DNA from: Candidatus Nanosynbacter lyticus
GTDB taxonomy: Bacteria > Patescibacteriota > Saccharimonadia > Saccharimonadales > Saccharimonadaceae
Reading direction: 5' to 3'
DNA length: 32,000 nt
Assembly: GCF_000803625.1 (NCBI RefSeq)
Contig: NZ_CP007496.1
Location: 210,001-242,000 of the forward strand
This document shows, one piece after another, positions 1 through 32,000 of the stretch. Each line of letters opens with the position of its first letter. The stretch's first letter is position 1. A model generated the notes under the pieces. That model was not told the DNA's origin and did no database searches. It was given only the letters and a program-made list of their open reading frames with translations. A program made the translations under genes and the position numbers.

Positions 1-47
1 TAGATACTAGATATGAAAAAGCAAATTGGGTTTAAGGAGATAAAAGA

Positions 48-665
48 TTGACAAAAAATAGACCTGAGTTTGATAAAATTACATCGTTTGACGAGTTTAA
101 TAAATATTATTGGTATCGTGAAGAAATTTCACAGATATGCAGGTCACTAGGATTAGAATATAGCGGTACAAAACAAGAACTCAATCACATTATTGAACAG
201 TACTTTAAGGGTAATGTAATTAAGAAATCATCAATAAAAAATGAGAAGAAACAAGTTGAAAATATTACTCTAGATACGCCATTACTTGAATGTGGTTTTT
301 CTTTTAACGCAAAATTCAGAGAATATTTCTCCATTGTAACAGATATTTCACCTTTTAAATTTACTGCTGATATGGCAACAGCTTGGCGAAAAGTAAAAAG
401 AGAAAAGGATGGCAAATTTACAATCAAAGATTTGCTAAAGGTGTATTATGGCGAATCAGATTATGCCAAGTATGATAATTCGGTTTGTCAATGGAATCAA
501 TTCTTAAAGGATTTCTGTGCAGATGAAAATAGCCGCAACTATTCGAATAAATTAAAAGTAGCTTCTATCCTTTGGAAAGAAGTCAGAAATTCAAGAAATG
601 AAAAGATTTATTCAAAGAGTCTTTTGACTGAATATGCCGGTAAAATAAAAGAGTATCACAATTAG
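48..665 (+). CDS. SAP-domain protein (DUF6434-like N-terminus)
   Basis: TTG start 8 nt after AAGGAG (34-39). The N-terminus RPEFDKITSFDEFNKYYWYREEISQICRSLGLEYSGTKQELNHIIEQYF fits the SAP helix-extension-helix pattern of bacterial 'SAP domain-containing protein' entries, judged from memory. GC is about 33% by eye, lower than the neighbours. Confidence 0.55.
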   Translation: MTKNRPEFDKITSFDEFNKYYWYREEISQICRSLGLEYSGTKQELNHIIEQYFKGNVIKKSSIKNEKKQVENITLDTPLLECGFSFNAKFREYFSIVTDISPFKFTADMATAWRKVKREKDGKFTIKDLLKVYYGESDYAKYDNSVCQWNQFLKDFCADENSRNYSNKLKVASILWKEVRNSRNEKIYSKSLLTEYAGKIKEYHN

Positions 666-775
666 ATAATCCCCAACGTGTTAACACCCAATGAGTAGTT
701 AATTATGGATATTGGAAAGACAGAATATACTGTAGGTGAAATGGTATCAGCTATCTGGCGTTCGGGTGTAGTATA

Positions 776-1267
776 ATGACTCTCATGACAAAAACCACCA
801 AAGGACATATCATCACGCAGAATTTAGATGGCACCGATCATCTGGATTGTCTGTATCGCATCTCGCTCAAAGCCTTGATTTATAACGACGCTGGGCAGAT
901 TTTGGTTGTTAAGGAAATTGATCGGACGTATTGGGATTTGCCGGGTGGTGGCATGGATTTTGGCGAGACGATTGAATCGTCGCTGAAACGCGAACTGTAC
1001 GAAGAGGTTGGCTACGAGGGCGGTTTGCGCTATCAACTGTTTGACGCGTCGGACGAGATGTATATTGAGCGGATTGATGCTAATCAAATCTGTTTTTATT
1101 GCCGTGTCTGGCCGGATAATTTTGACTTTGCGCCAGGTGAAGAGGGTGACGAAGTAATGTTTATCGACCCTGAGGAGTTGTTGATCCAGGAAAGTGAGGT
1201 TGACGCGCCAGCTCGAGCCTATGGGGTGCATATGAAATGGCAGGAGCTGTGCAGCTTAAAGAGTTAG
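776..1267 (+). CDS. NUDIX hydrolase
   Basis: Nudix box GGGMDFGETIESSLKRELYEEVG (GX5EX7REUXEEXGU). The ATG at 776 overlaps a TATAAT box (772-777), so the in-frame ATG at 785 is the more likely leaderless start. Confidence 0.85.
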   Translation: MTLMTKTTKGHIITQNLDGTDHLDCLYRISLKALIYNDAGQILVVKEIDRTYWDLPGGGMDFGETIESSLKRELYEEVGYEGGLRYQLFDASDEMYIERIDANQICFYCRVWPDNFDFAPGEEGDEVMFIDPEELLIQESEVDAPARAYGVHMKWQELCSLKS

Positions 1268-1281
1268 CCAGTAGAGTAGCA

Positions 1282-1310
1282 TTGACTTTTATACTATAAT
1301 AGTATAGAAT
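1282..1310 (+). promoter_or_regulatory. Sigma70-type promoter with an embedded palindrome, leaderless to ATG 1318
   Basis: TTGACT (1282-1287), 17-nt spacer, TAGAAT (1305-1310), then ATG 7 nt downstream. The spacer contains the perfect palindrome ATACTAT-A-ATAGTAT (1291-1305). Confidence 0.55.
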
Positions 1311-1317
1311 ATAAATC

Positions 1318-1905
1318 ATGGAAAGTCTTAAAGGCGGTGTATCTTTTAAGGTTAATTTTATTAATTCTGGCGATAATCCGGGAAATTCTTCTGGCGAAAG
1401 TCAGCGCCTGATAGGAATTTATAATGGCGATTGGTCTTTGGGGAGGAGCGGTGCTGTAAATGCGTCTATGGCGTTTGCCAGGAGGGAGGGTGATATACGT
1501 AGTCACGGCAATTTGATAGAGAGACTTTACGGATTGGGTGAGCGTTCGGCTCGAGTGTCATTGTCGAAGTGCTTAGACGCTGTCGATCTAGTGGAGGCTG
1601 ATGGACGATTGATTGCTGACCCTGTGTCGTACGGAGGACTTAGTGCTTTATATAGAAAGATAGGAGTAAGGCTTATTGCTCCGGATTCAATGGGTGAACA
1701 GGAAAGGGTAAGTGCTATTCGAATTGCTTTATCTGTTGGCGTCGTGGCTTTACGTTGCGCAGGTCTACCTCTGGAAGAATTAAAAGAATCTCCAGCCAAG
1801 CATTTTTGTCCAGATGAAGTAGACAAGTTGGTTTCTTGTTTTCATGGCAATGTAGATTTTGGCAGAGAATGGGGAGATATTAAGAGGGTAGTTACAGGAC
1901 CGTAG
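1318..1905 (+). CDS. hypothetical protein (no domain recognised)
   Basis: 195-aa ORF directly behind the promoter at 1282-1310. No motif I can assign. Confidence 0.6.
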   Translation: MESLKGGVSFKVNFINSGDNPGNSSGESQRLIGIYNGDWSLGRSGAVNASMAFARREGDIRSHGNLIERLYGLGERSARVSLSKCLDAVDLVEADGRLIADPVSYGGLSALYRKIGVRLIAPDSMGEQERVSAIRIALSVGVVALRCAGLPLEELKESPAKHFCPDEVDKLVSCFHGNVDFGREWGDIKRVVTGP

Positions 1906-1926
1906 CATATCTCTAAGGTTTAATAT

Positions 1927-2415
1927 ATGAAAAAATCTAAGAATTACGGTGCCAGAGTTGAAATTGATAGTCTTATTAATGGTGAGGTTGATAATAATTC
2001 ACTTTTTACTCTATTGACGGATTTAAAAATCAGAGAAGATGTTTTTGATATGCGTATATTATTGGCTAGTCGTAGTAGTAAATGTACAGGACACGAGGCG
2101 TTGGCTGATAAGCATCTTGCTAGTCGATCCACGTCTATAGGATCGCCGCATGAATTTCCTTACGATAGGACTGAGTTGCGCAGTTGGCGGGATGAGCTTG
2201 GTATATCTTCTGCTGGGGGATTAAAGGGGAGATTTAGGGGTGGCGATACTTACTTCTCTTCAAATAAAGCTGAGTATTTTATGAGGCGAGTAGCCGCTGT
2301 TGCTGTCGGACTTTGCTTGGAAATTCCCTTGCCAAAACTTGATTCTGCTATGGAATTTTCAGCCGAAGAATTGGAAGAAGCCTGGCCAAGATTCAAAGGC
2401 TCAATTTACATTTAA
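1927..2415 (+). CDS. hypothetical protein (no domain recognised; weak C-terminal similarity to the preceding ORF)
   Basis: 162-aa ORF starting 21 nt after the previous stop, with AAGG about 9 nt upstream of the ATG. The tail IPLPKLDSAMEFSAEELEEAWPRFKGSI aligns loosely with LPLEELKESPAKHFCPDEVDKLVSCFHGNV of ORF 1318-1905. Confidence 0.55.
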   Translation: MKKSKNYGARVEIDSLINGEVDNNSLFTLLTDLKIREDVFDMRILLASRSSKCTGHEALADKHLASRSTSIGSPHEFPYDRTELRSWRDELGISSAGGLKGRFRGGDTYFSSNKAEYFMRRVAAVAVGLCLEIPLPKLDSAMEFSAEELEEAWPRFKGSIYI

Positions 2416-2424
2416 TATTGTCGT

Positions 2425-2433
2425 TGTTATAAT
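2425..2433 (+). promoter_or_regulatory. Extended -10 (TGtTATAAT), leaderless to ATG 2440
   Basis: TGTTATAAT ends 6 nt before the ATG. No SD. Confidence 0.55.
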
Positions 2434-2439
2434 AACCAT

Positions 2440-3108
2440 ATGCATATTATTCTTGGTGGGACGAGCGGGCTTGGTCTGGAGATGGCCAAGCAATTGCGTA
2501 AACGTGGCGAGCGAGTATTGGTGTTAGGCAAAACTCACGACTCGCAAAAGCATGGTGAAGGTTTTCCTCTGGATGTTTATTATGCAGATCAAGTGGAGGC
2601 GTCTTTTTCGCGAATTGAGCAGATTTTAAATGGTGATGATATTGAGCAATTTGTCTGGGCGGCAGGTTATGGCTGGCGCGGAAATTTTGAAGATCAGACA
2701 GACGCTCGCTCCATGGCAGAGGTGAATTTTTCTGGCGCTTTACCGCTGGTGCAATGGGCTTGGCGTAAGATGTTGGATCAGAACCGCAAATCAGTCTTAA
2801 CGGTCATTGGGTCGACTAGCAGTATTAAGGCTCGATCTGATGAGGCTGTATATGTGGCCACCAAACACGCTCAGGCGGGGCTGGCGCGCAGTTTGGGAAT
2901 GCAGGCGGATGAACAGAAACTGCCAGTAAAAGTTGCGCTATTTCTGCCAGGTGCTATGAAAACACCGTTTTGGAATGGTCGGGATTTGCCGACTGATTAT
3001 GTATTTTTCAATGACCCAGCTAAAATTGCTACACATATAATTAATGCTGTCAATTGTCAACAGCAGCCATTTTTAGAATGGGCATTACCAAAAGGCACAT
3101 TGGTATAG
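2440..3108 (+). CDS. short-chain dehydrogenase/reductase (SDR) family oxidoreductase
   Basis: N-terminal glycine-rich NAD(P) loop ILGGTSGLGLEMA and catalytic YxxxK (YVATKHA). Confidence 0.8.
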   Translation: MHIILGGTSGLGLEMAKQLRKRGERVLVLGKTHDSQKHGEGFPLDVYYADQVEASFSRIEQILNGDDIEQFVWAAGYGWRGNFEDQTDARSMAEVNFSGALPLVQWAWRKMLDQNRKSVLTVIGSTSSIKARSDEAVYVATKHAQAGLARSLGMQADEQKLPVKVALFLPGAMKTPFWNGRDLPTDYVFFNDPAKIATHIINAVNCQQQPFLEWALPKGTLV

Positions 3109-3119
3109 TTGTATCAAAG

Positions 3120-3128
3120 TGTTATAAT
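3120..3128 (+). promoter_or_regulatory. Extended -10 (TGtTATAAT), leaderless to ATG 3136
   Basis: The box lies inside the ORF-track start (TTG 3109), which argues for the ATG at 3136 as the true start. Confidence 0.55.
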
Positions 3129-3135
3129 TCAAGTC

Positions 3136-4155
3136 ATGATGACTAGTAGTTCGAATAGCGATTATTTTGGGGTAAAAGTTGTAGTTATTGGCGGCGGGAC
3201 CGGGAGTTTTACACTGCTGTCGGGTTTGAAAAAGTACACGCATAGCATTACGGCGCTAGTTAACATGGTTGACGATGGTGGATCAACTGGGTTGTTGCGT
3301 GATGAATTGGGTGTACTGCCAGCAGGAGATGTCAGGCAGTGCTTGGTGGCGCTGAGTACTTCGCCAAAGGTGCGCGACCTGTTTAATTATCGTTTCGATG
3401 AGGGTAGTATGAGGGGGCATGCATTTGGTAATTTGTTCATGGCAGCTCTGGAGAAAATGACAGGGAGTTTTGCCGAGGCAGTGGAGCTGGCAAGTGAAGT
3501 TCTGGGTGTTAACGGGCGAGTATATCCAATCACTCTGGATGATACGACGATGTCAATTAAGCTAAAAGACGGCACAATTGTTAACGGACAGCACGCAGCT
3601 GAATCATTACAAATCCCGCGCGGTGAGCGTCCGTGGCTGGAATTGAAACCACCAGCCGGCATTAACCCAAGGGCGCGTCAGGCGATTTTAGATGCAGATT
3701 TGGTGGTTATTGCACCGGGCCTTCTGTATGGTAGTTTGGCGCCAGCGCTGTTGGTACGCGGAGTAACTAGGGCGCTGGCGGAGACGAAGGCGAAGAAGGT
3801 ATATGTTTGTAATTTAGTGACTAAGCCAACACAGACTGATGGTTTTACGGTGGCGGATTTTGCAGATGAGATTGAGCGATTTTCAGGAGTGAATATGGAC
3901 TATGTGTTATATAACGATCATCGTCCGCCAGAAGAATTGATCAAAAAATATGCTCATGATGGTGAATATCTAGTGGAGTGGGATAAGGAACTATTAAAAA
4001 AGAAGCATTATTACGCGTCAGGCAAGCGGCTAATTGCTGACACTGTTTGGGTTAATAAAAACTCTGGCAGCGACCCATTGGCGGCTCAACGTAGCCTAAT
4101 CCGACACGACGCCGACAGGGTAGCGCGCGAGCTGATGCGGATTTATTTTGCCTAA
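3136..4155 (+). CDS. yvcK: YvcK/CofD-family protein (UPF0052, gluconeogenesis-factor-like)
   Basis: VVVIGGGTGSFTLLSGLK ... VNMVDDGGSTGLLRDELGVLPAGDVRQCLVAL is the family signature. Start moved from TTG 3109 to ATG 3136 because of the -10 box at 3120-3128. Confidence 0.8.
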   Translation: MMTSSSNSDYFGVKVVVIGGGTGSFTLLSGLKKYTHSITALVNMVDDGGSTGLLRDELGVLPAGDVRQCLVALSTSPKVRDLFNYRFDEGSMRGHAFGNLFMAALEKMTGSFAEAVELASEVLGVNGRVYPITLDDTTMSIKLKDGTIVNGQHAAESLQIPRGERPWLELKPPAGINPRARQAILDADLVVIAPGLLYGSLAPALLVRGVTRALAETKAKKVYVCNLVTKPTQTDGFTVADFADEIERFSGVNMDYVLYNDHRPPEELIKKYAHDGEYLVEWDKELLKKKHYYASGKRLIADTVWVNKNSGSDPLAAQRSLIRHDADRVARELMRIYFA

Positions 4156-4163
4156 GCTTGCTA

Positions 4164-4192
4164 TTGATTTTTAAAGCTTTGTGTGTTATAAT
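4164..4192 (+). promoter_or_regulatory. Sigma70-type promoter, near-leaderless to ATG 4202
   Basis: TTGATT (4164-4169), 17-nt spacer, TGtTATAAT (4184-4192). The ATG is 9 nt downstream. The ORF-track GTG at 4181 lies inside the promoter. Confidence 0.55.
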
Positions 4193-4201
4193 AAACAAGT
4201 T

Positions 4202-5887
4202 ATGCGCGAACAAAATTCAAGTGTGTCGACTTCAACACAGGAAAGGCAGACGGATGCTGCGCATCTGGATCTGCTGAAACATGATATTCCTGAGAGTTGG
4301 TATCCGAGCCCTGAAGCACAGAAGCTTGTTGGCGTGCTCGAAGCGGATGTTGACAGAGAGAAGGGAGATGCGATCTATCACGCGTATCGCTCTTTGAAGA
4401 TACTTTCAACATTTTGCAAGACACTTGACCCTGAAAGGCGTCGCGCGATGGCTGATGCTATGTTGTTGCACGATATTCCTGGGCGTACGTTACACCGCGA
4501 GACTGATGAGAGGGCAAAACTGTCGGACCGTGTGCAAGAAGGCTGGAAAGAATATATCGCTCAGCTTGAGGACTCAGACAAATCAGTCATTGACTATATG
4601 CATGACCAGGTGGTTATCGGTACGGAAGCTCGTGATTATCGAGAGTCTATCAAACATCAGTCAAATGGGATAAGTGCACACGACAAAGAACAAATCATGA
4701 ATTCATCATATGAAGGCATGGTGAACGTGGCTGGTTGGCGTATGGGTATGCCGGAGATTCGCGGTACTGCTCTGGAAAAATTGGCAGGAGAGGTGAACAT
4801 TGAATCTCTGGTCATCAAAGCAGCAGAAATGATGGACAATCTCAAGAATCCACCCAAGCAGGATTCACAGCAGCTGCGCAATATTCTTGAAGCAGAATCA
4901 TTTTATTGTCCATTTTTGGAAGCGATTGGTTATGACGCGATGGCTGCAGAAATGGCCAGCACCTGTAACATCTATCGATTGCGTGGGCAAGGGCGCGAAG
5001 ACATCATCGACAAAGCCGTTGAAGCGTATCGTACGAATGCCGAAAAAGACCCAGCAGAATTGGCGATGCAGATGTTTGGTTTGTCTGAAAAGCCAGAAGT
5101 GAGTTGGATCGTTAATAAAACATCAGATGAAGTGTATAGCGGTGTTAATTGCCGTTTTGCTGAGTTGATGATACCTATAGCTGGTGCGTTGCGTCGAGTT
5201 TTATTCCGACAAAAATCCATCGGCTCAACCGCAAAGAAAATGTCGGTGAAGGGTGAGGGGTATGATATCATGGACGCGTTTGCCTTTCTTGTGATTTGCG
5301 ACGCGGGTGACGATACGTTTGATAGAAATCATCACTATGAGATGCGGGATGAGGAGATTGCAGAAATTCACGCAACGCAGACAGAAGACCTTGCCAAGGT
5401 ATTTTCATCATTCGTGGACACCATCACTGTCAATAACAATCTGCTTTTACGCTCAGGTGATGGTGTTAGCCAGCCGATTTATGTACAAGGCGACTCGACA
5501 TACGTCAACACGGTTCATGGTGCTTTGTCCTCGGCAAATAAAGCAGTCGTAAATCAGGAACTGAGGGAGGAAGAAACACCCTACCGTGTCTCGAGGGCCT
5601 CGGCGCTCGTTGGTCCTGAGGGGTTGCCAGTAGAAGTGCAGATCATGACTGACCTTGACCGAAAATTAGCAAGAACAGATGTTACAAGCCACGCAGTGTA
5701 TAAGAACAACGGCAATGATTCGTTGCGTTGGCTGCAGAAGCTACACAAGCGCGTGGAGCATATGAAATATGGTAAGGGTAACCCAATCTCAAGGGCAATG
5801 GGTAAAACTGCATTGACGGCTATCACCCGTGGTGTATATCCAGTCATGTTTGCGCCAAATGCACTCTACCGTAAGCGAGTACAGTAA
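4202..5887 (+). CDS. divergent RelA/SpoT-homologue (RSH)-like protein
   Basis: HD-like segments LLHDIPGRT and LVIKAAEMMDNLKN (compare LLHDxxED and IKLADRLHNMR). Synthetase-like segments RQKSIGSTAKKMSVKGEGYDIMDAFAFLVI and YRVSRASALVGPEGLPVEVQIMTDLDRKLARTDVTSHAVYK (compare YQSLHT..GP.G.P.EIQIRT..MH..AE.G.AAHW.YK). No TGS/ACT tail. Confidence 0.6.
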   Translation: MREQNSSVSTSTQERQTDAAHLDLLKHDIPESWYPSPEAQKLVGVLEADVDREKGDAIYHAYRSLKILSTFCKTLDPERRRAMADAMLLHDIPGRTLHRETDERAKLSDRVQEGWKEYIAQLEDSDKSVIDYMHDQVVIGTEARDYRESIKHQSNGISAHDKEQIMNSSYEGMVNVAGWRMGMPEIRGTALEKLAGEVNIESLVIKAAEMMDNLKNPPKQDSQQLRNILEAESFYCPFLEAIGYDAMAAEMASTCNIYRLRGQGREDIIDKAVEAYRTNAEKDPAELAMQMFGLSEKPEVSWIVNKTSDEVYSGVNCRFAELMIPIAGALRRVLFRQKSIGSTAKKMSVKGEGYDIMDAFAFLVICDAGDDTFDRNHHYEMRDEEIAEIHATQTEDLAKVFSSFVDTITVNNNLLLRSGDGVSQPIYVQGDSTYVNTVHGALSSANKAVVNQELREEETPYRVSRASALVGPEGLPVEVQIMTDLDRKLARTDVTSHAVYKNNGNDSLRWLQKLHKRVEHMKYGKGNPISRAMGKTALTAITRGVYPVMFAPNALYRKRVQ

Positions 5888-5888
5888 G

Positions 5889-5897
5889 TGTTATAAT
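5889..5897 (+). promoter_or_regulatory. Extended -10 (TGtTATAAT), leaderless to ATG 5905
   Basis: The box ends 7 nt before the ATG. No SD. Confidence 0.55.
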
Positions 5898-5904
5898 AGG
5901 GATA

Positions 5905-6330
5905 ATGACGACGTATTATACTGACGGTTCTGCTTCGCCAAATCCCGGTCCGGGCGGCTTCGCGGTGATCAAGGATCTTCAGCCGTGGATTTTGGGATCA
6001 GAAGAAGGTGATACGACCAATATACGCATGGAAGGCAAAGCTTTAATTGCAGCATTAAAAGACGCTAATGGTGCACCGTGCGTGATTTATACTGACAGCG
6101 AGTTTTGGATTAATGTTGTTACCAAGTGGGCGCCGGGCTGGCAGCAGCGTGGCTGGACAAAGAAGGGCGGCGAGATTAAAAATCTGGACATCGTCCAAGA
6201 ATTATATGAGCTGTATTCAAATTCGCAGGCGGAGCTGTGCTGGGTGCGTGGCCATGAAGGCGATGAAGGGAATGAGCTGGCGGATGAGTGGGCTAATCGA
6301 GCGCGTGAAGGCGAAAGATTGACAAAATAA
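5905..6330 (+). CDS. rnhA: ribonuclease HI
   Basis: YTDGSASPNPGPGGFAV, IYTDSEF, WVRGHEGDEGNELADEWA: the canonical RNase H DEDD-type motifs and layout. Confidence 0.9.
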   Translation: MTTYYTDGSASPNPGPGGFAVIKDLQPWILGSEEGDTTNIRMEGKALIAALKDANGAPCVIYTDSEFWINVVTKWAPGWQQRGWTKKGGEIKNLDIVQELYELYSNSQAELCWVRGHEGDEGNELADEWANRAREGERLTK

Positions 6331-6354
6331 CAGCTAGCGACATCTGATAAAAAT

Positions 6355-6363
6355 TGCTATACT
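6355..6363 (+). promoter_or_regulatory. Extended -10 (TGcTATACT), leaderless to ATG 6370
   Basis: The box ends 6 nt before the ATG. No SD. Confidence 0.5.
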
Positions 6364-6369
6364 AGAAAA

Positions 6370-7347
6370 ATGGAAGAAGTGAGGGAAACGACTGATATTT
6401 TTTTGTGGGCGAATCAGACTGATGCGAAGAAGAACGATTTACAGATAGAGCTGTTCTTATTTAATAAAAATTACACGCCGTATGCTATGTCTCTAAAGGG
6501 CGATGTTGAGCAGCAGCTTCGACCGCTATTTTTGTTTGATTATATCAACCAGGTTAATTTGGGCGCCGGTACTGGTCTTAGTGTGCGGGATTATGAACTG
6601 AGCGAAGCGGAAGACAATGTGCTGCTGCGGACGGATCTCGGCAAGGTTGGCCGAGCGGAAACCTTGATTCATTTGATTGAGCATGAGCGCGGTGACATTG
6701 TGGAGTTTTCGGAAACTGAGCATGAGTTTAAGCGAATGAAAGGCGTGATAGCGCGGTTTACTGATCCGAATGATCCAGAAAAAATCTTTTACACCGCTAA
6801 ATTAATTCAGCAGGGACAGACGCTCAAAAGCGCGCTGGCGTGGGAGTTTTCTGATGGCAAGTTTGGCGCGTTTAAGGCGGAAGTTGGCTTTAAGGTGCCA
6901 GATGATAACCAGGTGCTGATCATCGGTCAGGATATATTAGCCTTTAATCCTTCGAAGTTTGAGCGGATGTTTGGCTATGAGTATAAGAAGCAGGTGATTG
7001 CCGATAAGAAGGTAGCGGAAATTGAAAAGCAATATAAGCTAAGTTTCCCCGAGGGCTTGGATCTTAACGCACTGGTCAAGGAGCGCAAAAAGACCATCAA
7101 TAAACTACAGAAATTGGAGATCGGCGAGGTCAAGCAAGAGCAGGTGTTAGACTATGCCGACGAGATGCAGCTGGAGCTAATGAGCGATGATAACGGCGCG
7201 ATTATCATCATGGATGGCAATGATCTGGATATGTTTGTGAACCTGATCAACGAGGACTACATTGAGAGCAAAATTACCGGCAAGCGCTACGAAATTAAAT
7301 CGAAAAAACTGTTGGGCGAGCCAGAAGGCGAACCGCCACGAGGTTAA
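6370..7347 (+). CDS. hypothetical protein, possibly DUF4868 (KwaB-like)
   Basis: 325-aa ORF. The C-terminal MFVNLINEDYIESKITGKRYEIKSKKL and the central ILAFNPSKFERMFGYEY remind me of DUF4868. This is low-confidence recall and has not been searched. Confidence 0.6.
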   Translation: MEEVRETTDIFLWANQTDAKKNDLQIELFLFNKNYTPYAMSLKGDVEQQLRPLFLFDYINQVNLGAGTGLSVRDYELSEAEDNVLLRTDLGKVGRAETLIHLIEHERGDIVEFSETEHEFKRMKGVIARFTDPNDPEKIFYTAKLIQQGQTLKSALAWEFSDGKFGAFKAEVGFKVPDDNQVLIIGQDILAFNPSKFERMFGYEYKKQVIADKKVAEIEKQYKLSFPEGLDLNALVKERKKTINKLQKLEIGEVKQEQVLDYADEMQLELMSDDNGAIIIMDGNDLDMFVNLINEDYIESKITGKRYEIKSKKLLGEPEGEPPRG

Positions 7348-7349
7348 GT

Positions 7350-8864
7350 ATGGATCAAGAATTGGCGCTGGCGATTTTGATGAGCGGTCGGTCGGCGCTG
7401 CTGACAGGTGCGGCCGGGACGGGCAAGACGCATCTGTTGAATACTTTTATTACACAGGCGCGTGACCGGGGTAAAAAGGTATCGGTAACAGCGACGACGG
7501 GCTTGGCGGCGACGTATTTAGGAGGCAATACCATTCATAGTTGGAGTGGTATTGGCGTCAGTGATTATTTGGCGAACAACTTTTTTGATCGGCTGTCAAA
7601 AACGCGGCGTGAGGTGATTATGAAGACTGATGTGCTGGTGATTGACGAGATTTCTATGCTGCATGATTTTCGGTTGGACATGGTCAATCAGGTATTGCGA
7701 GTCGTCAGGAAAAACGACCAGCCGTTTGGTGGTGTGCAGCTGGTGATGAGCGGTGATTTTTTCCAATTACCACCGATCAATCGTCCGGGCGAGCAGGGCG
7801 GCGGTTTCGTGGTGTATTCGGAGGTGTGGCAGGAGCTGCAGCCGGCGGTGTTGTATCTTGAGCGACAATATCGGCAGAGTGACGAGCAGCTGCTGGAGAT
7901 TTTGACAGCGCTGAGACATGACGATATTAGGCGACATCATGCTGAGACGTTGCTGGCGCGGACTGAAATTGAGCCGCCTCCAAACGAAGACATTACTGAG
8001 TTGCACACTGTGAACGTTGACGTAGATGATATCAATATCCAAAAATTGGCGAGTTTACCTGGAGAAGAGCGGTCGTATCAGCAGACGACGACGGGCTCAA
8101 AAATTTATGTTGATAATCTACAGAGGTCGGTTTTGGCGCCAGAAAATTTGGTGATTAAACAAGGTGCGTTGGTGATGGCGGTGAAAAATTCGCCGCAGAA
8201 ATTGTACGCCAACGGTAGTATCGGCACGGTAGTGGATTTTGAGCCGCTGACGGAATATCCAATTGTAGAGTTTCGTAACGGCCGGCAGGTGACTATGGTG
8301 CCGGATGTGTGGGAATTGCGTGACGGTGAGCGCAAGCGCGCTAGCATTTCACAGGTGCCGCTGCGGCTGGCGTGGGCTATAACCGTGCATAAAAGCCAGG
8401 GTATGACGCTGGACACGGCAAAAATTGACTTGAGAAAAGCGTTTGTTGAAGGTATGGGCTACGTGGCGCTGAGTCGGGTGCGTGATTTGGATAATTTGTA
8501 TTTGTATGGAATTAATCGTAAGGCGTTGGAAATTTCGCCAGATGCGCTGGCGATTGATGAGGTCCTGAGGCAGGCGAGTAACGAGGCGGTCGAGCATTAT
8601 CGTCCGATGTTGGATGAAATGAAGCGGAAACAGTCAGCGCCCAAAAAATCCGCCAAATCCGGCAGCTGGCAGCAAAAAATTGCCAAAATGCGTGAGACAT
8701 ATCCGAAGGCCTATATGCCATGGGAAAAAGCCGACGATAACATTCTCAAGCAAGACTTTATACAAGGAGCAACTATTGAGCAGCTTAGTAAAAAACTTGG
8801 ACGTCACGAAGGCTCGATTAGGATACGGTTACAGAAACATTTTGGGGAAGACACCGTAGCGTAG
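7350..8864 (+). CDS. PIF1/RecD-like SF1B DNA helicase with C-terminal HTH-like extension
   Basis: Walker A GAAGTGKTH, Walker B VLVIDEISML, SGDFFQLPPI, AWAITVHKSQGMTLD, YVALSRVR. C-terminal AYMPWEKADDNILKQDFIQGATIEQLSKKLGRHEGSIRIRLQKH. The ATG is 2 nt after the upstream TAA, with GAGG 8 nt upstream. Confidence 0.85.
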   Translation: MDQELALAILMSGRSALLTGAAGTGKTHLLNTFITQARDRGKKVSVTATTGLAATYLGGNTIHSWSGIGVSDYLANNFFDRLSKTRREVIMKTDVLVIDEISMLHDFRLDMVNQVLRVVRKNDQPFGGVQLVMSGDFFQLPPINRPGEQGGGFVVYSEVWQELQPAVLYLERQYRQSDEQLLEILTALRHDDIRRHHAETLLARTEIEPPPNEDITELHTVNVDVDDINIQKLASLPGEERSYQQTTTGSKIYVDNLQRSVLAPENLVIKQGALVMAVKNSPQKLYANGSIGTVVDFEPLTEYPIVEFRNGRQVTMVPDVWELRDGERKRASISQVPLRLAWAITVHKSQGMTLDTAKIDLRKAFVEGMGYVALSRVRDLDNLYLYGINRKALEISPDALAIDEVLRQASNEAVEHYRPMLDEMKRKQSAPKKSAKSGSWQQKIAKMRETYPKAYMPWEKADDNILKQDFIQGATIEQLSKKLGRHEGSIRIRLQKHFGEDTVA

Positions 8865-8887
8865 CTTCAACTTGTATCAACACTAGA

Positions 8888-8917
8888 CTTTTCCACAAAA
8901 GTGTGGAAAAGTTTTTA
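8888..8917 (+). terminator. Rho-independent terminator
   Basis: Perfect 10-bp stem CTTTTCCACA / TGTGGAAAAG with an AAAG loop, followed by TTTTT. Confidence 0.75.
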
Positions 8918-8954
8918 TTTGACGCAAAAATGGGTAAAAAGTCATAAAAAGGGC

Positions 8955-9000
8955 TTGCAAGTGGGTAGTTGTGGGTAGTATAGTGGAGTCAGTGGAACGA
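8955..9000 (+). promoter_or_regulatory. Putative Pmra promoter overlapping MraZ-box-like direct repeats
   Basis: TTGCAA (8955-8960), 18-nt spacer, TATAGT (8979-8984). Direct repeats GTGGG (8961), GTGGG (8971), GTGGA (8983) and GTGGA (8992) are spaced 10, 12 and 9 nt apart. Confidence 0.5.
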
Positions 9001-9076
9001 GAGTTGATGGCAATCACCAACGAAAAACAAACATCCACTATAAAAAACAACTAATCTACCACGGAGGAAGGACGAC

Positions 9077-9445
9077 GTGCAGACAGATTACTTTGAGCGA
9101 AAGTTGGATGACAAGCGTCGATTGACGATTCCAGCCGAACTCAGAGCAGAGTTTGCATCAGGCGTCGTACTAACTCGCGGGTTTGGCAAATATCTTCACT
9201 TATACCCACAGCAAATTTGGGATCGGGAAGTGGAGAGCGCTTTAACTGGAAGTATCCTGGACGAACGCGTGGCTGACCTAAACGTTAAATTCCGCCGTGG
9301 CAAAACCGCATCAGCACTCGACCAAAAACAAGGACGAGTGACGATTGAGCAGCATTTGCTCGACTACGCTGGAATTGACAGAGAAGTCGTTGCTGTGCGA
9401 GCAGGGGAATACTTTCGGCTAATAGCGGCTGAAAATGCGGAATAG
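9077..9445 (+). CDS. mraZ: transcriptional regulator MraZ
   Basis: Two SpoVT/AbrB-like halves, LDDKRRLTIPAELR and LDQKQGRVTIEQHLLDYAGI. GTG start 5 nt after GGAGGAAGG (9063-9071). It is the first gene of the dcw cluster. Confidence 0.9.
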   Translation: MQTDYFERKLDDKRRLTIPAELRAEFASGVVLTRGFGKYLHLYPQQIWDREVESALTGSILDERVADLNVKFRRGKTASALDQKQGRVTIEQHLLDYAGIDREVVAVRAGEYFRLIAAENAE

Positions 9446-9478
9446 TAGATTAGCTAAGCACTTTAACAATTAAAACCT

Positions 9479-9713
9479 CTCGAGATCAACTATCTGGGTA
9501 TTTTAAAATGGCGTGTGGCAATTTGCTCCACATTAAAAACGGCAACGCACATTCCTTAAAACACCTCCCAAAAAACTCCACCTCACACATAAGTCTCTTT
9601 GGAAAACATGGTTGTTACTGACAATCAATAACTTTCCACTCTAAGACAACAAAAACAAACAGAACACAAATATAAAAAAGCCAGAATTAAATATCCAGTT
9701 AGGTGATCTCGAG
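9479..9713. repeat. 235-bp CA-rich non-coding element bounded by 19-bp imperfect inverted repeats
   Basis: CTCGAGATCAACTATCTGG (9479-9497) versus CCAGTTAGGTGATCTCGAG (9695-9713): 17 of 19 positions complementary. The interior is G-poor on the + strand and has no ORF. Confidence 0.5.
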
Positions 9714-9724
9714 CATTATTTCTG

Positions 9725-9730
9725 TATAAT
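9725..9730 (+). promoter_or_regulatory. -10 box (TATAAT), leaderless to ATG 9737
   Basis: TATAAT ends 6 nt before the rsmH ATG. No SD. Confidence 0.5.
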
Positions 9731-9736
9731 GGAATA

Positions 9737-10657
9737 ATGATGAGTATTAAAGAACATCCACCACAGTCGGAAGAGCCTCAGACGGGCGAACCGATTCATG
9801 TTCCCGTACTTTTAGAGATAACCCTTAGCAAGCTGCGGCCAGTCGAAGGCGAGTCGTATCTCGACTTGACGGCTGGCTATGGCGGTCATGCCAGGGCATT
9901 CTTAGAAAGAACGGATAATTACTTGGACTCAGTGTTGGTCGATCGTGATGAAAACGCGATTAAAACATTGGGCGATTTGGCTGAAAAAGGCGTAACTTTA
10001 ATTCACAAAGATTTTGTGAGCGCAGCGCAAGATTTGGTCAAGCAGGGACGTAAGTTTGACGTGATTTTGGCTGATTTGGGGGTGTCGTCACCGCAGCTTG
10101 ACAGAGCAGAGAGAGGTTTTTCGTTTCGGTTTGACGGACAGCTGGATATGCGGATGGATAATCGGACGGAAATTACAGCGGCAGATATTGTCAATTCGTA
10201 TTCGGTTGACGAGCTGACGCGGCTGGTTACTCGTTACGGCGAGGAGAACTTGGGGCGGGCCAGGCGAATTGCACAGGCAATTGTTGGCGCCAGACCGATT
10301 CAGGGGACGACCGAACTGGCTGATCTGATCAAGCAAACCGTTGGTCGCGGTAGCATGAAACATCATCCTGCGACTCGTACTTTTCAGGCATTGCGCATTG
10401 AGGTCAATCACGAACTTCGGCTAATTGAGGAATTATTGCCACTTTTGCCACGTTTACTTAATAAGGGTGGGCGAGTAGGAATAATTAGCTTTCATAGCTT
10501 GGAGGATCGATTGATTAAGCGCTACTTTTCGGAGCAGGCGACGGCTGGATATGAAGCTGAGCTAATTGTCCGAGAGAAAAAACCAGTGTCTGGAACTGAA
10601 GATGTTCACAATCCGCGTAGTCGAAGTGCAAAATTTCGCTACGCCGTGAAAAAATAA
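9737..10657 (+). CDS. rsmH: 16S rRNA (cytosine1402-N4)-methyltransferase RsmH
   Basis: HVPVLL, DLTAGYGGHA, ADLGVSSPQLD..RGFSFRFDGQLDMRM, ISFHSLEDRLIK. Located directly after mraZ. Confidence 0.92.
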   Translation: MMSIKEHPPQSEEPQTGEPIHVPVLLEITLSKLRPVEGESYLDLTAGYGGHARAFLERTDNYLDSVLVDRDENAIKTLGDLAEKGVTLIHKDFVSAAQDLVKQGRKFDVILADLGVSSPQLDRAERGFSFRFDGQLDMRMDNRTEITAADIVNSYSVDELTRLVTRYGEENLGRARRIAQAIVGARPIQGTTELADLIKQTVGRGSMKHHPATRTFQALRIEVNHELRLIEELLPLLPRLLNKGGRVGIISFHSLEDRLIKRYFSEQATAGYEAELIVREKKPVSGTEDVHNPRSRSAKFRYAVKK

Positions 10658-10677
10658 AATAAAAAGAAGGAGGCAAT

Positions 10678-10749
10678 ATGCCAATCCACATCAAAGTAGA
10701 ATTCCAGAATACAGACAAGGCAGAGACTGTTTCAGTACGCCGCGGCTAA
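10678..10749 (+). CDS. candidate small ORF (23 aa, MPIHIKVEFQNTDKAETVSVRRG)
   Basis: AAGGAGG (10667-10673) lies 4 nt before the ATG and is the strongest SD in the window. There is no homology evidence and the ORF is short. Confidence 0.25.
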   Translation: MPIHIKVEFQNTDKAETVSVRRG

Positions 10750-10855
10750 ACTAAAGCGTATTCCGGAATATACCTTAGAAAACCAGCCTGTCTGTAGCGG
10801 GCGGGCTGGTTTGTTATGCCAATATAAACAGATAAAAATAAAAAGATAGAGACAA

Positions 10856-11197
10856 ATGACAAACACCACCACATTTACTTCACGACGCTCACACGGTCAA
10901 ATGCGCCGCAATCAGAATTCGACACGTTTTCAGTCTCAGGTCAAACTTGGTCCTGTCGCTCATACAGTGCTAGCGGCATTGATGATTACAGTACTGGGCT
11001 TGATTTATTTAACCCAGGCAACACGATTAACAGCCTATGGTTATGAAGCTCAAAATTTAGATTCAAAGATTACTGAACTTAGCGCAAAAAAGTCAGAACT
11101 GGAAGTCCAGAATGCGCGTTTGACGGCGTTAGAAAAGGTGAAGAATAGCAATATTGCTTCAGCCATGACTACAACCGAAACGCGTTATACTCAATAA
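10856..11197 (+). CDS. ftsL: FtsL/DivIC-like cell-division protein
   Basis: Single TM segment (VAHTVLAALMITVLGLIYL) followed by a coiled-coil-like segment (KITELSAKKSELEVQNARLTALEKV). Sits in the canonical position between rsmH and ftsI. Confidence 0.65.
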   Translation: MTNTTTFTSRRSHGQMRRNQNSTRFQSQVKLGPVAHTVLAALMITVLGLIYLTQATRLTAYGYEAQNLDSKITELSAKKSELEVQNARLTALEKVKNSNIASAMTTTETRYTQ

Positions 11198-11198
11198 G

Positions 11199-11207
11199 TG
11201 ATATAAT
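11199..11207 (+). promoter_or_regulatory. Extended -10 (TGaTATAAT) 12 nt before the ftsI ATG
   Basis: TGATATAAT is followed by a short A-rich leader with no SD. Confidence 0.45.
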
Positions 11208-11219
11208 AAAATAAGCAGT

Positions 11220-12968
11220 ATGCAGCGGCTTATTATTCGTTCAAGAACTAGTTATTTGGCCATCGTTTTACTCGTAGCGATGGCGGCTTTTGTGTTGCGA
11301 TTATTCCAATTGCAGATTCTACAATATGGCAAATACACAGAGCTAGCTCGTGCTAGTCAGCAGCGTCAGTTTGTTATTCCTGCAGAGCGTGGGAAAATTT
11401 ATATGATGGACGGAAAAACTCCAGTGCCAGTAGTTCTAAACCAAGCGACTTACACGGTGATTGCGGATCCTCAGGCGGTTGATAATAAAGAGCGGAATCA
11501 GATTATTACGAGCCTGAGGGAGATTGCTGGCGGGGAGATGACTGATGGGGCGGCTGAGCGTTTGGCTAATAAAAAATCGCGATATGAGGTTTTGGCAAAA
11601 AATATCACCAGAACTCAGGCGGAAAAATTAAAAGAGAAAAATTTTGCTGGGGTGCTATATCAGCAGGGTTCCGTCAGGAGCTATCCTGAGGGTGGACTAG
11701 GTGCGCATGTTTTAGGTTTTGTGAATGCAGCGGGCGAAGGTCAATATGGCGTGGAAGGCTCGCTTAACAACCGACTTAAGGGACAAGATGGTCTATTGCA
11801 GTCTGTGACTGACGTAAGAAATGTGCCGCTCACTGTTGGAAAAAATAATATGAGAATTGAGGCAAAGTCTGGCGATAATTTAGCGTTGACGGTTGATCGA
11901 AATGTTCAAAGTCAGGTGGAGTTGACACTTAAAAAGGGGATTGAAGCTGCAAATGCCACTGAAGGTAGTGCGGTTATTATGAATCCCAAAAATGGTCAAA
12001 TATTAGCATTGGCTAACTACCCAACATATAATCCAGCGGAGTTTAATAAGCAAAAGAATGCGGCGGTGTTTATGAATAGTGCTTCAATGGTGCCATTTGA
12101 GCCGGGTTCAATTATCAAGTCATTTAGCTTTGCTACAGCTATAGATGAAGGGGCTGTTACTCCGTCTAGTACATATAATAACACAGACTGTATTAAGGTT
12201 GCCGATCGGACTATGTGTAATGCTTTAAGGGGTCTAAGCGGCACTACTACGATTCAAGGAGCGTTTAATAATTCTCTTAACGTTGGTACGATTACGGCAA
12301 TACGTAGGCTGGGTAATGGTTCGCAGATTAATCTTGCTGCTCGTCAGGTTTTATATGAATATTATCATGATAAATTTGGGTTCGGTCAGAAGACAGGAAT
12401 TGAGCTGGGTGAGGCGTCAGGGTATATTTATCCGCCAGATAGCGTTGAAGGTAACGAAGTGCGCTATTCAGCAATGACTTACGGTCAGAGTATGAATCTG
12501 ACGATGGTGCAAGTGGCGGCTGGATTTTCGTCGCTGGTAAATGGCGGTCAGTATTATAAGCCAACTGTCCTTAGAGGGGTAATTGATGGCTATGGTAATC
12601 TAAAATCGTCAGAAAGTAAGTCAATTCGTCAGACGGTAAGCGGTAATACCTCATCGCAAATGAGGACGATGTTAGCGACTGCTCGCCAATCTTCTTTCTT
12701 GTCAAAAAGTGACAAGCCTGGCTATGAGATTGGTGGAAAAACTGGTACGTCCGAGGCGGTGGTTAACGGTTCTTACACTCAGAAGGAAACGATTGCTACT
12801 TATATTGGTTATGGCGGTGGTAAAAATGGTGCCGAATATGTCATAATGGTACGTGTAGCAGCGCCAGGTAAGAGGATTAATCTACAAGGAAATTTCCACG
12901 CCGGGCCAATTTTTACGGATATATCCAATTGGATGATTGATTATATGAAAATAGCACCAAAGGAATAG
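11220..12968 (+). CDS. ftsI: class B penicillin-binding protein (FtsI/PBP2-type transpeptidase)
   Basis: N-terminal TM segment, then SxxK (GSIIKSF), SxN (NNSLNVG) and KTG (GGKTGTS) motifs. dcw context. Confidence 0.85.
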   Translation: MQRLIIRSRTSYLAIVLLVAMAAFVLRLFQLQILQYGKYTELARASQQRQFVIPAERGKIYMMDGKTPVPVVLNQATYTVIADPQAVDNKERNQIITSLREIAGGEMTDGAAERLANKKSRYEVLAKNITRTQAEKLKEKNFAGVLYQQGSVRSYPEGGLGAHVLGFVNAAGEGQYGVEGSLNNRLKGQDGLLQSVTDVRNVPLTVGKNNMRIEAKSGDNLALTVDRNVQSQVELTLKKGIEAANATEGSAVIMNPKNGQILALANYPTYNPAEFNKQKNAAVFMNSASMVPFEPGSIIKSFSFATAIDEGAVTPSSTYNNTDCIKVADRTMCNALRGLSGTTTIQGAFNNSLNVGTITAIRRLGNGSQINLAARQVLYEYYHDKFGFGQKTGIELGEASGYIYPPDSVEGNEVRYSAMTYGQSMNLTMVQVAAGFSSLVNGGQYYKPTVLRGVIDGYGNLKSSESKSIRQTVSGNTSSQMRTMLATARQSSFLSKSDKPGYEIGGKTGTSEAVVNGSYTQKETIATYIGYGGGKNGAEYVIMVRVAAPGKRINLQGNFHAGPIFTDISNWMIDYMKIAPKE

Positions 12969-12970
12969 AT

Positions 12971-14008
12971 ATGGGAGTAGCCTTACAGACAGTCACTAAT
13001 GAATTAACTCATGTGTTTTTACTGAGCGTTGGGGCGTTTTTACTGGCGATGTTTTTGACGCCAGTTTATACGTTTTTTGCTTATAGGTATCGATTCTGGA
13101 AGAAGCAGAGATCAGAGAGCACTGACGGCAAAAAATTAAAGGTTTTTGCTAAGTTTCAAGCGGCAAAACTACGGCGAAATATTCCAACAATGGCGGGTGT
13201 GATTGGTGTGATTTCTATTTTTATTGTGACGTTTTTATTTAACTTGGACCGAGCTCAGACATGGCTACCATTGGCGGCGCTGGTCGGTGGTGGGGCGGTT
13301 GGGCTGATTGACGACGTTATTAATCTACGTGGGCTAGGCGGCGGGGCGGCGGGTTTACGTAGTCCGGTAAAGTTTGCGCTAATCACCCTTATCGGCGTGG
13401 TTCTTGGCTGGTTCTTCTTCGCTAAATTAGGCGTGATGAGTTTTCATGTGCCGTTTATGGGTGATGTAAATATTGGCTGGTTGATTATTCCGCTGTTTGC
13501 ATTTGCGGTAGTGGCGACCGGTAATGCGGTGAATATTTCTGACGGCATGGATGGACTGGCTGGCGGTCTGCTGGGTACTAGCTTTGGTGCTTTTGGGGTG
13601 ATTGCTTTGTTGCAGCAACAGGTACTGTTGGCAGGGTTCTGTTTTACGGTAGTTGGCGTACTTCTTAGCTATTTGTGGTTTAATATTTATCCAGCGCGGT
13701 TTTTCATGGGCGATGTTGGTAGTTTCGCCTATGGAGTGAGTTTGGGGGTAGTGGCTATGCTGACGGATTCGCTACTATTATTGCCTGTAATTGGATTGTT
13801 ATTTGTAGTAGAGGCAGGCTCGAGTCTGATGCAAATTGCTAGTAAAAAGATTTTTAAGCGAAAAATTTTCTTATCTGCACCAATTCATCATCACCTGGAA
13901 GCAATTGGCTGGCCGGAAACTAAAGTAACGATGCGGTTTTGGGTGATTGGCTGCGTGATGGCATTTGTGGGGGTCATGCTGGCACTAGCAGGGGGGCACA
14001 TTGCGTAA
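12971..14008 (+). CDS. mraY: phospho-N-acetylmuramoyl-pentapeptide transferase MraY
   Basis: NAVNISDGMDGLAGG, FMGDVGSFAYG, APIHHHLE. Polytopic membrane protein. AAGGAA SD upstream. Confidence 0.93.
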   Translation: MGVALQTVTNELTHVFLLSVGAFLLAMFLTPVYTFFAYRYRFWKKQRSESTDGKKLKVFAKFQAAKLRRNIPTMAGVIGVISIFIVTFLFNLDRAQTWLPLAALVGGGAVGLIDDVINLRGLGGGAAGLRSPVKFALITLIGVVLGWFFFAKLGVMSFHVPFMGDVNIGWLIIPLFAFAVVATGNAVNISDGMDGLAGGLLGTSFGAFGVIALLQQQVLLAGFCFTVVGVLLSYLWFNIYPARFFMGDVGSFAYGVSLGVVAMLTDSLLLLPVIGLLFVVEAGSSLMQIASKKIFKRKIFLSAPIHHHLEAIGWPETKVTMRFWVIGCVMAFVGVMLALAGGHIA

Positions 14009-15293
14009 TTCAGTCGCTGGGAAACACCAGACTTCCACGCAATCGGTTCGCAGTCACCGACCGATGTACCAGATTGTGCTGTATATGGGTCTTTTATTGC
14101 TGCTCGGACTAATCGTTATGTATGCACTGGGGCCACAACGCGCCAATGTGATGAATTACGCTTATGGCACGAATTATAGTGATACTTATTTTTTTGGTAA
14201 GCAGTTAACTAGTGTTGCTATAGCTGTTGTGGCGTTTTCGGTATTTTATTTTGTACCGTATAAGTGGTTTACGGGCGAGCGTTCAAAATATGTTCTTTGG
14301 GCGGGATTCCTATCGTGCGTCTTGTTGTTTTTGCTGGGCTCGCTACTGCATTTGTCATTGGCCAAAGAAACTAACGGCGCGTATAGATGGTTTTATTTGG
14401 GTGGACTAGGTAGTTTTCAGCCGTCAGAATTGTTAAAGTATGGCGTTTTATTATTCTTGGCGGGCTTTTTGGGGCGGCGTGCTTCTCAGGGGAAAATAAA
14501 TGATGTTCATGAAACACTCGTTCCGGTTGGGGTTATTTCTGCACTTTCGCTGCTGATGATTGTAGTTTTACAGAAAGACTTAGGTACTGGCGTGTCTTTG
14601 ATAGCCATAGTGTTATCAATGATAATAGTGTCTGGTGTGGATTGGAAAATAATTGGTAAGATTTTAGGAGTGGTGGCATTTTGTGGGTTAGTATTGATAT
14701 TTACCTCACCGCACCGAATTGAGCGGGTTATGACATTTATTCAGGGTGATAGTCATAAAACCGCAAGTGGTCAAGAGGACAAAAATTATCACATCCAGCA
14801 GGCTAGAATTGCAATTGGTTCGGGAGGTATTCTGGGGCTTGGTATTGGCAAAAGTGTTCAGGCGACCGGATATCTTCCAGAAGCGATTAATGACTCAATC
14901 TTCGCTGTTATGGGAGAGACATTTGGCTTTGTTGGTCTGATGGCTATATTGGCGTTATTTACTGCGCTGCTATTATCGATTTTACACGTAGCGGCGCGAC
15001 TGCCAGACACAACGCTGCGGTTGATTGTGGCTGGGATCTTTGGCTGGATTGCTTCACATGTAGTTTTAAATATTGCTGCAATGACAGGACTAATGCCGCT
15101 GACAGGAATTCCTTTGCCATTATTAAGTTATGGTGGTACAAGCATGCTGTTTATCGCTGCGGCACTCGGTTTAGTTTTTCAAATTTCCAAATATACGTCA
15201 CATAAAGTATTAGAGGAGGGTGAAGGTGGTCAAGATCTTAGCGGTCGGCGGCGGCTCAGGCGGACACGTTACGCCGGTGGTAGCCGTATTTAG
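14001..15293 (+). CDS. ftsW: SEDS-family peptidoglycan glycosyltransferase FtsW/RodA
   Basis: Polytopic membrane protein with SEDS motifs (DLGTG, PEAINDSIFAVMGETFGFVG, PLPLLSYGGTSM). TTG start behind AGGGGGG, overlapping the mraY stop by 8 nt. The start is uncertain; the alternative is ATG 14064. Confidence 0.85.
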   Translation: MRNSVAGKHQTSTQSVRSHRPMYQIVLYMGLLLLLGLIVMYALGPQRANVMNYAYGTNYSDTYFFGKQLTSVAIAVVAFSVFYFVPYKWFTGERSKYVLWAGFLSCVLLFLLGSLLHLSLAKETNGAYRWFYLGGLGSFQPSELLKYGVLLFLAGFLGRRASQGKINDVHETLVPVGVISALSLLMIVVLQKDLGTGVSLIAIVLSMIIVSGVDWKIIGKILGVVAFCGLVLIFTSPHRIERVMTFIQGDSHKTASGQEDKNYHIQQARIAIGSGGILGLGIGKSVQATGYLPEAINDSIFAVMGETFGFVGLMAILALFTALLLSILHVAARLPDTTLRLIVAGIFGWIASHVVLNIAAMTGLMPLTGIPLPLLSYGGTSMLFIAAALGLVFQISKYTSHKVLEEGEGGQDLSGRRRLRRTRYAGGSRI

Positions 15294-16389
15294 GGAATTA
15301 CAAAAGACTGGTGATCACGAGCTTCGTTTTTGGTGCGATAAAAAGTTTGGCACCAGCGCACGTGGGATTTTTGCTAAATTTGACGAAACTATTCCAGTTG
15401 AGCTGATTACTGCTGGGAAACTGCGGCGATATCATGGTAAGAGTCTGTCGTTCCATTTACACCCATCAATATTACTACCAAATCTTCGTGACGGCTTTAA
15501 GGTAGTTGTCGGATTTTTCCAAAGCTTATTTAAGCTAATAGCCTGGCGGCCGGATGTTATTTTCATAAAAGGTGGTTACGTTTGCTTGCCTGTAGGTTAT
15601 GCTGCGAGATTATTGCGAATCCCGTTAGTCCTTCATGACTCTGATGCTCATCCGGGGTTAACTAATCGCCTGCTTAGTCCATTTGCAAAAGCTATTGGTA
15701 CTGGTGCACCCCTCGAATATTATAATTATCCTCCTGAAAAAGCGTCGTATGTTGGTATACCAGTGGCGCCAGAATTTCGTCCTTATTCTGAGGCCGAGCG
15801 GCAAAAATTGAAGGCGAAATTAGGCTTTGATTCCAATAAGCCACTGGTTGTCGTCACCGGTGGTGGGCTAGGTGCTAGGCGTATTAATTCTGCAATTTTA
15901 GCAATCAGGGAAGATCTCTTAGCTGAGGCTTCGGTGTTTTTAATATCTGGAAACCTGCAGTACGAAGAAATACTTAAGCAGGCTGGTGAGCGCAGTGGAT
16001 GGCGACTTCAAGCCTTTGTCCATAATGGTATGGCTGAAGTTTTGGCGGCAGCAGATATAGTTGTAACTAGGGCGGGGGCGACCACTCTTCTGGAGCTGGC
16101 CGCGCTTCATAAACCTACTGTGATTATCCCTAACGGCCGTCTGACAGGTGGTCATCAGCTAAAGAATGCCAAGGTGTATCAGGACGCATTGGCTGCTTTG
16201 ATAGTTTCAGAGGACGAACTAGATAAGGATGATCAAATTTTGGCACGTAAGATTATTGGTGTATTGAAATCGCAGAAGATTCTTAAGGGTTTAGGCGATA
16301 ATTTTGGCAAGTTTGCCAAGCCTGATGCGGCCAAAGATATGGTGAAGATTATTCTGACTACTATACGAAGACAGGGTAGGCGAAGGTGA
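15226..16389 (+). CDS. murG: UDP-N-acetylglucosamine--lipid I GlcNAc transferase MurG
   Basis: G-loop GGGSGGHVTPVVAV and C-terminal TRAGATTLLELAALHKP. GTG 15226 lies 6 nt after GAGGAGG, whereas the ORF-track GTG 15220 abuts the SD. The gene overlaps the ftsW 3' end by about 70 nt. Confidence 0.9.
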   Translation: MVKILAVGGGSGGHVTPVVAVFRELQKTGDHELRFWCDKKFGTSARGIFAKFDETIPVELITAGKLRRYHGKSLSFHLHPSILLPNLRDGFKVVVGFFQSLFKLIAWRPDVIFIKGGYVCLPVGYAARLLRIPLVLHDSDAHPGLTNRLLSPFAKAIGTGAPLEYYNYPPEKASYVGIPVAPEFRPYSEAERQKLKAKLGFDSNKPLVVVTGGGLGARRINSAILAIREDLLAEASVFLISGNLQYEEILKQAGERSGWRLQAFVHNGMAEVLAAADIVVTRAGATTLLELAALHKPTVIIPNGRLTGGHQLKNAKVYQDALAALIVSEDELDKDDQILARKIIGVLKSQKILKGLGDNFGKFAKPDAAKDMVKIILTTIRRQGRRR

Positions 16390-17300
16390 AATTATCTTTT
16401 TCTCGAAAGAAATCTGATAAAAATTTAAGCCGTAGAGAGGTTGCTGCTCGTCGGCAGTTTGAAAATTACGACAATCTACCAACGCAGTCATATCGCCGAA
16501 ACAGAACTCTTAATAGTCGCCAGACAATTTCACCGTTAGAGGCCTCTGAACGGCTTGAGGCGCATAATCTAGTAAAAAAACGTCGTCATATGATGCAGAA
16601 GTTATTTATAACTGCAGTGTGTCTGGCTGCCGTGGTATTTTTATTGTTTCAGCTGACAATTAGTATCTCCATTCAGACTCCCGACGCTAAAAGTTCTAGC
16701 AATTCTGGTAAATACGCCAGTGTTCTTAACGAATATTACAATGCCCATCCAGCTGAGCGGTTTAGGTTTTTTCTGAACAATAATGATTTGAGGCAGTTTT
16801 TCTTACAGAAAGCTCCTGAAGTAAAAACTATTCGTGTGGAGGGTGATTTCTTGGCGCGTTCAGCCGCTAAGTTAACTTTTCGTCAGCCAGTAGCTCAGTG
16901 GTCTTCTGGAAATAAAGTTTATTTTGTTGATGATGGTGGTGTTACGTTTGAGCAGAATTATTTTAACCCGCCTACAGTTGCGGTTCGCGACGAAAGTGGA
17001 CTACCTACTCGGGGTGGCCAAGAGGTTATAAATCGGCAATTTTTAAGTTTTTTAGGGCAAGCTGTGTCTGAATTCTCGCAACATAAGCTGAAGGTGTCGG
17101 AAGCTATTTTACCAGCCAATACCGTACGCCAAGTCTGGTTTAAGGTTGAGGGCAGGGAGTCTCAGATAAGAATGACTGTTGATAGATCTGCCCGCTCTCA
17201 GGTAAGGCAGGCAATAGTAACGCTGGGATATTTAGATAAGAATGGTCAATCGTCAGGCTATATAGATGTTAGGGTAGACCAGCGGTCTTTCTATAAATAG
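16386..17300 (+). CDS. ftsQ: FtsQ/DivIB-like cell-division protein (POTRA domain)
   Basis: Basic N-terminus, one TM segment (LFITAVCLAAVVFLLFQL), and a POTRA-like VKTIRVEGDFLARSAAKLTFRQPVAQWSSGNKVYFVDDGGVTFE. GTG overlaps the murG stop (GTGA). Confidence 0.6.
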   Translation: MKLSFSRKKSDKNLSRREVAARRQFENYDNLPTQSYRRNRTLNSRQTISPLEASERLEAHNLVKKRRHMMQKLFITAVCLAAVVFLLFQLTISISIQTPDAKSSSNSGKYASVLNEYYNAHPAERFRFFLNNNDLRQFFLQKAPEVKTIRVEGDFLARSAAKLTFRQPVAQWSSGNKVYFVDDGGVTFEQNYFNPPTVAVRDESGLPTRGGQEVINRQFLSFLGQAVSEFSQHKLKVSEAILPANTVRQVWFKVEGRESQIRMTVDRSARSQVRQAIVTLGYLDKNGQSSGYIDVRVDQRSFYK

Positions 17301-17307
17301 AGCAGTT

Positions 17308-17342
17308 AACTTCTCTTTTGGATAGAGTAAGTTCTCTTTTTG
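17308..17342 (+). terminator. putative Rho-independent terminator after ftsQ
   Basis: AACTTCTCT / AGAGTAAGTT stem with one bulge and a TTTGGAT loop, followed by CTCTTTTTG. Confidence 0.45.
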
Positions 17343-18069
17343 TTCTATTTTGGCTATATAAAAATTATATATAATAATATCAAAATATGCAAAAGTCAAA
17401 TAATTAAGTCATGACAAACTAGGGGAGCGGGGAAATAAAAATAACAAAATGTCAAATAAGCAAAATCATATGTGGAAAACTTATAAGCAAACCGTATGTG
17501 ATATTTATTGGATGATACAGTGATGTAAAAATATCAATGTGGCATTTGCGGCGGGTGCTTTTAGGTAAATGAATATTTTAAGTTCGTGTTTGTTGGTGAG
17601 TTTTATTTAGCTTGTTGTGTAGCATGGTCTATGCTGAATGGATAGTGAAGTCCCCTGACTATTTTGGGCAAATAATTGTAATATTTATAGAGTGTGGCTA
17701 CATCAATGGACACATGTGTATACCCAAGTTAGTCGTGTATTTATTATTACGTAAAATGTGCATTGTGCGACATTAGGACTATATCTAAAACATGATTACT
17801 CTATCGTCTTTTTTGGTGCAAATTTATTCTATTTTATAAATCTGCAACTACTCTTCTTGTCTTGTGTCCTGTCTACTGATGGACCCTGCTTGGGCTATCT
17901 GATGTGTTCTTTTATGGCGGATTTATGGATCGTTTGCGTGATTGATTATTATAGCCGTATGTAGGTTTTATATTGCGATATTTGTTATGGCGCGTGTTTA
18001 GGATTTACTTTGACGCTTCCTTGAAAATCGTAAATAATTAGTTCGTATTTTGTTCTGTTATTTATCAGC

Positions 18070-18564
18070 TTATTTTTGAAAAGCTTGTGCAATTCTCTGC
18101 TTGATTAGATCACTGTTCCATTCGTTAGTTCTGAAGCGCAATAGGGGGATGCCTGCGTCACTGATGATTGAATTAACGAAATTATCACGTTCTTTACGCC
18201 TTGGCTGGTTGTGCGTGCTGTCGTCAAGCTCTACTGCTATAAGAGGAGACATATCATTGGTGCAGATTAAGAAGTCTATTGATTTTCTATCTATCTTGTT
18301 AAGCGCCCCATTCCAACTCTGCCCTTTTATTCTGTGCTCCAAGAACATACTTAAGTGGGCTTGGGGTATAATTACACATCCACTTACGGCTTCTTGCAGG
18401 GTTTTGTAGAATGACAGTTCATTTTCTGTAATTACACAGGATTTTTTAGTATATCTGTATTCCCTCTTTGTGTATTTTTTAATTGAACCTCTATCATTTA
18501 TTTTTCCCAACCCTATAATAAAAATTACGATAACTACAGCTATTATAAACATAAGTGTTTCCAT
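18070..18564 (-). CDS. DUF2726-domain protein (restriction-endonuclease-like fold) with N-terminal TM anchor
   Basis: ENELSFYKTLQEAV...IIPQAHL...NKIDRKSIDFLICTNDMSPLIAVELDDSTH...RKERDNFVNSIISDAGIPLLRF matches the DUF2726 pattern as I recall it. Low GC, about 35% by eye. Confidence 0.75.
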   Translation of the reverse strand: METLMFIIAVVIVIFIIGLGKINDRGSIKKYTKREYRYTKKSCVITENELSFYKTLQEAVSGCVIIPQAHLSMFLEHRIKGQSWNGALNKIDRKSIDFLICTNDMSPLIAVELDDSTHNQPRRKERDNFVNSIISDAGIPLLRFRTNEWNSDLIKQRIAQAFQK

Positions 18565-18570
18565 GAACTC

Positions 18571-18579
18571 ATTGTAGCA
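18571..18579 (-). promoter_or_regulatory. Extended -10 (TGcTACAAT on the minus strand), leaderless to ATG 18564
   Basis: The reverse complement of 18571-18579 is TGCTACAAT, 6 nt from the start. It sits back-to-back with the speH -10 box at 18599-18607. Confidence 0.5.
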
Positions 18580-18598
18580 TATTACTGTGGTTAAATAG

Positions 18599-18607
18599 TG
18601 CTATAAT
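18599..18607 (+). promoter_or_regulatory. Extended -10 (TGcTATAAT), leaderless to ATG 18615
   Basis: The box ends 7 nt before the ATG. No SD. Confidence 0.55.
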
Positions 18608-18614
18608 TACTAAT

Positions 18615-18962
18615 ATGAACACATCTGGGATACAATCTATCGCCGTTAAGGTGAGCGGATCTAACTCTGCCCTGCTTGATGATGCAGATGGGTTGCAAAA
18701 ACTAATGCGCGACATTGCCGAGGCGGCTAGCTTACACCCATTAGAGTCGGTAACTCATCAGTTCTCGCCGCAGGGGGTTAGCTCTGCTCTGCTTTTGTCT
18801 GAGTCGCATATTGCAGTTCACACATGGCCGGAAAGTGGTACTGCCTATACATCAATGACTACTTGTAAACCCTTGAATGATGTCACTATTCAACAAATAC
18901 AAGAATTAGTCGGTCAGGAACTAGCGGCTGAAGACATAACTATGAAAAAGGTGGATTTATAA
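18615..18962 (+). CDS. speH: pyruvoyl-dependent S-adenosylmethionine decarboxylase proenzyme (small SpeH/SpeD type)
   Basis: LLLSESHIAVHTWPE contains the E-S self-cleavage site and the following HTWPE motif of the small bacterial and archaeal AdoMetDCs. Confidence 0.85.
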   Translation: MNTSGIQSIAVKVSGSNSALLDDADGLQKLMRDIAEAASLHPLESVTHQFSPQGVSSALLLSESHIAVHTWPESGTAYTSMTTCKPLNDVTIQQIQELVGQELAAEDITMKKVDL

Positions 18963-18963
18963 T

Positions 18964-19638
18964 ATGAAACGTACTAAGGCACGCCTGAAGATTAACCAGA
19001 TTTTGACTGGAAAGAAGACAAATCTACGAGTGGTTGGCTGCTTGCTGTTTCGTGAGTGGAGTGAGAAAGATAAACGCTTTTACTACTGGGAAGAATGGGA
19101 AATCACTGGCCTAGCTGATTATGATACTTGGGTTGAGTATGACCACAGTGACGAGGTTGTATCTTTATATGAGCCAATTCGGTTTACTAGGTCAATTGAT
19201 CCGCAGCAGCTAAAAAAAGGTCAATCTTTTACTCTTTCCGAGCAGGACGGAACGGATCATGTTGTAGTTGTTGATGAAGTTGGCGTGGGCGAAATTGTGA
19301 ATATTAAAGGTAAAAACACCTATCAAGTTTTCCCAAAAGAAATGATGGCTTACGCTACACTGCGGGACAGTAAAGCGCCGAAGGGGCGCCAGCTAATTAC
19401 TATTGAGAAGTATAATAATCGTGAGTATGATGCTTATCGTAAAGTGAAGCTAGACTCTAAAGAGCAAAAGCGAATATTCGGCAGGACAATTACGCCGATT
19501 AATTGGTGGATGATTATATTTATAGTGTTTATTGCCACTGCTGTTATATTTACATTTTTGGATAATAGCTCCAGCGATGGGCATGGTGGCGGAGCGCGTG
19601 GTGTTTATGGCGGCAGTAGTGGCGGATTTGGAAAGTAG
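18964..19638 (+). CDS. DUF4178-like protein with C-terminal TM helix and Gly-rich tail
   Basis: RVVGCLLFREWSEKDKRFYYWEEWEITGLADYDTWVEYD resembles the DUF4178 core, judged from memory. TM segment WWMIIFIVFIATAVIFTF, then GHGGGARGVYGGSSGGFGK. The ATG is 1 nt after the speH stop and is preceded by GGTGGA. Confidence 0.6.
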   Translation: MKRTKARLKINQILTGKKTNLRVVGCLLFREWSEKDKRFYYWEEWEITGLADYDTWVEYDHSDEVVSLYEPIRFTRSIDPQQLKKGQSFTLSEQDGTDHVVVVDEVGVGEIVNIKGKNTYQVFPKEMMAYATLRDSKAPKGRQLITIEKYNNREYDAYRKVKLDSKEQKRIFGRTITPINWWMIIFIVFIATAVIFTFLDNSSSDGHGGGARGVYGGSSGGFGK

Positions 19639-19647
19639 GATATTCTA

Positions 19648-21177
19648 GTGCCGCGATTTGAAATGCATAAACGTGAGCAAGTGTCTTTATTTGCGGCGGC
19701 GATATTAGTGGCGATTGGCGGCATTATATATGAATTAATTTTGGGTGCGGCTGCATCTTACTTGGTCGGAGATTCAATCTTAAGCTTTAGCTTGGCGACT
19801 GGCGTAACTTTATTTGGAATGGGTATTGGTTCGCTGCTGGTTAATTATATTAAAATACATCCAGCGACCAGTTTTGCGACTAATGAGATTGTCTTAGGAC
19901 TAATTGGTGGTAATTCGGTACTTTTGATGTATACGGGATTTGTTTTTACGCGACTGCACTGGGTTATTTTTGCAATTATCAGCCTAGCGATAGGCATTTG
20001 TATCGGTCTGGAAATTCCACTTCTAGTGAAGATGTTTCAGAAATTTGGTCGCAAATCATCAGTTAGGTTATTTAGTAAGATTCTGGCGCTTGATTATTTT
20101 GGTGCGTTAGTAGCCTCCTTATTATTTCCCCTGATTATGTTGCCTCATCTTGGTTTGATGCGTAGTGCTTATCTGGTAGCGGCGTTGAATATCGCTGTGG
20201 CCGTATTGATTTTAAGGCAGATGAAAGCTTCTAGGGTTGTGATGATAGTTAGTATTGTAGCAACAATAGTTTTGTCTGGACTGTTTATTTATGCGACAGA
20301 GATTGAAAACGCAATTGATAAGCGGACCTATAAAGATCCGGTAATGTTTCAGCAGCAAACGCCATATCAGAAGATTGTACTAACCAGATATAAGAAAGAC
20401 ACCAGGCTATTTTTAAACCACAATCTGCAATTTTCTAGTCTGGATGAGGCGCGCTACCATGAGACCCTGTCTGCTTCTGCCCTGTCCTCGGTCGCTAGTC
20501 CAAAGCGAGTGCTGATTATGGGCGGCGGTGATGGCCTGTTGACGCGTGACGTGTTGAAATACCCGAGCGTCGAGCATGTTACTCTGGTTGATATTGACGA
20601 GTCAATGACTAATTTAGCAAAGACTAATCACCTACTAACTGACATTAATCAGCGGTCACTTCATGATTCTCGCGTTAATATTGTTAATCAAGATGCTTTT
20701 CAATTTGCTTTTTCGACGCAGGATAAATATGATGTTGTGTTGATTGATTTGGTTGACCCTTCGAATGAGCGACTAGCTAAGCTCTATTCCGAGCAGCTGT
20801 ACCGTCAGGTCGGCAATATTTTAACAGAGCATGGCGTAATGGCAACGCAAGCAACTTCTTCGTTCTTTTCTCCGCAGGCTTTTTATATGGTGGCAAATAC
20901 CATAAAATCCGCTCATCCTGGGCGGCACATAGCGGCGTTCTCGGTGAATGTGCCGTCATTTGGCGAGTGGGGTTTTGTGCTGTCAGCGCCAAATGCTGAT
21001 GTTGTGATGAGTCAGCCTTTACCAAAAGGATTGCGTTATCAAAATCAGAAGCTACTTACTTTTTTAACTAAAAATAATGCGGTTTCAGTTCCGTCGGGTC
21101 CCGTCTCTACGCTGATTTCTCCGCGGATAACTGATGTTTATAATGCTGATATGCGCCAGTGGCGTTATTATAACTAG
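19648..21177 (+). CDS. speE: polyamine aminopropyltransferase (spermidine-synthase-like) fused to an N-terminal polytopic membrane domain
   Basis: About 7 predicted TM helices in residues 1-215, followed by the SpeE fold: VLIMGGGDGLLTRDVLKY..VEHVTLVDIDESM, VVLIDLVDPSN. The start could instead be ATG 19663. Confidence 0.85.
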   Translation: MPRFEMHKREQVSLFAAAILVAIGGIIYELILGAAASYLVGDSILSFSLATGVTLFGMGIGSLLVNYIKIHPATSFATNEIVLGLIGGNSVLLMYTGFVFTRLHWVIFAIISLAIGICIGLEIPLLVKMFQKFGRKSSVRLFSKILALDYFGALVASLLFPLIMLPHLGLMRSAYLVAALNIAVAVLILRQMKASRVVMIVSIVATIVLSGLFIYATEIENAIDKRTYKDPVMFQQQTPYQKIVLTRYKKDTRLFLNHNLQFSSLDEARYHETLSASALSSVASPKRVLIMGGGDGLLTRDVLKYPSVEHVTLVDIDESMTNLAKTNHLLTDINQRSLHDSRVNIVNQDAFQFAFSTQDKYDVVLIDLVDPSNERLAKLYSEQLYRQVGNILTEHGVMATQATSSFFSPQAFYMVANTIKSAHPGRHIAAFSVNVPSFGEWGFVLSAPNADVVMSQPLPKGLRYQNQKLLTFLTKNNAVSVPSGPVSTLISPRITDVYNADMRQWRYYN

Positions 21178-21188
21178 AGTTCAATAAT

Positions 21189-23828
21189 TTATTGAGTGGT
21201 GCTCTTTTTCCGTCGTCGGCGTCGTCTTTTTGGCGTGGTGGTCGCGGTTGATTCGGGCGTGGTTGCAACTTCTGATGAGGACTTAGGCTTATCTAATCCA
21301 TTATTGCCACGAATTTGCAGGACAACCTCCCCGCTATCTATAGAGGGTTGTGTTTTATTTGGTTGACTATTGGTCTGCGGATTCGGCTTTGGGACGGCCT
21401 GCTTTTTCTGATTTCTGTTGGGCATGATAGTGTCGCTAATTTCTCTCTCGACATCCTCCCTGCTCTTCGAATACATACGCCTTGAATGTTCGATGATATG
21501 TGGCGTATTGTCCGCTTGGGACGGTGGAAGCTCCAGGCTGCGCGCTGAAAATGCAGGAGTTTTTTCGCCGCCGATTACCATATTGATAACAAAATTACGA
21601 TTATGCATCTGTAGTAGGTCAATTGATTCAAAGTTTGGCTCAAACTGTTTAGCTAGGATCGGTGCGTCATCGGCAGAAACTCGGAAAGAAATCATGGTAC
21701 CAACGTTACCAAAAACGGCGTCACGAACAGTTTCACTCATTTGGGAAATATACTGATTGGCGACAGTCAGATTAAGACCGTATTTGCGAGCTTCGGATAA
21801 GATGGTGGCAAATGAATCAGTGGCGAAATTCTGGAACTCATCGACATAGAGATAGAACGGACGACGATCGCGAACGTCAGGAATGTCTGATCGTGACATG
21901 GCAGCGAGCTGAATTTTTGTGACTAAGAAGGATCCCAGAATGGCGGCGTTGTCTTCACCAATTAAGCCCTTCGATAAATTGACGATGAGGATTTTGCCTT
22001 CGTCCATGATTTGACGAATATTGAACGTAGATTTAGGCTGGCCAATGATGTTGCGGATGATTGGGTTGGCGGTAAAGGCGCCGACTTTATTTAGCACCGG
22101 TGCGATTGCTTCAGCGACAAATTTATCGTTCCAGCTGGCAAACTCAACATTCCAGAATTGTAGGACCACGGTATCGCGACAATAGCCCAGCGTCTCTTTG
22201 CGGAATTCTTTATCTGTTAGCATGCGAGTAATATCAAGCATAGTGGCTTCTGGTCGGTCAAGTAGCGCCAGAATAGTGTAGCGTAAAATGTATTCCAGCC
22301 GCGGACCCCACGAATCGCCGAACATGCGCTTCAGGACGCCAATCACTTCTGATGAAATATTGGTTTTTTGGTTGGGATTAGTGACTTCTAGCGGATTAAA
22401 CCCTAAGGGGTAAGCGGTGTCGGCTGGGTTAAAATAGATGACGTCATTCAGTCTTGAGCCCGGTATGAACTTCATGTTATTGATAGCGAAATCGCCGTGT
22501 GGGTCAATGATGGCGTAACCTTGATTATGGAAGATATCGCTGAGGGCGAATAATTCCAGCAGGCCGCTTTTTCCGGCGCCAGTTTGCCCGATAATGTAAA
22601 CGTGGCGTGAGCGGTCGTAGCGTAGCATGCCGAATTGATGACTAATGCCGCGGAAGTTAGTGACTCCAAAGGCGGAGATTTGGTCGTCGTTGGCGTCATT
22701 GCCAGTTAAGACTGGTAGTTTGGACGGTGGTTCGGCGGTTTTGGCACTAGCCCAGACAATATTCGGTGTCTCAACATTGGTGTGTGGTAGGTGAAAGACA
22801 GAAGCTAGTTCTTCAATGTTTAAGATAAAGCCGTCGCCATAAAATGCTCGCTTACGATATTTCTCCAGGAATTCTTTACCGAATGCACCCTTGAAGGCGC
22901 GAAAGCCGTTAAGGTTGGTTGAGTTGAATTGCTTAAATGTACCGACCAGGGCTTGCATGCGAAGCTTTGCGTTGGTGTTACTTTCGCCCATGTAAACCAG
23001 TCGTATCTTTACCTCATAGCCAAGCTTTGTAGCCTTTTTTTCCGCTTCAGAAATGCGAGTTTTATCGCGGTCTGACAACTCAACAGCTGTAGACTGACCG
23101 ACTCCCTGCTCCGGTGGTTGCCAGAGCGCACCAAGTATCCCGACTATCCACTGCATGCTACCGCCGAGTCCTGGAAGCGACAAGCCGCGTCCGCTTTTTA
23201 TATTATTTATATATCTGTCTGCAGCGTGTTGCCAATCATCAGGAATCGGTCGAGCTAGCACCTGAATCCATAGCTCTTCTCCGGTAGTTTCTAATTTGGC
23301 GAGGGTGCCGGTAACACCAGCTAGCGGGTCAACTTCAAAATTCTGAAAGGTGCGAATTGGTAAAAATTCATCCGTAGTTAAAGTTAGTTCGGTTGAATAC
23401 GCAACCTCGTGATCACGCTCGTGCTCGGTATAATCTTCGTTGGCTTGATGAATTTGGACGGTTGGATATTGCGAGTAAATTTGACCCTCGACGAAACTTT
23501 GCAGAGTTTTTGGCACCCAAACATAAAAGCGAATTTGACCATTAACCGAAGCAATCTCAAAACTAATATGCTCCTGCTGTCCACCGGATAAGCGCAGTTC
23601 TTTATTGTCGCGTAAGATGCCGTGGAGTGAGGCAAACAGCTGCTCGGCGGCCAACTCCTGTTTATCATTGGTCCGTGGGATTTCCAGAACTAATAGTACG
23701 CTCTCAACAGGAGTAAATTCTTCGATTCTTCGATAATTTCGCCACGTCAGAAATACCAGAACTGCTACAATTGGCATCCAAACATACCATTGTAATAACG
23801 TACCAATAATCCAAGAAATAATCTGCAT
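21189..23828 (-). CDS. membrane-anchored P-loop ATPase of the VirD4/TraG/TraD type-IV coupling-protein (FtsK/HerA-like) superfamily
   Basis: N-terminal TM segment, Walker A IIGQTGAGKSG, Walker B PFYLYVDEFQNFAT, EARKYGLNLTVANQYISQM. Low-complexity basic tail ending KRRRRRRKKSTTQ. Confidence 0.7.
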   Translation of the reverse strand: MQIISWIIGTLLQWYVWMPIVAVLVFLTWRNYRRIEEFTPVESVLLVLEIPRTNDKQELAAEQLFASLHGILRDNKELRLSGGQQEHISFEIASVNGQIRFYVWVPKTLQSFVEGQIYSQYPTVQIHQANEDYTEHERDHEVAYSTELTLTTDEFLPIRTFQNFEVDPLAGVTGTLAKLETTGEELWIQVLARPIPDDWQHAADRYINNIKSGRGLSLPGLGGSMQWIVGILGALWQPPEQGVGQSTAVELSDRDKTRISEAEKKATKLGYEVKIRLVYMGESNTNAKLRMQALVGTFKQFNSTNLNGFRAFKGAFGKEFLEKYRKRAFYGDGFILNIEELASVFHLPHTNVETPNIVWASAKTAEPPSKLPVLTGNDANDDQISAFGVTNFRGISHQFGMLRYDRSRHVYIIGQTGAGKSGLLELFALSDIFHNQGYAIIDPHGDFAINNMKFIPGSRLNDVIYFNPADTAYPLGFNPLEVTNPNQKTNISSEVIGVLKRMFGDSWGPRLEYILRYTILALLDRPEATMLDITRMLTDKEFRKETLGYCRDTVVLQFWNVEFASWNDKFVAEAIAPVLNKVGAFTANPIIRNIIGQPKSTFNIRQIMDEGKILIVNLSKGLIGEDNAAILGSFLVTKIQLAAMSRSDIPDVRDRRPFYLYVDEFQNFATDSFATILSEARKYGLNLTVANQYISQMSETVRDAVFGNVGTMISFRVSADDAPILAKQFEPNFESIDLLQMHNRNFVINMVIGGEKTPAFSARSLELPPSQADNTPHIIEHSRRMYSKSREDVEREISDTIMPNRNQKKQAVPKPNPQTNSQPNKTQPSIDSGEVVLQIRGNNGLDKPKSSSEVATTPESTATTTPKRRRRRRKKSTTQ

Positions 23829-23837
23829 GATATGTAA

Positions 23838-23866
23838 ATTATCTCACCTCTGAAGGAAGTTTGCAA
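23838..23866 (-). promoter_or_regulatory. Sigma70-type promoter (minus strand), near-leaderless to ATG 23828
   Basis: On the minus strand: TTGCAA (23866-23861), 17-nt spacer, TGaGATAAT (23846-23838), then the ATG 9 nt downstream. Confidence 0.55.
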
Positions 23867-23872
23867 CTTAGC

Positions 23873-24925
23873 TTAAACAGCTTCGTCAAAAACGTAAGTA
23901 GCTTTCGCGACACGCTTGAACTGCGGTTTTGACTGAAGGTTGAGCAGAATAGTGGTTTCTTTAACCTGCCGCTTATCAAGGACTTGACGAACAATTTCAT
24001 CACGGTGCAATGGAGACTCAGAGTTTTTCAAGATATCGGTAATAATATCAGAGACGGTACCGCGACTATATCCCCAGCTGGCCAGTGCATAAATACCACG
24101 CCCAATCAGCACAAATCGACTATCTTTAATAAGTTCATTGTGAATCGCCTGAGTAGTAACGCTTCGTCGGTTAAACTCGCTGTCTCGAATACCTTTGGCA
24201 ATGTCAGAAAAGTGCATCGGTGAGCCGTTGGTGTCAAGAACGACATAGATTTTATCGCGGATGTTCTTTGGGTTAACTGATGGCCATTTAGCTAGTCCCC
24301 ATTGATTGTGTAGATTAGCTAATTTTTTACTAACAGTAGCCAATGCTGCAATATTTGATGGATGTTCGTAGTCTAATTTTTTATGTAGATCTTCCGCAGT
24401 GATTGGCTCGCCATGTTTTTTAATCGTCTTAACAACTTCTTCAACTCTTACTTTAACTTGCTTTTCGTTACCCAGAGTGTCAATGGCTGCCGCTTGATAG
24501 TAGTCGTCATTTTCTGTGATGATAGTGATATTTTCCGCCAACTCTCCGATAAACGCTACACGAGAGCGGTCAATTGATGAGGCCTCCTTGCCCAGGAAAT
24601 GTGATGCTAAATCTTGTATACGGGCTACTCGACCCATTTCTGATAGGCTTGAGGTTATTTCCTTTTCTATAGCAGTAACTGACGGTAGGGTTCCTTCGCT
24701 AACAGCAACTCTAAGTCGTGTTAGGATAGACTTTTCCAGCTGACGAACTCGCTCGCGGGTGATGCCGAACATATCACCAATCATTTCTAGCGTTTCCTTC
24801 CTGTCAGACAAGCCGAATCGTCGAGAGATGATTTCCCTTTCGCGCTCTTGCGGTATTTTGGAAATAATAGTATCAATGGCAGAATTTAAGTTGTCGATTC
24901 TTTCGGTTTTTACTGTCTCGTTCAT
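23873..24925 (-). CDS. sigma-70 region-4 HTH plus C-terminal HARE-HTH domain protein
   Basis: EREIISRRFGLSDRKETLEMIGDMFGITRERVRQLEKSILTRLR is a sigma region 4 sequence. The C-terminal MHFSDIAKGIRD...IHNELIKDSRFVLIGRGIYALASWGY is HARE-HTH-like, as in the RNAP delta subunit. Confidence 0.7.
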   Translation of the reverse strand: MNETVKTERIDNLNSAIDTIISKIPQEREREIISRRFGLSDRKETLEMIGDMFGITRERVRQLEKSILTRLRVAVSEGTLPSVTAIEKEITSSLSEMGRVARIQDLASHFLGKEASSIDRSRVAFIGELAENITIITENDDYYQAAAIDTLGNEKQVKVRVEEVVKTIKKHGEPITAEDLHKKLDYEHPSNIAALATVSKKLANLHNQWGLAKWPSVNPKNIRDKIYVVLDTNGSPMHFSDIAKGIRDSEFNRRSVTTQAIHNELIKDSRFVLIGRGIYALASWGYSRGTVSDIITDILKNSESPLHRDEIVRQVLDKRQVKETTILLNLQSKPQFKRVAKATYVFDEAV

Positions 24926-25020
24926 GCTATTAGGAAAATCCTCTCTGCCTCACCACAGGTTACATTGATTAAAATATGTTTTTAATTATACAATTGCATT
25001 TGATAAATGTCAATAGGTAA

Positions 25021-25051
25021 ATGCTATAATTGTTCATATAAATTATAGCAT
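25021..25051. promoter_or_regulatory. Perfect 11-bp inverted repeat carrying two face-to-face extended -10 boxes
   Basis: ATGCTATAATT (25021-25031), a 9-nt spacer, AATTATAGCAT (25041-25051). Each arm reads TGcTATAAT on its own strand. The minus-strand box has TTGCAA (25071-25066) 18 nt upstream. Confidence 0.5.
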
Positions 25052-25127
25052 GTATTTTACTATTTTTGCAATAGATGATGTGAGAGTTTTTATTATCCAA
25101 AATTGTTGGATAGTATAGAAAATATCG

Positions 25128-27431
25128 CTATTTTTTCTTAGCTGTTCGCTTACGGGTTGGTTTTGCGGCTGTTTTACTTAACAATTCCAGTGCCTTTTCA
25201 TGGGTGATGGTTTTTGGATCGGTGCCCTTAGGAATTTTGGCATTTTTACTGCCGTCGGTGATATATGGACCAAAGCGACCGTTGAGGATTTTGACGCCGT
25301 CACCAAAGTCAGCGATGTTTTTCTCGGCTTCGGCCTGGAGTTTGGCGGCGTAGAGCTCGCGAGCTTTTTCTAGGGTGATGGTGTGCGGATCTTCGGGCTT
25401 GATGGAGACGAAGAGTTTGCCAACTTGGATGTACGGGCCAAAGCGGCCGATGTTGGCCTTGATGTCTTGCCCGTCTTCGGTTTGGCCGACGATGCGTGGT
25501 AGCTTAAACATTTCCAGCGCTTGCTCCAAAGTGACGGTTTCAATTTTCGCACCTTTTGGTAGCGGCGCAAAGCGTGGTTTGTCCTCGTCGTCAGTGGCGC
25601 CCAGTTGCAACATTGGGCCAAAGCGGCCAAAGCGCGCCAGGATTGGTTTGCCGGATTTTGGATCGATGCCGACTTCGCGATTGGCGCCGACTTTACTGCG
25701 GTCGATACCGCCTGATTGTTCGATCAGTTTATGAAATGGCGTGTAAAATCCGTTGAGCATGGCACTTTTAGCCAGCTCTGCGGCGGCAATTTTATCAAAT
25801 TCAGTCTCGACGTTGGCGGTAAAATCATAATCAACGATTTGCGTGAAATGGTCGGTTAAAAAGTCGGCGATTAGTTCCCCGCTTGGTGTTGGAATAAGCT
25901 TGCCGCGGGTGGAACCCGTTTTTTCCTGGACAACGTCGCGACTGACTTCTTCGCCGTTGTAACTGAGGACGATGACGTCGCGCGGCTGGCCTTCGCTGTC
26001 GCCCTTTTCGACATAGCCGCGGGTCTGTACAGTGTCGATGATAGTGGCGTAGGTGCTTGGACGGCCAATGCCGAGGTCTTCGAGCTTCTTGACCAGGGAG
26101 CCTTCGGTGTAGCGGGCCGGTGGCCGAGCGAAGGTTTGGCGGGCGGTGATGTCGTGGGTTTCGAGGGTGTCACCGGTGTGGAGCTTTGGTAAGAGTTCGT
26201 CTTTGCCGCCGCCATAGACACGCAAGAATCCGTCAAAGGTGATGACTTCACCTTTGGCTTCAAAATGTAACTTGTCATTTCCTTGTATATCTATGGAAAT
26301 TGTCGTCTTCTCTAATTTCGCTGCCGACATTTGGGATGCCAGGGTGCGGCGGCGGATGAGGTCGTAGAGTTTTTGGTCGTACTCGTTGGAAGTGACGGTT
26401 TCGCTGGTGATGTCGGTTGGACGGATGGCCTCGTGGGCTTCCTGGGCGGAGGCGGATTTGGTTTTGAATTTGCGCACGGTGGAGTAATCCGGGCCGTACA
26501 ACCGCTTGATAAAGTCGGTGGCACTGGCGATGGCCTGCCCGCTCAAATTGACCGAGTCAGTACGCATGTAGGTGATTTTACCGTCTTGGTAGAGCCGCTG
26601 GGCTGAAGCCATGGTGGCTTTGGAGCTGAAGCCGAGCTTGGCGTTGGCTTCCTGCTGTAAGGTCGAGGTCGTAAACGGTGCGGCTGGGTTGCGGGTGCCA
26701 GGAGTTTTCGAGATGTCGCTGACGGTGAATGTGGCTGGCTTGAGACTAGTTAAGAATTCATGGGCGGCCGCTTCAGAATCAAATTTCTGGTTGAGCTCAG
26801 CCTTGAACTCTTGATTGTCGTGGATGAATATGGCGGTCACCTTGAACTGTGAACTGCCCTCGAACCTCATAATTTCTCGTTCGCGTTCGACCAGTAGCCG
26901 TACTGCCGGGCTCTGGACGCGGCCAGCTGACTTGCCGCCTGGCACTTTTTGCCAGACTACCGGGCTGAGCTCAAAGCCGACCAGCCGGTCGAGGATTTGC
27001 CGTGCTTGCTGCGCCTGCACCAGATTCATGTCAACGGTGCGCGGGTTCTTGATAGCATTGGTGATGGCATCCTTAGTGATCTCGTGAAAGACGATGCGCT
27101 TGGTTGTCTCAATCGGCAAATCCAATACTTTACAGAGATGCCAAGCAATTGCCTCCCCTTCACGGTCTTCATCGGTGGCCAGCCAAACATTGTCTTTACC
27201 GACGGCCTTGACGTTTTTCTTGAGCTCGGTGATGACTTTCTTCTTCTCGGGATCAACTTCGTAGACGGCAAAAAAATCATTCGCCACATCAATTGGCGGT
27301 GTGCCGTCCTTGGTTTTTTTGACAATCGAGCGGATATGTCCCACGCTTGACAGGACATGAAAATCCTTGCCCAAATATTTCTCAATGGTTTTAGCTTTGG
27401 CTGGCGACTCGACGATAACGAGATTTTTCAT
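25128..27431 (-). CDS. topA: DNA topoisomerase I
   Basis: TOPRIM N-terminus MKNLVIVESPAKAKTIEKYLG, DEDREGEAIAWH, and active-site region ITYMRTDS. Three C-terminal GRFGPY/M repeats and no Cys4 zinc fingers. Confidence 0.95.
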   Translation of the reverse strand: MKNLVIVESPAKAKTIEKYLGKDFHVLSSVGHIRSIVKKTKDGTPPIDVANDFFAVYEVDPEKKKVITELKKNVKAVGKDNVWLATDEDREGEAIAWHLCKVLDLPIETTKRIVFHEITKDAITNAIKNPRTVDMNLVQAQQARQILDRLVGFELSPVVWQKVPGGKSAGRVQSPAVRLLVEREREIMRFEGSSQFKVTAIFIHDNQEFKAELNQKFDSEAAAHEFLTSLKPATFTVSDISKTPGTRNPAAPFTTSTLQQEANAKLGFSSKATMASAQRLYQDGKITYMRTDSVNLSGQAIASATDFIKRLYGPDYSTVRKFKTKSASAQEAHEAIRPTDITSETVTSNEYDQKLYDLIRRRTLASQMSAAKLEKTTISIDIQGNDKLHFEAKGEVITFDGFLRVYGGGKDELLPKLHTGDTLETHDITARQTFARPPARYTEGSLVKKLEDLGIGRPSTYATIIDTVQTRGYVEKGDSEGQPRDVIVLSYNGEEVSRDVVQEKTGSTRGKLIPTPSGELIADFLTDHFTQIVDYDFTANVETEFDKIAAAELAKSAMLNGFYTPFHKLIEQSGGIDRSKVGANREVGIDPKSGKPILARFGRFGPMLQLGATDDEDKPRFAPLPKGAKIETVTLEQALEMFKLPRIVGQTEDGQDIKANIGRFGPYIQVGKLFVSIKPEDPHTITLEKARELYAAKLQAEAEKNIADFGDGVKILNGRFGPYITDGSKNAKIPKGTDPKTITHEKALELLSKTAAKPTRKRTAKKK

Positions 27432-27439
27432 AACTTTAT

Positions 27440-27448
27440 ATTATAACA
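27440..27448 (-). promoter_or_regulatory. Extended -10 (TGtTATAAT on the minus strand), leaderless to ATG 27431
   Basis: The reverse complement of 27440-27448 is TGTTATAAT, 8 nt from the ATG. No SD. Confidence 0.55.
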
Positions 27449-27483
27449 AATCGATATGTAGCTACAACTGCAGCTTAAATTAT

Positions 27484-28164
27484 TTAGCCACATTTGTTAA
27501 ATTTGTTAAGTGCTCCCATTAGTCTTAGGCTACGTTCGGCGCCCGTCGGCGGCATTCTTTCTGGTACAGTATTCTTGCCGAGTGCTTGCTTTGTGTATGT
27601 ATATAAGGAATGGGCAGCAGGCGGTAGTGATGCTATAAACGCTGTGGCTCCTAGCCCACGTAGAAACTTAGCAAGTTTAGGATTGTTAGCATATTCGGCA
27701 ACATGGGCACCGGCATAAGCTATTAAGGTAAACGTTTCGCCAGCCATGGCTAATTTGCCTGATTTGGTTGGTCGAGTTTTACCTTTCTCCTCACTGCGTA
27801 GATTAGTAATTCCCGTGGCTGTAGAATTTAAGAAGTTTAGTAGCGCAATAGTGCCAATGACTAATTCTGGAGCTACCTTTTGCTTTTTCATTTCGTAGAG
27901 GATTTTTGCAGTAACTATTTTATCGGTTATAGCATCAAGGGCTGCCCCAACGTCACTCGTTTGTCCTGTGAAGCGAGATACTGGACCGTCAATTGTGTCA
28001 AGTAATCTTCCTAGGGCGGCTTTTGACAAACCGCAAGGATTGTTAAGTTCTTCCGCTCCGCGCCATGCTAGTATCCCACCTGTTAGTGTTATGGCGTTAG
28101 GTATGGTAAATACATCTTTAGCTATAGTATTAGCGCGATTACCTGACTCTCGGCTTGTCTTCAT
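27484..28164 (-). CDS. CDP-alcohol phosphatidyltransferase family protein
   Basis: DTIDGPVSRFTGQTSDVGAALDAITDK fits Dx2DGx2(A/S)Rx8Gx3Dx3D. N-terminal IPNAITLTGGILA. Substrate unknown. Confidence 0.7.
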   Translation of the reverse strand: MKTSRESGNRANTIAKDVFTIPNAITLTGGILAWRGAEELNNPCGLSKAALGRLLDTIDGPVSRFTGQTSDVGAALDAITDKIVTAKILYEMKKQKVAPELVIGTIALLNFLNSTATGITNLRSEEKGKTRPTKSGKLAMAGETFTLIAYAGAHVAEYANNPKLAKFLRGLGATAFIASLPPAAHSLYTYTKQALGKNTVPERMPPTGAERSLRLMGALNKFNKCG

Positions 28165-28171
28165 AATCTGT

Positions 28172-28200
28172 ATCTTAACATTAATTTGTCAAATTGACAA
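28172..28200 (-). promoter_or_regulatory. Promoter (minus strand) overlapping a 15-bp palindrome, leaderless to ATG 28164
   Basis: On the minus strand: TTGTCA (28200-28195), 17-nt spacer, TGtTAAGAT (28180-28172), then the ATG 7 nt downstream. Palindrome TTGTCAA-A-TTGACAA at 28186-28200. Confidence 0.45.
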
Positions 28201-28202
28201 TA

Positions 28203-29072
28203 TTATCGTAATGTCCAGTTGTTTGCTCCGAGCGGCTTAATCGCGCCGTTGATTTCTAGCATAGTTAGCGCTGTGGCGAAGTCTGATGCCGATAAGCCGG
28301 AATTTTGCTGGAGCTCATCTCCGTCTCGAATTCCGCTAGAGATTAGTTTGATAATAATTGCTTCTTCTGGAGTTGAGCTTAGTGGAGCCTCGGGGCTGCT
28401 GGATTTTTGTAATTTTTCTGGGGCAATTATATTCAAAATATCATTTGCGTCTGTCACTAGATAAGCGCCCTGCTTCAGCAAGTTATTGCATCCCGCTGAG
28501 AGCGGACTGGTTATGTTGCCAGGGACAACGAATAAGTCTCTGCCCTGGTTTAAGGCGTGAGAAGCAGTATTTAAGGTGCCACTTCTCTCTGTGGCTTCAG
28601 TGATGATAATGCCATCTGCCAGCCCACTGACTAATCGATTGCGTTCTAGAAAACTCCAGCGATTTACTATTTTATTATCACCTTTCATCCACTCAGAAAT
28701 TACTGCCCCGCCTTGCCTAATTATGTCCATAGCTAGTTTATAATTGGTGCGCGGTGAGATGTCAGGTAGTTCATTGGGGACGACTGCTACCACTGTGCCA
28801 CCAGCCTCTAAAGCCGCTTTTTGAGCAATTCCATCTACTCCGAGGGCTAGTCCACTGACGATTATACAACCGGCACTTGCTAGCTCTGCGGCTAATCTCT
28901 CGGTTACTTCTTTCCCATAGGCTGAAGGCTTGCGCGAACCAACAATTGATACGATAGGTGCGTTAGCTTCTGGCAATTTTCCCATATAACATAAGCTTTT
29001 TGGAGGATTGGCAATATGTGCTAATCTCTGGGTGAAAATATGCTTATCTGGTAGAATTCTCTTGATTTCCAT
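28203..29072 (-). CDS. dprA: DNA-processing protein DprA (Smf)
   Basis: VSIVGSRKPSAYGKEVTERLAAELASAGCIIVSGLALGVDGIAQKAALEAGGTVVAVV, a Rossmann-like DprA core, plus a C-terminal winged-helix-like tail. ATG 29072 is preferred over the ORF-track GTG 29099, which lies inside the plus-strand -35 region. Confidence 0.88.
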   Translation of the reverse strand: MEIKRILPDKHIFTQRLAHIANPPKSLCYMGKLPEANAPIVSIVGSRKPSAYGKEVTERLAAELASAGCIIVSGLALGVDGIAQKAALEAGGTVVAVVPNELPDISPRTNYKLAMDIIRQGGAVISEWMKGDNKIVNRWSFLERNRLVSGLADGIIITEATERSGTLNTASHALNQGRDLFVVPGNITSPLSAGCNNLLKQGAYLVTDANDILNIIAPEKLQKSSSPEAPLSSTPEEAIIIKLISSGIRDGDELQQNSGLSASDFATALTMLEINGAIKPLGANNWTLR

Positions 29073-29092
29073 ACAAAATGTTGTGAAAAGTA

Positions 29093-29121
29093 TTGACACT
29101 TTGTCAAATGTTTGCTATAAT
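29093..29121 (+). promoter_or_regulatory. Near-consensus sigma70 promoter driving an ORF-free region
   Basis: TTGACA (29093-29098), 17-nt spacer, TGcTATAAT (29113-29121). This is the best match to consensus in the window. Confidence 0.7.
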
Positions 29122-29127
29122 CAAGGA

Positions 29128-29438
29128 CGATTGGTTAAGTAATCATTAACCAAACGCACCTTATACCCCCTATTCTAACTATATGTTAGGTTGCGCGCAA
29201 TGGCATTAAGTATTCTTACCCTCCACTTTTTGCGGTTCAACGTTACGCGCATACTAACCCCTTTAACTGCCCTTTTTCAAAGGCGACCTCTGTTAAGGTG
29301 AGCACTAAGCAGTGTTGATAATCAATCAGGCGCGGACTTTTGGAGTTTTAGTCACGACGCTTCGCCGAGACGGTAGCTCGGGTGGGTTGAAGGGTAAAAA
29401 AGCACCAGGTGATGCCCACCCTTACCTGGTGCTTTTTT
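29128..29438 (+). ncRNA. candidate structured non-coding RNA (~310 nt, family not recognised)
   Basis: Bounded by the promoter at 29093-29121 and the terminator at 29396-29438, with no plausible ORF. Perfect 8-bp hairpin at 29131-29153, 5-bp hairpin at 29175-29189, and TGCGCG (29192-29197) / CGCGCA (29246-29251). C-rich tracts at 29166-29170, 29219-29224 and 29258-29261. Confidence 0.5.
29396..29438. terminator. Bidirectional Rho-independent terminator
   Basis: AGCACCAGGT (29401-29410) / ACCTGGTGCT (29424-29433) with a 13-nt loop, flanked by A5 on the 5' side and T6 on the 3' side. It can therefore terminate both the plus-strand RNA and the minus-strand Fur-family operon. Confidence 0.8.
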
Positions 29439-29453
29439 GTTGGTAAAAATTAT

Positions 29454-29867
29454 TTACTCTTCTATAATATGTCGGCATTTTTCGCAAATACCTTCTAGCT
29501 CAAAATGATGTTTTGTGACTATAAAATTATACTTTTTGCCAATGTAGTCTACGAGTTTTTCGAGTTCTTTCGGTTGTATGGGCTCGGCATTTTGGCAATT
29601 GATACAGTATAAGTGGTGATGATGTGGTATGAATGGCTCGGCTAATTCGTAATAGTTTTTCCAGCCAATGTATATTGTGTTAATTATTTTTAGTCTATCA
29701 AATATGATAAGGGTGCGATAAATACTAGTGCGGTTAATGTTTTTGTAGTTTTTTGCAATATCTCCGACGGTAAGAGGTATTTCTGAATTTTTTAGTATAT
29801 CGAAAATCTGCTGGCGAGGCTTTGTCAGGCGAAAACCGTGCTGCTCGAATATTTCGCTTAGTGTCAT
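29454..29867 (-). CDS. Fur-family metalloregulator (Zur/PerR/Fur-like)
   Basis: N-terminal winged helix (RLTKPRQQIFDIL...TSIYRTLIIFDRLKII), HHHHLYCINCQN and a C-terminal CEKC: the Fur-family metal sites. Confidence 0.85.
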   Translation of the reverse strand: MTLSEIFEQHGFRLTKPRQQIFDILKNSEIPLTVGDIAKNYKNINRTSIYRTLIIFDRLKIINTIYIGWKNYYELAEPFIPHHHHLYCINCQNAEPIQPKELEKLVDYIGKKYNFIVTKHHFELEGICEKCRHIIEE

Positions 29868-29887
29868 AATGATAAGTATTTTACAAC

Positions 29888-29910
29888 TTATTGCAACAAA
29901 TATGCAATAA
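29888..29910. promoter_or_regulatory. 8-7-8 palindrome (candidate operator) upstream of the Fur-family gene
   Basis: TTATTGCA (29888-29895), ACAAATA, TGCAATAA (29903-29910). It overlaps the minus-strand -35 TTGCAT of a TTGCAT-18-TAAAAT promoter (-10 at 29883-29878). Confidence 0.4.
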
Positions 29911-29912
29911 CA

Positions 29913-30647
29913 CTATATTCCCATTAGTTCGTATGGGTATTTAGGCTGGCTTATCTTAGTTATGTTCGGCTGAGTAATCACGTATTCAGCTTGGCCATTA
30001 ATGACTTTCTGGGATAGCTTACCCTTGACTATCAGCCAGGTACCGTCTGGGTAATCTACTGAGAATCTCTTCTCGACGATGATTTTTACTGGAACACTAT
30101 CAACAGCACAGCAACTTATGACATAGCGCGCAATGTAAAAGTAATCGTATCCGTAGTTTTTTAGTAGGTCATTTGAAACGAAGCCAGTGATAGTAATATC
30201 TTTATTATCGAAGTAAGAGGCTTGTTTGCAGGAATTTATGGCAGTTTTCCAGCGGTTTATTGAGATTGTGGAGCTATTTTCTGTTGGTTTTGGAATTTCG
30301 CAGCGACTCTCAGCTTCAATAATTGCAGGATTCTCTCTTTGGGCGAGGCTGCTTGGCGATAGCGTCTTTGGCGGTAGTGTATAGCCGATTGTTAGGATAA
30401 TAATCGCCAAGTAGGAGCTGACCTTTACTCTCCTTAAATTAAAGACAGATCCGTTAAGGGACTGTCTGCTTTTAAATTGCAACATTATATCAATAAGAAA
30501 AAGTGCAATTCCAACTATACTGATTATAATGGCAAATTGATGATAACGTGGATGAGTGTAAAAACCCAGATGATCGCGGCTGGCTAATAGGAGGATATAG
30601 CCACAGACCAAAATCCCGCCCATCGACCTTAGTAAATTAGCGAACAT
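29913..30647 (-). CDS. DUF1980/TIGR03943-family membrane protein (partner of the COG0701 permease)
   Basis: Two or three N-terminal TM helices, then a soluble domain with the CC motif (YVISCCAVDSVPVKI). It overlaps the upstream permease stop by 11 nt. Confidence 0.75.
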   Translation of the reverse strand: MFANLLRSMGGILVCGYILLLASRDHLGFYTHPRYHQFAIIISIVGIALFLIDIMLQFKSRQSLNGSVFNLRRVKVSSYLAIIILTIGYTLPPKTLSPSSLAQRENPAIIEAESRCEIPKPTENSSTISINRWKTAINSCKQASYFDNKDITITGFVSNDLLKNYGYDYFYIARYVISCCAVDSVPVKIIVEKRFSVDYPDGTWLIVKGKLSQKVINGQAEYVITQPNITKISQPKYPYELMGI

Positions 30648-31680
30648 ATAAGTTAACTCCCACGCCCGCCATGAAAGACAGCGCGAATATTATTAGTACA
30701 ATTGTTGCTATAAAGTGCCAACGGAAAGTAGTCTTCATAAGTATAATCATTTTTATGTCTACCATTGGTCCGGATAATAAGAATGACAAGATTGAGCCGG
30801 CAGTAAAACTACGTGCATAAGCTAAGGCAAAAAACGCGTCTATGCTTGAGCATATTGAAACAACAAAGCTGAGGATGATCATGGCGATAACTGACAGAAA
30901 AATGTCACCACCGACGGTGTTAATGATGAATCGTGGTACAAATACTTGGGTGGCTGCGGCGATGCTAGCACCTATGACTAGTATGGTAAATAACTGCCAG
31001 AACTCGTTGCGTGAGTTGTCAAATATTTTTAGAAAAGACGAATCGTTTTTATGAGCGTGGCAATACTCTTTAAAGTCTGGATTAAGTATAGAATCTTCTT
31101 TGAATAAACTAACAATGAAAGCTGTTATTTGGACGATAATCAGCGCAAAAATGACTCTCCACCAGACCATCTGCGGCTGAAAACTGAAGGCCGTCATAGT
31201 AGCGACGATGGTTATGGGGTTGAGGATTGGTGCGGCAAATAGAAAACTGATGACGTCAGCAGGTTTAAGGCCCTGCGCCATCAGGCTGCGTGCAACCGGC
31301 ACATTGCCACATTCACAGACCGGCAAGGCTATTCCAAGCGTTGACAGCACAATTCGCCTGAGGAAGGTATTTTTTGGTAGTATCTTGAGCAGTTTGTCTG
31401 ATGGTAAAAATTTTCTAATTAGTGCCGATACAATTATTCCCAGTAGCAGAAATGGTGTAGCTTCGACGATTACACTCAGTGTGAGCGTAAGAAAATCTTG
31501 AAGCGATGGCAGTAGTTTTGTAAACAAATCTACAAGTTCTCCATTAACTAACATAGTGCTAAATTTTGAACTGAGGTAATATATAGTAATCACAAAAATC
31601 CCAAAAACAATCCAGTTTATTAATTCCTGGTTGGCGTATAGTATTTTCTTTAAGCGGCCGTCTGATAGCTTGCGCACCAT
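30637..31680 (-). CDS. COG0701/UPF0718-type permease
   Basis: Polytopic membrane protein with the characteristic ALPVCECGNVPVARSL motif. Paired with DUF1980, as in the two-component permease complexes described in streptococci. Confidence 0.8.
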   Translation of the reverse strand: MVRKLSDGRLKKILYANQELINWIVFGIFVITIYYLSSKFSTMLVNGELVDLFTKLLPSLQDFLTLTLSVIVEATPFLLLGIIVSALIRKFLPSDKLLKILPKNTFLRRIVLSTLGIALPVCECGNVPVARSLMAQGLKPADVISFLFAAPILNPITIVATMTAFSFQPQMVWWRVIFALIIVQITAFIVSLFKEDSILNPDFKEYCHAHKNDSSFLKIFDNSRNEFWQLFTILVIGASIAAATQVFVPRFIINTVGGDIFLSVIAMIILSFVVSICSSIDAFFALAYARSFTAGSILSFLLSGPMVDIKMIILMKTTFRWHFIATIVLIIFALSFMAGVGVNLYVR

Positions 31681-31687
31681 ATATAAA

Positions 31688-31693
31688 ATTATA
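31688..31693 (-). promoter_or_regulatory. -10 box (TATAAT on the minus strand), leaderless to ATG 31680
   Basis: The reverse complement of 31688-31693 is TATAAT, 7 nt from the ATG. Confidence 0.5.
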
Positions 31694-31704
31694 CCGCATG
31701 CTTA

Positions 31705-31713
31705 TGTTATACT
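31705..31713 (+). promoter_or_regulatory. Extended -10 (TGtTATACT), leaderless to ATG 31722
   Basis: The box ends 8 nt before the ATG. It is divergent from the permease promoter within a 41-bp gap. Confidence 0.5.
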
Positions 31714-31721
31714 AAATCATT

Positions 31722-32000
31722 ATGAAGCATCTTTTACATTCGCATCATCCGTTTCGGATTTTTTGGTTTTCAGTGCTATTAACCATGGCTTTAGGTGGTC
31801 TAATTTTTACGCAAATGGGGCTTAATGGCTTATGGCTATTTGCCATTTTAGTTATTTTGGAAGTAACTTTTAGTTTTGATAATGCAGTAATCAATAGTAA
31901 GGTTCTGGCGGGGATGGGTCAGGTTTGGCAGAAAATATTCTTGACAGTCGGTATTTTTGTAGCGGTGTTTGTTGTGCGATTTATATTGCCAATTGTTATT
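31722..32000 (+). CDS. DUF475/TerC-like integral membrane protein (partial, runs off the window)
   Basis: The reading frame is open from ATG 31722 to the window end: MKHLLHSHHPFRIFWFSVLLTMALGG...LEVTFSFDNAVINSKVLAGM. The SFDNA motif is typical of DUF475/TerC-type proteins. Confidence 0.65.
   Translation, partial: MKHLLHSHHPFRIFWFSVLLTMALGGLIFTQMGLNGLWLFAILVILEVTFSFDNAVINSKVLAGMGQVWQKIFLTVGIFVAVFVVRFILPIVI

Follow-up and report, generated by a model that had tools for sequence, protein, structure and literature searches.

A previously undescribed family of structured non-coding RNAs encoded beside dprA and/or topA in Saccharibacteria

Between dprA and the Fur-family gene, a 355-bp gap in the window (the whole 32,000-nt stretch of Candidatus Nanosynbacter lyticus DNA that was analysed) carries a stand-alone non-coding RNA gene with its own promoter and terminator. 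The DprA encoded in the window is 100% identical to a protein listed by NCBI under Candidatus Nanosynbacter lyticus. The RNA belongs to a family of stand-alone, structured non-coding RNAs that had not been described before and is its representative in Nanosynbacter lyticus (TM7x type). It shows the traits that define this family, i.e., the promoter, the terminator, helices P3, P3c and P4, the UACC(C)UCC loop and the position at dprA/topA. It is close to certain that the RNA is real, conserved and structured and that it represents a new family across the sampled Saccharibacteria. The overall best explanation, in which the new family is taken jointly with a base-pairing mechanism, is assigned a probability of about 0.5. 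The independent, structured, non-coding plus-strand transcript proposed in the initial annotation was borne out by the z-score of the fold, by covariation and by the absence of a match to any housekeeping family.

The coordinates and strings quoted in the initial annotation were all exact, including its near-perfect promoter TTGACA-17-TGCTATAAT. The -35 hexamer TTGACA (29093-29098, plus strand) forms the left half of a palindrome, TTGACACTTTGTCAA (29093-29107), and is separated by a 17-nt spacer from the extended -10 element TGCTATAAT (29113-29121, plus strand), giving 12/12 matches to the sigma-70 consensus. Two 12/12 matches were present in the 32-kb window, the second on the minus strand at 25013-24985, and of the two the TG extension was found in the promoter of the non-coding RNA only. 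Its earlier description as the strongest promoter in the window is thus essentially right, except that its hexamers tie with those at 25013-24985. The predicted transcript of ∼311 nt extends from 29128 to 29438 on the plus strand, the promoter geometry being used to place its start and the T-run to place its end. Among the homologues, all of the delimited sequences (108/108) had a TTGAC-type -35 element followed by a spacer of 16-18 nt, nearly all had a TGnTAnnnT extended -10, and every delimitable homologue contained a terminator as well as a TTGAC-17-TGnTAnnnT-type promoter. In Nanosynbacter-like genomes, the -35 hexamers of the RNA gene and of the overlapping dprA promoter lie back to back in the palindrome, with a leaderless geometry for dprA.

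About 108 distinct homologues, ranging from 253 to 611 nt, were obtained among the matches listed. Of 23 Saccharibacteria species genomes with a readable dprA upstream region, 22 contained the RNA, as did at least 120 metagenome contigs. In close relatives the RNA region is ∼95% conserved as against 87-89% identity of the flanking DprA protein, and the changes are compensatory, which places its conservation far above chance. A covariance model, split into a 5' part (R1) and a 3' part (R2), scored 100.2 bits at 29154-29270 and 75.4 bits at 29252-29437 of the window, respectively. In other CPR phyla the region upstream of dprA gave neither R1 or R2 matches nor comparable intergenic gaps, and nothing similar was found there in other bacteria.

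The RNA gene lies on the strand opposite to its neighbouring genes and adjoins dprA and/or topA. Of the 120 metagenome contigs among the matches listed, 102 showed this adjacency, the remaining contigs being mostly too short to judge, and so did all Saccharibacteria species genomes having the RNA; no consistent neighbours other than dprA/topA were found. In gut genomes topA is inverted, yet the RNA gene still adjoins both dprA and topA. The gene downstream of the RNA depends on the lineage and is usually convergent; types A and B have Fur or another gene in this orientation. Only in the gut genomes is topA the downstream gene, and there it appears from the sequence to have its own promoter past a full terminator.

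The plus-strand fold had a predicted energy of -102.4 kcal/mol (z = -4.39), and none of 100 shuffled sequences folded as well, while the minus strand gave z = -2.15. The fold consists of separate helices, i.e., P1, P3/P3c, the P4 domain and the terminator. Covariation in relatives, proposed earlier as a check, was found as compensatory double changes in P3, P3c, P4, P5 and the terminator. The signal was strong in each of these, with ∼95% of alignment cells able to pair as compared to 25-50% in slid controls. In the 5' domain 95.0% of cells were paired (29-46% in its slid controls), double changes occurred in 19 of 22 pairs and 0/500 shuffles scored as high; in the 3' domain the corresponding values were 94.9% of cells and 29 of 31 pairs. 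The plus strand was identified as the RNA strand, since the minus strand would have C.A mismatches in place of the G.U pairs of P1, P3, P4 and the terminator.

The perfect 8-bp hairpin recognized earlier at 29131-29153 proved to be a real helix, P1 (plus strand, UUGGUUAA / UUAACCAA), with compensatory changes in close relatives that include a G.U pair valid on the plus strand only. A leader hairpin of at least 6 bp was present in 107 of 108 homologues despite 96 distinct leader sequences. P1 is followed by a conserved single-stranded stretch, ACGCACCUUAUACCCCCUAUU (29154-29174, plus strand), which hardly varies in sequence types A and B; there the 5' single strand GCACCUUAUACCCCC is essentially invariant. 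No covarying partner was found for this stretch, and its ensemble unpaired probability was 0.55-0.65; the CCCCC tract at 29166-29170 lies within it, in agreement with the earlier view of that tract as unpaired.

The adjoining segment CUAAC-UAUAU-GUUAG (29175-29189, plus strand) offers GUUAG (29185-29189) two possible CUAAC partners, the adjacent one (P2) or that at 29254-29258 (the P3 extension). P2 was paired in 97.6% of cases and lacked covariation, whereas the P3 extension showed the double changes AUUGC/GCAAU and GUUGC/GCAAC in gut-type RNAs. The CTAAC/GTTAG hairpin noted initially is therefore conserved as sequence, but it shows no covariation and competes with the distal CUAAC, which covaries in gut-type RNAs. 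Large insertions are located between CUAAC and GUUAG. The pairing of TGCGCG (29192-29197) with CGCGCA (29246-29251) was confirmed by compensatory changes as part of the long helix P3 (29192-29251, plus strand), in which 29192-29202 pairs with 29241-29251 and which carries P3b and P3c. For P3 and its extension across 80 RNAs, double changes were seen in 14 of 17 pairs, 96.8% of cells could pair and 0/500 shuffles reached the observed value.

The P3c hairpin (29208-29228, plus strand) has an AAGU/ACUU stem and a 13-nt loop, AUUCUUACCCUCC, with the invariant motif UACCCUCC. Across 80 RNAs the motif showed at least 97% identity, and its predicted unpaired probability was 0.91. The stem covaries (ACGU/ACGU, GGU/ACC, CGUGGU/ACCGCG, and CCUAAA/UUUAGG in L045). 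The CCCUCC tract at 29219-29224, previously read as unpaired, accordingly falls in what is predicted to be an exposed hairpin loop, invariant in all homologues. Throughout the family this loop reads UACC(C)UCC and resembles the anti-Shine-Dalgarno sequence. It shares ACCUCC with the 16S rRNA 3' tail (..CACCUCCUU), with UACCUCC as the gut-type form and UACCCUCC in the other RNAs. The P3c motif differs from the 16S tail in belonging to another RNA and in being enclosed in a hairpin loop, and a functional relation between the two is a conjecture.

In the 3' half, the segment at 29254-29267 (plus strand) combines CUAAC, the 3' partner of GUUAG, with the P4 5' strand, CCCUUUAAC (29259-29267). The CCCC tract at 29258-29261 had been taken as unpaired, but C29258 ends the CUAAC strand and 29259-29261 begin the P4 5' strand. 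Between the P4 3' strand, GUUGAAGGG (29386-29394, plus strand), and the 5' strand, double changes occurred independently, including GCC../..GGC in 4 RNAs, ..AAG/CUU.. in 10 RNAs and three gut-type variants. P4 was also confirmed by an independent anchored count, and its U.G pair is valid on the plus strand only. P4 encloses a variable 3' domain (29268-29385, plus strand), which is ∼60 nt in the shortest homologues and far longer in others; in the short forms its inner helix P5 covaries. In N. lyticus this domain includes a hairpin with UUUUGGAGUUUU in its loop (∼29338-29349) and the CCGAG/CUCGG hairpin (29365-29381). The latter had been listed as part of the general structure and turned out to be lineage-specific. 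An internal UGGAG loop occurs in ∼30% of the RNAs, which could thereby occupy the P3c loop intramolecularly, a point against a mechanism of pairing in trans.

The RNA ends in an intrinsic terminator (29402-29438, plus strand) with a 10-bp stem, GCACCAGGTG/TACCTGGTGC (29402-29411 with 29423-29432), an 11-nt loop, AUGCCCACCCU, and a T6 run. The terminator hairpin was described correctly at the outset. It is flanked by A6 and T6, and with A6 upstream it can serve the convergent Fur operon as a terminator as well. All pairs of the stem (10/10) showed double changes, and 94% of cells pair. The loop motif GCCCACCC was invariant (at least 97% conserved), with a predicted unpaired probability of 0.83.

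The promoter suggests an abundant RNA that probably acts in trans, and the invariant, exposed C-rich elements may serve as recognition surfaces. The C-rich loops would probably pair with GGAGG(G)U-type sites, either Shine-Dalgarno-like or in a conserved cellular RNA, so that the RNA could mimic the 16S anti-Shine-Dalgarno tail and occupy or titrate Shine-Dalgarno-like sites. Taken alone, this base-pairing mechanism is proposed tentatively. When the three C-rich elements were compared using RNAduplex with the 28 translation-initiation regions of the window, they performed no better than on random windows, and the best duplexes in the start regions were generic Shine-Dalgarno sites. Few such sites are available, as most genes of the window look leaderless. 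A complementarity of the P3c loop to the conserved VESP codons at the topA 5' end was rejected as a target, as GUGGAGAGU occurs in one genome and the codons vary freely across 125 loci.

The RNA could instead be a housekeeping ribonucleoprotein or protein-sequestering RNA, of which 6S RNA, Ms1 and CsrB are protein-binding analogues, with its conserved loops and single strand binding some conserved partner, for instance RNA polymerase, the ribosome or a KH-type RNA-binding protein. A size of 250-610 nt with class-wide multi-helix architecture looks unlike base-pairing sRNAs and more like a housekeeping or protein-binding RNA. The consensus, constitutive-looking promoter in every lineage, the conservation of sequence as well as architecture throughout the class, and the failure to find an RNA target in the 28 start regions or at the topA 5' end all point in the same direction. 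Against this, no partner protein was found, dprA/topA being the sole consistent neighbours, and the fold is a string of helices rather than the 6S rod with a central bubble; the Rfam models of 6S and related RNAs found nothing. A protein-binding role is considered possible, though doubtful. A more speculative proposal is that of a class-wide, essential-type housekeeping RNA restricted to Saccharibacteria, whose invariant anti-Shine-Dalgarno-like loop and other C-rich elements would interact with the translation machinery or with internal cistrons that have a Shine-Dalgarno site, amid mostly leaderless mRNAs. If true, the candidate phyla radiation would have a new type of RNA that acts globally on translation or is associated with the ribosome.

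It is rather improbable that the locus acts chiefly in cis, with the strong transcription unit, directed against the flow of its neighbours, insulating dprA-topA from read-through from upstream, competing with the overlapping dprA promoter or supplying negative supercoils to the topA operon and the RNA itself being secondary. Such a role would fit the dprA/topA adjacency in the contigs counted above, retained even after the gut topA inversion, as well as the back-to-back -35 hexamers of Nanosynbacter-like genomes and a bidirectional terminator. It would not, however, keep ∼50 covarying base pairs and invariant loops class-wide.

A riboswitch-like element is very unlikely. The initial annotation had proposed that GGGUGGG and AAGGGU (29390-29395) pair with the terminator loop as a pseudoknot or alternative fold, resembling an expression platform with read-through antisense to the Fur/permease operon. 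The complementarity is present in the window, and the terminator loop is invariant. AAGGGU, however, is the covarying 3' strand of P4 and hence not free for the terminator loop, and GGGUGGG is predicted to lie largely in local helices (unpaired probability 0.20). GGGUGGG, which stands beside P4, varies or is absent in many homologues in which the terminator loop is unchanged. A terminator-loop pseudoknot with GGGUGGG or GAGGUGGG is disfavoured, the sides being either invariant or already base-paired and comparative support absent. An expression platform also needs a regulated downstream gene. Here the gene that follows varies from lineage to lineage and in most cases is convergent, so that read-through antisense to Fur is not conserved and a riboswitch or attenuator in the same-strand leader of a conserved gene class was discarded; the T6 terminator with its 10-bp stem is kept everywhere.

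A highly divergent RNase P RNA, tmRNA, SRP RNA or 6S RNA missed by the Rfam models is likewise most improbable, even though RNAs of these kinds typically have a similar size and a strong promoter. A further point in favour of this possibility is that GAAUAGGGGGUAUAAGGUGC, the 5' single strand in reverse complement, presumably resembles P15/L15 of the E. coli RNase P RNA. The Rfam check suggested earlier returned no gathering-level matches in the window (Rfam 15). At E <= 10 on both strands there was no match to tmRNA, RNase P, SRP, 6S or orphan RNAs, and 20 homologous loci gave no Rfam matches. The plus strand is without P4/CR-I, CR-IV, GGAA/AGCA and T-arm/CCA signatures, and the fold is unlike that of any of these RNAs. 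In tmRNA a tag reading frame is joined to a tRNA-like domain that has a T-arm, a CCA end and an acceptor stem in which the 5' end pairs with the 3' end; with default settings ARAGORN found none in the window, and thresholds of 50-70% yielded noise only. Bacterial RNase P RNA of type A or B is recognized by the conserved P4 pseudoknot strands GGAAAGUCC / ACAGAA..GGCUUA, and these motifs were absent on the plus strand. On the minus strand, AAAGUCCGCGCC, ACAGAGGUCGCC, GGGUAAGAAUAC and AAUAGGGGGUAUAAGGUGC follow by eye in an RNase P-like order, but the last alone is conserved in the family and the minus strand is excluded by the G.U pairs. The 1.3 Mb of retrieved loci, searched for an RNase P RNA to which the 5' single strand might be complementary, contained none. 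The hallmark of SRP RNA, whether 4.5S or of the long Bacillus type, is helix 8 with its GNRA tetraloop and AGCA/GGAA loops, a motif absent from the sequence. 6S RNA is a single long irregular hairpin of ∼180-200 nt with a large central bubble, unlike the separate helices and 253-611 nt of this family.

A small-protein gene is hardly credible: ORFs of 36 aa (29191-29301, TTG start) and 44 aa (29312-29446, GTG start) do exist in the window, but, in keeping with the earlier judgement that the gap holds no credible ORF, single-base indels in close relatives shift both frames, no conserved reading frame was found across the 108 homologues, whose longest ORF spans the invariant motif in any of the three frames or misses it altogether, and the substitutions compensate base pairs and are not of a codon-like pattern.

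The new RNA family is probably a major non-coding RNA of Saccharibacteria, being backed by covariation, transcribed from a consensus promoter and conserved across those sampled. A 355-bp non-coding gene is costly in a genome of ∼705 kb and has been kept in nearly every sampled lineage; hence, the RNA must matter. The conserved motifs of the family were not found in the searchable literature, and a 2022 preprint on the TM7x transcriptome states that validated small RNAs were lacking for that genome. TM7x and its relatives are transformable (PMC10633639), so a deletion or loop mutant is feasible, and the invariant anti-Shine-Dalgarno-like loop provides a concrete, testable handle. The family would also extend Rfam and help to annotate hundreds of genomes better.

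Comparison with known systems showed partial likeness to several of them. Similar to RsaE/RoxS and other Firmicutes sRNAs with C-rich loops, the RNA stands alone with its own promoter and terminator, and its C-rich loops and linkers, predicted to be exposed, are complementary to G-rich Shine-Dalgarno-type sequences. It differs from RsaE/RoxS (∼100 nt) in being 3-5 times longer, in its multi-domain fold and in its class-wide conservation; there is no sequence or covariance-model similarity, and the host mRNAs are mostly leaderless. With 6S RNA and Ms1 it shares a very strong promoter, non-coding character, far-reaching conservation and a length of a few hundred nucleotides, but its covariation-backed structure has neither a central bubble nor a long irregular hairpin and gave no Rfam match. 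As in the raiA motif, OLE, ROOL and GOLLD RNAs, lineage restriction is combined with an elaborate fold, invariant nucleotides and a conserved gene neighbourhood, although no covariance-model match links it to them and the taxon, consensus and architecture differ. The raiA motif is located near the competence gene comFC, and the RNA described here near dprA.

The gap between the Fur-family gene and dprA contains a conserved RNA gene on the plus strand. A strong promoter and a terminator belong to this gene itself, its fold is conserved, and its C-rich elements are both invariant and exposed. The predicted non-coding transcript (∼311 nt, 29128..29438) is flanked by genes located on the minus strand (permease, DUF1980, Fur, dprA, a CDP-alcohol phosphatidyltransferase gene, 'pgsA', and topA). 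The promoter, the 8-bp hairpin at 29131-53, the CTAAC/GTTAG, TGCGCG/CGCGCA, and CCGAG/CTCGG pairings, the three C-tracts, GGGTGGG, AAGGGT, and the terminator of the initial annotation were all found where it had placed them. Sequence inspection located the −35 hexamer TTGACA at 29093-98 and, after a 17-nt spacer, the extended −10 TGCTATAAT at 29113-21 (both plus strand). This had been taken as the strongest promoter present; two 12/12 hexamer matches occur in the 32-kb window, and this one alone is TG-extended. The other, on the minus strand at 25013-24985 (TTGACA, 17 nt, TATAAT, without TG), is placed between the end of topA and a 350-aa ORF (23873-24925), ∼60 nt before the ATG of that ORF. 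The terminator (29402-38, plus strand) consists of a 10-bp stem (29402-11 with 29423-32) and an 11-nt loop, ATGCCCACCCT, with an A6 tract before the stem and a T6 tract after it. The TTGACA of the RNA promoter forms one half of a palindrome, TTGACACTTTGTCAA (29093-29107). On the minus strand the palindrome supplies a second TTGACA, and after 17 nt come, within 29070-29084, a weak −10 (ACAACA), 6 nt, and the dprA ATG. This geometry would be that of a leaderless dprA mRNA, its promoter and that of the RNA overlapping back to back. Many Nanosynbacter-like homologues also have the palindrome TTGACAnnnTGTCAA, which could be an operator.

The intergenic region is ∼95% identical in Nanosynbacter genomes in which DprA is only 87-89% identical, and the exact Fur protein was found on many human oral metagenome contigs in the same gene order. 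DprA of the window is 100% identical to a protein listed by NCBI under Candidatus Nanosynbacter lyticus. The few changes between close relatives fall in hairpins and are compensatory (UUGGUUAA/UUAACCAA to UUGGUUAG/CUAAUCAA; GCAC/GUGU to GUAC/GUAU; GCACC/GGUGC to GCGUC/GGCGC), including G·U pairs possible on the plus strand only. In close relatives the two short ORFs are both frameshifted by one-base indels. More distant relatives were sought in GTDB species genomes anchored on DprA alignment, followed by nhmmer and direct reading. The RNA was found upstream of dprA down to 36% DprA identity and in 22 of 24 Saccharibacteria-type loci; of the other two, L023 is cut off in the promoter and L049 is without the RNA. 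A metagenome contig scan with a pattern built from two invariant motifs matched at least 120 loci. The sequences form three types, namely, Nanosynbacter-like (A), environmental Saccharimonadales (B), and animal-gut genomes (C). From the species genomes and the metagenome matches listed, 108 distinct RNAs of 253-611 nt were cut out. In front of every one stands a promoter with a TTGAC-type −35 and an extended −10 of the TGnTAnnnT type, 16-18 nt apart, and every one terminates in a hairpin and T-run. In other CPR phyla and other bacteria, the region before dprA gave no match to covariance models of the 5′ domain (R1) and the 3′ domain (R2) and showed no comparable intergenic gap. A remote variant sharing the layout, in the Saccharibacteria isolate STL-PAT11 (L045:2060-2401, minus strand), was missed by both models and recognized only by eye. 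It has a strong promoter, GUACCU, a long P3 helix, a loop ACUCACCCUCC closed by CCUAAA/UUUAGG, and a P4 helix of CCCUUUCAUG/CAUGAAAGGG, and is without the CCCACCC terminator loop or any GGUGGG.

Among the matches listed, 102 of the 120 metagenome loci have dprA and/or topA before the RNA on the other strand, most of the other 18 being contigs of insufficient length to judge. In 11 of the listed loci topA is found upstream without dprA; it is within 500 nt in L156, L178, L190, L192, and L205 and at 1.3-2.4 kb in L111, L184, and L215. In gut types (L027, L029, L030, L035, L037, and L038) topA is inverted, so that it directly follows the RNA and its terminator and is read in the same direction; dprA is still divergent upstream, and the RNA gene is thus again flanked by dprA and topA. 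This linkage is very persistent, be it through function or slow rearrangement.

The folding energy computed for the plus strand is −102.4 kcal/mol (z = −4.39); the minus-strand fold has a z of −2.15. The fold (plus strand throughout) begins with the 8-bp hairpin P1 (29131-53) and a conserved single strand (29154-74), followed by GUUAG (29185-89), the helix P3 (29192-202 with 29241-51) capped by the small hairpin P3c (29208-28, loop AUUCUUACCCUCC), CUAAC (29254-58), and the helix P4 (29259-67 with 29386-94), which encloses a variable 3′ domain (29268-385). The 5′ domain is supported by covariation in R1, which was built from 42 diverse 5′ domains. Among 80 RNAs aligned to it, standard pairs occupy 95.0% of cells, and double changes are seen in 19 of the 22 pairs. 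No observed measure was matched in any of 500 shuffles, and moving the 3′ partners by 1-3 columns lowered pairing to 29-46%. The 93 R2 matches were 94.9% paired, with double changes in 29/31 pairs; some are local and may inflate the P4 figures, and P4 was therefore recounted with motif anchors. The common pairing was CCCUUUAAC/GUUGAAGGG, with the variants GCCUUUAAC/GUUGAAGGC in 4 RNAs and CCCUUUAAG/CUU(A/G)AAGGG in 10, and gut types carried CCCUAUAAC/GUUAUAGGG, CCCUCUAAC/GUUAGAGGG, and CCCCAUAAC/GUUGUGGGG. The P1 leader hairpin has at least 6 bp in 107/108 RNAs, with 96 distinct leader sequences. The RNA is thus conserved in related genomes with double changes in its helices, and the proposal of a stand-alone structured RNA is confirmed. 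The proposed CTAAC/GTTAG helix is conserved, but it shows no covariation and competes with GUUAG/CUAAC(29254-58). The latter covaries in gut types (AUUGC/GCAAU and GUUGC/GCAAC), and in L105 the 5′ CUAAC is wholly missing, yet large insertions sit exactly between CUAAC and GUUAG; hence both pairings may form. Such an insertion measures ∼170 nt in L141, and L188 has one of ∼180 nt within P3; large expansions at defined points are evidently tolerated. In short forms (e.g., L198, L111, and L138) an inner helix of the 3′ domain, P5, pairs GGACCUCC with GAGGUGGGUC; this duplex is similar to a Shine-Dalgarno bound to its anti-Shine-Dalgarno, and its 5′ strand is like the loop of P3c.

Identity across the alignments is at least 97% for UACCCUCCAC, GUUAG, CUAAC, CCUUUAA, and GCCCACCC, with UACCUCC in place of UACCCUCCAC in gut types. 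Single-sequence ensembles of 104 RNAs gave unpaired probabilities of 0.91 for the P3c loop motif, 0.83 for the terminator loop, 0.65 for the 5′ C-run, 0.30 for the P4 5′ strand, and 0.20 for GGGUGGG. Two of three C-tracts that had been considered unpaired are exposed, but the third (CCCC, 29258-61) straddles the boundary of CUAAC and P4. Pairing of AAGGGU and GGGUGGG with the terminator loop had also been suggested. AAGGGU is the other P4 strand and hence not available to the loop, and GGGUGGG beside P4 is absent from gut types and has given way to other sequences in many RNAs in which the loop persists (e.g., to GGGGUGCG, CGGUGAG, or ACGGGG). Comparison of the homologues therefore lends no support to the terminator pseudoknot, which, as the loop never varies, cannot be scored by covariation. 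A 3′-domain hairpin (∼29338-29349) with covarying stems and a conserved U-rich loop, UUU(U/A)UGGAGUUUU, occurs in ∼30% of RNAs of types A and B (also L104, L123, L128, L139, L185, L193, L195, L201, and L209) and is not universal. Its UGGAG is the exact complement of CUCCA in the invariant P3c loop, and a kissing contact is therefore possible.

The RNA would be abundant and act in trans, its exposed C-rich elements recognizing a G-rich partner. As the P3c loop has ACCUCC in common with the 16S anti-Shine-Dalgarno tail, the simplest reading is that these elements would pair with Shine-Dalgarno-like GGAGG(G)U sites. The evidence against this is real. No target was found among 28 start regions of the window and topA 5′ ends. 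Most of the 28 larger ORFs lack a Shine-Dalgarno and carry a TAnnnT −10 box 6-8 nt ahead of the ATG (examples examined include 2440, 5905, 9737, 25128-27431 topA, and 30637-31680), and leaderless mRNAs therefore seem to dominate; clear Shine-Dalgarno sites occur mainly at internal cistrons (e.g., 15220, 9077, and 48). Many Saccharibacteria topA genes have the same leaderless look. The size and deep conservation would suit a housekeeping ribonucleoprotein no less well, and a protein- or machine-binding RNA is a similarly tentative explanation. For these reasons, base pairing is given a probability of about 0.3. A mainly cis role of the RNA gene is improbable; the riboswitch-like platform with regulated antisense read-through suggested earlier is unsupported since the downstream gene is not conserved. 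The leftover probability belongs to minor rivals and possibilities outside this list. TM7x and its relatives are transformable (PMC10633639). The RNA merits experimental follow-up, with the invariant loop as the obvious first mutation.

The reverse complement of 29154-29174, GAAUAGGGGGUAUAAGGUGC, closely resembles the J5/15-P15-L15 region of E. coli RNase P RNA (AAAUAGGGGUUCAUAAGGUAC), in which L15 is the loop binding the tRNA CCA end; the likeness may be a coincidence. The absence of a housekeeping-RNA match was borne out by Rfam 15, which gave nothing for the whole window at gathering thresholds, only terminator-driven noise for 28950-29600 at permissive thresholds, and no match on 20 homologous loci; ARAGORN found neither tRNA nor tmRNA. 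A TM7x transcriptome preprint states that this genome had no validated small RNA, a survey of 224 structured-RNA motifs mentions for this phylum the lysM-TM7 motif alone, and six conserved strings (three motifs in DNA and RNA spelling) had no relevant context in any searchable paper. The family is thus missing from Rfam 15 and the searchable literature and occurs throughout the sampled Saccharibacteria. As a lineage-specific structured non-coding RNA, it is a new family of an already known general kind.
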